Source of the DNA: a virus
Lineage: Duplodnaviria > Caudoviricetes
Reading direction: 5' to 3' (one strand)
Length of the DNA: 42,950 bases
Virus record (IMG/VR): IMGVR_UViG_3300045540_000070
Location: 1-42,950 of that record
How positions within the stretch are numbered: position 1 is the stretch's first letter; the number at the start of each line of letters is the position of its first letter. The position numbers and the translations under genes were made by a program. Under the pieces are notes generated by a model, which was not told where the DNA came from, ran no database searches, and worked only from the letters and a program-made list of their open reading frames with translations. This document shows positions 1-42,950 of this stretch, piece after piece.

Positions 1-604
1 GTAGTATATAAGGCTCTATAATTTTATTTACCTCTATCATATTGCAATTTGAATAATCAGGCGTAGGACCGTAGCTTGTGTACTTCATTCCTGGTATTAC
101 GAAGTCTCTTGCCCACTTATAAAAGTTAGTGTACTTGCGAAACGGTGAATAGTCTGAAACTTGAAACTGATGGAATATCTGTGAACCACTCTCAACCGAC
201 ATTGTGCCACTTAACATAATAATCGGTAAATGACCGAAACGTTTCTTGTAAATCTTATAGAAGTTGTTTGGCTTGGGATATGTTGCAAAAAGACCGTGAG
301 CTTCATCAGCTACTACTATATCAAAATCGTTTCTGTCTATCTTGTGAATTGACTCTTTATTTATAATAGTGATAATGAATTTATTGCTATATCCAAAATT
401 ATCATAATCACCTAGAATAGAACTAAACGCTTTAATCTTAGTAATAAACAATACGTTCCATGCATTTACTTTCTTACACGTTTCAAGAGCTGTTAGTGTC
501 TTACCTACTCGTGGCGAAAAGTTTAGGTAGACTATCTTTTTATCTAATAATATCTCAGCTGCTTGAGTTGAAAGTTCTTGTTGGTATGGTCTAAGTACAT
601 TCAT
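1..604 (-). CDS. Superfamily 2 (DEAH) helicase, N-terminal part, truncated by the window edge
   Basis: Translated by hand: MNVLRPYQQELS...FSPRVGKT (Q motif and Walker A), VVADEAHG (motif II), MLSGT (motif III). Its ATG overlaps the stop of 601..936. Confidence 0.85.
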   Translation of the reverse strand, partial: MNVLRPYQQELSTQAAEILLDKKIVYLNFSPRVGKTLTALETCKKVNAWNVLFITKIKAFSSILGDYDNFGYSNKFIITIINKESIHKIDRNDFDIVVADEAHGLFATYPKPNNFYKIYKKRFGHLPIIMLSGTMSVESGSQIFHQFQVSDYSPFRKYTNFYKWARDFVIPGMKYTSYGPTPDYSNCNMIEVNKIIEPYIL

Positions 605-936
605 ATCAACTTATCAAAAAATATTAGTCCTTTTTTTCTTGCGATATCTATGTTCTTAATGAACCTGTCCGTGAACTCAGAGAAAAGGATTGAATCTGGT
701 TCGTTTAAAGACGCTATTTGCTGAATTAATCTGTGCTTGAACCGTATTGAATTTGTTACAAGTTCAGGGTCTTTAGCGTAAATCTCGTTGTATTTATTAG
801 ACACTTCTTTCTCGATTTCTTTAGTTAGCATATTATAGTACATTTTAGCCTTGCCTTTTAATCGGTAATCATCGGCTAATTCATTTCCTAATTGAAACGT
901 TATGAGTAATTCTAATCCGTTTTTATATTTTTCCAT
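601..936 (-). CDS. hypothetical phage protein
   Basis: 111-aa ORF translationally coupled to its neighbours. Confidence 0.6.
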   Translation of the reverse strand: MEKYKNGLELLITFQLGNELADDYRLKGKAKMYYNMLTKEIEKEVSNKYNEIYAKDPELVTNSIRFKHRLIQQIASLNEPDSILFSEFTDRFIKNIDIARKKGLIFFDKLI

Positions 937-1165
937 ATCTTAAATATTTATATACTTTTTCTAATTCTTTAGATGCTAAAAGTTGAGATTTGTAAAGTAC
1001 TGTTCCTCTTTTCTCTAATGTGTTTACTTTTACTCCATTCGTATAGTAAAAGTCCTTTCCTTCTGATGTTATACCGCCCTTTCTAACGCATATTCTTGCA
1101 AACGAATGTTCAGGTACGATATATACCTGAAAGTCATTCTCTATACACCATTTAAAGTTGGTCAT
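923..1165 (-). CDS. hypothetical phage protein
   Basis: 80-aa ORF within the operon. Confidence 0.55.
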   Translation of the reverse strand: MTNFKWCIENDFQVYIVPEHSFARICVRKGGITSEGKDFYYTNGVKVNTLEKRGTVLYKSQLLASKELEKVYKYLRYGKI

Positions 1166-1370
1166 TATTAAATGTTTCGTTGTAGTATTGCTCAGGCGAT
1201 GTGGCTAAACAATTCAATACTACTCTTGCTGTTTGTTCTTGTATTCCTTTATAAAAAGCATTTTCAATCTGTTGCTTTTCCATTTCTTTAGCTTGTTCAA
1301 GTAACCCTTTTTTAGGTAATGAACCGCTAATAAATTGCTCGAATAACCACTCTACTGCTGTTTGTTTCAT
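1152..1370 (-). CDS. small phage protein, MKQTAVEWL family (paralog of 13010..13243)
   Basis: Shares MKQTAVEWL / EQAKEMEK / EQYYNETF blocks with 13010..13243. Confidence 0.7.
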   Translation of the reverse strand: MKQTAVEWLFEQFISGSLPKKGLLEQAKEMEKQQIENAFYKGIQEQTARVVLNCLATSPEQYYNETFNNDQL

Positions 1371-1567
1371 CTTATTTGTTTTTTATAGATTTCTAATAGT
1401 TCTTTTAAAGGCAATTCTGCTTGTGTTATCCACTCTGCAAATCCAATAGCAAATTCATCTGCTATTTTTTCGCATTGTTCCAATCCGTTTTCATTTTCAA
1501 TTCCGTGTGCTATTCCAGAATCTTCATTTATCCATTCAACATCTTCAAACTTTTCTTTTAATGTCAT
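1367..1567 (-). CDS. small hypothetical phage protein
   Basis: 66-aa coupled ORF. Confidence 0.6.
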   Translation of the reverse strand: MTLKEKFEDVEWINEDSGIAHGIENENGLEQCEKIADEFAIGFAEWITQAELPLKELLEIYKKQIR

Positions 1568-1570
1568 AAT

Positions 1571-3973
1571 TTAAAAAGGTATTTCATCGTTATTAATTTC
1601 TTCTTTTTCGCCCTTGAACTTAATCCATCTACCCGTGTTATTACGTCCTTCTGTCGGCATAACGCCTGTAACAAATAGTCCGTAAGATACTAACCACTTG
1701 TAAAAGATAGTCCGTGATATAGTCATCTTAGCCTTTGGTGCAAAGTCTGGATTGTCTTGGATAAAGTCAAGGTATAAATCTTGCTTGTATAGCGTTTCTC
1801 CTAATGCGATTGTTGGTTTATTATCCATTAGTCCAGCCCATTCAATAAACTCGTGGCACGTATCGGCTGATAACTTACGAATCTTAAGATTAACAAACTC
1901 ACTCTTAACTAAACCTGTAGTTAAATATGCTTGTAAACTTTTAATCATATAATTATCAAACTTACACCACTCACCATTATCCCACTCAGTAAATAACAAT
2001 CTACCGAATTCAACCAATGGCGTGAACTCCTTGGTGTAGAACTGCTTGAACTCCAGCTCCCACTTACGTCTCTCGAATGAGTTACCCTTACCCTTGATGG
2101 CGTAGTTAGTCGTGATAATAATCTTAGGAGACTTCGCGAACGGGATATGCATCGCATCTTTGTTCTTTCTCTCTAAGGTTATACCCTCTGTGATCACACT
2201 GAACAGCCTCTCAAAGTTAAAGTGTTTCTTAACGTCGTCAAACGCAAGTACCTGTGTATCAACCGATACTGTCTGGTATGGAAATGAACTATCGAAGTTC
2301 ACGCTCTTACCGTCAATGAATGCCAGCTTCTTCATCTGAGATATTGCATTGGTAAATAACCCCTTTCCTGTTCCTCCCTCTGGATTATCTGTTATTACCT
2401 CGTCATTTAGAATAACGGCAGGACAATAAGATAAATTCTTGTATCCGTGCATAAGGAATCCAATCGTGCTCTCAAGAGAGTCAATGCGAGTCTGCTCATC
2501 GTTTGATACGTTTGCTATAAATGTCTTGAAGTCACAGTCTGTGATCTCACAAATGTTGAAATCTCTATCTATAACCTGATCTGCCCAGATATAACCACCA
2601 AGGTCGATATAGTCAATAATATCAATATTGTCCTTGTCTATGCGGACAGCGCAATTCTTGTAATAAAGGTACGCATTATCCTTGTCGTCCTCCATGAAGT
2701 ATACATCAACAGAAGATAGTAGCGATAGGAAGTCTTCCTTAAAGAACCTAGTCTTATCAGCGAAGTAGTTGTACACTGACAGATCATCTACGGTCTGTAG
2801 GTGGTTTAGTACGAAGTCCTTGATCTCATCCTCTGACGTGTGGTCGATGAGGTTGTTCGTTACCTTTACAAAGATGTAACTCTTACCACCATTCGGCATG
2901 TATTTGAAGAATCCATTGTCCTCCAAAAACTCTCTGAATAGGTAGTGAATGATGCTGATGGCACCCTTGTCTGACTTGATCCAGTACTTCTGAGTTGCCT
3001 CGTCTCTGTCAATGGTATCAATCACATCGTCAATTGCGTTCTCCGATATGTTAAGCTCCATAAGCTCTGACTTGATATCTTTCTTAGATACACCGCGTTT
3101 AATCTTCTGACGAACTTGCGTTAACTTATCATCGTCTTCATAAAACTTTGTACCGAACTTCTGTGTCTGTCTGTAGGCTGAGTCGATGATAGTTCTTATT
3201 TCTTGAATTGGGAAGTCTTGACTGTCGAACTGACCTGCCACATACTCAGCAAGCGACTTACTTACACCATAGTCATTGAATGCTGATGCTAATATGAATA
3301 CGTTATTATTACGCTCACCATCTACAAGCCCATACTTTTTAGTCCACCACTTCATAAGAATATCGATAATCTTGTTCTCGTTAGTGATTGGAATAGTAGG
3401 TTTAGAGGTATCCCTATCCATCTCTATATACTCGTGCTCAGACAGTGTATTCCATAACTCACTAGATGTGTTCACATAAATCTCTGGGTCGTATGACTCA
3501 TAGCATACACGTGATATGTTCTTGGACGTCTTATCGAAATATTTTGAGTTGAAGTGTTTCTCAAGCGAGTTGAAGTAGTTCTTGTGGTTCTCAATGTCTC
3601 TTGGCACTTTAACAATTACTTTTAGTCCGTTCCCTGACGGAGAAACAAATACTGAGTAGGTGTACTTATTCTTTGAAATTAGAGCCTTATCAACCTTCAT
3701 TTCTTTCTCGGTAGCATAACCATCAAAGTCTAGGCAAATGAATCCCGAGTGCTCTAAAATAGCCTTATCCTCACGCTTTGTAAACTTACCTGAGAAACAT
3801 ACCGCTGGTAGTTGTTGCTTAAGTATATTTCTTGTAGACTTATCCTTCTCGTTACGAATACCTTCAACAATGTCTTTAGAGGCACCGTTCTGTATTCTGT
3901 CAAGCATAACCCCAATCGTTTTAAAGAATGGTGTTGATGTTGACTTGATGTTTTTGAAGATAGTTATTTCCAT
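1571..3973 (-). CDS. DNA primase-helicase (BT4734/VirE-N-like primase, PriCT-like domain, C-terminal P-loop helicase)
   Basis: 800 aa; HSGFICLDFD and FVSPSGNGLK primase-like motifs, GERNN, Walker A EGGTGKG, Walker B LAFDD, acidic DEIPF tail. Confidence 0.85.
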   Translation of the reverse strand: MEITIFKNIKSTSTPFFKTIGVMLDRIQNGASKDIVEGIRNEKDKSTRNILKQQLPAVCFSGKFTKREDKAILEHSGFICLDFDGYATEKEMKVDKALISKNKYTYSVFVSPSGNGLKVIVKVPRDIENHKNYFNSLEKHFNSKYFDKTSKNISRVCYESYDPEIYVNTSSELWNTLSEHEYIEMDRDTSKPTIPITNENKIIDILMKWWTKKYGLVDGERNNNVFILASAFNDYGVSKSLAEYVAGQFDSQDFPIQEIRTIIDSAYRQTQKFGTKFYEDDDKLTQVRQKIKRGVSKKDIKSELMELNISENAIDDVIDTIDRDEATQKYWIKSDKGAISIIHYLFREFLEDNGFFKYMPNGGKSYIFVKVTNNLIDHTSEDEIKDFVLNHLQTVDDLSVYNYFADKTRFFKEDFLSLLSSVDVYFMEDDKDNAYLYYKNCAVRIDKDNIDIIDYIDLGGYIWADQVIDRDFNICEITDCDFKTFIANVSNDEQTRIDSLESTIGFLMHGYKNLSYCPAVILNDEVITDNPEGGTGKGLFTNAISQMKKLAFIDGKSVNFDSSFPYQTVSVDTQVLAFDDVKKHFNFERLFSVITEGITLERKNKDAMHIPFAKSPKIIITTNYAIKGKGNSFERRKWELEFKQFYTKEFTPLVEFGRLLFTEWDNGEWCKFDNYMIKSLQAYLTTGLVKSEFVNLKIRKLSADTCHEFIEWAGLMDNKPTIALGETLYKQDLYLDFIQDNPDFAPKAKMTISRTIFYKWLVSYGLFVTGVMPTEGRNNTGRWIKFKGEKEEINNDEIPF

Positions 3974-3977
3974 AATT

Positions 3978-4160
3978 TTAAAACGGACAATCCGATTTTT
4001 TGTTTTTTAATATTAATTCTTTGTATTCTCGTTTAATCTTTTCCTGTATTGCTTCACGAATGAACTTACCTACATCAACGTTATAATACTTCATTTTTTG
4101 AAGCGTTTTTAATTGTGTTTCTGAAATCCTTATAACCTTTGTTTTATTGAGTAGTTTCAT
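3978..4160 (-). CDS. small putative DNA-binding protein (ribbon-helix-helix-like) next to the cassette array
   Basis: 60 aa; TKVIRISETQLKTL...VGKFIREAIQEKI fits a strand-helix-helix pattern (inference). Confidence 0.55.
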   Translation of the reverse strand: MKLLNKTKVIRISETQLKTLQKMKYYNVDVGKFIREAIQEKIKREYKELILKNKKSDCPF

Positions 4161-4244
4161 AATTGTAATACATTTATAGCGTTTATTTAGGAGTTAGTGG
4201 CAAGCGTAGGACAGCACTCCGCCCCACGCTTCGCCAAAAACACT

Positions 4245-4460
4245 TTACCATTCAGCCACAAACATTTGTCTGTAACCGCAATGATTTACAAGGAAATCAA
4301 TTTTACCCCACGAGCCATTACCTAAGTCGTGTTGTGGCCGAAATTGTCCTTTGTTCGATTTTCCATTTAACACGAGAACCTCTTTGTTTTGGGTTACTCT
4401 TACATCGTGTTTTTTGCGAAGCTGGAAAAGCACTTCGTCCTCATTGTGTTTACGTGCCAT
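4245..4460 (-). CDS. cassette 1 hypothetical protein
   Basis: 71-aa ORF between junction 4193 and site 1. Confidence 0.65.
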   Translation of the reverse strand: MARKHNEDEVLFQLRKKHDVRVTQNKEVLVLNGKSNKGQFRPQHDLGNGSWGKIDFLVNHCGYRQMFVAEW

Positions 4461-4485
4461 AATTTAAGCAGTTTAAAACGCCAGC

Positions 4486-4619
4486 CACTAACATTGTATA
4501 ACTGCAAGTGGGGGCTGTGTGCCACATTGCAAGTTATTGCTCCTAATTTAGTTTAGTGTCAATGTGAAGGTTCGGAGCTTTCAATCCCCCACCTGACAGT
4601 TATACAAGTATCGTTACAA
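4486..4619 (+). repeat. attC-like site 1 (134 bp)
   Basis: CACTAAC...GTTACAA; arms ttgtataactg/cagttatacaa and caagtggggg/cccccacctg. Confidence 0.85.
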
Positions 4620-4625
4620 GTAATC

Positions 4626-5369
4626 CTAAGCAACATCGTCGAACATCGTTACTTGATTAATATTTGATTTAGAAATTATTCCTCTTGCAGTATTAAAGAT
4701 TGTTTTTCCTGCTTCATAATCTACCAGGTTACGAGCCATTTTAAGCATCGGTTGTTCTCCTTTGTATTTGGTAAAATCGTATTTATGAAATTCACACAAT
4801 CCTTTTAATTCTTGTTTAGCAGATGAAATAGCAAATCTTCTATCTCCTAAATCGTTAGGTAATTTAAAGTTTGTCCAATACAAATGGCGACCTCTTTTTA
4901 TCGCAGGAACTAATGGCTCATAATAAGGGATTACATTTTCAACAACCCATTTACCTGTTTTATAATAATGCTGTAAAAACAAAATTTCTTGATATAATTT
5001 CATATCGGGATAAATTGCTTCTGTTGTAGTTTCATAATTTGAACTATTCCAATACCTGGCTCTTGAATGACTTGGACAAGGTGGCGAACTCCATATAAAA
5101 TCAAATTCTTTATAATTATCAAGTAAATACTGGTGTGCATCCGCTACAATTACCTTATCATTTGGAAATCTCTCTTGATACAATTTTGCTGCTTCCGGGT
5201 CAAGTTCTACGGCTGTAACTTCACAATCTTCCCATAGCAGTCTATTACCACCTAAACAAGCATATAAATTCAAAACACGAAAAGGACTACTTGTAACACG
5301 TGCTATACTCAATGCCTCATTCTCTGTATTATCGTTTTCTAACATCTTTTTGTTTTTAATAATTAACAT
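4626..5369 (-). CDS. cassette 2 DNA (cytosine-5) methyltransferase
   Basis: Motif I LNLYACLGG, motif IV WSSPPCPSHS, motif VI VVENV; start (5369 or 5345) lies inside site 2. Confidence 0.85.
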   Translation of the reverse strand: MLIIKNKKMLENDNTENEALSIARVTSSPFRVLNLYACLGGNRLLWEDCEVTAVELDPEAAKLYQERFPNDKVIVADAHQYLLDNYKEFDFIWSSPPCPSHSRARYWNSSNYETTTEAIYPDMKLYQEILFLQHYYKTGKWVVENVIPYYEPLVPAIKRGRHLYWTNFKLPNDLGDRRFAISSAKQELKGLCEFHKYDFTKYKGEQPMLKMARNLVDYEAGKTIFNTARGIISKSNINQVTMFDDVA

Positions 5370-5413
5370 TCGTTTTCATAAATCGGCACTAAGTATAGCA
5401 CCATACGTTATGT
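5291..5413 (+). repeat. attC-like site 2 (123 bp)
   Basis: TTGTAAC...GTTATGT; arms gtgctatact/agtatagcac. Confidence 0.85.
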
Positions 5414-5414
5414 A

Positions 5415-5648
5415 TCATTTTTTCTTACGCATTATATCAGCAATAGCATAATTCCATCTTTCCATCAATTCACCATCCGCTTGGTTATGGAAAATTTTAA
5501 TCATTTCCATACTTGTAAATCTTTCAGGTGAACCTTTAAGGTAGAAATGAGAATTACCACTTGGTTTATAATCAGGAAATGATTCCGTTTTATAATGTTG
5601 TATATCTAAATCCACCAACCAATCTAACATCTTTTCTAAATTTTCCAT
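5415..5648 (-). CDS. cassette 3 hypothetical protein
   Basis: ORF fills the cassette; likely start MENLEKM at 5648 (alternative 5669). Confidence 0.6.
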   Translation of the reverse strand: MENLEKMLDWLVDLDIQHYKTESFPDYKPSGNSHFYLKGSPERFTSMEMIKIFHNQADGELMERWNYAIADIMRKKK

Positions 5649-5660
5649 AATAAAAACGAT

Positions 5661-5791
5661 ACATAACAAAGTGTATAAGTAATAACCGAGTTATGTGGTT
5701 TATTTAAGTTACTACTTCTATTTAACATTATCTTTAATTCAAACTTTTGTACTTCTAAATCGGTTACTACTCATACACTCAACCGTTATGT
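5661..5791 (+). repeat. attC-like site 3 (131 bp)
   Basis: ACATAAC...GTTATGT; arms agtgtataagtaataaccga/tcggttactactcatacact. Confidence 0.85.
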
Positions 5792-5977
5792 GATAGTTTC
5801 AGAGACGTTTATTTTATAAAACATATTCGGATGACATCCAAAAATATAAAACCATCCATCTTCTAAATTTACAAGTCCGTCTTCGTGAATATGAACTATT
5901 TTATGTTTTTTACCGTGATATAAAACCACTTCTCCAACTTTATAAGTCAGTTTGTCTATGTAATATCTATCGTTCAT
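5786..5977 (-). CDS. cassette 4 hypothetical protein
   Basis: 63 aa; its TAA stop is the TTA of the GTTA junction. Confidence 0.55.
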   Translation of the reverse strand: MNDRYYIDKLTYKVGEVVLYHGKKHKIVHIHEDGLVNLEDGWFYIFGCHPNMFYKINVSETIT

Positions 5978-6293
5978 TACAAACTAATTTTAAAGCTGAA
6001 ATCCCACCTTGTTTTGAAGTTTCATCTATATGTAAATCGTTTATGATTTTAATAGCTTTTTCTACTTTATTAAAAAAATTAAAATCAATGATTAAAGGAA
6101 TTACAAATAAATCAAAATATTCATCATTATCAGTTACACCTCCGCAGAAAAATTCTCCAGAAGAAACTATAAAGCATTCAGGCTTTCCGTTTGACCGATA
6201 TTCTGTTTTTAGACAAATTGTTTCTCCAAATAAAAATAATCCAATAGGGCAATTCCCTAATCTTACTTTTCGTTTCTTTTTTGTAATTAGCAT
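5967..6293 (-). CDS. cassette 4 hypothetical protein
   Basis: 108-aa ORF. Confidence 0.6.
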   Translation of the reverse strand: MLITKKKRKVRLGNCPIGLFLFGETICLKTEYRSNGKPECFIVSSGEFFCGGVTDNDEYFDLFVIPLIIDFNFFNKVEKAIKIINDLHIDETSKQGGISALKLVCNER

Positions 6294-6313
6294 CTTTTTT
6301 ATTTTTAAATTAA

Positions 6314-6433
6314 TTATTCTTCAATATTAAATATGTAGTCTATAATGATGTAGAAAAAACCAAAAAAAGTCATTATTGGAATTAATATTGGTCTTAATAT
6401 TTTAACTTCTAAAATTCTATTTATTATTTTCAT
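6314..6433 (-). CDS. cassette 4 small hydrophobic peptide (39 aa)
   Basis: Translated by hand: MKIINRILEVKILRPILIPIMTFFGFFYIIIDYIFNIEE. Confidence 0.4.
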   Translation of the reverse strand: MKIINRILEVKILRPILIPIMTFFGFFYIIIDYIFNIEE

Positions 6434-6434
6434 A

Positions 6435-6728
6435 TTACTTCTGTTTATGTAAGTTTAAAAAATTAATAATATCTTGACCTTGAAAATAAACTGTTCCTTT
6501 TGTGCTTTCTTCTCCATTCATTTTTATTTGAATGTAGATTATTTTAGTTTTATCACGCCACGTTTGAATTGTTCTTACGCTTACATTTAAAACTTCCGCT
6601 AATTCTTTAACGGTATAATAAGCATCAGGATTTATTCCTTGTTTTACACTCGGTATTGCTAATTCGGTTTCGTTTAATTGTTGGATTAAACTTTCCATTG
6701 TATCCATTAATTTCTCTGTATTGTCCAT
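6435..6728 (-). CDS. cassette 4 excisionase-like / MerR-type HTH (HTH_17-like) DNA-binding protein
   Basis: YYTVKELAEVLNVSVRTIQTWRDK followed by ...VYFQGQDIINFL. Confidence 0.75.
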   Translation of the reverse strand: MDNTEKLMDTMESLIQQLNETELAIPSVKQGINPDAYYTVKELAEVLNVSVRTIQTWRDKTKIIYIQIKMNGEESTKGTVYFQGQDIINFLNLHKQK

Positions 6729-6825
6729 TTTTTATCTGTATTATTGTTTTTATTGGCTTTAACACCATTTTAATTATCTGTATTTTGTTAAGGGATTTGT
6801 TAGAACTTATGTTAAAGAAACCATC

Positions 6826-6956
6826 ACATAACAAGCGTTTGGCGAGATTGCTGATTTTGTGGTTCATTCACGTTTTCGTTTCGCATCATATTTTATTTTA
6901 AGTTGAAGTTTTATTTTTCCGAAGTCAGCAACCTCGCCAAGTTGCAAACGTTAGCT
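6826..6956 (+). repeat. attC-like site 4 (131 bp)
   Basis: ACATAAC...GTTAGCT; arms ttggcgagattgctga/tcagcaacctcgccaa. Confidence 0.85.
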
Positions 6957-7184
6957 GCAAGCTGGCGGACTTGGCAACTCCATCCAATGTGTTACAGTGG
7001 CTTCTTTGACTGGGTATTCACTTTCAAAATGCGTCCCCTTCCAATATTCAATACCCTCGCCCCATTCTGTATAAGTTAATACTTTGACATACTTACCTCC
7101 ATCTGGTAGTCTGTCTTTTACAGAAATCCAGCCAGCAGCTAACATTGCATTGGCGTTATTGCCGTTTAGTTCTTTGTTTGACAT
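6951..7184 (-). CDS. cassette 5 DUF551-like protein
   Basis: WISVKDRLP...VTHWMELPSPP; starts in site 5 and stops on the junction. Confidence 0.8.
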   Translation of the reverse strand: MSNKELNGNNANAMLAAGWISVKDRLPDGGKYVKVLTYTEWGEGIEYWKGTHFESEYPVKEATVTHWMELPSPPACS

Positions 7185-7263
7185 TTTGTATAAATTTTAA
7201 TCATTAGTAATTCTGTTCAACTTTTGTGCATCGGCAACAAACGCCAATGCTTTACCGTTAGCA
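7137..7263 (+). repeat. attC-like site 5 (127 bp)
   Basis: AGCTAAC...GTTAGCA; arms gcattggcgttattgccg/cggcaacaaacgccaatgc. Confidence 0.85.
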
Positions 7264-7698
7264 GTAACTTTTGAAAAGCGTAACGCAAATCAGAATAATT
7301 AATGCTATAAAATTTATCCAATTAAAAAGCCTTACATTTTGATACCAAGCGGAATCAACTATAAAATTTCTTGCACCATCAAGATACATCAATGGAATAA
7401 AAGTTATAAATCTAAATGGAATCCATAATAAATTAAAAATTATGCACCAAATTGTTATCTGTAATCCTGTAATTGGCAACTTAATTCCTTTGTGTAATTG
7501 CCTAAATGAAAAAGTTGTGAAGTCAAAAAATAAATATACATAATGACCTTTTTTAATATTCTTACCTATTCTAAAAAATCCGTTATGAAAACCAAAATAG
7601 TATTTATCATAATTAGAAAATTTACGAACCTTAAAGAACAAAGCTACTGCTAACAGCATTTTGTGGCAATTGCGGGGTTTAGGTTTATTTTCAAGCAT
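7258..7698 (-). CDS. cassette 6 putative membrane protein
   Basis: 146 aa with hydrophobic segments; starts in site 6 and stops on the junction. Confidence 0.6.
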   Translation of the reverse strand: MLENKPKPRNCHKMLLAVALFFKVRKFSNYDKYYFGFHNGFFRIGKNIKKGHYVYLFFDFTTFSFRQLHKGIKLPITGLQITIWCIIFNLLWIPFRFITFIPLMYLDGARNFIVDSAWYQNVRLFNWINFIALIILICVTLFKSYC

Positions 7699-7782
7699 TG
7701 TTTTTTAATTTAAAGTTTAGTCTATATTTGTATGGTTGGTGTTAAATTTTCCGCAATTGCCACAAAATGCGAAACGTTAGCA
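7648..7782 (+). repeat. attC-like site 6 (135 bp)
   Basis: TGCTAAC...GTTAGCA; perfect 20-bp arms gcattttgtggcaattgcgg/ccgcaattgccacaaaatgc. Confidence 0.9.
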
Positions 7783-7783
7783 G

Positions 7784-8023
7784 TTATTTTCCCAATCGCA
7801 CAAATCCGCCTTTATCTTGTGTTAGATATTCAACAGAATCAACTTCTATAATTGAATATCTGTATCCATTTATAACTCTTTCATCAATCAATTTTATTCT
7901 GTTATTGGACTTCCTGTTAATAGAATTTGATTCTTTTTCGGTGCATCCGACAAATAAAACAACTGCTAACAGCACATAAGCGCAAGCAATTAATTGGGTC
8001 TTGAATTTAAATTTTGTTTTCAT
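7784..8023 (-). CDS. cassette 7 putative lipoprotein
   Basis: Basic N-terminus, hydrophobic core, LFVGC lipobox-like motif. Confidence 0.65.
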   Translation of the reverse strand: MKTKFKFKTQLIACAYVLLAVVLFVGCTEKESNSINRKSNNRIKLIDERVINGYRYSIIEVDSVEYLTQDKGGFVRLGK

Positions 8024-8099
8024 TTTGTTATTATTTATGATTAATTTAATTATTATTTTTTATCGGCAATTGCCTTCGCTTATATGCAAAACGTTAGTG
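7964..8099 (+). repeat. attC-like site 7 (136 bp)
   Basis: TGCTAAC...GTTAGTG; arms gcacataagcgcaagcaatt/aattgccttcgcttatatgc. Confidence 0.85.
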
Positions 8100-8105
8100 G
8101 CAAGG

Positions 8106-8330
8106 CTAAGAACGATTATCCATATCAACAAGTTTATCAAACTTATATTTCATATCAGTCCACCAACTACCATCTCCAAGATGCCACCCACACCATTGCT
8201 CAATAAGTTTTGAATTATCCATTTCATTAATGTCTTCATCATAGGTATTATCATTTTGGTCGTCAGCACCTTGTCTTTGTCTTACTTCGCCTAAAATTCC
8301 AAGTACCTTTAATTTTTCAATATTTGTCAT
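8106..8330 (-). CDS. cassette 8 hypothetical protein
   Basis: 74-aa ORF filling the cassette. Confidence 0.65.
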   Translation of the reverse strand: MTNIEKLKVLGILGEVRQRQGADDQNDNTYDEDINEMDNSKLIEQWCGWHLGDGSWWTDMKYKFDKLVDMDNRS

Positions 8331-8358
8331 TTTTATTTAATTTTGTGAAAAGCCCAGC

Positions 8359-8489
8359 CACTAACAGCGTGTATAAAAAATGTCGGGTTCTCGGTTAATT
8401 TAAAGTTTTGTAATTATAATTAAGTTTTGCGTTTGCTTAACGTTTCGGTTTCAAAATCCGCCACTTCTTATACACGCAAAACGTTATGT
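8359..8489 (+). repeat. attC-like site 8 (131 bp)
   Basis: CACTAAC...GTTATGT; arms gcgtgtataaaaaatgtcgg/ccgccacttcttatacacgc. Confidence 0.85.
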
Positions 8490-8495
8490 GCCATT

Positions 8496-8738
8496 CTATT
8501 CCATCCAAACGTATTTACTTGGGTGATATTTTTTTGGTCTTTTAAGAGTTTGTTTTTTATCGCAAACTGCACATCTTCTACTAAATCCTTCTTCAAGCAA
8601 TACTTTACATCTGTTATCTTTAAATATCGACCATTTATAAATTTCCCAATCGTGAAAAGAAAAACGGCACATAACAGCGGTTATAAGCAATTGCCACTTA
8701 TGTATTAATTTTGAAAATAGTCTTGTACTTGTATTCAT
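8496..8738 (-). CDS. cassette 9 small Cys/His protein
   Basis: CRFSFHDW...RRCAVCDK; starts inside site 9. Confidence 0.6.
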   Translation of the reverse strand: MNTSTRLFSKLIHKWQLLITAVMCRFSFHDWEIYKWSIFKDNRCKVLLEEGFSRRCAVCDKKQTLKRPKKYHPSKYVWME

Positions 8739-8802
8739 TGTTTATAAATTGAAAGTTAAGGCAGTTTTATTGGCAACTGCTTATAGCCACATAACGTTAT
8801 CA
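8669..8802 (+). repeat. attC-like site 9 (134 bp)
   Basis: ACATAAC...GTTATCA; arms ggttataagcaattgcca/tggcaactgcttatagcc. Confidence 0.85.
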
Positions 8803-9111
8803 CTCAGCTTGGTCGGAATCCGTAAAAGAAATAATATCTATAATTTGAATAATAAATAAGGTAATGCACATAACTAAATATAACCAATGTCTATATCCCC
8901 AATGCCAAGTTGGGTCGTGAAATCCACATTCAGCGTAATTACAATGTTTATAAATAGTATTGTAAATACTATCATTTGGAGTTCCACTTCCTAAACATTT
9001 CCAATCTCCTAAAAAGGAGTGTAAATAATCGCCAACAAATGTTGAAAATATTGCGATTGTGAAAAGTAAAATAACTTTTAAAGAAATTTTTTGTGATTTG
9101 TTAAATTTCAT
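8800..9111 (-). CDS. cassette 10 two-TM membrane protein
   Basis: Two hydrophobic helices flanking a Cys/His loop (HDPTWHWGYRHW). Confidence 0.65.
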   Translation of the reverse strand: MKFNKSQKISLKVILLFTIAIFSTFVGDYLHSFLGDWKCLGSGTPNDSIYNTIYKHCNYAECGFHDPTWHWGYRHWLYLVMCITLFIIQIIDIISFTDSDQAE

Positions 9112-9156
9112 TTTGATTTAGTTTATAATTAATAATTGTGTTTAAAAAAGCCGATA

Positions 9157-9290
9157 ATATAACAATAGCTATAAGTAATTAAGGCAACAGTCTTTGATTT
9201 AAAGATTTGTTCTCTGTCCTTTTTATATCAATTTTCAATTTAGAAAATCGGTATTTCATTCCTTAACTACTCATAGCAATACCGTTATTT
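9157..9290 (+). repeat. attC-like site 10 (134 bp)
   Basis: ATATAAC...GTTATTT; arms gctataagtaattaagg/ccttaactactcatagc. Confidence 0.85.
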
Positions 9291-9383
9291 CAACTTATCC
9301 TTCCACTCTTGGTAAATCCAAGTGTTTACCCATATAAATAGTACGAAGAAACATCCTACTAAAAATGCTGCTATATTTTCCAT
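9285..9383 (-). CDS. small membrane peptide (32 aa) whose stop codon is the array's right junction
   Basis: Translated by hand: MENIAAFLVGCFFVLFIWVNTWIYQEWKDKLK; coupled to 9383..9589. Confidence 0.5.
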   Translation of the reverse strand: MENIAAFLVGCFFVLFIWVNTWIYQEWKDKLK

Positions 9384-9589
9384 TAGTCTTTTAGGTATTT
9401 AATTACCGTTTCTTCAAAGTCATTCCATTGACATTCAAGTAACTCACTTGCATCAATTCCATTTAGTGTTGGGTCGTATATTTCAAATTCTTCATATTCT
9501 GCTGGGTCTTCGTGAGTTGCTGGTCTCCCTGATGAGTAACTAAACCTATATTCAAATTCATGTCCTAAGTAATTTATTGTGTGTTTCAT
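9383..9589 (-). CDS. small acidic phage protein
   Basis: 68-aa ORF. Confidence 0.6.
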   Translation of the reverse strand: MKHTINYLGHEFEYRFSYSSGRPATHEDPAEYEEFEIYDPTLNGIDASELLECQWNDFEETVIKYLKD

Positions 9590-9601
9590 AATGTGTTGTT
9601 G

Positions 9602-9628
9602 AAAAAGCCTCCTTGTTACGGGAGGCTT
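9602..9628 (-). terminator. intrinsic terminator after the SSB gene
   Basis: aagcctcc/ggaggctt stem followed by a U-run on the minus strand. Confidence 0.65.
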
Positions 9629-9636
9629 GGTTGGTT

Positions 9637-9960
9637 TTAGAAAGGAAGTGAATCTTCCTGTACTTGTTGTTGTAACGGCTGTGCTCCTTCAGATAGTTTT
9701 TTAATTTTCCATCCTTTAATTGAATTGAAATACTTGTCAATCCCCTCAGCATTTGTCCATTTACGACCTCCGATATTGATTGAAACTTCTACAACGTCAC
9801 CAACTTTGTATGGATCGATTAGGTCTGATTTGTCTCCACCAAACTCAATTAAGATACTTTGTGGATATTTTTCATCCGTGGTTATTACTAATTCACTTTT
9901 TTTGAATTTTTCGTTCCCAACATTTAAACTAATTACTTCAATTTTTCCTTCTAATGTCAT
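9637..9960 (-). CDS. DUF3127-family putative ssDNA-binding protein
   Basis: KYPQSILIEF...VEVSINIGGRKW...YFNSIKGW, SSB-like EDSLPF tail. Confidence 0.8.
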   Translation of the reverse strand: MTLEGKIEVISLNVGNEKFKKSELVITTDEKYPQSILIEFGGDKSDLIDPYKVGDVVEVSINIGGRKWTNAEGIDKYFNSIKGWKIKKLSEGAQPLQQQVQEDSLPF

Positions 9961-10018
9961 TTTATTTGATTTTAAATTTTAACCTACCTTTTTAGTCTGT
10001 TGTCGGCTCTTCAGTTTG

Positions 10019-10026
10019 CAAATATA
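10019..10026 (-). promoter_or_regulatory. Bacteroidetes -7 promoter box
   Basis: TATATTTG upstream of the SSB gene. Confidence 0.55.
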
Positions 10027-10029
10027 TAA

Positions 10030-10752
10030 TTATAATTCTTGTTCCGCAATAAAATTGTTGATATCTTCTGTGGCTTTGTCGCTAAAGAATTTATTGTAAA
10101 CATCAACTGCTTGTAAGACCTTAGTTCGTCCACTTAAAATAAAGTCGTCTGAAGGCGTGAAGATTCCAAGTCGATGACTTTTCTTACAAATTACATAGAA
10201 AATTAATGGCTTATTGAATAGTTGTTGGTAGATATATGCTTGTGAATCATAGTTGTATTTTCTAGCGCTCCAACGAAAGTCGTCAATTTCCGAGGTTGTT
10301 TTAATGTCGATCAAAAAGTCTTTACAAATTATATCGCACTTGCCTTTGAATGGTAATCCAAATAATTCCATTGTTGCAGGCTCTTCGTAAATATTACCGT
10401 CTGCGTAAATATCTTCATAGAATTTAAAGTTTCCTTTTATAATCGAAACCAACTTTTCTAACTCGTCTTTCTCATTTTTAAGCAATAACAATTTACCTTG
10501 CGAAGCATCCTTATAAATGTTTGTGTTTCTGGTTGATGCTTCAACTATTTCAAAGTTACCAATCTTTTCTGGCTCTAAAATAGCCGTGTGTAGATACGAA
10601 CCTTGTAGCATTGGTAAAGTTGGTTCGGTTCGTACTTTAAATAGCTTAGGATTGCTTAAAAGCGTTCCTATGTCGCTGTTACTAATATACTTTGAGCCGA
10701 ACTCTCCGTAGTAGTTCTCGTCCGACCTTAATTTTTCTATTATTTCTTTCAT
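10030..10752 (-). CDS. PD-(D/E)xK exonuclease (RecE/Exo VIII-like, DUF3799-like)
   Basis: GSYLHTAILEP, FKGKCD..LIDIKTT, YDSQAYIY motifs. Confidence 0.8.
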   Translation of the reverse strand: MKEIIEKLRSDENYYGEFGSKYISNSDIGTLLSNPKLFKVRTEPTLPMLQGSYLHTAILEPEKIGNFEIVEASTRNTNIYKDASQGKLLLLKNEKDELEKLVSIIKGNFKFYEDIYADGNIYEEPATMELFGLPFKGKCDIICKDFLIDIKTTSEIDDFRWSARKYNYDSQAYIYQQLFNKPLIFYVICKKSHRLGIFTPSDDFILSGRTKVLQAVDVYNKFFSDKATEDINNFIAEQEL

Positions 10753-10753
10753 A

Positions 10754-11269
10754 TTATCCTAATATTTTACCAAGTTCTTTTTTAACGTCTGTTGATATCG
10801 TGTATCGCGTTTGCAGGTTCTTAACAATTGGCGCAAGTCCTAAATGCTTGTTGGCTTTTATGTAATCTAAGACTTTAGACCAGTTAGCGTCGTCAATTTT
10901 AAGTTCTACAAGTGTAGGGGCTTGTTGTTGTGTTCCTAGTACTCTTAGTATTGAAAGTCCTAGTTCGTTTCCGATTCTACCTTTGTTAGCTATTACTCCA
11001 ATCTCAACTTTAATACCTTTCCAGTTGTCGGTATTGTTTGAATTTGTGGCTTTGTGTAGCATTTTGCAGTTCGAAGCATTAAGTATCATTTTCTTAACTT
11101 CTTCTCCGTTTGCAAACTTTTTCTCAACGAATGTTGCTAATACTTTTTGCTCTGATTTTTGCAGTTGTACTACTTTTTGTTCTACTGATTCTATTGTTAG
11201 AATTGTAGGTTGGTCAATATCCCAACTTGCCATAAATGGCGATGTAAATGAATTTCTCCAGTTTCCCAT
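10754..11269 (-). CDS. putative ssDNA-binding/annealing partner of the exonuclease
   Basis: Position directly upstream of the exonuclease; function inferred from context. Confidence 0.45.
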   Translation of the reverse strand: MGNWRNSFTSPFMASWDIDQPTILTIESVEQKVVQLQKSEQKVLATFVEKKFANGEEVKKMILNASNCKMLHKATNSNNTDNWKGIKVEIGVIANKGRIGNELGLSILRVLGTQQQAPTLVELKIDDANWSKVLDYIKANKHLGLAPIVKNLQTRYTISTDVKKELGKILG

Positions 11270-11517
11270 TATTTAATTGATTTAATTATTGTTCTTACTT
11301 CTTCAATTCTTTTTAAACAATCCTTAATGTCTTCTGACTTTTCTATACTTAAATCTAAGTATTTATTAAGCGCTTGTTGTAGATTAAGGAAAAACCATTG
11401 ATCTTTATGAACGAAATCTATCGTAACTCCGTTTTTCTCACGTTGTCTTGGTTCTGTAAAGTTTAGGATTGTTCCTGTTCCGTCTGTTGATACGCTGTAT
11501 TTTTCGTCTAGTTTCAT
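11269..11517 (-). CDS. hypothetical protein
   Basis: Coupled ORF. Confidence 0.6.
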   Translation of the reverse strand: MKLDEKYSVSTDGTGTILNFTEPRQREKNGVTIDFVHKDQWFFLNLQQALNKYLDLSIEKSEDIKDCLKRIEEVRTIIKSIK

Positions 11518-11897
11518 CTTAATTTGTTTATTTGTTTATCAATTTCTAACTTTTGTTTTTCAAGCGCTTCAATTTCTGCGGTGTTGTTTGGTTTTAGTCG
11601 GTATTCTCCAACAGTATTGTACCATTTATCACCCGCCATAAATTGTAATTCTCCAGCTTTAAAAATCTTTTTAGTTTCAATTCCACAAGCTTCAAGGAAT
11701 ATTTGTTCGTTCCAAGTTTCGTTAAATTCGTCTGCCCAAGCACTAGCGCATCCATAATCTAAATTTGTAATAGTTGAATCTTTGTGACAATTTATTAAAT
11801 AATTAGCTTTATCAAAATTTGTTATCAAATGGTAATTTGTTAACTTGTCTTTAATCGAATCCCATTGTTCTTGATTGCATTTCATTGCTATTTTCAT
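11514..11897 (-). CDS. hypothetical protein
   Basis: Coupled ORF. Confidence 0.6.
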   Translation of the reverse strand: MKIAMKCNQEQWDSIKDKLTNYHLITNFDKANYLINCHKDSTITNLDYGCASAWADEFNETWNEQIFLEACGIETKKIFKAGELQFMAGDKWYNTVGEYRLKPNNTAEIEALEKQKLEIDKQINKLR

Positions 11898-12277
11898 ACT
11901 GCTGTTTTTAAGTTTATAATTTCGGTTACTTTATTCATTATTGTTGTTCTCCATTCCTTTAGTGAGTCGTAGTGTTTCACGTTCTTTCTGGACTGCATTT
12001 CGTTGCGTATCTTGATAGATAATGTATCTAAGGTACGTTTGTAGTTTTCCATGCAAATCTCGTAAACTCCATTCCTAAAACCATTTTCAGTAAATACCTT
12101 ATACTGCTCTGGCGTTACCTCTCTATAAAAGTCACCGCCTTTTGCAAGATTGTAAATTTTGATGTTGTTGTCCTTGTTTTGGATCTTAACTCCTCGGTAA
12201 ATTACAGAAACTGAGTCAGGCGTTACTATCTTTACTCCCATCCTATCGTTGTAGGCTTGTTCGAATACTTGTATCAT
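11894..12277 (-). CDS. hypothetical protein
   Basis: Coupled ORF. Confidence 0.6.
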   Translation of the reverse strand: MIQVFEQAYNDRMGVKIVTPDSVSVIYRGVKIQNKDNNIKIYNLAKGGDFYREVTPEQYKVFTENGFRNGVYEICMENYKRTLDTLSIKIRNEMQSRKNVKHYDSLKEWRTTIMNKVTEIINLKTAV

Positions 12278-12278
12278 C

Positions 12279-12635
12279 TTATTTCTTTTTAAATTGTTTA
12301 AACCAATCAGGTATTCCTATATCATCAAGTAAAATTCTATGTTGTAAACTTTTTAATAATAATTGTTTTACTTCTTCCTCACTATAACTTCTTTCTTTAG
12401 GAAATCTAAGCCCAATAATAGCTCCAGTTCTAAAACCTAAATCAAATTCTGTGCTTCTGGTATTACCTCCGTTAAAATTTTCTAATTCTCTATTGCAAAA
12501 TTCTTCAAGTGTTTCTTGTTTAGGTTTACATCTCTCACAATATAAATCTTCTGTTAGTCCTGTAGTTATTATTATACTACACGTATGACACAATGTAGCA
12601 CCTCTACCATTATTTAGTTTATGTATTGGTTTCAT
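12279..12635 (-). CDS. Zn-ribbon plus ETLEE/ERSYSEEE-module protein
   Basis: CHTC...CERC N-terminus; C-terminal blocks shared with 13245..13502. Confidence 0.65.
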   Translation of the reverse strand: MKPIHKLNNGRGATLCHTCSIIITTGLTEDLYCERCKPKQETLEEFCNRELENFNGGNTRSTEFDLGFRTGAIIGLRFPKERSYSEEEVKQLLLKSLQHRILLDDIGIPDWFKQFKKK

Positions 12636-12638
12636 AAT

Positions 12639-13013
12639 CTATTTATGAAATTCAATTAAATATCCATCAGCTATAATAAGTCTAAGACATTTATCATCAT
12701 CAAACAATTGTAATGTTATTTCTGCTCCTTTTTCATCAATGCAATCAATGATTTGATAACCATCTCCATTTAATGTTTTACCATCTTTACTACCTGTGAT
12801 TTGATGTAATCTCTTAATTCTACCATCTGTGTAGTATAATACAATATCTTTTACATTATCAGCATTAAACACTACAGTGACTTCTGTTGTTACCCAAGGT
12901 TGCAATACACCTTTTGATTTAGTAATATAAGAAGTGTATTTCTTAACAAACGCATCTTGTGCAAATGTTGACATGCTCAATAGTAGTAGAGCTCCTAATA
13001 ATATTCTTTTCAT
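12639..13013 (-). CDS. secreted/periplasmic protein
   Basis: Signal peptide MKRILLGALLLLSMSTFA-Q. Confidence 0.65.
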   Translation of the reverse strand: MKRILLGALLLLSMSTFAQDAFVKKYTSYITKSKGVLQPWVTTEVTVVFNADNVKDIVLYYTDGRIKRLHQITGSKDGKTLNGDGYQIIDCIDEKGAEITLQLFDDDKCLRLIIADGYLIEFHK

Positions 13014-13243
13014 AATTTGTTTTTAAATGTTTCGTTGTAGTATTGTTCTGCTGATATTTCTTTAGTTAAAGAAAGTGGATGAGATATATCCATTCCGTTT
13101 GTTTTTCCTTCACTATAACCATCAGTAACCTGTTCTTTTTCCATTTCTTTAGCTTGTTCAATAATGTTTTGAGGTATAACTCCTTCTTTTATTTGGTAAT
13201 TTAAAATACCCTCTACTAACCATTCTACTGCTGTTTGTTTCAT
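13010..13243 (-). CDS. MKQTAVEWL-family small protein
   Basis: Start inferred from the paralog 1152..1370. Confidence 0.7.
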   Translation of the reverse strand: MKQTAVEWLVEGILNYQIKEGVIPQNIIEQAKEMEKEQVTDGYSEGKTNGMDISHPLSLTKEISAEQYYNETFKNKL

Positions 13244-13244
13244 C

Positions 13245-13502
13245 TTATTTCTTTTTAAATTGTTTAAACCATCTTTCACAATGTTCATTTTTTGAATCTA
13301 ACTCTTGTACAGGACTACCATAACCAATGTTAAACCCTATCTTAAAAGCACTTTTTAATTCTTCCTCACTATAACTTCTTTCTTGTTGCCATTTAGCACC
13401 TTCAATAAACCTATTCCTTCCCCATTCATTCCAATCTCTTCCATTCTCTATCCTAATTGGATATAATCTTTCAGCGACTTCTTCAAGTGTTTCTTCTTTC
13501 AT
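13245..13502 (-). CDS. ETLEE/ERSYSEEE-module small protein
   Basis: Likely start MKEETLEE; paralog of the C-terminus of 12279..12635. Confidence 0.65.
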   Translation of the reverse strand: MKEETLEEVAERLYPIRIENGRDWNEWGRNRFIEGAKWQQERSYSEEELKSAFKIGFNIGYGSPVQELDSKNEHCERWFKQFKKK

Positions 13503-13762
13503 AGCGTCATTATTAAATTTTCGTTGTTGTCCTGTTCTACTTCGTATTTTCCCGCTTGTCCGTCTATTATAGCAAGTGAGAATGTCCATTTATTACCGTT
13601 CTTTGCTGCTCTTCGTATTTTTACGCGCGTGTCTATTGTTGGGCGTTTAAATATTACTTTATCCCACTTCACAATAGCAATAAACTCCTCTTTAAAGAAA
13701 TTGTTGTCCGTGTAAAAATCAAATTGATTTGGTCGGTTCTTGGTGTTGTATGCTGTTATCAT
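13499..13762 (-). CDS. hypothetical protein
   Basis: Coupled ORF. Confidence 0.55.
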   Translation of the reverse strand: MITAYNTKNRPNQFDFYTDNNFFKEEFIAIVKWDKVIFKRPTIDTRVKIRRAAKNGNKWTFSLAIIDGQAGKYEVEQDNNENLIMTL

Positions 13763-14001
13763 CTGAATAGGTTTTTAATTTGACTTCCATTCATTGCTAG
13801 TAGTTTTGTTAAAGCGCTGTCGGTACTGTCATTTGATTCTAATATATTAAATAGAATATTAATTTTGTGATGTGTTAATCTCTTTCCGTTTGCGTATTGT
13901 TTAACACTTATTAATTTGTCTGCGAATTGTTGGTGTTGTTCTGGCGTTGTTAGTGGTTCTCCGTGTTGGGTTGTCCAACGTCCGTTTAAAATTTGTATCA
14001 T
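13759..14001 (-). CDS. hypothetical protein
   Basis: Coupled ORF. Confidence 0.55.
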   Translation of the reverse strand: MIQILNGRWTTQHGEPLTTPEQHQQFADKLISVKQYANGKRLTHHKINILFNILESNDSTDSALTKLLAMNGSQIKNLFR

Positions 14002-14213
14002 AGTTTTTCTATTTCTTGTTTAACTTCTTGCCAGTATTCGATTTCATCATCAAATTTATTAGGCAAACCATCTTTTTCTAATTCACTAAAAAAATAATTT
14101 ACATTTTCTAATATTTCATCAACTGCTATTAATGCACATTGTTTAGTAGTTAAAGTGTCTATTATTTTCCAATATTTATCGTACAACTCTCTTGCTTTTT
14201 CTTTTGGTGTCAT
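13998..14213 (-). CDS. small phage protein (MTPKEKA...CALIAVDEI...YWQEVKQEIEKL type)
   Basis: Coupled ORF. Confidence 0.65.
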   Translation of the reverse strand: MTPKEKARELYDKYWKIIDTLTTKQCALIAVDEILENVNYFFSELEKDGLPNKFDDEIEYWQEVKQEIEKL

Positions 14214-14428
14214 GATATTACTTTTATAAATTTTTGGTTGTTGTCTGTTAATGTTGTTAGTTCAAAAATCCTGTCGAGATGATCCAGTATTTTATTTAAG
14301 TCTCCCATGTTGAAAATCATTGCAAAGTTATTGATGTCTAGGTGTGGTTTGTTGTCGTTGTAGTAGTCATTGAACCAATTTAGGTCGTAACGATGACTGT
14401 TTCGCATTTGTATGTATTTATTTTTCAT
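14210..14428 (-). CDS. hypothetical protein
   Basis: Coupled ORF. Confidence 0.5.
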   Translation of the reverse strand: MKNKYIQMRNSHRYDLNWFNDYYNDNKPHLDINNFAMIFNMGDLNKILDHLDRIFELTTLTDNNQKFIKVIS

Positions 14429-14723
14429 CTCTTATACTATCTTTTATTTGTTCCATTATCCAGCTGTTTGTCATTACCTTATCGAGTATCTTGTACGCTT
14501 CAGTTTCGGTACATTCTCGTATCAATTGAACGTCCATAACGTTCCAAAGGTTGTCCGCATAGTAACCCGCATTTTTTAGCGTTGTAACGGCTTGTTTTCT
14601 ATTGTTGTTGTTAATCAATGCTTCCGCTACTTCCGTGAGCTTGTTAACCGTGTAGTTGTTGTCCGTTGTTTTTGCTATCTCAATGCAGTTTGATAGCGTT
14701 TCTAAAATTTGTTGATTTGTCAT
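14418..14723 (-). CDS. hypothetical protein
   Basis: 101-aa ORF. Confidence 0.55.
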   Translation of the reverse strand: MTNQQILETLSNCIEIAKTTDNNYTVNKLTEVAEALINNNNRKQAVTTLKNAGYYADNLWNVMDVQLIRECTETEAYKILDKVMTNSWIMEQIKDSIRDEK

Positions 14724-14918
14724 GTTATGAATAGATTATACAGTATATGTATACTGCGATTAAGCATAGTATTGTTGTTTATTCCATTTCCATATTTCTA
14801 AAAAACCAAAAGTCATTGTGTAAGGCGCTTTGTTTCTTTCTCGTGTATAATATGAACGGATATTTATTTTTTCGTGTGTTGTTAGTGTTTTTGCTCTTGT
14901 TGTCATGATAGTTGTGTG

Positions 14919-15197
14919 TTAAAATTCGTATCCTATTTCTGTAACCATAAATGTACTGTTGTCAAAACCTGGTTGTCGCATTAAAAGTACGTAAATATCA
15001 AAATCTCCGAAAGTTTCTTTGTTTTTGCTTTCAAACACGATATTATAATCTGTAAGGTAGTCGTCTTCGCTTGCAAATTCCGCTTTTATATCTTCTTTAA
15101 AGTATTGCGAAAGTTCGGTGTTAAGCGTATCAATATTGTAACGCTTGTGTACTAAATTTTCTAAAAATTTAATAACTTCTTTTTGTGTTGTTGTCAT
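14919..15197 (-). CDS. hypothetical protein
   Basis: 92-aa ORF. Confidence 0.55.
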   Translation of the reverse strand: MTTTQKEVIKFLENLVHKRYNIDTLNTELSQYFKEDIKAEFASEDDYLTDYNIVFESKNKETFGDFDIYVLLMRQPGFDNSTFMVTEIGYEF

Positions 15198-15276
15198 TGT
15201 CTTACTTTTTTGTTGTTACTTACCATTTGGTTAAACTTGGCTTGGGCTTGTTGTTCTGTTTTATGCATGCTGTTTT

Positions 15277-15915
15277 TTAAATTTTATTACCTTTCTTAAA
15301 ATTATCTATTGCCCATAATGGTTGAAAGTTTGTGTAGTGATTTAGTTTAATTAGGTGTTCTTCATCTGTTGCACGTGATACGGGGTAGATATGGTCTAAA
15401 TGCCACAGTCCTTGATTTTCCCATGTCATTCCTTCAGTGAACTGATTTTCTAAGTGGGTTTTAAACTCTTCAAACGAGCATCCAAGTATTTTATAAGTTT
15501 TAGATTTTTTAGTGTAGCTATTTCCTTTTATTGATATTCTTATTAAAGTTGATATATTACATCTTAATTTAAATAATGGATCAACTAACTTTCTATTTTT
15601 AAAGTAATAACTTATTTTATTTTTATTTTTAGATGTGTATTTTTTATTTTGTTCTTTTATATTTTCTTTGTTGTTTAAACGATATTGTTTTTTATTTAAT
15701 TTTATACATTCTTTGTTGTCTATGTAATATTTTTTAGATTTTTTTATTATATATTCTTTATTGTCTAAATAATATTTTTTATTATATTCTTTATTATTTA
15801 TTCTATATTCTTTTTCACATTCTTTACATTTTGATTGATAGCCATTTTTTTTAGATTTATTTTTATAAAAATAAATAAATTCCTTCTCAACTTTGCATTT
15901 TGTACAAACTTTCAT
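15277..15915 (-). CDS. HNH endonuclease-like protein with N-terminal Zn finger
   Basis: CTKC...CKEC, K/N/Y-rich helix, WHLDHIYP...NHYTNFQPLWAIDNFKKGNK; start taken at MKVCTKC. Confidence 0.85.
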   Translation of the reverse strand: MKVCTKCKVEKEFIYFYKNKSKKNGYQSKCKECEKEYRINNKEYNKKYYLDNKEYIIKKSKKYYIDNKECIKLNKKQYRLNNKENIKEQNKKYTSKNKNKISYYFKNRKLVDPLFKLRCNISTLIRISIKGNSYTKKSKTYKILGCSFEEFKTHLENQFTEGMTWENQGLWHLDHIYPVSRATDEEHLIKLNHYTNFQPLWAIDNFKKGNKI

Positions 15916-15930
15916 ATTATTAAATAACAA

Positions 15931-16031
15931 AATCCCATCAATTCAGCGGTAATGTGAGACACGCTTCCTTGACAGGATTGTTAAATATTTTCGGGTACAA
16001 TGTGTCTCACTTCATTGTGAGTACAAAGATA
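15931..16031 (-). promoter_or_regulatory. TATCTTTG promoter plus structured (pseudoknot) leader, copy 1
   Basis: Interleaved inverted repeats 16002-16010/15954-15962 and 15969-15979/15931-15941. Confidence 0.6.
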
Positions 16032-16039
16032 CAATAAAT

Positions 16040-16384
16040 TTATGATATTATTTTAAAAGTTTTTGTATAGTTTAAAAGTTCATTTTTTATTCTGTCACAA
16101 AATCTATCATCGTTTAAAATAGTTTTTTTAGCGTTGTCAATGTAGTTTTTAGCCTCGATAACCGATTTAAAAAATATATTGCTATTACTTCTTATCGGAA
16201 ACATTTTTTGAGGTGCTAAACGTTTAAAAAATCCTAAGTTGTCAACTTCAAAATTAAGCTCGTTTTTTTTCTTTTTTGTTTCGTGTATAAAATTTATTGG
16301 TAATTCATTTAAATAAAAACTATCTACTTTTTTACTTCCTTTTGTTATATAAAATGTTGTTTTCATTATTTCGTACGTTTTCAT
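16040..16384 (-). CDS. hypothetical early protein
   Basis: 114-aa ORF. Confidence 0.5.
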   Translation of the reverse strand: MKTYEIMKTTFYITKGSKKVDSFYLNELPINFIHETKKKKNELNFEVDNLGFFKRLAPQKMFPIRSNSNIFFKSVIEAKNYIDNAKKTILNDDRFCDRIKNELLNYTKTFKIIS

Positions 16385-16386
16385 GA

Positions 16387-16638
16387 TTATATCTGATTTA
16401 AAAGTTGTTGCTTTGTTTGTCTATCGAAGCCGTAAAACTCCAGAAAGTCATTTATATGGCTTATTGTTGTTTGGCTTTGTGCGTTGTAGATGCTAATTTC
16501 GTTTGTGGCGTGGTTGTAACTGGCGACTCGTGTCGTGTAGCTTATTAAGTCGCTGTAATGGTCGCCGTCGCTATTAGTGTACTCGTTAACGTGGTTGTTT
16601 TTTTTAGTATTGATATAAAATGTTTTCATTAGTTCCAA
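16387..16638 (-). CDS. hypothetical early protein
   Basis: LISYTTRVA...SQTTISHINDF. Confidence 0.6.
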   Translation of the reverse strand: MELMKTFYINTKKNNHVNEYTNSDGDHYSDLISYTTRVASYNHATNEISIYNAQSQTTISHINDFLEFYGFDRQTKQQLLNQI

Positions 16639-16967
16639 ATTTTTATAGGTTTCCTGTTGTTGCCTTTTAGTAGGTTGTTTAATGCTGTTTTAAAACTTTT
16701 TGTTTCTAAATAAATATGCAATTCATTTGCGTTTGTTCCTGCTTGGTATTCTGAAACTTCATAAATACCATTTTCAAAAATAATTTGCATGCCGTCAAAT
16801 TTGGATCCGTGCTTTTTTGAATAGTTGTAAAGGTCAATATTAATTTTAGAAAAATATTGATCCGAATAATCCAGTACTTTAAAAGATATATTTTGCCCCT
16901 GCATTGTATCTGATAAAATTTTGTTTATTATCTTGGTTTCTTGTGCTCCGTGCTCGTATGTTGTCAT
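16629..16967 (-). CDS. hypothetical early protein
   Basis: 112-aa ORF. Confidence 0.55.
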   Translation of the reverse strand: MTTYEHGAQETKIINKILSDTMQGQNISFKVLDYSDQYFSKINIDLYNYSKKHGSKFDGMQIIFENGIYEVSEYQAGTNANELHIYLETKSFKTALNNLLKGNNRKPIKIWN

Positions 16968-17173
16968 GATATAATTATATAATGGTTACTACTTAAGAAA
17001 CTTTTTTTATTTAGTAATATTTCGAAATAGTCCTTTTCGTTTAAAACTGGGTGCCTAAGATCCACTATTTTAAACAGTTCTTTTTTAGTTAGTTTTCTTT
17101 CAAAATCAATTGTTTCATCTTGTACAAAAAAACCGTGTTTATTACTTCCAAATTTGTAAAATGTTGCTGTCAT
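16964..17173 (-). CDS. hypothetical early protein
   Basis: Coupled ORF. Confidence 0.5.
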   Translation of the reverse strand: MTATFYKFGSNKHGFFVQDETIDFERKLTKKELFKIVDLRHPVLNEKDYFEILLNKKSFLSSNHYIIIS

Positions 17174-17315
17174 GTTGTTAGGTATTTGATAATTTCGTTT
17201 TCTTCTTTGTCTGTTAGGGTTAAATTTCCGCTTCTGTAAAGGATTATTATTTCTTGATCCGTTACGTTGTAGCCTAAATTTTTTGATAGTCTTTTTTTGA
17301 TTGTTTCCATGTGAT

Positions 17316-17609
17316 TTAGTTTTTAAGGTCGCGTTTTTTGCAGCCTGTTATTTTATTAGTGTTGTATTTAATATTATTATCCTTGCAATACGTGTATAGG
17401 CTTTGCCCGTAATTAGTACTTATTCTGTTCGCTTCTGTTAGTACTGCTTTGGCTTCTGTTTCGTATTGGTTGCCGTATCCGTATTGAAATGGCAATAAGT
17501 ACGTTTTTTGTTGTTCTGTTCCGTAATCGGTTGTAATTTCTGCGCTAAAGTAACTATTTCCGTTTACTTTATCGAACCATTCTTTTGCTGTGATGTCTAG
17601 TGTTTTCAT
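17316..17609 (-). CDS. hypothetical early protein
   Basis: WFDKVNGNSYFS...PFQYGYG. Confidence 0.65.
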   Translation of the reverse strand: MKTLDITAKEWFDKVNGNSYFSAEITTDYGTEQQKTYLLPFQYGYGNQYETEAKAVLTEANRISTNYGQSLYTYCKDNNIKYNTNKITGCKKRDLKN

Positions 17610-17611
17610 AG

Positions 17612-17974
17612 TTATATATTTATTAAGTGTCCGCTTTTTAATTGTGTGAAATATGTATTTCTAAATTTTCTAAATTCTAAATATTTTTCTGTTTCGTTGT
17701 TTATTTCTTCTTGGTAAAATTTGCCGTAAATATTTGCATAACCTTTGTTTATTTCGTCGATTGCGTTCGCACTACATTCCAGCCAATAACCTAAATGTGA
17801 ATTCATTGTATTATAGTATTTGTGCGCTCCTTTTGTTTCTAGTTTTAAACCAAACGTTAAAAGTAGTTGTTTGTAATTTTCCAACGATAAAAATATCATT
17901 CCGTTATTTATAAGCCTGTTTTTTTCGTCGTTTGTGTATGCTAATTGTGTTTGTTTTTTAATTAAATTTTTCAT
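17612..17974 (-). CDS. hypothetical early protein
   Basis: 120-aa ORF. Confidence 0.55.
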   Translation of the reverse strand: MKNLIKKQTQLAYTNDEKNRLINNGMIFLSLENYKQLLLTFGLKLETKGAHKYYNTMNSHLGYWLECSANAIDEINKGYANIYGKFYQEEINNETEKYLEFRKFRNTYFTQLKSGHLINI

Positions 17975-18056
17975 TATCTTAAAAATTGAGTTAATATGTA
18001 AATTGTTACTAAGCCCGCGAAAATATACTGCTGGCGCTTGTGTTGTAAAAAATGTT

Positions 18057-18245
18057 TCATTGCTTCCATTCGTTTGTGCTTCTTTGTGAGGTGTAAATAC
18101 TAGCGTAACAACTTGAGGTGACGCGGTACTCGTTTTTGAGGCGTTTTAGTTCGGTGCAATAATCTTTATAAGTTGCAAAATCTTTTCTTTCTAATTGGTC
18201 GACTGTTTCAACTCCTTGTGCTGTTTTGATGTTTAAGTATGTCAT
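18057..18245 (-). CDS. hypothetical early protein
   Basis: 62-aa ORF. Confidence 0.55.
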   Translation of the reverse strand: MTYLNIKTAQGVETVDQLERKDFATYKDYCTELKRLKNEYRVTSSCYASIYTSQRSTNEWKQ

Positions 18246-18249
18246 GATG

Positions 18250-18504
18250 TTATTTAAAAAAATAATGGTTTGTTAAGTATTCTATTGTTTCAGTCTCCCA
18301 ATTAAAACACTGTAGCATGTCTTTTTTGCTTATGCGTTGAAAGGTTGCTTTGCTTGGGTTAAATTCCTTTATAGTTTCAACACCTGTAGCGTCGTAAGTT
18401 TTTAAAATTTCGACTAGTTCGGCTCCGCTTTGAAAGATAAAGTTTTTGTTTGTGCTTCGGTATTGGAACGATATAAAAAACGTTCTTAAGTCTGTATTGT
18501 ACAT
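18250..18504 (-). CDS. hypothetical early protein
   Basis: 84-aa ORF. Confidence 0.55.
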   Translation of the reverse strand: MYNTDLRTFFISFQYRSTNKNFIFQSGAELVEILKTYDATGVETIKEFNPSKATFQRISKKDMLQCFNWETETIEYLTNHYFFK

Positions 18505-18505
18505 G

Positions 18506-18787
18506 TTAGAATTTATTTAAAATGTTAGTAAATGAATTATCTTTAAAATCTATATTGATTATGCGGTAGTCTTGCTGTGTGTTATCTACTAGTAGGCTGT
18601 AGGTGTTAACTTCTTCTGTTTTGTCTAGTATTAAAAAAATGTATTGTAACATTTCAAGGTTATCGGGCTGGCTTATAATTACGCTTTTATTATCGTTCAT
18701 TTGCGTTAATCTTATACGATTGCCTTTTGTGTTGGTTACTGGTAAAAATTTAACTTTCAAGCCTGTGGTGTTTGTTTGTCTTTTCAT
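18506..18787 (-). CDS. first gene of the leftward early operon, hypothetical
   Basis: KFLPVTNTKGNRIRL motif; follows the hammerhead. Confidence 0.6.
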   Translation of the reverse strand: MKRQTNTTGLKVKFLPVTNTKGNRIRLTQMNDNKSVIISQPDNLEMLQYIFLILDKTEEVNTYSLLVDNTQQDYRIINIDFKDNSFTNILNKF

Positions 18788-18801
18788 GATGTTATGTGTT
18801 T

Positions 18802-18852
18802 ACGTTTCGCTATTCTGTAGCTCGTCAGTACGGCTATTTTATCCGTATACGT
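18802..18852 (-). ncRNA. Hammerhead ribozyme, type III
   Basis: Minus strand: ACG-UA^ UACGG auaaaauag CCGUA CUGACGA GCUA cagaa UAGC GAAA CGU; complete core and three helices. Confidence 0.9.
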
Positions 18853-19058
18853 TTACTAGTCTATCCCTATTTAGGTAGCTCTAGGACTTCGGTTTTTATA
18901 CCTGAGTAGTCTTACCCTATTTTATACCGTTTTATCGGTTCCGCTACTTTTTAAAACTGTAGTCTCGTTTAACATTTTAAGGGGTTGCGCCTAACCTGTT
19001 AAGATATCCTTTTAACTTATTGATTATTTTAAACTTTCGTTTGTCACTTTCAACACTG

Positions 19059-19066
19059 CAAACATA
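19059..19066 (-). promoter_or_regulatory. Bacteroidetes -7 box of the early operon
   Basis: TATGTTTG about 270 nt upstream of 18787. Confidence 0.55.
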
Positions 19067-19145
19067 CGGAGGATATCAAATACAAACCTAATTTTTAAAC
19101 GTTAATTATTTGTTAATGTTTTAAAACGTCAATGTTTATAAGGGT

Positions 19146-19763
19146 TTAAATTAATTTTAATTGTGTGTTATTTATTATTTTGTTTGATTTCATTAAATCA
19201 TCCATCGCCCAAAGAGGTTGAAAGTTTGTATAATGATTAAGTTTTATTAATTCGTTTTCACTCTTTGCGCTTGATATTGGTATAATGTGATCCAGGTGCC
19301 AAAGGTTTTTATTTTCCCAATTCATACCTTTTGAAAATTGTATTTCTATATAGTTTTTAAAATCTTCAAATGAACATCCTAAAATTTCATGGGTTCTGGA
19401 TGCTTTTGTATAACCTCTTTTTGTTATTGAGTTTCTTATTGCGGTTCTTATTATTGCGGTTAATCTAAATAAAGGATCTATTTGTTTTTTATTTTTAACG
19501 TATAGACTTATTCTGTCTTTATTTTTTAAATAACTTATTCTGTTTCTTTCTTTTTTGGTCAATGTCGATTTTAATACTTTTCTTTCTATCGTCAAAGATT
19601 GTTTTGCTAGTCTTAAAAGTTTTTTATTTTCAGCCTCTCTTAGTTTGGTTCCTTTTTGATAGTCATTTAATTGCTTTGCTACTTGGTCAATTTGGTACTT
19701 ATTAATCGCGTCTCTCGCCTCGTCAATTGATTGCTTAATGTAGTTTTCGTTTCTGTATTTCAT
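19146..19763 (-). CDS. HNH endonuclease-like protein (paralog of 15277..15915)
   Basis: LGCSFEDFK...WHLDHIIP...LIKLNHYTNFQPLWAMDD. Confidence 0.85.
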   Translation of the reverse strand: MKYRNENYIKQSIDEARDAINKYQIDQVAKQLNDYQKGTKLREAENKKLLRLAKQSLTIERKVLKSTLTKKERNRISYLKNKDRISLYVKNKKQIDPLFRLTAIIRTAIRNSITKRGYTKASRTHEILGCSFEDFKNYIEIQFSKGMNWENKNLWHLDHIIPISSAKSENELIKLNHYTNFQPLWAMDDLMKSNKIINNTQLKLI

Positions 19764-19774
19764 AGTAAATAAAA

Positions 19775-19873
19775 AATCCTTTAGCTTTCAGCATGGCGGT
19801 GCTTACTAACTAAAGGATTATAAAAATATTTTCGATTGCAATAAACCCGCCAGAGTATTACGTTGCAAAGATA
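19775..19873 (-). promoter_or_regulatory. TATCTTTG promoter plus structured leader, copy 2
   Basis: Interleaved inverted repeats 19847-19852/19794-19799 and 19810-19819/19775-19784. Confidence 0.6.
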
Positions 19874-20541
19874 AAACGATTAAAACTATTTTATTTAAGC
19901 GAATTATAACAAATTGTTATATTTATAACACTATGTTATGAAGTAACGGATATTAACCATAGTAAAAATCTATTGCGGTATAGAGAATGTCTATTGTTTA
20001 TATTTAGTCATTGATTGATTGTATTTGATTGTTTTGGGTTGGTGTGGGATAAGACAGCACGTGCGACCTCCTAAAACTTATTTTAAGGTACATTTAAACC
20101 AATATTATAAACCAATACATACACTAGCATCAAAACGTCGAGTTTGTGCCTTAGAATCAAAATACCAATAAAATAAAGGCGTGACAAATATATCTCAGTG
20201 TTTACGGGGCTTGCGTCGATTATACCTACTTACTACCAGGTAAAGTGTCGTTTTTAAAAAAGTTTGTCATGGGCTTGCGGTCAATGGTAGTAAGGCTTAA
20301 GAAAGATTTATTTTCTTTATTCTTATATTATTATTTTTTTATGAGTTTAAAAAAAAAAGAATAAGTATATATTGTATATGGCTCTATATATACCCTATAA
20401 TATTTACACTATATACCAAAATATACTATTAGCCCAATGATATCAACATTCTATCTATGTTTTTTAACTGGTTGCAAAGTGTCGGTACTACCAGATAAAA
20501 ACATATATTTAAGTATTTATTTATATATTGGTTTATTTTTG

Positions 20542-20643
20542 TATCTTTGTATTTCGGTTGCGGTCTCAAAAAAAGCAATCTAAAAATATTAAGCCCTTTA
20601 TTTTATTTGTAAACTTGAGACCTTGCAAATTTTATTCAGGGCT
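20542..20643 (+). promoter_or_regulatory. TATCTTTG promoter plus structured leader, copy 3
   Basis: ggtctcaa/ttgagacc interleaved with agccct/agggct. Confidence 0.55.
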
Positions 20644-20660
20644 ATTTTAATTTATATAAC

Positions 20661-20957
20661 ATGGAAAGATTTTGTTTTGCTTGCCGAACTAAAAAAGATG
20701 TTCGTAAATTCTCACCTGATCCGTTTAATAAAAAAGACGGGCTTTCGACTTGTTGCGCACAATGTAATAAGGAACTTTATAAACGTATGGATGCTAAAAT
20801 GGTTTATGATACTAACAACTTAAAAGCGCGCGAAAAAGAAAGGAAGCGCAAAGCCGAAGTTTTAAGGCTTGAAAATTTAAAGGAGTTAGAATATATCAAA
20901 GCAAAGAAACAGCGTGCCTATGATCTTGCAATGATGTTACAGAAGCGAGACAACTAA
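20661..20957 (+). CDS. Zn-finger protein resembling the HNH N-terminal domain, without a nuclease domain
   Basis: CFAC...F....KKDGL...CAQC. Confidence 0.65.
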   Translation: MERFCFACRTKKDVRKFSPDPFNKKDGLSTCCAQCNKELYKRMDAKMVYDTNNLKAREKERKRKAEVLRLENLKELEYIKAKKQRAYDLAMMLQKRDN

Positions 20958-20961
20958 CAAC

Positions 20962-20991
20962 AAAAACCCCGCCTAGCACGTGGGGTTTTTT
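20962..20991 (+). terminator. intrinsic terminator
   Basis: aaaaacccc...ggggtttttt. Confidence 0.7.
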
Positions 20992-21244
20992 ACGGCTAGC
21001 CTAGCCGACAACAAACGACTACAAGCGACAACAAGCGCAATGTAAGGCTTTGATGTTGGTGCCGTCCCTGAGGCGTGGCAAAAAAGCCAAAAATTTGAGG
21101 TGAAAAGTTGGAAATGGTAGGGGGAGGGGTAAAAATAGATAGGTTTTCTTTTGGGGAAGGATTGCGTAGAACAGTAGGTTATCTCAATACCATGCATACA
21201 CAATAAAAATTTTTTTACCAATTTTTTTTCATTACCTTTACCAC

Positions 21245-21373
21245 ATGATAGAAATAGGATTTACAAACGGACCATTACTAGGCTTTGAATTGAATTACGC
21301 GGACGAAGATTATCCGAACAACGAGTTTTCAATCTACTTGTTTATTGTCGGTATAACATTTAGTTGGTATTAA
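21245..21373 (+). CDS. small protein (42 aa)
   Basis: Translated by hand: MIEIGFTNGPLLGFELNY...ITFSWY. Confidence 0.5.
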   Translation: MIEIGFTNGPLLGFELNYADEDYPNNEFSIYLFIVGITFSWY

Positions 21374-21399
21374 TTTGTATCTTTGCAAAAAAAACAACT

Positions 21400-21777
21400 A
21401 TGGCAATTAAAAGAGATACTCCTTTATCCATGACTCCAGACCCAAAATTTACTTCCTTAAAGGACAGTATTAATCCAAGAAAAACTTGGCAACAAATGTC
21501 TGTAATTGAAAAGGGCGATAAGAAAAAAGAACTCGTAAGCAAGGGCGGTGTCGGAAGGTTTAATGAATACAAAGACTCTATAAGTAAGGACGCTAGTAAT
21601 AGAGTAAATAAGCAATTTGAAAAAAATGCAGCGACAAGAGGAATGACTGTAGAGCAATTAAGAAAAGATAATAAAAAACCTAGTATCGGAATAGAAGGAT
21701 TGGCAGGAGAAAAAAATACAAAATCTTCTTTAAAGTCGCCATGCAAAGGAGGGACATTAACAAGTTGTAATAAATAA
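21400..21777 (+). CDS. basic hypothetical protein
   Basis: Start MAIKRDT follows a TATCTTTG box (21378-21385). Confidence 0.6.
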   Translation: MAIKRDTPLSMTPDPKFTSLKDSINPRKTWQQMSVIEKGDKKKELVSKGGVGRFNEYKDSISKDASNRVNKQFEKNAATRGMTVEQLRKDNKKPSIGIEGLAGEKNTKSSLKSPCKGGTLTSCNK

Positions 21778-21780
21778 ATT

Positions 21781-21951
21781 ATGAGTATAAACAACCCGAT
21801 GCCAGACCAAACAATTGGCATCACGAAAATAGTAAGAGCTGCTAAGGCTCAGAAAGAAGTTAAGAAGACCATGCGAATGGCTAACGCTATGGCTATGGCA
21901 GATGCTATGAAGCAAGGTCCATTGAGTCACAATATAATTATGAAGAAGTAG
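21781..21951 (+). CDS. small Met/Ala/Lys-rich protein (56 aa)
   Basis: Translated by hand: MSINNPMPDQTIGITKIVRAAKAQKEVKK... Confidence 0.5.
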   Translation: MSINNPMPDQTIGITKIVRAAKAQKEVKKTMRMANAMAMADAMKQGPLSHNIIMKK

Positions 21952-22143
21952 GTATAAGGATTGGGGCGTTTCCTGGTCGACCACAATTAATTTTGTGAAT
22001 GTTATATTTTAGTAAAGTATAACAAGAAAGCGTATGTCTTAAGTGATATGCGCTTTTTGCGTTATATATCCGTCACTAAGCCAATATATATAATACATTA
22101 AAAAAAGTTGTATATTTGCCCTATAAAACTTAAATAAAATATA

Positions 22144-23745
22144 ATGAGTACAGGATATTCTCCGAAGGACCTATTATTCGACAAAGAAGGTAGGGATAAA
22201 TTAATTAACGGCATCACTACAATGTCTAAAGCAGTAAAGAGCACACTCGGTCCACGAGGTAAAACAGTGTTAATTGAAAGTCCAAATCACACGCATGGAA
22301 TTACGGTCACAAAAGATGGAATTTCAGTAGCAAAGTCAATTTTCTTATTAGACCCAGTAGAAAACTTAGCGGTAAAAATGATGAAAGAAGCAGCTGATCG
22401 TACAGCCACAAGTGCTGGTGATGGGACTACAACTTCTATCGTACTTACAGAAGCAATTGTACTACAAGGTCAAGAGCTTTTGAACGACAAACATAATGTA
22501 ACAGAAGTAATACGACACATTAACGACATTACGACATCAATCGTATCAAGATTAGAAAAGAAAGCAAAGAAAGTTAGTGGTAAAACATTACGTAATGTAG
22601 CATCAATATCAGCGAATAACGATTCGGAACTTGGGGCTATAATCGCTGGTACGTACGAAAAGGTCGGTAAGGACGGTATTGTAACAATCGAAGACTCTCA
22701 GACATCGGAGACATATACGAGTGTAACAAATGGTATTAAGATAGAAAGAGGATATACATCTAATATGTTTGTTAACGACCATAAGAAAGACGAGTGCATT
22801 TTAGACAACGTATTAGTATTGGTTACCGACCAGGAGATTAGTAATATTTTATCTATTGAAAAGATATTAAAGACTGTTATTCAAGAGCAGAAGAAGTTAT
22901 TAATTATCGGTACTTGTAGTCAAAACGTAATTAATACACTAGCCGCAAACGTAGTAAAGAACAACCTTAAGCTATGTAATATTATACCTCCTCAGTTTGG
23001 GTACAAGAGGAATGAGTTGATGGGTGATATTGCGTTGGCTGTAGGTGCTAAGTACTTCTCAGAGAGCACAGGAGACGATTTGAGTTTAATGGAGATTAAT
23101 GATTTAGGAAAAGCAGACAAGATTATTGTAGGAAGAGATAATACAGTAATTGTACGTTCAGAAATTGCAACAGATGAAGTAACTCAAAGAGTAGCTCAAC
23201 TATGGGATGCTTATAACTTATCGGATAAAAAGGCAGACAAGGACTTTATCAAGCAACGTATCGCTAGTTTAACAGGTGGTATTGGAGTTATTTATGTAGG
23301 TGGTAACTCAGACCTTGAGCAAAAGGAACGTAAGGATAGGGTTGACGACGCTGTATGTGCGGTTAGGTCTGCGTTAGAGGAAGGTATCTTACCAGGTGGT
23401 GGATTAGCCTTGTTCAGTGAGTCTTACAGTATTATTGCTGATGCAGACGATACAATTGACGATATTAGTCCAAATAAGTATGTGGCTATGCATATTATGG
23501 CACGTGCAATACAATCACCACTCTTGCAGATTATGACTAATGCTGGATTGGACGGATATGAGGTAATGGAGTTATCGTTTGTTAAGGACTGGGGGTATGA
23601 TGTTAAGAATGAGGTGTATGGAGACATGTTTAAGATGGGTATTATCGACCCATTAAAGGTAACAAAGAACGCACTTAAGAACGCAGTAAGCGTAGCAACG
23701 ACAATATTAAGTACAAATGCAATTATAACAATAACACGAGCGTAA
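22144..23745 (+). CDS. groEL: phage chaperonin GroEL
   Basis: TLGPRG, TKDGISVAK, GDGTTT, ILPGGG, IIDPLKV; TATATTTG box at 22111-22118. Confidence 0.97.
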   Translation: MSTGYSPKDLLFDKEGRDKLINGITTMSKAVKSTLGPRGKTVLIESPNHTHGITVTKDGISVAKSIFLLDPVENLAVKMMKEAADRTATSAGDGTTTSIVLTEAIVLQGQELLNDKHNVTEVIRHINDITTSIVSRLEKKAKKVSGKTLRNVASISANNDSELGAIIAGTYEKVGKDGIVTIEDSQTSETYTSVTNGIKIERGYTSNMFVNDHKKDECILDNVLVLVTDQEISNILSIEKILKTVIQEQKKLLIIGTCSQNVINTLAANVVKNNLKLCNIIPPQFGYKRNELMGDIALAVGAKYFSESTGDDLSLMEINDLGKADKIIVGRDNTVIVRSEIATDEVTQRVAQLWDAYNLSDKKADKDFIKQRIASLTGGIGVIYVGGNSDLEQKERKDRVDDAVCAVRSALEEGILPGGGLALFSESYSIIADADDTIDDISPNKYVAMHIMARAIQSPLLQIMTNAGLDGYEVMELSFVKDWGYDVKNEVYGDMFKMGIIDPLKVTKNALKNAVSVATTILSTNAIITITRA

Positions 23746-24012
23746 ATGAGTAACTTTCAACCAATAAACAAATATATAATCATCAAAACGATTGATGAAG
23801 AGATAAAAACAGAATCAGGGTTGCTACTTACTGGTAGTGATGCTGATAAGTTTAGATACAAGAAAGGATTAGTAGTAAAACCAGGTACTAATGTAGAAGT
23901 AATCAAAGAAAACGACTTAATTTACTACGATAAAGGAGCTGGCTATACTATGTTGATTGAAAACGTGCCTTACACGATTATTCGGGAGGCTGATGTGGTG
24001 GTAGTCCTCTAG
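23746..24012 (+). CDS. groES: co-chaperonin GroES
   Basis: QPINKYIII...KTESGLLL...YTIIREADVVVVL, directly after groEL. Confidence 0.9.
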   Translation: MSNFQPINKYIIIKTIDEEIKTESGLLLTGSDADKFRYKKGLVVKPGTNVEVIKENDLIYYDKGAGYTMLIENVPYTIIREADVVVVL

Positions 24013-24541
24013 CTGCTCTATATTTTATTACATGAGGCTGCTGTTGATGGAGGTCACTCTCTATTTTCCGCAGCCTTCTTCTTTCAGCATAGTTTCGGTT
24101 CATATTTTTAATAGTACGCTTGTACATATTGTCAGTATACGAAACTCTTTTATTAAATAATGCGTTATGTTGCCTTGTTTCAGATATAGGTTCTTCTCCG
24201 TTTAGCTTTTTATAAACAGAGGTTATCATTCTCTTTCCATTGCTAGATATTTCGTACAAAGCACTCTCGTTTCCAACACGCTCCCTCCATTTTGTAATCC
24301 AACCATCACTCACAAGCCTATTAAATCTATCTTTATCCCAACTAAACGTACATTCGTGTTCTTGGAATTGTTTTCTAGTGAATAATTTTTCAGAATATAG
24401 ATAGCATACCATATCAAAATCTGAATTATTAATCTTGTAATTTTTCTTAGCCCAATACTTTACTATCCTAAAATATTTAAGATAATCAAATCCAGGCTCT
24501 ATTCTATTGTAGTTTTTACGTAAATTTACTTTAAAGTCCAT
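23978..24541 (-). CDS. putative winged-helix transcription regulator
   Basis: FNRLVSDGWITKWR...LYEISSNGK wHTH-like pattern; the only minus-strand gene in the right arm. Confidence 0.6.
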   Translation of the reverse strand: MDFKVNLRKNYNRIEPGFDYLKYFRIVKYWAKKNYKINNSDFDMVCYLYSEKLFTRKQFQEHECTFSWDKDRFNRLVSDGWITKWRERVGNESALYEISSNGKRMITSVYKKLNGEEPISETRQHNALFNKRVSYTDNMYKRTIKNMNRNYAERRRLRKIESDLHQQQPHVIKYRAARGLPPHQPPE

Positions 24542-24555
24542 TATATTTAATTTTA

Positions 24556-24571
24556 TATCTTTGCAAAGATA
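24556..24571. promoter_or_regulatory. palindromic bidirectional -7 promoter
   Basis: TATCTTTGCAAAGATA, a perfect 16-bp palindrome. Confidence 0.7.
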
Positions 24572-24583
24572 AAACAAAAAATA

Positions 24584-24709
24584 ATGTCACTAAAAAAGAC
24601 AGTAGCTTTAGCTAAAAAATGGGACTCAAAAAAATCTTTAGATGGAAAGATGTCTTATCTAAAGGGTAACGTTAAAAAACAAGGAGATGCCGTTAAAAAG
24701 GGGAGGTAG
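24584..24709 (+). CDS. small Lys-rich protein (41 aa)
   Basis: Translated by hand: [22 protein letters not shown]... Confidence 0.5.
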
Positions 24710-24827
24710 TTCGAAAGTAATAAGTTCAAATATTAGAACAGAAATGAAAAAACATCCATCAATGAAACAAAAGCAAGCAGTAGCTATAGCTTTATCTGTT
24801 GCTGGTAAAAGTAAGAAAAAGAAATAA
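24687..24827 (+). CDS. small basic protein (MPLK...QAVAIALS type)
   Basis: [46 protein letters not shown]. Confidence 0.65.
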
Positions 24828-25405
24828 TGGCAAACGAAAATGATTCAATACCAATGAAAAACTCTGCATTAGCCGCAATAGCTAAAAAGAGAGTTTCTCA
24901 AGAAAACGGAACTAAGACAATTGACCCGCCAATTACAAGGTCTCAAACTACAGACCCTGAAACTGGTGCTGTTACATATAGACAGTCTTGGAGTAATACT
25001 GCTGTAAATAGGTCAACTACTCCAGCAAGTAAAAAATCTGTTTCAAAATCACCATCAATATCTCCAGTTGGCTCTAAAGTAAAATCTTCTAAAACAGTTA
25101 CTACAGGTTCAAGAGAGGTTACATCTGCTTCTATTCCTACTGCTTCTGGAGCTAAGAAAACTAATATTACGGCTCCTCTTATGAAGAAATCTGATAAATT
25201 CACTCCTACTACTCAGAAAGAAAAGGTTGTTGAGAAAAAAATAGAAGACTATAGTAAAAATAAAGCATCTGACGAATCTTTTGATCAATATAGAAAAAGA
25301 ATCCAAGAAAGAGCTAATATAAATTCTGAAAAAGCAAAAAGTAGTAAGCCATCTGGCTCAATATTAACAGATAAAAATAAAGGGGCAACCTGTAAAACTT
25401 GTTAA
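24827..25405 (+). CDS. low-complexity S/T/K-rich protein
   Basis: 192-aa coupled ORF. Confidence 0.6.
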   Translation: MANENDSIPMKNSALAAIAKKRVSQENGTKTIDPPITRSQTTDPETGAVTYRQSWSNTAVNRSTTPASKKSVSKSPSISPVGSKVKSSKTVTTGSREVTSASIPTASGAKKTNITAPLMKKSDKFTPTTQKEKVVEKKIEDYSKNKASDESFDQYRKRIQERANINSEKAKSSKPSGSILTDKNKGATCKTC

Positions 25406-25406
25406 A

Positions 25407-25544
25407 ATGATAAAAGAAAAAACAACTGGAGAAATGTATTCATCTAAAAAAGCAATGATGAAGCACGAAAAAATGGAAGGTCCTAAAATGCGTATGGCAG
25501 AAAAAAAAGGAACTAAAACTTTAATGAAAGTTAAGAAGAAGTAA
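25407..25544 (+). CDS. small Lys/Met-rich protein (45 aa)
   Basis: Translated by hand: MIKEKTTGEMYSSKKAMMKHEKMEG... Confidence 0.55.
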   Translation: MIKEKTTGEMYSSKKAMMKHEKMEGPKMRMAEKKGTKTLMKVKKK

Positions 25545-25699
25545 TGTTACTTGGTAACACGATAGAAAAAATAACCACTTTCACTGGAATAAAAAAGCTG
25601 GTTAAAATTATTTCTAAAAAAACTGGAATAGATTGTGGATGCGATAAAAGAAAAGAGGATTTAAATAATCCCGAACTACTAATAAACAAAATACTATGA
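25544..25699 (+). CDS. small DCGC-motif protein (51 aa)
   Basis: Translated by hand: ...TGIKKLV...DCGCDKRKEDLN; coupled on both sides. Confidence 0.6.
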   Translation: MLLGNTIEKITTFTGIKKLVKIISKKTGIDCGCDKRKEDLNNPELLINKIL

Positions 25700-25956
25700 G
25701 TTATTTTAAATTACAAGGGATGAGAGCTTCGGCTGTGACTCCATCAAATACTACAGATATACCTAATGTAACGGGTTCGCCAACAACACAACCTTGTGTT
25801 TTATACATAGGAACAGGCGGTTCTCTTAAAGTTCTTACAGAAGGCGGAGATGAGGTTACATTTACAAATGTACAGGATGGAACATTCTTTCCAGTAAATG
25901 TATTAAAAGTTTTCTCTACTGGAACAGATGCTACTGACATCATAGCAATCTGGTAG
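25696..25956 (+). CDS. small virion protein (spike/fibre base-like)
   Basis: LYIGTGGSLKV...GTFFPV..VFSTGT.ATDIIA. Confidence 0.6.
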   Translation: MSYFKLQGMRASAVTPSNTTDIPNVTGSPTTQPCVLYIGTGGSLKVLTEGGDEVTFTNVQDGTFFPVNVLKVFSTGTDATDIIAIW

Positions 25957-25957
25957 T

Positions 25958-27376
25958 ATGCAAATATCTATATCAAATGTAATTGGAAGAGCTATAAGCT
26001 TAGGCTCTTATGTATCTAAATTAATAAAAGCATTTAAGGCTCGAGTTGCTGTGGATATCGGTATATTTGAGGCTGAACTATGTTTAAGCACAACGCTTAA
26101 AAGTTTAAACACGATAGGATTATTAGATAAAACTTCTCTTTGTATTACGCCAAATGCATATAAAGAAAGCGTACTTTATTCAGTAGTTCCAAACACTACT
26201 TTAGGTGATATGACTGTAGTTCGTGCTACAACAGCAACGAGAGTTAATAGTGCGGGATTGATTGAAGGCGTAGGTGTTAATGTACCACGAATAGATTACA
26301 CAAACGGAAGTTGTCCGAGTTTATTGGTAGAGCCACAGAGAACTAATTTATTAACTTATTCAGAACAATTTGATAATGCAGATTGGAATAAAGTTCGAGC
26401 GTCGGTTACAGCAAATACAACAATAAGTCCTAATGGAATTCAAAACGCCGATACATTTGCAAGTTCATCGGGTCAAACAATTTTTCCCGCACTAACAAGA
26501 AATCCAACTTTTTTAGGAAATACACTTTATTCTTTAAGCATTTTTGCAAAAGTATTAGGAAATACTAATATATTTAAAATAACTTACGTTGATAATGTTT
26601 CGGGATTTGCGGGGGGCGGAGCTTCATTTAATTTAGCTACACAAGCAATTACAATAATACAGTCTGCAAACTCTTCGGTTACTGCAAATATCCAAAATTA
26701 TGGTAATGGTTGGTATCGTTTAAATATTAAGTTTTTAACTATTGCGATTCCGTCATTTAATTATTTAGAATTTTCACTTCCTACAGCTAATGTTGGTAAT
26801 GATTTTTCGTTATATGGTGCTCAATTAGAAGTAGGTTCATACCCAACTTCATATATCCCGACTGTAGCTACTTCAGTAACTCGTAACGCTGATGTAATAT
26901 CTAAAACAGGAATAAGTAGTTTAATAGGACAAACAGAAGGAACTATATTTTTTGATGGTATTGTGAATGACATTCAAAATATCTTTACGAATATATTAAA
27001 TACAAATAAGACTCCAAGCACAAGTTCTCAAATTGCATTATCAAAAGTAAAAGCGACTAATAAATTCAATTTCGACCAATTTTATGGGGATGGAACTTTT
27101 GAAAGAATAACATTACTTTCAACCAATAGTTTTGCTAATGGAATAAGAACAAAAGTTGCTATAAGATACAAAAGCGGAGATTTTGCAATGTATATAAATG
27201 GCAATTTAGAAGCTACAAGTTCTTTGACTTTTACAAATATCGGCACAAAATCAGAATTATTTTTAAATGATTCAGAAACTTTATTTGCATATCAGGAAAG
27301 TGTTTCTTTTAATAACGCTATTTTATTTAAAACAGGATTATCAAATACTGAACTTGCACAATTAACAACTATCTAA
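25958..27376 (+). CDS. virion fibre/spike protein with a LamG-like beta domain
   Basis: RATTATRVN, PRIDY, LLVEPQRTNL, GAQLEVGSYPTSYIPT, TRNAD. Confidence 0.75.
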   Translation: MQISISNVIGRAISLGSYVSKLIKAFKARVAVDIGIFEAELCLSTTLKSLNTIGLLDKTSLCITPNAYKESVLYSVVPNTTLGDMTVVRATTATRVNSAGLIEGVGVNVPRIDYTNGSCPSLLVEPQRTNLLTYSEQFDNADWNKVRASVTANTTISPNGIQNADTFASSSGQTIFPALTRNPTFLGNTLYSLSIFAKVLGNTNIFKITYVDNVSGFAGGGASFNLATQAITIIQSANSSVTANIQNYGNGWYRLNIKFLTIAIPSFNYLEFSLPTANVGNDFSLYGAQLEVGSYPTSYIPTVATSVTRNADVISKTGISSLIGQTEGTIFFDGIVNDIQNIFTNILNTNKTPSTSSQIALSKVKATNKFNFDQFYGDGTFERITLLSTNSFANGIRTKVAIRYKSGDFAMYINGNLEATSSLTFTNIGTKSELFLNDSETLFAYQESVSFNNAILFKTGLSNTELAQLTTI

Positions 27377-27377
27377 A

Positions 27378-27680
27378 ATGGTATATAAATTAAATTATAC
27401 AGACAAAGAAACTGCAATAAAAGACTTTATTAAAAAAGGAGTCTTTATTGAGATTGAAAACATAGACAAAGAAATTATTTTATCTTACGGAAAAGGTATT
27501 CAAGCGGTTGTTGAAATTGGTAAAATTGTTCTAACAAATGGAACATACGATGCAGAATTTAATGAATTAACCGCTCCTGTTTATGCTGATGGTTATTCTT
27601 TTGATATTATGAGTGATAACGTAATTAAATTTGAAAGCGAAATATTTCCTAAAAACAGTAAACACGGATTCGCAATATGA
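27378..27680 (+). CDS. probable fibre-associated protein
   Basis: Directly follows the fibre gene. Confidence 0.5.
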   Translation: MVYKLNYTDKETAIKDFIKKGVFIEIENIDKEIILSYGKGIQAVVEIGKIVLTNGTYDAEFNELTAPVYADGYSFDIMSDNVIKFESEIFPKNSKHGFAI

Positions 27681-27895
27681 CTTTAATACCACAAGATAAA
27701 GCAAATCATTTCATTTATGGCTTCTTTATATACGTTTTAAGCAACTATTTTCTAAATAACTTATATAGTATCGGAATAGTATTTTTATTCGCTTTAGGTA
27801 AAGAAATTAAAGACCAAATAATATATAAAGGATTTGATTATAAAGATTTATTAGCAACAATGATTCCCTCAATCGTATTACATTTTTTAAAATGA
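27677..27895 (+). CDS. small membrane protein
   Basis: QDKANHF...KEIKD...DLLAT with hydrophobic segments. Confidence 0.6.
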   Translation: MTLIPQDKANHFIYGFFIYVLSNYFLNNLYSIGIVFLFALGKEIKDQIIYKGFDYKDLLATMIPSIVLHFLK

Positions 27896-28074
27896 GCAAA
27901 GAGCAATTTGATATAATATTAAATAAATGGATTTCTCGCAAGTTACTTGTTTTTATGGTAGCTTGTGGAGGTTTATTTAGCGGTCAATTAACCTCATCTG
28001 ATTGGGTTATAATTGCAACTGCATACATAGGAATTGAAGGAATTACAAACATAGTAGAAAGACTAAGAAAATGA
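27892..28074 (+). CDS. putative holin
   Basis: Two TM segments, upstream of the endolysin. Confidence 0.6.
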   Translation: MSKEQFDIILNKWISRKLLVFMVACGGLFSGQLTSSDWVIIATAYIGIEGITNIVERLRK

Positions 28075-28316
28075 GTACCGATAATTTAGAGCAATTAAGC
28101 AAAGACATAAAAGAAATTAAACAGGCTTTATTAGGAAGTGAATTTAACAACTTCAAAGGTATGGTTTCACAAATGAAAGAAACTGATGAGCGTGTTGAAA
28201 AATTAGAAATTTTCAAAAACGAAATTTCTGTATATGTAAATCAATTTAAAGTTGCCTTTGTGATTATTTTTGGTGCTTTGATTACTTTATTATTTAAAAT
28301 ATTTACAATAAAATAA
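28071..28316 (+). CDS. holin/antiholin-like protein (coiled coil plus C-terminal TM)
   Basis: Position in the lysis cassette. Confidence 0.5.
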   Translation: MSTDNLEQLSKDIKEIKQALLGSEFNNFKGMVSQMKETDERVEKLEIFKNEISVYVNQFKVAFVIIFGALITLLFKIFTIK

Positions 28317-28317
28317 A

Positions 28318-28797
28318 ATGGATGACAAAATTACAATTGAAAGGATAAATAAGGCACACCCAAAAATAAGACAAGAATTATTGTCTTTGTATTCGCAATG
28401 CAATAATGCGCTTCCTAAAGGGGTTAGACTGCGTTTTGCCTATGTTTTTAGAAGTCCAGCAGAACAGCACGCTTTGTTTTTGCAAAAACCAAAAGTAACA
28501 AATGCAGATAGTTGGCAAAGTATTCATAATTACGGTTTAGCATTCGATATTGTTTTATTATATGATAAAAATAATGATGGAACTTTCGAAACTGCAAGTT
28601 GGTATAACGATGAGCATTGGAAAGAAGTAGTTTCATTTTTTAAGTCTAAAGGTTATGAGTGGGGTGGTGATTGGAAAAAGTTTAAAGACGCTCCGCACTT
28701 TCAAAAAACGTTTGGATTTGATTGGAAAGCTTTAAAGCAAAGAATTGACAAAGGAATTACAATAATCGATAACGGAATTACTTATGCGAAAATATAA
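28318..28797 (+). CDS. endolysin, M15-family L-Ala-D-Glu peptidase
   Basis: FRSPAEQ, SIHNYGLAFD, WGGDW..FKDAPHFQ. Confidence 0.9.
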   Translation: MDDKITIERINKAHPKIRQELLSLYSQCNNALPKGVRLRFAYVFRSPAEQHALFLQKPKVTNADSWQSIHNYGLAFDIVLLYDKNNDGTFETASWYNDEHWKEVVSFFKSKGYEWGGDWKKFKDAPHFQKTFGFDWKALKQRIDKGITIIDNGITYAKI

Positions 28798-29221
28798 ATA
28801 TATTATAATCTTTATTTTATTACTAACTTCTTGCGCTACAAGAAAGGTAAATAAATCTACTGAAGAGATTAAAACCAATAAGATTGAAACTACACAGAAT
28901 AATGTACAGATAAAAGAAAATACAGATATTAAAGTAGTTGATAGTACCGATGAAATTTGTATTGAACCAATTGACATTCTTAAACCTATAGTAATAGACG
29001 GTAAGAGTTATTTTAACGCTAAAATCAGCCATAAAAAAAGAAAAGTAAATACAAGTATAGTTTCGGATAAAACAACGTCTGATTTAAGCGAAAAAAAGAT
29101 AGTTGAAAAAGTTGATTTTAAAAAGAACGGTAAGTTTATAGAGCGTAAATCAGGTTTTAATTGGTGGTGGTTATTATTGCTTTTAATTCCGTTTGGAGTA
29201 TATATCTATGTAAAATTATGA
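28784..29221 (+). CDS. putative unimolecular spanin
   Basis: LLTSC lipobox plus C-terminal TM helix, directly after the endolysin. Confidence 0.7.
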   Translation: MRKYKYIIIFILLLTSCATRKVNKSTEEIKTNKIETTQNNVQIKENTDIKVVDSTDEICIEPIDILKPIVIDGKSYFNAKISHKKRKVNTSIVSDKTTSDLSEKKIVEKVDFKKNGKFIERKSGFNWWWLLLLLIPFGVYIYVKL

Positions 29222-30561
29222 CAAAAATAAGTATATATAAGATTGATGACAAAGTTACTGGTTCTGATAAATGGATTGGTTCAGATTCTCAAACGCAATA
29301 TTCAACAAAGAATTTTACACCTACAAAGCTGTCTGAATATTTTAACGAGAATCAAGTTATAGATATTGGCGTTCCAATACGCTACAAATACGATATACTT
29401 GAGGTTGGCGATATTAGACTTCCTGGAACAATAACTTTTGACCCACAAGTAGGTACTCCGTATAATATCTCTAATATCACTTCGTTTTTATTAAGTAAAT
29501 ATACACTTAAAGGAAATGACGTATCTGATTACTTAAATTTTTTAACAGGTACAAAAGTACTTATTCATAAAGCAGATGATATAAATATATTTGGTTTATT
29601 TAGAATGGTAAAAGTTGAAGAATATCTACCAGAGCCAAATTTTTTCAAAGTTACATTATCTTATTATACTGGAAACGGAGCAATAATAGAAGATAAAGAT
29701 TATTTAATATCACTTGTAGATGTATCTACTGGAGGTACTGATATAACAAAAACGTCTCAATTAATAAATGATGGAGAAGATGGCATTCATCCATTTGTAA
29801 CAGCAGAGGATATTCCAAGTGCTGTGTATGATGGAGCAAGCCCTACTACAGTTACAGTAGGAGGTCTTGACGCGACTACCGATATATCTGGTCAAACAAT
29901 ATCGCATATCATAGAGCAAATTGTAGCTCCTTACGTGATTCCTACATTAAGTTTTTACACTTCCGATATTTCTACTATAGTAGAATCTGGGACTACATTG
30001 TCTGGATTAAAGTCATTTGATTTTTCATTTACGCAATTAGGAAACATAACTGCAAATTCATTAAAGGTAAGAGATGTCACTACATCAACTATCATTGGAA
30101 CTGGGTTATCAATAACTAGTCCACACAGCGTAAATATAGGTACAATTACTATAAATGGAAATGGAACTCAACACGTATGGAACTCTGAAATAGTTGCTAC
30201 AAATACAAATGTAATAACAAGTAATTCATTTACAACAACATCTTACTATAAGCAATTTTACGGAGATGTAACTTCTTTGCCAGTAAATTCGGCACAAGTA
30301 AGAGCGTTACCAAATTATAATTACAGCTACTACAATAACTTTATAACCCCAGTTGTTTCTTCTACTAAATTTGCGTTATCAATACCATCTACAAAATCAT
30401 TAGTTAGCGTTATAACGGCTAATTTTGAAAATATAACTGCAAGTTTTACTGAAACCATATTTAATGTAAATGATGCTGGAGGAAGTGCTATTAGTTATAA
30501 AACATTGTCGTATGAAAGTGGAGTGCCATTAGGTTTAACATTAACAATAACATTATCATAA
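29218..30561 (+). CDS. virion structural/tail protein
   Basis: Likely start MTKISIY; T/S-rich beta-type C-terminus. Confidence 0.6.
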   Translation: MTKISIYKIDDKVTGSDKWIGSDSQTQYSTKNFTPTKLSEYFNENQVIDIGVPIRYKYDILEVGDIRLPGTITFDPQVGTPYNISNITSFLLSKYTLKGNDVSDYLNFLTGTKVLIHKADDINIFGLFRMVKVEEYLPEPNFFKVTLSYYTGNGAIIEDKDYLISLVDVSTGGTDITKTSQLINDGEDGIHPFVTAEDIPSAVYDGASPTTVTVGGLDATTDISGQTISHIIEQIVAPYVIPTLSFYTSDISTIVESGTTLSGLKSFDFSFTQLGNITANSLKVRDVTTSTIIGTGLSITSPHSVNIGTITINGNGTQHVWNSEIVATNTNVITSNSFTTTSYYKQFYGDVTSLPVNSAQVRALPNYNYSYYNNFITPVVSSTKFALSIPSTKSLVSVITANFENITASFTETIFNVNDAGGSAISYKTLSYESGVPLGLTLTITLS

Positions 30562-30562
30562 T

Positions 30563-32626
30563 ATGGCTACATTTAACTTAAGTAACAAGATACAAATTGT
30601 AAATCCTTCTGCGAATGTAGACTCTCATTACGGAACATACGCGTCTTTATCAGATGCGTATATCGGAGTTCCAGAGATATTAAGGGAAAAAGGAAAGACA
30701 GTTGGAATATTAGAAAGTGGTAGTGTGGTTGAGTACTGGTGGAAGTCAGGAATTACAGATATTGATTTAGTCAAGAAAGAAACTTCAGTGCATATATCAG
30801 GTACAACAAACACAATACCTAAATTTACAATTGGCGGTTTAGGAGATAGTCAAATTGCTGAAAGTGGTGCTGGAGTTACAATTGGAGGAGGCTATGATTT
30901 CTATAAATTAAACGTAAACGGTACTATCTTTTGTTTAGATGAAATCATTATGTTTGGTTCATCCGACCAATTTTCAGCATACGATACGGACAGTACTTTT
31001 TTAGGAAAATTGAGTTTCAATAAATTTACAGGGGCTTCGTTTGGAACTTTTACAGATTTACCAGTTAAAATTTTGCAAAATGGAACAGAAGCAGCTAGAA
31101 TTTCAGACAATCAAAACCTTTTAATAGGAACAACTGTAGACAATGGTCAAAAATTACAAGTTGAGGGCGATGCGTTAATTAATGGCATAAATGTTGGACG
31201 AGGAGGCGGAAATTCAATTGCTAATGTAGTTTTAGGAAATTATGCATTAGCTTTAAATACTGTAGGATTATATAATGTTGCTATAGGAACTACTGCAATT
31301 TATTCAAATACAACTGGAGATAACAATATTGGAATTGGTGCAAATTCACTATACCTAAATACAACTGGAAGCGGTAATTTAGGTATTGGTCCATCTACAA
31401 GATGTTTGAATCCTAATGATAATAACTCAATTATGATAGGGTTTGATACCGAAGGAGTTGGGTCAAATTCAGTTGTATTAGGTAATAGTTCAATAACAAA
31501 AACAATATTAAGAGGAAATGTTTTAATAGGAACAACTGTAGACAATGGTCAAAAATTACAAGTTGAGGGCGATGCTTTAATTAATGGTTCATTGAGTAGT
31601 GGAACAGGCACTATAACATCAGGAGACTTTTCACATGCTGAGGGCGATACTTCTGTAGCGAATGGATATGGTTCTCATGCTGAAGGCAAAGAATCTATAG
31701 CAAATGGAATATGTTCTCATGCAGAGGGTGGTAATTCTATAGCAAACGGAAATTCTTCTCATGCAGAGGGTGGTAATTCTATAGCAAACGGAAATTCTTC
31801 TCATGCAGAGGGTGATAATTCTATAGCAAACGGAAATTCTTCTCATGCAGAGGGGTACTTTACTATAGCAGATGGAGATTATCAGCACGTACAAGGAAGG
31901 TACAACACGCCTATTACAAATGCAGCTGCATTTATTATTGGTAATGGTACCGATAATTCAAATAGAAGCAATTTAGTCGAAGCTTATGGAGATACGTTTT
32001 ATATTAATGAAAATTTAAGCATATATAAATCTATAAAAGATTCTACATCTTCAGTAGGTTCAGATGGTCAAATATTAACATCTACCGTAACTGGTACGCA
32101 ATGGATTACTCCACAACAAAACGGACTTTACGCACAAACTGCTTTAAGCACGCCAATAGTTTTCGCAAGTGGTGAAGCAAGTTTAATAGGTGCTGGAGTT
32201 GGTACATTATCAGTTCCTGCAAATGCTTTTAAGGTTGGTGATTCATTTGTGGCTAAAATGTGTGGAAGATTAACGTGTGCAAATAATGAAATTTTGCATA
32301 TTAGAGTACGTTCAAATGGCGTTTTAATTATTGATGCATTACAATACACTTTGGCTGCAACAACGGATAAGTACTATGATTTAATATTAGATTTTACAGT
32401 TACTAAATTGGGAGAAGCAGGAGTTGCTGAATTATTTGCAAATGGAATGTTTACTTACAATAAAAATGCGTCGGTATCGATGGAAGGAGTTCACTTTGGT
32501 CAGATTAGTAATACAGTATTTGATACAACTGTTAATAATTCATTGACTATTACCGCTGAATGGGTAACATCTAGCGCAACGAATACAATACGCTCACAGA
32601 ATTTCACATTAACTAAAGTTTACTAA
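30563..32626 (+). CDS. tail fibre with adhesin-head-like (SHAEG) repeats
   Basis: NTTG/N.AIG repeats and six 14-aa SHAEG repeats. Confidence 0.75.
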   Translation: MATFNLSNKIQIVNPSANVDSHYGTYASLSDAYIGVPEILREKGKTVGILESGSVVEYWWKSGITDIDLVKKETSVHISGTTNTIPKFTIGGLGDSQIAESGAGVTIGGGYDFYKLNVNGTIFCLDEIIMFGSSDQFSAYDTDSTFLGKLSFNKFTGASFGTFTDLPVKILQNGTEAARISDNQNLLIGTTVDNGQKLQVEGDALINGINVGRGGGNSIANVVLGNYALALNTVGLYNVAIGTTAIYSNTTGDNNIGIGANSLYLNTTGSGNLGIGPSTRCLNPNDNNSIMIGFDTEGVGSNSVVLGNSSITKTILRGNVLIGTTVDNGQKLQVEGDALINGSLSSGTGTITSGDFSHAEGDTSVANGYGSHAEGKESIANGICSHAEGGNSIANGNSSHAEGGNSIANGNSSHAEGDNSIANGNSSHAEGYFTIADGDYQHVQGRYNTPITNAAAFIIGNGTDNSNRSNLVEAYGDTFYINENLSIYKSIKDSTSSVGSDGQILTSTVTGTQWITPQQNGLYAQTALSTPIVFASGEASLIGAGVGTLSVPANAFKVGDSFVAKMCGRLTCANNEILHIRVRSNGVLIIDALQYTLAATTDKYYDLILDFTVTKLGEAGVAELFANGMFTYNKNASVSMEGVHFGQISNTVFDTTVNNSLTITAEWVTSSATNTIRSQNFTLTKVY
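31631..31882 (+). repeat. 42-bp tandem repeat, 6 units
   Basis: Units start at 31631, 31673, 31715, 31757, 31799 and 31841. Confidence 0.9.
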
Positions 32627-32627
32627 A

Positions 32628-32966
32628 ATGGAAATAATTTATACTTGGAATTTTAAAGCTTACGATAGAGAATTAACTAACAATACTATAAAAAATATTC
32701 ATTGGGAGTTAATGGCTGAACTTAACGGTAAGACAGAAAAGGTTTATGGATGTCTTAATCTTCCAAAACCAAATATGAATAATTTTATAGAGTTTGAAGA
32801 AATAACAAAAGAACAAATAACTTCTTGGGTTGAAAACTCTATGAGTAAATTATCAGATAATAAGTTATCAGAAAATAACGAAACTGAATTAGAAAAAATA
32901 AAACATACGTTAAAATGTAGATTAGAAAAACTACCAGAAACAAATATTTTTATACCTATTAATTAA
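32628..32966 (+). CDS. probable tail-fibre-associated protein
   Basis: IKNIHW...FIEFEEITKEQITSWV. Confidence 0.55.
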   Translation: MEIIYTWNFKAYDRELTNNTIKNIHWELMAELNGKTEKVYGCLNLPKPNMNNFIEFEEITKEQITSWVENSMSKLSDNKLSENNETELEKIKHTLKCRLEKLPETNIFIPIN

Positions 32967-32992
32967 TTAACTATCTTTGTAAAAAAAATAAA

Positions 32993-33211
32993 ATGAAATC
33001 AGTAACTACAGAAGAATTAGAAACATTAAAAACATTACATCAAAAGTTTAACGATACAAAGCTAAACATTGCCGATGCTGAATTATTAAAACATAAATTA
33101 TTTAGAGACTTAGACGCATTGTCTAAAGAGTATAAAGAAATAGAAGCTTTACTGCTTGAGAAATACGGTAAGGTAAGTGTTAATCTACAAACAGGAGAAA
33201 TAAATGACTAA
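32993..33211 (+). CDS. small coiled-coil protein
   Basis: KYGKVSVNLQTGEI; TATCTTTG box at 32972-32979. Confidence 0.65.
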   Translation: MKSVTTEELETLKTLHQKFNDTKLNIADAELLKHKLFRDLDALSKEYKEIEALLLEKYGKVSVNLQTGEIND

Positions 33212-33416
33212 AATAAGTTTATACCCAGAAATTTCAATTCCAACACCAGATGATTTATTGATTGGTACTGATAAAGCGGTTCAAAATGAAACAAAGAATT
33301 TTAGTATTCAGAGTATCATTGATTTAACACTAGATGATGGTGTTAGTGGAGTTTTTTCAACTTCTGATGTAAAAACTATCACAGTAGTTAATGGTCTTAT
33401 AACTAGTATTGTATAA
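33204..33416 (+). CDS. small structural protein
   Basis: N-terminus MTKISLY resembles that of the 29218 protein. Confidence 0.6.
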   Translation: MTKISLYPEISIPTPDDLLIGTDKAVQNETKNFSIQSIIDLTLDDGVSGVFSTSDVKTITVVNGLITSIV

Positions 33417-33419
33417 CTA

Positions 33420-33644
33420 ATGGATATTCGTAAAATATCAGTAGGACCAGACTATAAAAACGCTATGAGCTACCTTCAAGGGCAAGAGGTTCTTGGGGGT
33501 TCTCATAGGATACACGTTATATTCTTTAATGAAATTAGATGTAGTTTTCAGGTTTGGATAGAAAATGAATCTGACGAGACTATTTTATGGAAGGAATTTA
33601 ATTCTAACATTCCAGTATCAGTAGAGTATAATATAAACTTCTAA
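33420..33644 (+). CDS. hypothetical protein
   Basis: IRKISVGPDYKNAM...PVSVEYNINF. Confidence 0.65.
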   Translation: MDIRKISVGPDYKNAMSYLQGQEVLGGSHRIHVIFFNEIRCSFQVWIENESDETILWKEFNSNIPVSVEYNINF

Positions 33645-34211
33645 ATGAAATCACCATATTGCTTCATCGTAAAGCCATTAGATGGTAAGCGATACAATAA
33701 TACTAAAAGTGTAGGTGGTATTGATTTAGTAGTAAGTACATCTCAAGAAGACCATACCGTTTCCAATAGATTAGGAGTAGTAGTGTCTACGCCTATAGGA
33801 TATAAAGGAGATGTAATAGTAGGGGATTTATTGCTCGTACATCATAATGTATTTAAGTTATATTATGATATGAAAGGAAACGAAAAGAGTGGTGCTAGTT
33901 ATCTTAAAGACGACTTATTTATGGTGGATAATGAACAGTTTTTTATGTATTTTCATGACAACAAATGGAGTGCTCACTCTAAGTATTGTTTTATAAAACC
34001 TATACAAACACAAGATTCTATTATTCATAAAAATACAAAAGAAGAACCCTTAATAGGTACTATAGAATATATAAATCAAGAACTAATAGATTTAGGAATG
34101 AATGTAGACGATATTATAGCTTTTGAGCCAAATAGTGAGTACCCATTTTATATAAATGATGAGAAGCTATACAGAATGCTTACAAATAATATTACTGTAA
34201 AATGGAATTAA
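33645..34211 (+). CDS. tandem GroES-like protein
   Basis: Two Cpn10-like units (FIVKP...GVVVSTP...VGD; FIKP...GTIEY...EKLYRM). Confidence 0.6.
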   Translation: MKSPYCFIVKPLDGKRYNNTKSVGGIDLVVSTSQEDHTVSNRLGVVVSTPIGYKGDVIVGDLLLVHHNVFKLYYDMKGNEKSGASYLKDDLFMVDNEQFFMYFHDNKWSAHSKYCFIKPIQTQDSIIHKNTKEEPLIGTIEYINQELIDLGMNVDDIIAFEPNSEYPFYINDEKLYRMLTNNITVKWN

Positions 34212-34483
34212 AATCAATCAAAGAAAGAATTATAGCAGCTGGTTATAAAGCAGTTGAAGAGTTAATTAAAATTGCTGAGGATAAAGTATTATCTGGTGGT
34301 GATGACGACTTATCTGCTGATAAACTTAAGAATGCTGCTGCTACAAAACGCCTTGCTATAGAAGACGCTTTTCAAATTCTTAGTAGAATAGAATTAGAGC
34401 AAGAAAAATTGGTTGATGATTCAGTTACAAATGTAAAAACAGAACCAAAAGTACAGGGATTTGCAGAAAGAAGATCAAAATAA
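34202..34483 (+). CDS. probable terminase small subunit
   Basis: Helical 93-aa protein directly before the large subunit. Confidence 0.55.
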   Translation: MELKSIKERIIAAGYKAVEELIKIAEDKVLSGGDDDLSADKLKNAAATKRLAIEDAFQILSRIELEQEKLVDDSVTNVKTEPKVQGFAERRSK

Positions 34484-36713
34484 TTTATATACAGTAGTTC
34501 AAGACCATATTAATAAAAGTGTAATTGTTACTAAAAACAAGAACAAGAGTTGGGAGTATGGTTATAATGAAAAATATGACATAGTAGTAATATCTAAGGA
34601 CGGTACTATTGGTGATATTTATAATATAAGCGGACTATTAGTCGCATTACCCTCAACTCCAGAAATCATATATAAACGTGACGACAAAAAAGAAAATCAA
34701 TATTGGAAACCATCTGAATACCCTAAAGAGCTTAGCAATATCAAGACTATATTCAATTGGCATACTATGCCTAAGAATTTTAAGGATGAGTGGGTTGACT
34801 ATATAGAAGGAGAATTTGATAGGAGAGAGCACGGATTCTTTTTTATGAATAATGGAGTAGAGACGTACATTACTGGCTCGCATTATATGTATCTACAATG
34901 GACCAAGATTGACGTTGGTTTACCTGATTATCGTGAAGCTAATAGAATTTATCATATATTTTGGGAAGCGTGTAAGGCTGATAATCGTTCATTTGGAATG
35001 GTATATCTTAAGATTAGACGTTCTGGATTTTCATTTATGGGGTCTAGTGAATTATCTAATACTGGTACATTAGCAAAAGATGCTAGACTTGGTATATTGT
35101 CAAAGACTGGTAACGATGCTAAAACAATGTTTACCAATAAAGTAGTTCCGATTATAAATAACTATCCTTTCTTTTTTAAACCTATTCAAGACGGTATGGA
35201 TAAGCCAAAGACAGAACTTGCATTTAGAGTTCCTGCAGCTAAGATTACCAAGAAAAATATGTACGAGACTACTGACAACAATTCAGATATAAAAGGTCTT
35301 GATACTACTATTGACTGGAAAAATACTGCCGACAACAGTTATGATGGTGAGAAGTTACTTTTGCTTGTACATGACGAATCGGGCAAATGGATTAAGCCAG
35401 ATAATATCTTAAATAACTGGCGTGTAACTAAAACATGTCTTAGGTTGGGTTCTAAAATTATTGGTAAGTGTATGATGGGGTCTACTCCAAATGCTCTTGA
35501 AAAAGGGGGTGCTAACTTCAAAAAGCTATATGAGGAGTCAAATGTAAAAACACGTAATGCCAATGGTCAAACTAAATCAGGTATGTATTCTCTTTATATT
35601 CCAATGGAATGGAACTTTGAGGGATATATAGATAGATTTGGTATGCCCGTATTTAGAAATCCATCAAAACCTATTCAAGGTATAGACGGTCAAATGATTT
35701 CTAATGGAGCTATTGATTATTGGGAAAACGAGGTTGCGTCTTTAAAAAATGATGCAGATGCTCTTAATGAATTTTATAGACAGTTTTCAAGAACAGAGTC
35801 TCACGCCTTTAGAGACGAAAGTAAGTCATCAATATTCAACTTAACAAAAATCTATCAGCAAATAGACTATAACGACTCTTTAATTAGAGACAGAGTACTT
35901 ACGCGAGGTTCGTTTAGTTGGTTAAATGGAGAAAAAGACACTAAAGTAGTTTGGACTCCTGACCCAAGAGGTAGATTTAATGTTTCGTGGATACCTGAGA
36001 AAAATCTACAAAATGCAATTACATATAAAAACGGAATGAAATATGCGGCAAATGACCACATCGGGGCATTTGGATGCGACCCCTATGATATATCAGGCAC
36101 TGTTGGCGGAGGTGGTTCAAATGGCTCACTTCACGGACTTACTAAATTCAACATGGATAATGCACCAAGTAATCATTTCTTTTTAGAATATATAGCAAGA
36201 CCACAAACTGCTGAGATATTTTTTGAAGAAGTATTAATGGCTTGTGTATTTTATGGAATGCCAATTCTTGTAGAAAATAATAAACCAAGACTTTTATACC
36301 ACTTTAAGAATAGGGGATATAGAGGTTTCTCTATTAACAGACCAGATAAGCACTATAACAACCTTTCTAAGACAGAAAAAGAGCTTGGAGGTATTCCTAA
36401 CTCATCTGAAGATGTTAAGCAGTCTCACGCTGCCGCAATTGAGTCGTACATTGAAAAATATGTTGGATTAGATTTAGAAGGTACTTATAGAGATAGTGAT
36501 GAAATGGGTTCAATGTATTTTACACGTACTATTGAGGAGTGGGCAAAATTTGATATTAACAACAGAACGAAATTTGATGCTGCGATTAGTTCGGGATTAG
36601 CTATAATGGCTAACCAAAAAAATACGTATATGCAAGTTAAAAAAGAATCGAAAATAATCTTTAACTTTGCAAAGTACAATAATCACGGAACACGTAGCGA
36701 AATAATAAGATAA
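34461..36713 (+). CDS. terL: terminase large subunit
   Basis: KIRRSGFS, LVHDESGK, GSTPN ATPase motifs; FGCDP, ILVENN, KFDAAISSGL nuclease motifs. Confidence 0.9.
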   Translation: MQKEDQNNLYTVVQDHINKSVIVTKNKNKSWEYGYNEKYDIVVISKDGTIGDIYNISGLLVALPSTPEIIYKRDDKKENQYWKPSEYPKELSNIKTIFNWHTMPKNFKDEWVDYIEGEFDRREHGFFFMNNGVETYITGSHYMYLQWTKIDVGLPDYREANRIYHIFWEACKADNRSFGMVYLKIRRSGFSFMGSSELSNTGTLAKDARLGILSKTGNDAKTMFTNKVVPIINNYPFFFKPIQDGMDKPKTELAFRVPAAKITKKNMYETTDNNSDIKGLDTTIDWKNTADNSYDGEKLLLLVHDESGKWIKPDNILNNWRVTKTCLRLGSKIIGKCMMGSTPNALEKGGANFKKLYEESNVKTRNANGQTKSGMYSLYIPMEWNFEGYIDRFGMPVFRNPSKPIQGIDGQMISNGAIDYWENEVASLKNDADALNEFYRQFSRTESHAFRDESKSSIFNLTKIYQQIDYNDSLIRDRVLTRGSFSWLNGEKDTKVVWTPDPRGRFNVSWIPEKNLQNAITYKNGMKYAANDHIGAFGCDPYDISGTVGGGGSNGSLHGLTKFNMDNAPSNHFFLEYIARPQTAEIFFEEVLMACVFYGMPILVENNKPRLLYHFKNRGYRGFSINRPDKHYNNLSKTEKELGGIPNSSEDVKQSHAAAIESYIEKYVGLDLEGTYRDSDEMGSMYFTRTIEEWAKFDINNRTKFDAAISSGLAIMANQKNTYMQVKKESKIIFNFAKYNNHGTRSEIIR

Positions 36714-39146
36714 ATGAAGGATGTAAAAATAAATGTATCTCAAGTAAATTTTCCAAATCAATTTGCAACTGATAAAGAAAAAGAATCTATTGAGTACGGA
36801 TTACAAGTTGGAAACGCTGTATTATACGAGTGGTTTAATAAAGACAGTCAAGGATGTAGGTTTTACGACCAACGTGCAAACTTTCATAAATTACGACTAT
36901 ACGCTCGTGGCGAACAATCGGTAGGTAAATATAAAGACGAAATATCGGTTGATGGCGATTTAAGTCACTTAAATTTAGATTGGACCCCAGTGCCTATCAT
37001 ACCAAAGTTTATTGATATTGTAGTTAACGGAATGACTGATAGAATGTTTAAGGTTAAGGCTTATGCTCAAGATGCTATGTCTACCGATAAACGAAATAGA
37101 TTTCAACAGTCAGTTCAGACCGATATGGCTGCTAAAGACTTACTGCTTCAAGTAAAGGACCAATTCGGTATCGATGCATTTGATACTCCGCCAGGAGAAT
37201 TACCTGAAACAGATGATGAATTATCATTGTTTATGCAAATTAATTACAAACCAGCGATTGAAATAGCTGAGGAACAAGCTATTAATACGATTTTTGACGA
37301 TAATAAATATAATGATATTCGTAAGAGTATTGATTTAGATATTGCTACTATTGGTGTAGGAATGGCTAAACACATGTTTTTAGCTGGTGATGGAGTTAGA
37401 ATTGAATATGTAGATCCAGCCAATGTAATTTATAGCTATACAGAAAATCCTTACTTTAAAGATTGTTTCTATTGGGGTGAGGTTAAGACAGTTCATACAA
37501 CTGAATTAATGAAAATTGACCCAACATTAACGTTAGACCAATTGGCTGAAATATCTAAATACGGTCAAGCGTGGAATAGTCAGTATGGATTATCGCAATT
37601 AAACAATAGTATGTTTAGTAGAGATTCTGCTACATTACTTTATTTTAATTACAAGACTACAAAAAGAATTGTATATAAGAAAAAGAAATTAGAGAACGGT
37701 ACTGAGAAAATGATACCTAAAGACGATAGCTTCAATCCTCCACAAGAAATGATGGACGAAGGTAACTTCGAGAAGGTTGAAAAAGTCATTGATGTTTGGT
37801 ATGACGGTATTATGGTTGCTGGTACAAATATTGTACTTAAATGGGAGTTAGCTAAAAACATGGTACGTCCTAAATCAGCTACTCAACACGCAATACCAAA
37901 TTATGTAGCGGTCGCTCCAAGAATGTATAAAGGAGCTATTGAGTCATTAGTTAAAAGAATGATTCCATTTGCTGATTTAATTCAGATTATTCACCTTAAA
38001 ATGCAACAAGTATTAGCTAAAGTAGTGCCTGATGGGGTATTCATTGATGCTGATGGTATAAATGAGGTTGATTTAGGTACTGGAGCAGCTTACAATCCCG
38101 AAGATGCATTAAGATTATATTTCCAAACAGGTAGTGTTATTGGTAGAAGCTATACTGGTGATGGAGAGTTTAATAACGCAAGAGTTCCAATTTCTGAATT
38201 AGGCACTAATAGCGGTCAAGCAAAACTTCAAAGTTTAATCGGAAGTTATAATCATTATATGGGAATGATTAGAGATGTTACTGGTCTTAATGAGGCTCGT
38301 GACGGCTCTACTCCAAACCCTGATGCTTTGGTAGGTGTTCAGAAATTAGCAGCGTTAAATTCAAATACAGCGACAAGGCATATTTTAGAGTCTAGTTTAT
38401 ATGTTACTCGTTCATTATCTGAAGCAATTTCTTATAGAGTTGCAGATATTTTAGAATATTCTGACTTTAAAGAGGAATTTGTAAATCAGATTGGTAAATA
38501 TAGTGTTGGTATATTAGAAGATATTAAAGACTTATATATTTATGACTTTGGTATTTTTATCGAAGTATCACCTGATGAAGAAGAAAAGGCTCAATTAGAA
38601 CAAAACATTCAAATATCATTATCTCGTGATTCTATTTTATTAGAAGACGCTATTGATATTAGAGAGATGAGAAATCTTAAACTTGCTAATCAACTTCTTA
38701 AACTTAAAAGAAAGAAAAGAGAAGAGCAAAAACAAAAAGATGCTCAAGCTGCTCAGCAAATGCAAGGGCAAATGCAACAACAATCTCAACAATTAGCAGC
38801 TCAAGTAGCTATGCAACAAATACAAGCTGAAACTCAAGCTAAACTACAAGTAAAACAAGCTGAATCTGCGTTTGATATTCAAAAGATGCAAAGCGAAGTA
38901 CAAGCTAAGCTACAACTTATGGAAGTTGAGTTTAACTATAATATGCAATTAAAAGGTATTGAAGTTCAGACAACTAAGACCAAGGAGGAGATGAAAGAAG
39001 AAGCTAAAGACAAGCGTATTAGCTTACAAAATACACAACAATCAAAACTGATAGACCAACGTAAAAATAACTTACCTCCAGTAGATTTTGAATCTACAAA
39101 TGATAACTTAGACTCGTTTGACCTATCGCAATTCGGACCAAGATAA
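36714..39146 (+). CDS. portal protein
   Basis: 810 aa directly after terL; PIIPKFIDIVVNG, GLNEARDG, Gln-rich coiled-coil tail. Confidence 0.85.
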   Translation: MKDVKINVSQVNFPNQFATDKEKESIEYGLQVGNAVLYEWFNKDSQGCRFYDQRANFHKLRLYARGEQSVGKYKDEISVDGDLSHLNLDWTPVPIIPKFIDIVVNGMTDRMFKVKAYAQDAMSTDKRNRFQQSVQTDMAAKDLLLQVKDQFGIDAFDTPPGELPETDDELSLFMQINYKPAIEIAEEQAINTIFDDNKYNDIRKSIDLDIATIGVGMAKHMFLAGDGVRIEYVDPANVIYSYTENPYFKDCFYWGEVKTVHTTELMKIDPTLTLDQLAEISKYGQAWNSQYGLSQLNNSMFSRDSATLLYFNYKTTKRIVYKKKKLENGTEKMIPKDDSFNPPQEMMDEGNFEKVEKVIDVWYDGIMVAGTNIVLKWELAKNMVRPKSATQHAIPNYVAVAPRMYKGAIESLVKRMIPFADLIQIIHLKMQQVLAKVVPDGVFIDADGINEVDLGTGAAYNPEDALRLYFQTGSVIGRSYTGDGEFNNARVPISELGTNSGQAKLQSLIGSYNHYMGMIRDVTGLNEARDGSTPNPDALVGVQKLAALNSNTATRHILESSLYVTRSLSEAISYRVADILEYSDFKEEFVNQIGKYSVGILEDIKDLYIYDFGIFIEVSPDEEEKAQLEQNIQISLSRDSILLEDAIDIREMRNLKLANQLLKLKRKKREEQKQKDAQAAQQMQGQMQQQSQQLAAQVAMQQIQAETQAKLQVKQAESAFDIQKMQSEVQAKLQLMEVEFNYNMQLKGIEVQTTKTKEEMKEEAKDKRISLQNTQQSKLIDQRKNNLPPVDFESTNDNLDSFDLSQFGPR

Positions 39147-39147
39147 T

Positions 39148-39423
39148 ATGGCAAAGAAACAAGTAAATCTATCAATAGGTAGAGGCGAAAAATCTAAAAG
39201 TGGGGGTCTTACCGCTAAAGGAGTTGCAAAGTACAACAGAGAAACTGGTAGTAATTTAAAAACAGCAGTAACTACAGCTCCGTCTAAGTTAAAACCTGGA
39301 AGTAAAGATGCTAAACGAAGAGCATCATTTTGTGATAGAATGTCAGGTATGCAAGGACATTTAAAGAAACCTAATGGCGAACCAACAAGAAAAAAGTTAG
39401 CCTTAGACAAGTGGAATTGCTAA
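39148..39423 (+). CDS. small basic protein
   Basis: GGLTAKG...RRASFCDRM...LALDKWNC. Confidence 0.7.
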   Translation: MAKKQVNLSIGRGEKSKSGGLTAKGVAKYNRETGSNLKTAVTTAPSKLKPGSKDAKRRASFCDRMSGMQGHLKKPNGEPTRKKLALDKWNC

Positions 39424-39467
39424 TAAAGCATAATAATTAAATAACTAACTTTGCAAAAAAATAAGAT

Positions 39468-40202
39468 ATGGCAACAGTACCTAGTGGAACTAGATTTATA
39501 GGAATAGCAACATCAGTAGATTTAACTGAAAGAAAATCAGCTGTATTAAATAAAACAACTGAACCTTTTACAATTGAAGATATTGCTTCTACTGTAGGTG
39601 TAGGCGCTACTGGACCTCAAGGAGTTCAAGGACCTGCTGGACCGTTAGGACCTGTAGGACCTGCTGGATTAGAGTGGCAAGGCGCTTGGATATCTGGAAC
39701 ATCTTATGTAGCAGATGATGCTGTAGGATATGATGGGGCTTCTTGGTTCTGTATATTAGCTACTTCTGGAACAACTACTCCAGATTTAGATGAGACACAT
39801 TGGGCGTTATTAGCCTCTCAAGGCGCACAAGGAGAACAAGGTGTTCAAGGACCAACTGGACCTCAGGGGCCTGCTGGAACAGCTGGAACTCAAACATTTG
39901 GAAGTCTTGAAATAGAGAACGTATCTCCATATCAAATTTTAAGTTATAACTTAAACTCTATAACAACTACTGGAGCTTCCGATAAAGTTGTTTTACCATC
40001 TTCTGCTGAGGTAGGAAAAATTGTATATGTTTTTGCAATGAACAATGCGAATAGTTTTTCTGTAAGAGGTAATCAATCTGGAACAGCTGTAATTTCAGCT
40101 GGTGGAATTGCGAGTCAATCATCAAGTATTTCAGTAGCTACAAACACATCTTATTTATTTATTTCATTAGGCGGAGGTTATTGGAAAGCGTCAATACTAT
40201 AA
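39468..40202 (+). CDS. collagen-repeat virion protein
   Basis: Two Gly-X-Y tracts flanking a WQGAW...Y..DDAV domain; TAACTTTG box at 39446-39453. Confidence 0.75.
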   Translation: MATVPSGTRFIGIATSVDLTERKSAVLNKTTEPFTIEDIASTVGVGATGPQGVQGPAGPLGPVGPAGLEWQGAWISGTSYVADDAVGYDGASWFCILATSGTTTPDLDETHWALLASQGAQGEQGVQGPTGPQGPAGTAGTQTFGSLEIENVSPYQILSYNLNSITTTGASDKVVLPSSAEVGKIVYVFAMNNANSFSVRGNQSGTAVISAGGIASQSSSISVATNTSYLFISLGGGYWKASIL

Positions 40203-40225
40203 TTAAAAATTAAAAATCAAATCAA

Positions 40226-41302
40226 ATGGAAAATTTTACAGTTAAAGAAGTTGGAGCTGTAGAGCAAAAGTCTGTTCAAGAGATTGAACAAACGCTCTTA
40301 GACCAACATGAAGAAAGTCAACATCAAGAGGTAGTAGTACCCGAGGTTGCTCAAGAAGAAACGGTAGTTACTCCAGAGTATGGAGACTCAGATGTTCTTT
40401 CATACATTAAGAGCAAATACAATAAAGAAGTAAATTCTATTGACGAGTTACTTCAAAAAAGAGAGGAAGCAGAAGAGTTGCCTAGTGACGTATCTGCTTA
40501 CTTTAAATATAAAAAAGAGACTGGAAGAGGTATTGAAGATTTTGCTAAGTTAAGTAGAAACTTTGATAATTTAAATCCAGACCAATTATTAGCTGAGTAT
40601 TATTCTCAAACTGAGGAAGATTTAGACCAAGACGATATTGCATATCTTATTGAGGATAAATTTGCTTATGATGAGGACCTTGATGAGCCGAAAGACATTA
40701 AGAAGAAAGAAATTGCTAAGAAAAAAGAGCTTGCCAAAGCAAAGAAGTTTTTTGAGGATTCAAAAGAGGCGTACAAGATACCTATCGAGTCGAAAGGTGG
40801 ATTAGTTTCTAGCGATGAAAAAGAAAGTTACGATGCTTACAAGAAATACGTTCAAGAATCACAGACCTATCAGCAAGAAAATTCTAGGAAGTCTGAGTAT
40901 TTTCAAAAAAAGACTGAAGAAATTTTTTCTAACGAGTTCAAAGGTTTTGAGTTCAATGTTGGAGATAAGAGTATTACGTTTTCACCTGGAGATGCCACAG
41001 AGTTAAAGAATGTTCAATCAGATGTAACTAATTTCATATCTAAGTATTTAGATAAAGATGGTTTAATATCTGACGCTAAGGGTTATCACCGTTCATTAGC
41101 AGTTGCTATGAATCCTGAGAAAATGGCTAAGTTCTTTTACGAACAAGGTAAGACTGATGCGCTATTAGATAGCACAAGAAAAATTAAAAATATAGATATG
41201 GATACACGTAGTATTCCTCAATCTAGCAGTCAATCAGGTTTTAAAGTTACAGCTTCGGATAGTGATAGTGGTAGAGGACTAAAAATTAGAAGTATTAAAT
41301 AA
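40226..41302 (+). CDS. probable capsid scaffold/assembly protein
   Basis: Acidic helical protein directly before the capsid gene. Confidence 0.6.
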   Translation: MENFTVKEVGAVEQKSVQEIEQTLLDQHEESQHQEVVVPEVAQEETVVTPEYGDSDVLSYIKSKYNKEVNSIDELLQKREEAEELPSDVSAYFKYKKETGRGIEDFAKLSRNFDNLNPDQLLAEYYSQTEEDLDQDDIAYLIEDKFAYDEDLDEPKDIKKKEIAKKKELAKAKKFFEDSKEAYKIPIESKGGLVSSDEKESYDAYKKYVQESQTYQQENSRKSEYFQKKTEEIFSNEFKGFEFNVGDKSITFSPGDATELKNVQSDVTNFISKYLDKDGLISDAKGYHRSLAVAMNPEKMAKFFYEQGKTDALLDSTRKIKNIDMDTRSIPQSSSQSGFKVTASDSDSGRGLKIRSIK

Positions 41303-41317
41303 TAAAACAAAACAACT

Positions 41318-42712
41318 ATGTCTGTATTATCGACTCCTGGGTTTGCATTAACCCCGTCCGCAGAAAGAAAAACTCTTTCTACAAATTACATCACCGACTT
41401 CAACTTCTTGAATCAGTATCTTCCTGATACTTATGAGAAAGAGTTTGAACGTTACGGAAACCGCTCAGTTGCATCTTTCTTAAGAGCAGTTGGAGCCGAA
41501 ATGCCATCTAACTCTGACCTTATCAAATGGGCTGAACAAGGGCGTTTACACACTAAATATGCTGACTGTTCTACTGACGGCGCTGTAAATGCTGACGTAG
41601 CTACAATTACTGTAAATGATACTTTAACTGGTCAAATCGCATTTAGAAAAGGTCAAACTGTTTTCTTATCATCTAATAATACTGCTGCAAATTCAAACAA
41701 AGCAATTATTACTGATGTAGATTATACTGCTGGTACTTTTGACGTAGCTTATTACGAAGGTACTGGACAAATGTTTGGTAATACTGCTGTAATTACTGCA
41801 TTTGTTTATGGTTCTGAGTTCAAAAAGGGAACTGAAGGTATGGAAGAGTCTCTTGAGGCTGTTGATGATATCTTCGAGAACAGCCCAATTATCATCAAAG
41901 ATAAATATGCTGTTTCTGGTTCTGATATGGCTCAAATCGGATGGGTAGAAGTTACTACTGAAAATGGAGCAACTGGATACTTATGGTATATCAAATCTGA
42001 GCACGAAACTCGTTTACGCTTTGATGATTACTTAGAAATGAGTATGATTGAAGCTGTTCCTGCTGAGGCTGGTTCTGGAGCTGCTGCTCAAAGCGTTTAT
42101 GGAAATAAAGGTTCTGAAGGTTTATTCTATTCTATCAATGATAGAGGAAATGTTTGGGGTGGTGGAAATCCAACTGCTTTAGCTGACTTTGACTCAATCA
42201 TTCAAAGACTTGACAAACAAGGTGCAATCGAAGAAAACGTATTGTTCTTGAATCGTCAATTCTCTTTTGATGTTGATGACATGTTGGGAGCGCAATCTTC
42301 TAACGCTGCTGGTGGTGTTTCTTATGGTTTATTTGATAATGATAGAGAAATGTCATTAAATTTAGGCTTCACAGGTTTTCGTAGAGGTTACGATTTCTAC
42401 AAAACTGACTGGAAATACTTAAATGATGCTACACTAAGAGGTGGTATTGTAGGTGGTTCTGTTAATGGAGTTTTAGTACCAGCTGGTTCTACTACTGTTT
42501 ATGACCAAGTTCTTGGTAAAAACGCTAAACGTCCATTCTTACACGTACGTTACAGAGCTTCTGAAACCGAAGATAGACGTTACAAAACTTGGATCACTGG
42601 TTCTGCTGGTGGAGCTTCTACTTCTAGCTTAGATGCTATGGAAGTACAATTCTTATCTGAAAGAGCTTTATGTACTTTAGGTGCAAATAACTTCTTCATC
42701 TTTGAAGCATAA
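41318..42712 (+). CDS. major capsid protein
   Basis: 464 aa after portal and scaffold, followed by a strong terminator. Confidence 0.85.
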   Translation: MSVLSTPGFALTPSAERKTLSTNYITDFNFLNQYLPDTYEKEFERYGNRSVASFLRAVGAEMPSNSDLIKWAEQGRLHTKYADCSTDGAVNADVATITVNDTLTGQIAFRKGQTVFLSSNNTAANSNKAIITDVDYTAGTFDVAYYEGTGQMFGNTAVITAFVYGSEFKKGTEGMEESLEAVDDIFENSPIIIKDKYAVSGSDMAQIGWVEVTTENGATGYLWYIKSEHETRLRFDDYLEMSMIEAVPAEAGSGAAAQSVYGNKGSEGLFYSINDRGNVWGGGNPTALADFDSIIQRLDKQGAIEENVLFLNRQFSFDVDDMLGAQSSNAAGGVSYGLFDNDREMSLNLGFTGFRRGYDFYKTDWKYLNDATLRGGIVGGSVNGVLVPAGSTTVYDQVLGKNAKRPFLHVRYRASETEDRRYKTWITGSAGGASTSSLDAMEVQFLSERALCTLGANNFFIFEA

Positions 42713-42722
42713 TTAATAATAA

Positions 42723-42755
42723 AGAGAGGGGTTAATTCCCCTCTCTATTTTTTTT
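42723..42755 (+). terminator. intrinsic terminator
   Basis: agagagggg/cccctctct stem plus T-run. Confidence 0.85.
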
Positions 42756-42774
42756 AAAATTTAAATCTTATAAA

Positions 42775-42950
42775 ATGAAAAATCAAGAGACTTTAGTGGA
42801 TAAAGTATATATCCTAAAGAAAAAAAACACGCCACTTACTTATATGTTGGCATCAAGAAACACTCATAGAGCAACACTTTTGCACTTTGACGGAAAATCA
42901 CAAAGAGCGTTAAGATACGCAAGAAATCAAAAAAGTCCATTCGAGGACGA
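42775..42950 (+). CDS. partial ORF after the capsid gene
   Basis: MKNQETLVDKVYILKKKNTPLTYMLASR...RALRYARNQKSPFED, open to the window end. Confidence 0.7.
   Translation, partial: MKNQETLVDKVYILKKKNTPLTYMLASRNTHRATLLHFDGKSQRALRYARNQKSPFED

Follow-up and report, generated by a model that had tools for sequence, protein, structure and literature searches.

The closest described systems are the integrons, whose attC sites measure 57-142 nt (PMC2727003), whose integrase has an I2 helix tied to single-strand recombination (PMC7790495), and of which surveys have reported almost nothing in Bacteroidetes (PMC9024848). Clusters of attC sites without an integrase (CALINs) have been described in phages by Qi et al. 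2023 (PMC9892861), including one in Polaribacter phage P12002L; Table S1 of that article gives 14 phages with 2-4 sites each, and the sites assayed there were short and classical. In Riemerella anatipestifer, an attC-like 140-bp hairpin follows aph(3')-IVb (PMC13148043). On a system such as the one described below, only hints were found in the literature.

Our study analysed a freshwater phage contig of 42,950 bp (the window), which is a partial genome without terminal overlap; its close relatives reach 49-62 kb. Ten hairpin sites of the form TAACA...CGTTA span positions 4489-9287. The original prediction had claimed ten sites of 123-136 bp separating ten units of 307-1165 bp, and both counts and the unit sizes were reproduced from the G^TTA unit starts; the sites themselves are 117-130 bp long, within the attC range, and the larger figures include 3 more bases on each side. 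The features of the region are listed below, each cassette beginning at the G of its G^TTA.

1571..3973, minus strand: primase/helicase-like gene of the phage backbone, left flank (Pfam BT4734-like_N, PriCT_1, DUF5906)
3978..4160, minus strand: 60-aa small gene, phrog_25647 (unknown function)
4159..4177, no strand: imperfect palindrome over the small-gene start, core TGTAATACA at 4164-4172
4177..4196, plus strand: docking (attI-like) head site without hairpin, from comparison with relative L005
4193..4612, minus strand: cassette 1, 420 bp; ORF 4245-4460, hairpin site 1 at 4489-4616
4613..5406, minus strand: cassette 2, 794 bp; C5 DNA methyltransferase 4626-5369 (PF00145), hairpin site 2 at 5294-5410
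5407..5784, minus strand: cassette 3, 378 bp; ORF 5415-5648, hairpin site 3 at 5664-5788
5785..6949, minus strand: cassette 4, 1165 bp; three ORFs, among them an excisionase-type HTH gene at 6435-6728, minus strand (PF12728, phrog_66); hairpin site 4 at 6829-6953
6950..7256, minus strand: cassette 5, 307 bp; DUF551 gene 6951-7184 (PF04448), hairpin site 5 at 7140-7260
7257..7775, minus strand: cassette 6, 519 bp; ORF 7258-7698, hairpin site 6 at 7651-7779
7776..8092, minus strand: cassette 7, 317 bp; ORF 7784-8023, which we read as lipoprotein-like, hairpin site 7 at 7967-8096
8093..8482, minus strand: cassette 8, 390 bp; ORF 8106-8330, hairpin site 8 at 8362-8486
8483..8795, minus strand: cassette 9, 313 bp; ORF 8496-8738, hairpin site 9 at 8672-8799
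8796..9283, minus strand: cassette 10, 488 bp; membrane-type ORF 8800-9111, hairpin site 10 at 9160-9287
9285..9383, minus strand: native 32-aa gene, right flank, its stop codon being the TTA of the last junction
9637..9960, minus strand: single-strand DNA binding protein (SSB) gene, right flank (phrog_4932, DUF3127)
10030-10752: PDDEXK exonuclease gene, near the array on its right side

Two points were absent from the original prediction: the minus strand encodes the genes of all cassettes in the window, and on its left the array ends in a conserved docking site associated with the small gene at 3978-4160. The proposal that each unit start mirrors the end of its own unit and not that of its neighbour, whose three quoted sequence examples were right, holds for nine units, where the 10 bases after GTTA are 8-9/10 identical to the reverse complement of the unit's own end, and fails for unit 10, where only 2/10 agree. 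The mean match per unit was 7.9 for the own end, 3.6 for the neighbour's and 3.1 for the others, and 0 of 200,000 permutations reached the observed sum of own-end matches. The R'' and R' boxes (AAC ... GTT) pair in the circular form of 9/10 units, and their purine/pyrimidine consensus is not followed in every case. A direct-repeat search of the window found no direct-repeat family, because the hairpin sites differ in sequence, and a model built from the ten sites (R1) found no further site in the remainder of the window. The Rfam scan of the contig gave nothing in the array and four chance matches near the contig end, and comparison of a window site with plasmids gave no match.

Both flanks are shared with relatives, the primase/helicase-like gene at 95-96% identity and the right side, from 9287 onward, with the array-free relative L002. 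Parts of the array were also recovered from other sequencing runs: one contig of run X9 covers 4193-4567 (cassette 1), one of run X4 covers 5406-5790 (cassette 3), and in run X3 a 1333-bp contig matches the window at 7256-7756 only (cassette 6), another covers 8093-8370 (cassette 8), and cassette 10 is present, joined to the right flank. Cassette 10, with its poorly matched ends, is likely the oldest and by now fixed; the 14 bases with which it starts are also found at the start of the first cassette in L095, L104, L403, and L411. The methyltransferase ORF of cassette 2 starts inside its own hairpin, and a 74% homologue is a cassette with the same start in phage hemulen6-1.

Special attention was given to the left end of the array. 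An early reading of it as a chance landing in the stop codon of a native gene was dropped once the conserved head appeared. The relative L005 matches the window through 4193, shares the first 12 bases from the G and then carries other cassettes, which suggests a crossover between G4193 and T4194. The motif T(-9)A(-8)..A(-4)..A(-1)G^TTA is common to the head of the window and the heads of recombinase-bearing phages. The docking site lies about 35 bp upstream of the 60-aa gene, a pairing found in 62/71 small-gene loci against a background of 15%, and conservation up to G^TT followed by differing cassettes occurs in 62/71 small-gene loci and in 9/9 cultured phages. The other nine of the 71 loci lack a GTT where it would be expected, five of them looking simply mis-registered, and the head of one array (L013) is adjoined by neither small gene nor recombinase. 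A head site of the attI type is therefore present, and cassettes would probably enter there.

The position beside this head, which in host loci and in other phages is taken by the recombinase gene, is occupied in the window by the 60-aa gene. The monomer model of its product (pLDDT 83) has helices at 14-25 and 30-45, and its structural matches, all with Z<=3.9, have ribbon-helix-helix (RHH) antitoxins, PutA52, NikR, and Arc among their rows; the best RHH row (Z 3.8, rmsd 2.6 over 47 residues) is tied with unrelated folds. Ribbon-helix-helix proteins combine an N-terminal strand with two helices in an intertwined dimer. The protein is thus weakly predicted to be a two-helix, ribbon-helix-helix-like DNA binder, and an Atlas search with it returned only viral clusters without a name. 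The palindrome over the start of its gene, whose positions are each conserved in 77-93% of 60 distinct head regions, is a candidate operator to which the small protein may bind.

Precise cassette-sized differences between relatives indicate, at the level of sequence, that the array is mobile, and the gain, loss and reordering seen at G^TT junctions in relatives and in the source sample uphold the cassette capture and shuffling array that had been proposed. In run X1, the probable source sample, a joint from 4611 to 5406 skips exactly cassette 2, with 25 letters on its short side in a run that may be the window's own source; depth was 25.5 without and 31.3 with cassette 2, beside 78 on the left and 46 on the right, so that the depths give no exact sum. 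Nine cultured vB_FspS Flavobacterium phages, whose genomes (2020) carry 9-15 cassettes each, have one common head site and 34 cassette types in differing orders, with cassettes gained, lost and reordered at G^TT. The alignments among them end within 15 nt of a junction in 145 of 187 cases, against 5.7% expected, and comparison of relatives at the junctions likewise places whole-cassette differences at G^TT. Among the Freya records (10 compared whole; 1, 5, 6, 8, and 9 in part), the 307-bp first cassette of Freya_10 is exactly missing from Freya_9. L002 and L004 have neither small gene nor array.

As originally noted, there is no integrase in the window: neither Pfam on 46 ORFs nor a six-frame profile search detected a tyrosine recombinase in the contig of 42,950 bp. 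L005, a relative with the same platform and a complete genome of 61,871 bp, gave no recombinase match either, so the enzyme is likely supplied in trans. Searches of hemulen6-1 and lillamy9-1 found no recombinase, and 1/10 of the small-gene phage records searched encodes one, far from its array. The same sites are abundant in Bacteroidota chromosomes and in other phages, headed by a tyrosine recombinase, and the largest host chromosomal arrays have about 45 sites. A site lies within 1.5 kb of 11/30 host recombinase loci, always on one side and in one orientation. In a draw of 75 from 149 further genomes, 19/25 recombinase-positive genomes had sites compared with 18/50 negative ones (p=0.0014, kinship uncorrected), leaving 6/25 positive genomes showing no site. 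Sites were carried by 37/80 viral recombinase loci, with 171/174 matches upstream, and where the recombinase is phage-encoded it usually stands directly at the array head. It is important to note that the profile used (A3) was derived from enzymes near arrays and biases towards the enzyme-array link, and that some scan counts are samples among the matches listed. The family's enzyme was identified in 52/151 sampled Bacteroidota genomes and in 58/101 sampled genomes of the Flavobacterium cheongpyeongense genus group. HUH recombinases had also been suggested as a search target, and no HUH enzyme was linked to the arrays.

These enzymes are not IntI integrases. On TIGR02249 the array-linked enzymes score 178-219 bits, in two separate stretches, against a cut-off of 265; aligned to PDB 2A3V they skip the IntI-specific (I2) insertion, and their motif spacing in this region is 59-67 versus 105-106 in IntI, making them about 40 residues shorter there. 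The head-of-array enzymes, from which the L186 recombinase was excluded for its wrong direction and separate branching, form a clade apart from IntI1 and Shewanella IntI, and the host has XerC/D genes besides these, which fall in a different clade. The top-scoring model for most of them is NCBIfam NF040815 (the archaeal XerA model), whose cut-off 2/7 pass.

Against 60 dinucleotide shuffles, the minus-strand folding z-scores of the ten sites range from -1.5 to -6.2, site 7 being the weakest, and in circular form the minus strand folds better in 10/10. The bottom strand is likewise the more stable in 55/59 phage units and 155/174 bacterial units. Across 26 other phage sites, both sides had changed in 18/20 stem pairs, a covariation score that 0/500 shuffles reached, and the stem includes an invariant G-T pair. 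Gene direction is opposite to the integron rule in the window and in 55/59 phage units, and 156/174 bacterial units have a gene reading from the head towards its own site; since the strand bias is kept while gene direction flips, it fits a signal in DNA rather than in mRNA. Phage sites measure 70-130 (5th to 95th percentile). In minimum-energy folds, a one-sided bulge of 3-4 nt occurs in at least 40/59 phage sites and in 155/174 bacterial sites, and R''-side single bulges in 1/58 and 13/174, respectively. Three classical Shewanella sites, used as a control and folding end to end, gave a two-sided spacer; this spacer and the 2-3 extrahelical bases on the R''-L'' arm of classical attC are lacking in the modelled folds here.

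This is a real array whose cassettes are gained and lost at G^TT, and we consider it probable that it is served in trans by a Bacteroidota tyrosine recombinase, predicted to recombine the folded minus strand of each hairpin with either the following junction or the 4193 docking site. The swapping is likely carried out by a borrowed, non-integron recombinase of Flavobacteria. A cassette would leave as a circle between two junctions, the substrate would be the single-stranded folded hairpin, the host would be the usual source of the enzyme, and new cassettes would insert at the head at 4193, so that the oldest would lie farthest from it. The phage cassettes are reversed and would therefore be read from the right-hand early/replication operon, with every hairpin crossed before the small gene is reached. 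The palindrome next to the head is the likely target of the small protein, which would act as a repressor or as a helper controlling recombinase access. The phage would likely benefit by rapidly replacing accessory genes, among them methyltransferases that counter host restriction. The lack of an I2 helix leaves the single-strand step without a known structural basis.

The main rival, which we regard as unlikely, is that the same recombinase family works on double-stranded DNA, recognising the short inverted ends of each cassette as a Xer-type core, while the hairpin has another role, for instance as a cruciform or RNA signal. It would suit an enzyme without the IntI insertion that mostly scores best with the archaeal XerA model, sites missing the classical extrahelical bases, and the 15/55 phage ORFs that begin within the hairpin. 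However, it leaves unexplained the strong stem covariation with its invariant G-T pair and a folding bias that stays on one DNA strand though genes flip between phage and host, and in the circle its core halves would lie >100 bp apart unless the strand folds. That the recombinase gene lies in the portion of the phage genome missing from the contig, making the system complete in cis, is quite improbable: the contig has no terminal overlap, close relatives are 49-62 kb long, and one small-gene phage record does have an enzyme distant from its array, but no match was found in the complete relative that shares the platform, and phage-encoded enzymes usually sit right at the head.

Homologous or annealing recombination by the phage (PDDEXK exonuclease, SSB) at similar intergenic hairpins would need no site-specific enzyme, and it is in keeping with the exonuclease and SSB genes adjoining the array and with the missing tyrosine recombinase both in the contig and in many array-bearing lytic phages. 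We judge it very improbable, as the sites share only 59% mean column identity, the breakpoints concentrate at G^TT, new cassettes appear at a head without a hairpin, and unit ends match their own unit rather than neighbours. That the array is a classical CALIN, captured from an integron of the host and dependent on a true IntI, is scarcely credible. The AAC...GTT boxes, a length in the 57-142 nt range (PMC2727003), the better-folding bottom strand, and the known phage CALINs, one of them in a Polaribacter phage (PMC9892861), would speak for it; against it stand an asymmetric 3-4 nt bulge in place of the two-sided spacer, the near absence of R''-side single bulges (1/58 phage sites), head-of-array enzymes that are not IntI, the lack of an R1 match in a classical Shewanella integron, and the tblastn searches with the cassette proteins, which gave matches for cassette 2 only and none in the bacterial loci compared.

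Beyond the preferred reading of an array served in trans by a Bacteroidota recombinase, we put forward tentatively, as a possibility we rather doubt, a second, independently built integron system of Bacteroidota and their phages. Its recombinase without the IntI helix would act on its own folded single-stranded sites, and lytic phages would parasitise it through the docking site and a 60-aa DNA-binding protein recruiting or gating the host enzyme, building and reshuffling reversed cassettes of phage genes; such a system would account for the capture of resistance genes without homology in Flavobacteriales and for how the xerD-tet(X3) unit arose.

What the array points to is an integron-like system of gene exchange that has gone largely unrecognised. 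In contrast to the surveys of integrons, its enzyme occurs in 52/151 sampled genomes of the phylum, with arrays of up to about 45 sites. Lytic phages would gain an ordered route for swapping methyltransferases, a testable cause for the host-range differences noted in PMC7077304. The system may also show recombination of hairpin sites occurring naturally with an enzyme that has no I2 helix, which bears on the evolution of integron integrases. It offers a candidate for the enzyme behind a form of gene capture in Riemerella that lacks an explanation, and likewise for the 'xerD' next to tet(X3). Pairs of phage and host are available in culture.

Among known enzymes, NF040815 ('site-specific tyrosine recombinase/integron integrase') carries a label that denotes a chromosome-resolving enzyme, unlike the array enzymes; the 'xerD' or tnpF beside tet(X) is placed with it among the near-known enzymes. 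The Riemerella aph(3')-IVb unit resembles the bacterial cassettes of our study in its Bacteroidota host, short 5' leader, 3' hairpin, and homology-free integration, a likeness of layout; unlike here, PMC13148043 names no enzyme and describes the mechanism as unresolved. The phage CALINs of PMC9892861 resemble our array in that lytic phages with no integrase carry attC-like sites and cassettes encoding methyltransferases; the text and tables covered name no Flavobacterium phage, though the vB_FspS genomes carry 9-15 cassettes. R1 gave one weak match in P12002L (30.6 bits). With respect to integrons (PMC2727003, PMC7790495, PMC9024848), the claim of an established integron cassette signature could not be sustained, and membership in IntI/attC failed despite the integron-like working, because the enzyme is shorter by about 40 residues at the IntI insertion and falls in a separate clade, the sites have a one-sided bulge and few extrahelical bases instead of the classical spacer, and the phage genes are reversed. 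Also unlike integrons, the host enzyme of the present family is mostly directed towards the array, and in the window a small gene stands in the enzyme's place. What the two have in common is a tyrosine recombinase heading the host arrays, a head site without a hairpin, cassettes that begin with TT after G, AAC...GTT hairpins whose bottom strand folds better, and a variable head with a conserved tail in arrays that reach about 45 sites in the host.

The 42,950-bp window is a partial phage genome with terminase, portal and virion genes, whose closest database relatives are uncultured phages and phages of Flavobacteriia. Its primase-SSB interval holds ten hairpins of 117-130 bp each, and all the units that they delimit open with G^TTA. 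In nine of the ten units the first bases pair with the unit's own end; the mean match of a unit start was 7.9/10 to its own end versus 3.6 to its neighbour's (0/200,000 permutations), so the ten-unit array with self-matching ends described in the original prediction is real. The hairpin is absent at the left end (4193) and present at the right end; each hairpin is therefore part of the unit to its left. All cassette ORFs lie on the minus strand, and the cargo identified comprises a C5 methyltransferase, an excisionase-type HTH protein and DUF551.

Features of the window
3978-4160, minus strand: small gene (60 aa)
4177-4196: array head, the hairpin-less docking site
4193-9283, minus-strand genes: cassettes 1-10
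15277-15930 and 19146-19763: two related ORFs with an HNH-like motif at the end, matching no Pfam family, probably homing endonucleases; similar genes adjoin primase or SSB in phage loci L002 and L003
22144-24012: phage-encoded GroEL (PF00118), then a putative GroES-like 88-aa ORF
31300-31900: short tandem peptide repeats (AEG...S.A.G..SH) within a 687-aa ORF (30563-32626)

The cassette array is also mobile. In X1, a sequencing run possibly from the source sample, one contig passes directly from 4611 to 5406, and the 794 bp left out are exactly cassette 2; depth was 25.5 for this joint versus 31.3 for cassette 2. Because its short side spans 25 letters, the joint is one supporting piece and not proof. 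Contigs from three further runs begin at 4193, 5406-5407, 7256, 8093 and 8793. Among related phages, L002 and L004 (primase identity 95-96%) have neither array nor small gene, and L005 (95%) has the small gene and an identical head, but other cassettes. Strong matches to R1, the search model built from the ten window sites, occur in four of 80 primase loci (L005, L013, L014 and L044). In more distant relatives, arrays lie near the SSB region (L013:7900-9650 and L044:1-1300), the L013 head having neither small gene nor recombinase alongside. One head sequence is common to nine cultured vB_FspS phages, which have 9-15 units each, drawn from 34 types; type 18 precedes type 10 in mumin6-1 and follows it in lillamy9-1, and the last three types are common to the eight phages whose array end was fetched. 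When these phages were compared for junction-exact variation, 145 of 187 alignment ends fell no more than 15 nt from a junction, versus 5.7% expected. From its first base on, the methyltransferase cassette of hemulen6-1 has 74% identity with window cassette 2. The proposed capture and shuffling of cassettes at the junctions is supported by the X1 joint, L005 and the nine vB_FspS phages.

The small gene beside the head has 26 viral and at least 46 metagenomic relatives. GTT[AG] stands 28-45 nt (mostly 35) upstream of its start in 62 of the 71 loci listed with enough flank, the background rate for that interval being 15%, and these loci are conserved as far as the junction G and variable beyond. 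R1 sites, all upstream and on the same strand as the gene, occur at 16 of 26 viral and 22 of 46 listed metagenomic loci, many loci being short. The module travels, since its downstream gene varies between phages. A distant homologue occupies the equivalent position in vB_FspS phages (21.9 bits); the small protein has two helices in its predicted structure and is weakly RHH-like.

In other phages that position is held by a tyrosine recombinase, whose 265-aa gene starts 35-55 bp from the head site. Of 80 viral loci encoding an enzyme of this kind, 37 have sites, and the matches lie upstream in 171 of 174 cases. The head-site core is common to small-gene and recombinase-bearing phages, with a similar sequence in three of six host heads. 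The cultured Polaribacter phage Freya has this recombinase-beside-head layout, as does Ingeline_1; PMC8776804 took the Freya enzyme to indicate lysogeny. Freya_9 is without the 307-bp cassette that comes first in Freya_10, and in Freya_5 and Freya_1 the head is joined to later junctions. Isolates of this one species (L374, L379-L383) differ by nested cassette losses adjoining their own recombinase. They offer a ready experimental system.

The search of hosts with a model from the ten sites, suggested at the outset, followed an exact pattern scan that gave at least 123 stretches: the 79 loci listed, nearly all from Bacteroidota, contain 255 R1 sites. A Flavobacterium chromosome (G001:C1:2398869-2445569) has an array of ~45 kb and ~45 sites, ~600 bp after a recombinase gene; scattered sites occur elsewhere in this genome. 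Eight of the listed loci have a tyrosine recombinase, aimed into the array head in seven, and in five loci the first cassette begins 45-104 bp past its stop codon. The enzyme was found in 52 of 151 genomes evenly sampled across Bacteroidota. A site lies within 1.5 kb of the recombinase in 11 of 30 loci, downstream in all, and cassette sites occur in 19/25 recombinase-positive versus 18/50 recombinase-negative genomes; in six genomes the enzyme is divergent from the array yet still at its head. A Chryseobacterium plasmid (L378:9950-20990, NZ_CP041688.1) carries the recombinase and an array in which R1 matches five sites and a unit without a gene is repeated; insertions of IS110 and group II intron type are also present. 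Reversed, phage-type cassettes in bacterial loci L146:7746-8123 and L164 (7605-8123) are probably prophage arrays.

In Acinetobacter plasmids, the tet(X3) unit lies at L376:2685-5117 (NZ_CP104735.1) and L377:6001-8490 (FJ012881.1); whether 'XerD' mobilises tet(X) is a question raised in PMC7473080. The unit looks like a fragment of this cassette system. Its 5'-truncated recombinase belongs to the array-linked clade, G^TTA stands 172 bp past the recombinase stop, with tet(X3) following 18 bp later, and past tet(X3) there is TAACA with a left arm like bacterial sites (E 2.6e-7), then cut off. The unit's ends match each other only partly.

As originally predicted, the 42,950-bp contig has no tyrosine recombinase detectable by Pfam and profile search; the complete L005 record (61,871 bp) likewise gave no recombinase match. 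Ten small-gene phage records searched for the enzyme yielded one strong match and two faint ones below any cut-off, and five recombinase-bearing records searched for the small gene yielded a faint match in one. Since the contig and L005 are without the enzyme, and it occurs in 58 of 101 genomes in a genus sample centred on a Flavobacterium genome, the host is its most likely supplier, with a co-infecting phage as a possible source.

In a covariation alignment fitted to the model, 26 distinct sites from other phages have 90.9% of cells paired and both-side changes in 18 of 20 stem pairs; one G-T and one T-A pair in the stem are invariant. The bottom strand folds more stably in 55/59 phage and 155/174 bacterial units, and genes lie on the bottom strand in 55/59 phage units versus the top strand in 156/174 bacterial ones. 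The folding bias is thus independent of the transcribed strand, which fits a DNA substrate.

In literature outside most subscription journals, including the accessible text of PMC9892861, PMC13148043, PMC7077304, PMC9024848, PMC8138268, PMC8776804, PMC7473080, PMC11194056, PMC2727003, PMC8618304, PMC7790495 and PMC8632094, and PMC4792948 by its listing, no description of this cassette system was found, a statement on which Fig. S6 of PMC13148043, outside this scope, also bears. We infer the recombination mechanism solely from comparison. By FastTree, array-linked enzymes group in a single clade (support 0.90) that excludes XerC/D and two IntI proteins, the only IntI included; deep branches of the tree are weak. 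The array-linked enzymes have no IntI insertion. After the R box the sites of this family have a one-sided 3-4 nt bulge, and single extrahelical bases are rare; this differs from classical attC as described in PMC2727003 and from the Shewanella sites folded here. The I2 helix docks extrahelical bases (PMC7790495), so enzyme and sites would both lack the matching parts. Of the integron signature first claimed, the integron-like mobile cassettes stand, but the IntI insertion is absent and the attC bulge pattern differs. By IntI and attC criteria the array is not a member of the integrons; it works like one.

Follow-up and report, generated by a model that had tools for sequence, protein, structure and literature searches.

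Two position-fixed mismatches mark ten probable junction hairpins of an integron-like cassette array in a flavobacterial-type phage

What kind of recombination site separates the genes of a cassette array in a flavobacterial-type phage, and which enzyme reads it? The window (the whole 42,950-nt stretch that was analysed, IMG/VR record IMGVR_UViG_3300045540_000070) contains ten folded-DNA sites separating swappable gene cassettes. The sites are TAAC...GTTA hairpins of ~125 nt, and in all ten an AAC...GTT core and its inner arms form a stem. The false rate of the hairpin detector is 0.05 per 43-kb shuffled window (20 shuffles), and a sequence profile made without the window sites returns the same ten hairpins as its sole window matches at E < 0.01. 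An Rfam scan of the window gives zero family matches at gathering threshold or at E<=10. The features of the array are as follows.

4176..4204, plus: array head, double-stranded site with a putative attI-like role; left arm of 11 bp (4176-4186), then a 7-bp centre whose last base is the G of G|TT (4193); cassette 1 supplies the right arm; no upstream hairpin
4194..4613, plus: cassette 1; ORF 4245-4460 minus, 71 aa, no family; outer A4203/C4482; hairpin 1 4489-4616; inner A4507
4614..5407, plus: cassette 2; C5 DNA methyltransferase (PF00145), ORF 4626-5369 minus; outer A4623/C5287; hairpin 2 5294-5410; inner A5312
5408..5785, plus: cassette 3; ORF ending 5415 minus, 77-84 aa, no family; outer A5417/C5657; hairpin 3 5664-5788; inner A5682
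5786..6950, plus: cassette 4; ORFs 5786-5977, 5967-6293 and 6435-6728, all minus, the last an excisionase-like HTH protein (PF12728); outer A5795/C6822; hairpin 4 6829-6953; inner A6847
6951..7257, plus: cassette 5; DUF551 protein (PF04448), ORF 6951-7184 minus; outer A6960/C7133; hairpin 5 7140-7260; inner A7158
7258..7776, plus: cassette 6; ORF 7258-7698 minus, no family; outer A7267/C7644; hairpin 6 7651-7779; A7669 paired (only such site)
7777..8093, plus: cassette 7; ORF 7784-8023 minus, 79 aa; outer A7786/C7960; hairpin 7 7967-8096; inner A7985
8094..8483, plus: cassette 8; ORF 8106-8330 minus, 74 aa; outer A8103/C8355; hairpin 8 8362-8486; inner A8380
8484..8796, plus: cassette 9; ORF 8496-8738 minus, 80 aa; outer A8493/C8665; hairpin 9 8672-8799; inner A8690
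8797..9284, plus: cassette 10; ORF 8800-9111 minus, 103 aa; outer arms degenerate (A8806); hairpin 10 9160-9287; inner A9178
9284..9300, plus: array tail; last G|TT, then phage sequence without the position-11 A

The core TAA serves as the stop codon of the ORFs of cassettes 5 and 6. The first ATG of the cassette 2 ORF falls in a hairpin, and its true start is probably downstream.

The cassettes are joined at G|TT, and each carries its downstream hairpin. Among 225 pairs of near-identical hairpins, the left flank alone is shared in 24 and the right flank alone in none (the 2 listed are self-overlaps); both pairs of near-identical cassettes are consistent with a G|TT junction and with the hairpin travelling with the upstream cassette. 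Specifically, run X1 joins 4611 to 5406, a variant missing exactly cassette 2 (794 nt), although the shorter flank of this joint spans only 25 nt and the window itself may derive from X1. Hairpin 2 is additionally found in X1 after a different cassette end, which is explained by hairpin reuse (199/225 pairs) but is also compatible with exchange on the AAC side rather than solely at G|TT. Other runs contain a near-identical piece of cassette 1 starting at 4193 (X8), the entire cassette 3 unit 5406-5790 in a different context (X4), the cassette 4 body 5780-6842 with another hairpin (X14), a cassette 6 piece 7256-7756 (X3), and cassette 10 pieces beginning at 8793 (X3, X9, X12). Cassette 2 is 73.5% alike to a cassette in phage hemulen6-1, and the hairpin 8 family is common to many contigs. 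A relative (L373) matches the window from 9287 onward without the array, and the array tail probably represents the right-hand half of the original insertion site. Hairpin-less array heads with attI1-like spacing lie 46-52 bp from the recombinase start codon in three phage contigs (L136, L152, L178) and 440 bp from it in a fourth; in two others (L376, L186) the head position is as in the window, with different first cassettes.

An earlier note on this DNA had proposed that two position-invariant mismatches define the sites, and both are borne out. The 15th base after AAC (+15) is A in 10/10 window sites and faces C in nine, site 6 being paired; in sites 1 and 5, one extra 3'-arm base is needed to bring +15 into register. 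Background mismatch at the other stem positions is 10/150, so that the probability of at least 9/10 at a single position is ~4e-9 after multiplication by 16. The inner A.C is present in 173/195 clustered sites of phage and cellular origin, with flanking positions paired in 93-95%; it is absent from ~10% of sites outside the window. Pairing from +3 to +21 is 75-100% observed versus 28-53% shuffled, except at +7 (100 versus 91) and at +15. RNAalifold finds compensatory change in 17/21 pairs, in line with the covariation that the earlier note had suggested looking for. A third near-fixed G.T at +1 closes the core in 64/65 sites. Elsewhere in the stem, a top-strand G.T occurs at +6 in 16-23% of sites, counter to a pure bottom-strand bias, and optional wobbles occur at +10 and +12 in ~20-27% of sites with the same one-way polarity as the fixed wobbles.

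The spacer before GTT exceeds the AAC-side spacer by 4, 3, 3, 3, 3, 4, 4, 4, 4 and 2 nt in sites 1-10, as the earlier note had described, but it is not fully unpaired as claimed there: +3 to +5 are paired in 77-93% of sites, and the site centre is mostly a one-sided 2-4-nt bulge.

The outer mismatch lies at position 11 counted from the G of GTT, where A is opposite C in cassettes 1-9; cassettes 1, 5 and 8 have an additional mismatch at position 10. The outer arms of cassette 10 are degenerate, and the tcAgctt/aagcCga match claimed for it requires a 1-nt shift. The outer base is A in 99% of 187 phage cassettes (47 loci), opposite C in 78% and paired in 5%; in 43 cellular cassettes (13 loci) the values are 98%, 79% and 2%. 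Neither mismatch is thus randomly placed in the larger set. The partner of the outer A, counted in the 132 of 133 cassettes with A, is C in 104, A in 12, G in 8 and T in 8, which indicates that pairing is avoided rather than that a single partner is demanded. Complementarity does extend past the 7-bp core, reaching position 13-16 in the window cassettes; this extended stem forms only between both ends of one cassette, namely in the circular form. Consistent with this, same-cassette ends pair at 66-88% versus 27-59% for neighbouring array ends (positions 5-15 without 11).

Once a cassette is circular, its site forms an almost unbroken stem, the centre of which measures 6 nt on one strand and 8-10 nt on the opposite strand. 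The mismatches occupy exactly dyad-related places, each at position 10 of an 11-bp arm flanking the 6-nt centre, and the arms have T at position 2 and A/T at position 10. Arm position 2 is T in 100% (outer, a value fixed by the detector) and 95% (inner); arm position 10 is A in 99%/94% and paired in 6%/10% (outer/inner).

The polarity of the mismatches bears on the possibility that the hairpins act as RNA, with G.U in the transcript, as regulatory leaders or RNA-route intermediates. The wobble strand is the coding strand in phages, where the genes of 163/167 cassettes with an ORF, and all main window genes, run opposite to the classical direction (not reading away from attI). However, cellular cassette genes mostly run in the classical direction (58/67) with wobble polarity unchanged: inner/outer A.C is found in 155/130 of 163 phage cassettes with bottom-strand genes and in 54/48 of 58 cellular cassettes with top-strand genes. 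The polarity is therefore independent of gene strand and is not an mRNA feature. This largely refutes the RNA explanation, which we regard as scarcely credible; the lack of an Rfam family match and an outer stem that links two ends of a whole cassette also speak against it.

When both strands of the circular junctions are folded, the bottom (minus-strand) fold is more stable in 10/10 window junctions (z -3.6 to -7.8), and in 246/281 phage and 65/96 cellular sites. The energy gap is small (mean 1.2-1.9 kcal/mol) and in part a product of the wobbles themselves.

These properties resemble those of classical attC sites read by IntI in class 1 integrons and Vibrio VCR arrays. Those arrays (PMC5027507, PMC2727003) share the tandem cassettes, the AAC...GTT core, the G|TT junction and the hairpin carried with the upstream cassette; also shared are a favoured bottom-strand fold, T at +7, a +1 wobble (6/10 classical controls) and, at the array head, the spacing of attI1. 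The differences concern the strand marks. The bulged +9 base (position 16, 5' top arm) is present in 10/10 class 1 attC controls and in 0/10 window sites with the same aligner, so the classical extrahelical G16 is absent. The inner T falls at the helical register of the classical T23/T24; T is there in 94%, opposed by G and not bulged, and the same register carries a bulged A in 7/10 controls. Unlike classical attC, the window sites have a second, symmetric wobble in the outer arm, an outer stem of ~15 bp rather than 7, and a centre 2-4 nt longer on one side (1 in controls) instead of an unpaired 5-6 nt per arm. The sites are thus non-canonical, as the earlier note had it, in that extrahelical bases are absent, but they are not unrelated to attC: the core, the G|TT junction, the favoured folding strand, T at +7 and often the +1 wobble are retained. 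They are best read as a cousin with a wobble where the bulged T stands.

Could they instead be a CALIN, with attC sites of the usual kind that have diverged somewhat and are recombined by a classical integron integrase? Besides the shared core, junction, ~125-nt length, T at +7, +1 wobble and head spacing, PMC5027507 describes some attC sites that still recombine well under IntI1 after loss of all extrahelical bases, so their absence is no proof that IntI cannot act. Phage CALINs (Qi et al. 2023, PMC9892861) are likewise cassette-site clusters with no integrase nearby, but IntI1 was the enzyme used to assay those sites, in attC x attI1 reactions; the terms Bacteroid, Flavobacterium, Cellulophaga and Xer are absent from the main text of that paper. 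Against this explanation, besides the missing +9 bulge, single-base extras number 30 on one arm versus 3 on the classical extrahelical arm in 281 related sites (an extra base on the 5' top arm in 3/281 and 1/96). The site profile R1 has 0 matches in 6 class 1 integron loci and 0 in 18 intI loci, the latter with short flanks, and according to PMC9024848 IntegronFinder 2 reported one complete integron in Bacteroidetes proper. The recombinases described below also argue against it, and we consider it very unlikely.

The 71%-complete record yielded no recombinase gene, so the enzyme, for which the earlier note proposed a distinct specificity, is inferred from relatives; in these, the recombinase beside the array is indeed not an integron integrase. 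A tyrosine recombinase lies at the array head in 6 phage contigs. In the array-linked enzymes, boxes I and II are 86-92 aa apart, versus 133-139 in 19 IntI, corresponding to absence of the IntI-specific insertion (~42-47 aa short), and the proteins (n=11) score 136-208 bits on TIGR02249, below the cut-off of 265. Their best NCBIfam match is XerA_Arch (185-230 bits, cut-off 220); they score below the XerC and XerD cut-offs and form a clade apart from XerC/XerD in a tree that held no archaeal XerA. The gene of the short form points away from the array, as intI does; that of a longer form has the array's orientation. Sites lie near 15/20 cellular homologues, with the recombinase upstream of 44/46 nearby cellular sites. 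The site profile matches 69/121 sampled Bacteroidota genomes, and the linked recombinase occurs in 40; sites are present in 35/40 genomes with the gene and 34/81 without a strong match (Fisher p 1.5e-6, kinship among genomes uncontrolled). A sigma-70 scan for a Pc-type promoter shows no excess, Bacteroidota promoters being outside its scope.

A role for host XerC/XerD as the enzymes acting on the folded sites, by analogy with CTX-phage integration at dif and with the neighbouring recombinase a bystander, is quite improbable. The 11-6-11 dyad is the geometry of dif, and PMC5357621 describes two such arms with a 6-nt centre in Xer/dif and IMEX systems, including archaeal XerA, and folded single strands as possible substrates (~150 nt for the CTX attP); moreover, the record lacks a detected recombinase, and the 34/81 genomes have sites without an array-type gene. 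But 0/3 XerC/XerD loci have sites nearby, the separate clade sits beside phage array heads and upstream of cellular sites, and the arm sequences differ among cassettes, the sites being many, variable and arrayed rather than a single chromosomal one. The Rfam motif Flavo-1 (RF01705; PMC9723704) is also described as a repeated Flavobacteria hairpin in either orientation to genes, but its alignment rows in the PMC2864571 supplement show another sequence. A literature search found no paper on this wobble-marked cassette system.

Thus, the ten hairpins are probably junction sites of an integron-like cassette system of Bacteroidota and their phages, with the two mismatches the likely device for the recombinase's choice of the bottom strand. 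In the mechanism we propose, which builds on the classical mechanism and 11-6-11 core (PMC5027507, PMC2727003, PMC5357621), a tyrosine recombinase without the IntI insertion, as at related array heads, would bind one monomer per arm and, at AA|C in the folded bottom strand, carry out a single-strand exchange with the double-stranded head site, across its 7-bp centre. The enzyme would need T at arm position 10 on the strand running towards the centre. An ordinary T:A pair would display this T in both folds; with G.T, only the bottom fold would display T on both arms, the top fold would display C on both, as destabilising A.C, and each double-stranded end would display one C. The wobble would thereby set the orientation of insertion, as extrahelical bases do in classical attC. 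Because only the circle can form the cassette-specific 15-bp outer stem, integration would be favoured over excision. The window phage would depend on an enzyme supplied by its host, by another phage or by the unsequenced part of its own genome.

Alternatively, the system may be the one outlined above, its mismatches being no strand marks but a by-product: two bases conserved independently of each other, a cassette-making scar, avoidance of perfect hairpins, or a block on double-stranded recombination. The varying outer partner and the one-way polarity of the +10/+12 wobbles, as mutational or copying bias could give, are in keeping with this. So is the array head, where position-10 T is found in just 20/34 heads and in 2/4 adjoining the recombinase; a strict need for T is thus unsupported. 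Yet the mismatches are placed in exact dyad on both arms and persist at ~90% while neighbouring pairs freely covary, and a site orientation fixed without extrahelical bases needs some strand mark. We judge a by-product unlikely, and strand marking remains the preferred reading.

According to PMC9024848, Bacteroidetes are held to have almost no integrons. Should the model be right, a large cassette system shared by these bacteria and their phages has gone unnoticed because its site and its enzyme both fail standard definitions. The wobble would give tyrosine recombinases another, simple means of recognising a folded single strand, and one wobble at the regulatory T23/T24 position would offer a testable route from Xer-type to integron-type recombination. 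The hairpins are reused and the 15-bp complementary ends are particular to each cassette, which bears on the question of cassette origin. The system also touches resistance: tet(X3) in pHH1107 has ends of this site type, and 'xerD' genes are reported beside tet(X), without mechanism, in PMC7473080 and PMC11194056. More tentatively, this may be another integron lineage, spread across the phylum, that has not at any time acquired the IntI insertion, uses a symmetric pair of G.T wobbles to encode strand choice and retains the ancestral state of the attC bulged T; phages may tap its cassette pool back to front, and it may be the platform that first picked up Bacteroidota resistance genes such as tet(X3).

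The window, estimated to be 71% complete as a whole linear virus record, represents a tailed phage with a terminase sharing 45% identity with the Flavobacterium elemo phage terminases; Flavobacterium or Cellulophaga are the hosts of most of the 87 terminase matches. The terminase is 74% identical to that of an uncultured spring-water phage. The phage also encodes GroEL and GroES-like proteins (22144-24012 and 33645-34211), and three ORFs are possibly, judging from their profile matches, homing endonucleases. GC content drops to 26-33% over most of the array stretch. No RNA data set is among the matches listed, and runs with a small share were left out of inferences on habitat. The genes flanking the cassette array and the three ORFs are:

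1571-3973, minus strand: primase-like gene, one flank of the cassette array
9637-10752, minus strand: SSB and exonuclease genes, other flank of the cassette array
15277-15930, 19146-19763 and 20661-20957: three ORFs with matches to PHROGs of endonuclease VII or HNH type

The array contains ten TAAC...GTTA hairpins of 117-130 nt, one at the end of each cassette, against 0.05 hairpins found per shuffled window. Hereinafter, the plus strand is designated top, and the C of AAC is numbered 0. Consistent with the earlier note, a recount finds A at +15 in 10/10 sites, facing C in 9/10 (P ~4e-9 against a background mismatch rate of 10/150). The outer mismatch and the extended complementarity of cassette ends are likewise reproduced. 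Specifically, the ends of one cassette are complementary over 13-16 nt, A at position 11 from the G of GTT faces C in cassettes 1-9, and cassettes 1, 5, and 8 have an extra mismatch at position 10. The outer ends of cassette 10 are degenerate and the 3' spacer exceeds the 5' spacer by 2-4 nt, both as previously described. Rfam has no family for the window or the region, the sole match being a snoRNA at E 1.8, and an identity with Flavo-1 was rejected. Two weak, partial profile matches in an AT-rich stretch (16010-16109, E 0.016; 16674-16768, E 0.031) are probably due to chance.

A larger set of sites was collected by pattern scans of viral contigs and genomes, covering 3, 7, and 3 of 64 parts, with neither mismatch position fixed in the patterns. 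The first viral pattern gave mostly chance matches and was replaced by a longer one; because the latter fixes TATA at +7 to +10 for the seed site, the T at +7 is in part a product of the search. Site calling relied on arm complementarity, +15 being excluded from the score. Palindromic or non-Bacteroidota matches (loci L299 and L262) were excluded from the pooled, dyad, and gene-strand counts, and included in the counts of 65 cellular sites and 43 cellular cassettes. Among the matches listed, the inner A.C is present in 89% of 145 clustered phage sites (75 loci), in 85% of 65 cellular sites, and in 173/195 clustered sites when pooled. The outer A, also among the matches listed, is present in 99% of 187 phage cassettes (opposite C 78%, paired 5%, no end-pairing filter applied) and in 98% of 43 cellular cassettes (opposite C 79%, paired 2%). 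The mismatch positions are thus not random. Arm pairing is well above that of shuffled arms, and double changes at 17/21 consensus pairs (65 sites) indicate covariation of the pairs neighbouring the inner mismatch. Pairing to position 15 is found in 66-88% for ends of one cassette vs 27-59% for ends of array neighbours. Phage sites fall into two size classes, ~125 nt and ~87 nt, which have the same arms.

With the outer mismatch at -10 and the inner mismatch at +15, each falls at position 10 within its 11-bp arm, the centre between the arms being 6 nt (0 to +5). Arm profiles from 133 clustered cassettes, leaving out those with fewer than 6/10 end positions paired, agree between the two arms, with T at position 2, predominantly A at 3 and 9, and predominantly T at 11. 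Position 10 is A in 99% (outer) and 94% (inner), and is paired in 6% and 10%, respectively. The geometry is common with dif, which has two 11-bp half-sites around a 6-bp centre (PMC5357621). On the opposite strand, the centre measures 8-10 nt and forms a one-sided bulge, which a third G.T, at +1, closes (64/65 sites).

Folding energies computed with DNA parameters favour the bottom strand in all ten circular junctions of the window, and, among the matches listed, in 246/281 phage and 65/96 cellular sites; all cellular sites in this fold-energy set are at least 115 nt long. After removal of poorly end-paired cassettes, genes lie on the bottom strand in 163/167 phage cassettes with an ORF, and on the top strand in 58/67 cellular cassettes. 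The inner and outer A.C are present in 155 and 130 of the 163 phage bottom-strand-gene cassettes, and in 54 and 48 of the 58 cellular top-strand-gene cassettes. Because the mismatch polarity is equal for genes on either strand, the mark belongs to the site rather than to the transcript and is a feature of DNA, not RNA. The reversed direction of phage cassette genes may be explained by running with the surrounding minus-strand operon. A sigma-70 promoter scan, whose coverage does not extend to Bacteroidota promoters, found 26 vs 30.3 expected.

Classical attC sites have extrahelical bases at position 16 (usually G) and 23/24 (conserved T), and T24 bound in cis stops the inner monomer from cutting (PMC5027507, PMC2727003). 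In ten class 1 attC controls from six plasmid regions, several of them related, the aligner used for the window sites finds a bulged C at +9 and offset 1 in 10/10, and a bulged A at the paired register +15 in 7/10. In contrast, the +9 bulge is absent from all ten window sites, which therefore do not fit a standard attC with typical extrahelical bases. The proposal of a non-canonical attC type stands in this respect, but not as a complete departure from the classical site, since the inner wobble T lies in the register of the classical T23/T24. The site probably acts like attC, yet by the defining features of attC it is no member.

Comparison of hairpins bears on how the sites move. Among 225 pairs at least 88% alike (490 sites), only the upstream flank is common in 24, only the downstream flank truly in 0, and neither in 199; therefore, hairpins are reused among cassettes. 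In two near-identical cassette pairs (219 cassettes), the right hairpin is kept and the left is not. Related loci L376 and L186 have the array head, the hairpin-less start of the array, in the same position as the window and different first cassettes. Three contigs with a primase 88-96% identical (L373, L374, L375) have no array in the region, and give no clean empty site. When eight sequencing runs were compared with the array region, several pieces started within 3 nt of GTT (4193, 5406, 7256, 8093, 8793). Most joints are short-sided and stem from hairpins of other cassettes, and only that of run X1 was used. This joint, 4611>5406, appears to lack exactly the 794 nt of cassette 2 across a common CGTTA, with a short side of 25 nt; X1 may be the source of the window. 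Contig ends at 4616, 4587, and 5406 in X1 are consistent with an assembly bubble. Hairpin 2 is also found in X1 behind a different cassette end, an arrangement that is accounted for by hairpin reuse but may also have arisen by exchange at the AAC side. The core TAA is the stop codon of the gene in three window cassettes (5786, 6951, 7258) and in 33/163 phage cassettes. The outer arm thus comprises the last codons of the gene, which the far end must complement, a clue to how cassettes are made.

Among 245 viral loci searched by motif, six contigs carry tyrosine recombinases, each at the array head and pointing away from the array. The six proteins have 265-289 aa and complete catalytic residues. 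The window record has no recombinase at E<=1, and none of the 71 ORFs scanned matches an integrase in Pfam or PHROG, although the record is incomplete and the phage itself may differ. If a 7-bp centre is placed before G|TT, 28/34 array heads carry the correct arm-2 base; their TAA + 6 nt + G|TT spacing also occurs in attI1 of R751. A profile built from the six recombinases matches 40/121 Bacteroidota genomes, and the site profile 69/121; sites are present in 35/40 genomes with the recombinase vs 34/81 without, kinship among genomes being uncontrolled. Of 49 cellular matches, 20 loci were inspected, picked among top scores for having flank. Sites lie within ~9 kb of the recombinase at 15/20 of them, 44/46 sites being top-oriented and downstream of it; near XerC/D loci, sites were found at 0/3. 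Cellular recombinases (L475-L540) are mostly short (~275-305 aa, divergent from the array) or long (~345-400 aa, co-oriented), with exceptions, e.g. L478, L521, and L539.

Eleven array recombinases score under the IntI, XerC, and XerD cut-offs, with XerA_Arch as the best score, and align to VchIntIA in two pieces. Boxes I and II are separated by 86-92 residues in these enzymes vs 133-139 in IntI, a gap that we take to be the missing IntI-specific insertion. A FastTree of 74 sequences places the array recombinases apart from IntI (support 1.0) and XerC/D (0.99), their own stem being weakly supported at 0.27; midpoint-rooted without an outgroup or archaeal XerA, the tree does not resolve a sister relation to IntI. 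Loss of W157, a VchIntIA residue, was not retained as evidence of different binding, because IntI1 carries R there (PMC2095811).

From these sequences, we infer that strand choice would proceed through the position-10 wobbles. One recombinase monomer per arm would need T at arm position 10, on the strand heading to the centre. A T:A pair would show this T in both folds; a G.T pair would show it in the bottom fold only, whereas C would be shown by the top fold and by either duplex end. The wobbles would thereby set orientation with no need for bulged bases or the IntI insertion. Because the long outer stem exists in the circle only, integration would be favoured. Against a strict need for the position-10 T, it is present in only 20/34 array heads (a count including the window and three like heads). 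About one-tenth of sites lack the inner wobble and a +6 mismatch has opposite polarity, both of which weaken the case for the wobble mechanism.

Literature searches, with subscription papers mostly uncovered, found no description of such a site type or cassette system, and the main text of a phage-integron paper (PMC9892861) names no Bacteroidota taxa. One complete integron is reported in Bacteroidetes proper (PMC9024848), and xerD genes beside tet(X) are noted without sites in the passages describing them (PMC7473080, PMC11194056). In plasmid pHH1107 (FJ012881.1; L368:8790-8835 and 10000-10100), tet(X3) is closely preceded by a shortened array-type recombinase, TnpF (221 aa), and also by a head-like site; its ends are of the cassette type, with the position-11 A facing C, and a truncated hairpin follows (profile match E 5e-7). 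Acinetobacter plasmids have recombinase matches scoring equal to that of pHH1107. In Flagellimonas plasmid NZ_CP092416.1 (L367:9883-12792), a full-length recombinase precedes erm(F) and a gene of the dihydrofolate-reductase family, along with two such sites. The wobble-marked site type is a real, widespread variant of cassette recombination site. The cultured Flavobacterium phage hemulen6-1 (MN812208.1; L371:2037-9459) has 13 such sites and offers a ready test system; of the four DNA methyltransferase genes annotated in its array stretch, one is 73.5% alike to cassette 2 of the window.

Follow-up and report, generated by a model that had tools for sequence, protein, structure and literature searches.

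A phage cassette array with reversed genes and putative translation starts in its attC-like hairpins

The array and its candidate recombinase

The window analysed here, 42,950 nucleotides of a virus of the Caudoviricetes (IMG/VR record IMGVR_UViG_3300045540_000070), carries at positions 4194 to 9284 an array of ten cassettes (5.1 kb), each of which closes with an attC-like hairpin of 115 to 128 nt (Table 1). As stated in the preliminary description, every cassette has its main ORF or ORFs on the minus strand, antisense to the polarity of the sites; ORF 6625-6867 and the plus-strand ORFs were discarded as spurious, having a weak start or crossing sites. For most of the cargo proteins no family or close homolog was found.

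Table 1. Features of the array and its flanks. Positions refer to the window; the last letter of each cassette is its junction G, and inverse cores (..TAAC) are given by their end positions. A slash marks the crossover point.
Feature	Position	Strand	Inverse core end	Remarks
60-aa gene, predicted ribbon-helix-helix (RHH) fold	3978-4160	minus		730 homologs
attI-like junction, hairpin-less, putative docking site	4161-4196	plus		G/TTA at 4193
Cassette 1	4194-4613	plus	4492	ORF 4245-4460 minus, own start; site 1 at 4483-4622
Cassette 2	4614-5407	plus	5297	site 2 at 5288-5416
C5-cytosine DNA methyltransferase, cassette 2	4626-5345	minus		likely start in site 2 loop; Val frame through core; longest ORF to 5369
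Cassette 3	5408-5785	plus	5667	ORF 5415-5648 minus; site 3 at 5658-5794
Leader from site 3 loop, 30 codons	5636-5728	minus		stop overlaps weak start of cargo gene
Cassette 4	5786-6950	plus	6832	ORFs 5786-5977, 5967-6293, 6314-6433, 6435-6728 (HTH_17), all minus; site 4 at 6823-6959
Leader from site 4 loop, 20-21 codons	6824-6889	minus		ends in core; like commonest phage leader family
Cassette 5	6951-7257	plus	7143	ORF 6951-7184 minus, loop start, junction TTA stop; site 5 at 7134-7266
Cassette 6	7258-7776	plus	7654	ORF 7258-7698 minus, loop start, junction TTA stop; site 6 at 7645-7785
Cassette 7	7777-8093	plus	7970	ORF 7784-8023 minus, loop start; site 7 at 7961-8102
Cassette 8	8094-8483	plus	8365	ORF 8106-8330 minus, own start; site 8 at 8356-8492, no loop ATG
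Cassette 9	8484-8796	plus	8675	ORF 8496-8738 minus, loop start; site 9 at 8666-8805
Cassette 10	8797-9284	plus	9163	ORF 8800-9111 minus, own start; site 10 at 9154-9293, mismatched inverse core
Native 32-aa phage gene	9285-9383	minus		TAA stop formed by right half of final junction
Terminator-like hairpin	9605-9628	minus		after SSB gene; on the coding strand upstream of array

TAAC and CGTTA are invariant across the ten sites, and in nine of the ten cassettes the start is a perfect reverse complement of the cassette's own inverse core over 9-10 nt. The exception, cassette 10, has a mismatched inverse core and is likely the oldest of the array. All ten sites fold, with the bottom strand always the stabler one, a bias that recurs in 75/80 phage sites and 55/56 host sites. 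An asymmetry of A and G at position 11 is likewise common to phage sites (237 and 201 of 238) and host sites (54 and 52 of 56). The attC pattern (inverse core RYYYAAC, core GTTRRRY, imperfect palindrome) is present with its RRRY portion matched loosely; the unpaired features are a one-sided bulge near R' and variable single bulges, to which the canonical L-box/two-sided spacer pattern was not assigned. No Rfam family matched positions 3900-10000 at E<=1, and a repeat search of the window recovered only part of the hairpin arms.

The left end of the array is marked by a junction without a hairpin and the right end by a hairpin. By its sequence the left junction is a hairpin-less attI-like site at the array head, where cassettes would dock: in related loci it is conserved as far as GTTA, diverges beyond, and is occupied by different cassettes. 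Of 49 distinct loci, 32 have such a junction, at 29-37 nt from the start of the gene, that pairs with an inverse core of at least 9 nt. The model of the adjoining 60-aa protein (pLDDT 80) has helices at residues 14-25 and 30-49; Foldseek placed Arc/CopG among its ten best rows, all at E>0.5, and the ESM Atlas returned viral clusters without names. This RHH-like gene, missing together with the array from the related loci L002-L004, marks the array platform and occupies the place of the recombinase gene in other phages. On the right, the native 32-aa gene has a homolog in the array-less L002 (87.6% over 9287-9383), and the terminator-like hairpin, followed by five T on the minus strand, has a similar counterpart in L002-L004. 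Note that an exonuclease VIII-like protein and SSB are encoded beside the array.

Ten attC-like sites in 5.1 kb with no integrase nearby give the locus the arrangement of a CALIN. The contig (record 71% complete) gave no PF00589 match at E<=10, and in none of 26 viral loci did a recombinase adjoin the RHH gene. A tyrosine recombinase lies directly before the host arrays and at the junction in 9 viral loci. These host and phage enzymes have a K-to-H spacing of 59-67, compared with 106 in IntI1 (K171-H277; PMC2095811), and match TIGR02249 and 2A3V in two pieces; on sequence grounds they are without the IntI-specific insertion (helix I2), which places them outside the IntI family. In the recombinase tree they form one clade, separate from XerC/D-like proteins (support 100/99). 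Recombinases of hosts and phages do not fall into two clades (6 and 5 changes), and we therefore propose no direction of transfer. In the present array the candidate recombinase probably comes in trans, from the host or from a related phage.

Another possibility could be that these are ordinary attC sites served by a canonical integron integrase, as in the usual CALIN, with the inversion reflecting selection for the direction of phage transcription. The GTTRRRY-like cores, the site lengths and the bottom-strand bias would fit, and published phage CALINs (Qi et al. 2023, PMC9892861) have, in the part of that paper available, attC sites that recombine with IntI1. However, the two-piece TIGR02249 matches of the insertion-less host-array recombinases score 186-197 bits, below the cut-off of 265, and IntegronFinder recovered almost no complete integrons from Bacteroidetes (PMC9024848). 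Moreover, in the available part of PMC9892861 the only hairpin of the present layout to be tested, P12002L_attC1, was the one that IntI1 did not recombine. We consider a canonical integrase unlikely.

Putative translation starts inside the hairpins

It had been proposed that the ORFs of cassettes 2, 5, 6, 7 and 9 start in the hairpin loop, and indeed all five begin there and contain the site-derived peptides (ALSIARVTSS, NANAMLAAG, NCHKMLLAVA, ACAYVLLAVV and LLITAVMCR, respectively). A loop ATG that reads at least 30 codons past the core was present in 5 of the 9 detector-bounded cassettes (C1-C9), compared with 0.44 in shuffles, and none of 2000 shuffles reached five. In the pooled phage cassettes such read-through occurred in 111/238, compared with 11 in composition-matched shuffles. 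The loop ATGs have start contexts in the 85th-99th percentile (Bacteroidota-type) of a matrix that was trained on this window and measures mostly A-richness; a strong start was present in 89/115 loop-start sites and in 0/56 host sites. The frame through the core of the 115 loop-start sites was that of Val in 85, of Leu in 25 and the third one in 5.

These starts could also be incidental: A-rich loops would create upstream ATGs while the proteins begin at or after the core, leaving the site without a translational role. The loops of the phage sites are 44-52% A on the coding strand, and in cassettes 5, 6 and 9 another Met lies within the arm or core, site-coded too and in a weak context. A further Met within 15 codons past the core was found in 24 of the 115 loop-start ORFs. 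The leader residues look close to neutral (29 non-synonymous and 9 synonymous loop codon changes), so most leaders may be by-products. However, read-through is ten times that of the composition-matched shuffles; no Met follows the core in cassette 7, nor for about 90 codons in cassettes 2 and 6. In addition, the signal peptide of cassette 7 depends on its site-coded part, and the homologs keep one with differing leaders; the site-coded residues are the front part of a likely lipoprotein signal peptide. Incidental starts thus appear improbable to us.

In cassette 2 the methyltransferase domain (PF00145, E 9e-10) begins at residue 30. The second Met, at 5345, is more likely its start than that at 5369, their contexts ranking in the 96th and 28th percentiles. 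Homologs outside arrays do not have the site-encoded extension, 76 of 77 methyltransferase loci starting just before the domain. In cassette 5, DUF551 begins at residue 18.

Other parts of the preliminary description required correction. The TAA stops at 5786, 6951, 7258 and 9285 all coincide with the TTA of a junction, but the last of them belongs to the native phage gene, so the junction TTA is used by only three of the ten cassettes. The leader described in site 4 exists; its stop, however, lies inside the 10-nt core (TGA 6824-6826) and not past it. A similar leader in site 3 had been overlooked, and the overlap of its stop with the cargo start makes translational coupling possible. The proposal that any cassette would be expressed from the leftward operon was not supported: the start is tied to the cassette's own site and not to its position in the array; the start lies downstream of the site in 5/10 cassettes here and in 123/238 phage cassettes; read-through requires a frame match, and in sites 3 and 4 the leader ends early. 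Moreover, the terminator-like hairpin separates the operon from the array. Scans for sigma-70 promoters (90 vs 82) and terminators (6 vs 7.8) were at shuffle level, and one for the Bacteroidota -7 box gave no clear array promoter. A further idea, that genes in host arrays begin at +13, a position at which phage genes often end, was rejected (2/56).

Cassette mobility and gene orientation

Each hairpin travels together with its left-hand gene, which is the one that it starts, in agreement with the preliminary description. In the contig graph of run X1, which is one sample, a possible source, and consists of contigs only, cassette 2 and site 2 are deleted exactly at CGTTA by a joint from 4611 to 5406 that skips 794 nt (depth 25.5 vs 31.3); the short side of the joint has 30 letters, and the window's own cassette-2/site-2 join is absent from the listed pieces. 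Run X2 has the same size and an identical graph, and joints with short sides in runs X3, X4, X5 and X8 were set aside as other organisms. Cassette 6 recurs whole, with other neighbours, in phage loci L549 and L550 (93-95% over 7256-7780). Among 15 pairs with homologous bodies (17 initially, two same-locus rows being dropped), 8 keep the hairpin (0.84-0.95), with the neighbours at background.

Hairpins and bodies are also re-paired. Breaks fall exactly at TAAC in L164/L396/L407 and in L458/L461, and in run X1 a different body is joined to site 2 at 5294. Near-identical leader pairs sit on unrelated bodies in 17 of 18 cases, and one leader hairpin was found on many unrelated gene bodies. Shuffling and leader swaps might instead result from phage homologous recombination on short repeats, with no site-specific recombinase involved; the phage contig has no recombinase and encodes the exonuclease VIII-like protein and SSB. 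We judge this very improbable, since in every inspected case the breakpoints fall at CGTTA or TAAC, with 4-5 shared letters, and other phages keep a recombinase at the junction.

Arrays on Bacteroidota chromosomes share the site family but carry forward genes. Non-genome (phage) cassettes were reversed in 238 of 249 cases, and genome-locus cassettes were forward in 56 of 85 and reversed in 25, these counts being de-duplicated by exact sequence only, called by the longest ORF, and drawn from loci picked with patterns derived from this window. Most of the 25 reversed genome-locus cassettes belong to two phage-like MAG contigs and one prophage (capsid, portal, terminase), and several of the 10 viral cassettes scored forward resemble host DNA or miscalls. 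One chromosomal array extends over about 120 kb. Phage cassettes might also derive from host-type ones by inversion of the gene body between the two inverted 10-nt cores. The geometry allows this, perfect inverted cores bounding each body, but the idea is already largely refuted and hardly credible: the asymmetric base just inside the cores retains the host polarity in phage cassettes, none of the 238 phage cargo proteins had a BLASTP match among the 56 host ones, and the median lengths are 87.5 aa in phages and 185 aa in hosts.

Proposed mechanism and relation to known systems

With good though not full confidence, we read the ten-cassette array, from its sequence, as the phage form of a Bacteroidota integron-like system, with host site polarity, genes on the opposite strand and five starts in the cassettes' own hairpin loops that are likely translational. 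Cassettes would enter at the docking junction (4193) and likely leave through a G/TT crossover on the folded bottom strand, so that gene and hairpin move together, as the sequence pattern shows. The mRNA of an inverted cassette corresponds to the bottom strand, so the hairpin would become its 5' region; the A-rich loop may act as a start region of the Shine-Dalgarno-less type, arm and core coding for 14-21 residues. The observed pattern of re-pairing would be explained by another crossover, placed at the inverse core (AAC/): with a frame match the leader would be fused to the new body, and with a mismatch it would be left as an orphan. The enzyme acting in trans would be a short tyrosine recombinase without the IntI insertion, and this borrowed recombinase likely exchanges protein front ends.

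More tentatively, the array may represent an undescribed Bacteroidota/phage cassette system with an insertion-less tyrosine recombinase, a combinatorial gene builder in which, inside one living phage population, G/TT shuffles cassettes and AAC/ swaps front ends (the start signal and in some cases a lipoprotein signal peptide), the recombinase-less phages borrowing the enzyme through the RHH-marked docking module.

Integron biology assumes that attC follows its gene, that the IntI insertion is required for hairpin recombination and that integrons are nearly absent from Bacteroidetes (PMC9024848). In the present case a single site family carries forward genes on chromosomes and reversed ones in phages, where the site would act as the 5' end of its gene. 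If confirmed, this would be a second way of recombining hairpin sites and a concrete route for the turnover of phage accessory genes and for N-terminal fusion; it would also give a handle on the origin of new cassettes, an open question, and explain recurring odd N-termini in phage protein databases. Since the cultured phages 6H, FPSV-F7 and P12002S carry the module, these proposals are testable.

We found no published description of this layout in the literature. The phage CALINs of PMC9892861 are also integrase-less clusters of attC-like sites with DNA methyltransferase cargo, and the available part of that text does not mention gene inversion or starts inside sites. One of them, Polaribacter phage P12002L, has the same layout, with an att-like left junction, matching cassette ends and minus-strand genes, but its hairpins are 50-60 nt long and lack a loop start. 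The P12002L site named 'attC1' is one of the hairpins of this layout, and the one named 'attC2' falls on the left, att-like junction. Also among the closest systems are the 'Integron-like' subgroup of simple tyrosine recombinases and archaeal XerA (PMC8138268); what was available of that paper does not tie insertion-less members to cassette arrays or sites. In attI1 (ORF-11/ORF-17) and in the short ORFs of attC, a site likewise holds a start region and a core triplet can serve as a stop; as far as the accessible part of PMC8876359 goes, these are separate sense-strand peptides that aid translation of the downstream cassette by coupling, whereas the sites of the present array would initiate, in frame, the antisense gene of their own cassette. 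Their nearest analogues here are the site 3 and site 4 leaders.

With sedentary integrons that have homogeneous attC sites, the array shares the docking site, head-to-tail cassettes, the G/TT crossover, a favoured folded bottom strand and one hairpin family on many genes. In contrast to the integrons, it has a 2-4-nt one-sided bulge next to R', 9-10-nt cores and frequent re-pairing at the inverse core. A complete integron has intI beside attI, a position taken here by the 60-aa RHH-like gene. In integrons, promoterless sense genes with a 3' attC are driven by Pc, and use of the bottom strand only is assumed to keep them in register with it (PMC5027507); here all ten cargo sets are antisense and face the docking site, an orientation in which no Pc-type promoter can drive them. 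The likeness implied by the labels 'integron' and 'attC' in the preliminary description stands, but it goes no further than that, since the IntI insertion is missing from the recombinases that adjoin such arrays: judged by sequence, the system works like an integron and falls outside the IntI family.

Array anatomy and gene starts within the hairpins

The array lies in a linear phage record (42,950 nt, 71% complete) that carries terminase, portal, GroEL, SSB, exonuclease VIII-like and primase-like genes, and most genes between the left end and 19,763 are on the minus strand. No tyrosine recombinase gene is present in this 71% of the genome. Eleven G/TTA junctions and ten inverse cores (TAAC) define ten cassettes of 307-1165 nt each. 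In nine of them the first 9-10 nt are the exact reverse complement of the cassette's own inverse core, cassette 10 being the sole mismatched pair. The ten hairpins measure 115-128 nt from AAC to GTT, their TAAC and CGTTA are invariant, and in all ten the bottom strand folds more stably. The left junction, at 4193, has no hairpin; at the right end, a hairpin adjoins the stop codon of a native 32-aa gene, a homolog of which is present in the array-less relative L002. L002-L004 (primase identity 88-96%) have neither the array nor the 60-aa gene at its left; the related locus L005 has the 60-aa gene, the same type of junction and different cassettes. Note that a contig of sequencing run X4 joins 6298 to 6452, and the 39-aa ORF of cassette 4 is thereby missing.

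Features of the window and of related loci (window coordinates unless a locus is named)
Feature	Coordinates	Remark
Repeated gene-start and coding stretches	1153-1383; 13008-13256	small early genes; 69-91% identity at a distance of about 11.9 kb
60-aa gene	3978-4160
60-aa gene with docking junction	3978-4196
Cassettes 1-10	4194-9284
Cassette 4	5786-6950	four genes, one encoding an HTH_17 protein
Cassette 6 with hairpin	7256-7780
Terminator-like hairpin	9605-9628
Endonuclease VII/HNH-like genes (two)	15277-15930; 19146-19763	leftward region
GroEL-like chaperonin, phage-encoded	22144-23745	PHROG 5725, E 9e-132
Reversed cassette, Lutibacter aestuarii prophage	L207:5617-6135	prophage has capsid, portal, terminase
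Stretch with a second, larger integrase gene	L316:4953-7003	gene lies immediately after array recombinase
P12002L attC1 and attC2 matches	L543:7177-7245; L543:8006-8060	attC1, cassette hairpin; attC2, att-like left junction
Croceivirga pattern matches	G001:C1 about 1,281,000-1,401,900	L247, L277, L301; about 120 kb

As the preliminary description had it, every cargo ORF in the window array is on the minus strand, and the ORFs of cassettes 2, 5, 6, 7 and 9 start in the hairpin loop and continue across arm and core. Cassettes 2 and 9 use the Val frame for this, cassettes 5, 6 and 7 the Leu frame. Such read-through is seen in 5 of 9 cassettes, compared to 0.44 expected when the site interiors are shuffled (0/2000 shuffles reached 5). 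Using a start-context matrix built from 55 other window genes, with scores given as percentile among all ATGs, the loop ATGs were placed at the 85th-99th percentile and alternative Mets inside arm or core only at the 38th-53rd. Each loop ATG has an A at -3, the start determinant reported for Flavobacterium johnsoniae (PMC6847099). The cassette 2 start is probably 5345. Strong loop starts are also present in sites 3 and 4, where the frames run for 30 and 20-21 codons, respectively, before a stop. In cassettes 1, 8 and 10 the gene has its own strong start. The original proposal, expression of any cassette through its site, keeps its core idea for about half of the cassettes and as an evolutionary module, with no guarantee for any given one.

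The TAA stops had been attributed to the TTA of the junction. Among the cargo genes this holds for cassettes 4, 5 and 6; the TAA at the right end of the array is a junction TTA too, but is the stop of the native 32-aa gene. Cassette 10 ends in a TGA immediately beside the junction TTA, and the remaining stops are found at +8 (cassettes 3 and 7), +13 (cassettes 2, 8 and 9) and +52 (cassette 1). Among the pooled phage cassettes (n=238), stops cluster at +1 (60), +8 (21) and +13 (75), counted from the junction G. This clustering suggests that the core is followed by a conserved cassette head of 15 nt.

Hairpin ownership and re-pairing at the inverse core

Since end complementarity by itself cannot assign a hairpin to the left or the right gene, three separate tests were used. 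One contig of run X1, possibly the source sample (X2 yields an identical graph), passes from 4611 directly to 5406 at a shared CGTTA, skipping exactly the 794 nt of cassette 2 plus site 2; this deletion form has a depth of 25.5, compared to 31.3 for cassette 2. Moreover, cassette 6 with its hairpin recurs at 93-95% identity, with different neighbours, in loci L550 and L549, the latter a 430-kb contig. Finally, in 15 pairs of homologous bodies across loci (two same-locus rows left out), the right-hand hairpin is kept at 0.84-0.95 identity in 8, at 0.65-0.73 in 3 and at background (mean 0.53) in 4, and the flanks are at background save in three pairs, all at the docking junction. Therefore, the hairpin belongs to the gene that starts in it. 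In none of these tests did it travel with the gene on its right, the behaviour held from the outset to be incompatible with this reading.

Where hairpins differ, the break falls at TAAC (L164/L396/L407; L458/L461; site 9 compared to L457/L489). An X1 contig (depth 41.7) reproduces site 2 and the beginning of cassette 3 without a mismatch; left of 5294 it has 23 different letters. On the minus strand these extend the site-2 leader, in frame, with VSGSTFVNA, residues also found after the core of a different methyltransferase-like cassette in locus L406. Of 18 disjoint pairs of near-identical leaders, 17 have unrelated bodies. One hairpin family of 20 members has 18 bodies and 14 cores, and the site-8 family spreads 17 members across 15 bodies.

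Homologs of the cassette 2 methyltransferase outside arrays were found to be without the site-coded extension. In a survey of 80 loci (motif missing in 3), the N-terminus is short in 76 of the 77 with the motif, and the exception, L093, is itself a cassette, with a different hairpin and leader. Codon changes of the leaders in the loop are non-synonymous in 29 cases and synonymous in 9. Judged from sequence, leader residues look near neutral, with cassette 7 as one functional exception, whose site encodes the front part of a likely lipoprotein signal peptide. Its homologs (n=47) mostly retain such a signal peptide, with differing leaders and in either frame.

Host arrays, recombinases and the 60-aa gene module

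A genome scan gave 106 stretches, many from Bacteroidota, and a covariance model of the site family, built in this analysis, gave scores for 157 sites, spread over 77 of the loci. With a detector that demands pairing of the arms and a 9-nt match of the cores, cassettes of genome loci are mostly forward (56, compared to 25 reversed and 4 without ORF), whereas viral, metagenome, cultured-phage and window loci have 238 reversed, 10 forward and 1 without ORF, both sets being non-independent samples. The start lies inside the site in 115 of the 238. The reversed genome cassettes come mostly from L218, L219, prophage L207 and small MAG contigs, and one is probably a miscall. By gene content, L218 and L219 look like phage contigs within MAGs. 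Binned as Methanolobus and Saccharofermentanales, they carry dense reversed arrays with one cassette in common, and look like mis-binned large-phage DNA.

Host and phage sites are alike in length (median 124), in the side of the bulge and in their fold bias. On the coding strand, A makes up 52% of the loop in phage sites with a loop start, compared to 32% in host sites, and a strong bottom-strand start is present in 0/56 host sites. That phage cassettes are flipped host cassettes was rejected, because they retain the host polarity of the A/G asymmetry at position 11 and BLASTP gave no match between phage and host cargo.

Host arrays start 40-110 nt past a same-strand tyrosine recombinase gene (L226, L232, L244, L255, L301). 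Among the 80 matches listed, nine viral loci have a 266-289-aa recombinase gene that begins immediately past an att-like junction and points away from it, at the position of the 60-aa gene in the window; reversed cassettes were detected upstream of it in seven. In the tree, host and phage recombinases, intermixed, group with two transposase-linked proteins, separate from XerC/D-like proteins (support 100/99). Compared with IntI (PMC2095811), they are without the IntI insertion. From their position, the array-adjacent recombinases would act on the hairpin sites. In loci L319 and L342, related recombinases adjoin IS91-like transposase genes (label read from sequence). In the Croceivirga chromosome, site-family matches begin directly after an insertion-less tyrosine recombinase, and the stretch is likely a very large sedentary array.

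Conservation of the junction upstream of the 60-aa gene extends as far as GTTA. Of 49 distinct loci, 32 show pairing of this junction with an inverse core farther downstream; at least 400 nt of upstream sequence was available in 40. Gene and junction are found in unrelated gene contexts, cultured phages 6H, FPSV-F7 and P12002S among them; 6H and FPSV-F7 also have a cassette with a loop start. The structure model of the protein is RHH-like, with a weak fold match. The RHH-like gene and the conserved docking junction (also L161-L186 and L393-L416) form a mobile module in unrelated phages. A short palindrome directly ahead of the start codon may be the operator of the gene.

Proposed mechanism and relation to integrons

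The layout, the polarity, the host-phage contrast, the precise deletion and the re-pairing pattern are direct observations. In the mechanism we propose, a recombinase supplied in trans would carry out single-strand recombination at G/TT, and translation would start from the hairpin loop. Transcription would come from the leftward operon and would have to pass the terminator-like hairpin. The IntI insertion is linked to the reading of extrahelical bases. A second crossover could occur at AAC, perhaps favoured by loss of the insertion to which IntI owes its strand choice; strand selectivity of IntI is described in PMC5027507.

Seventeen phage CALINs have been reported (PMC9892861), and the accessible part of that paper makes no mention of gene inversion or of starts within sites. 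The array of Polaribacter phage P12002L described there has the same layout as the window array. Its oligo attC1, mapped on L543, is one of these hairpins in the window-array polarity; of six oligos, it alone was not recombined by IntI1. P12002L attC2 maps to the left junction and not to a hairpin of a cassette, a placement that would account for the published 'divergent' sites. In the accessible parts of the other sources, Bacteroidetes are reported to have almost no integrons (PMC9024848), site-borne ORFs act by coupling (PMC8876359), and nothing closer appears in PMC8138268, PMC5737381 or PMC11023631. A literature search, with subscription journals largely outside its coverage, found no description of this array layout, and the phage variant is apparently unpublished. 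The inverted cassette layout with reading frames that open in the hairpins is real and widespread; it works like an integron and, by IntI and by gene orientation, is not a member of that class.
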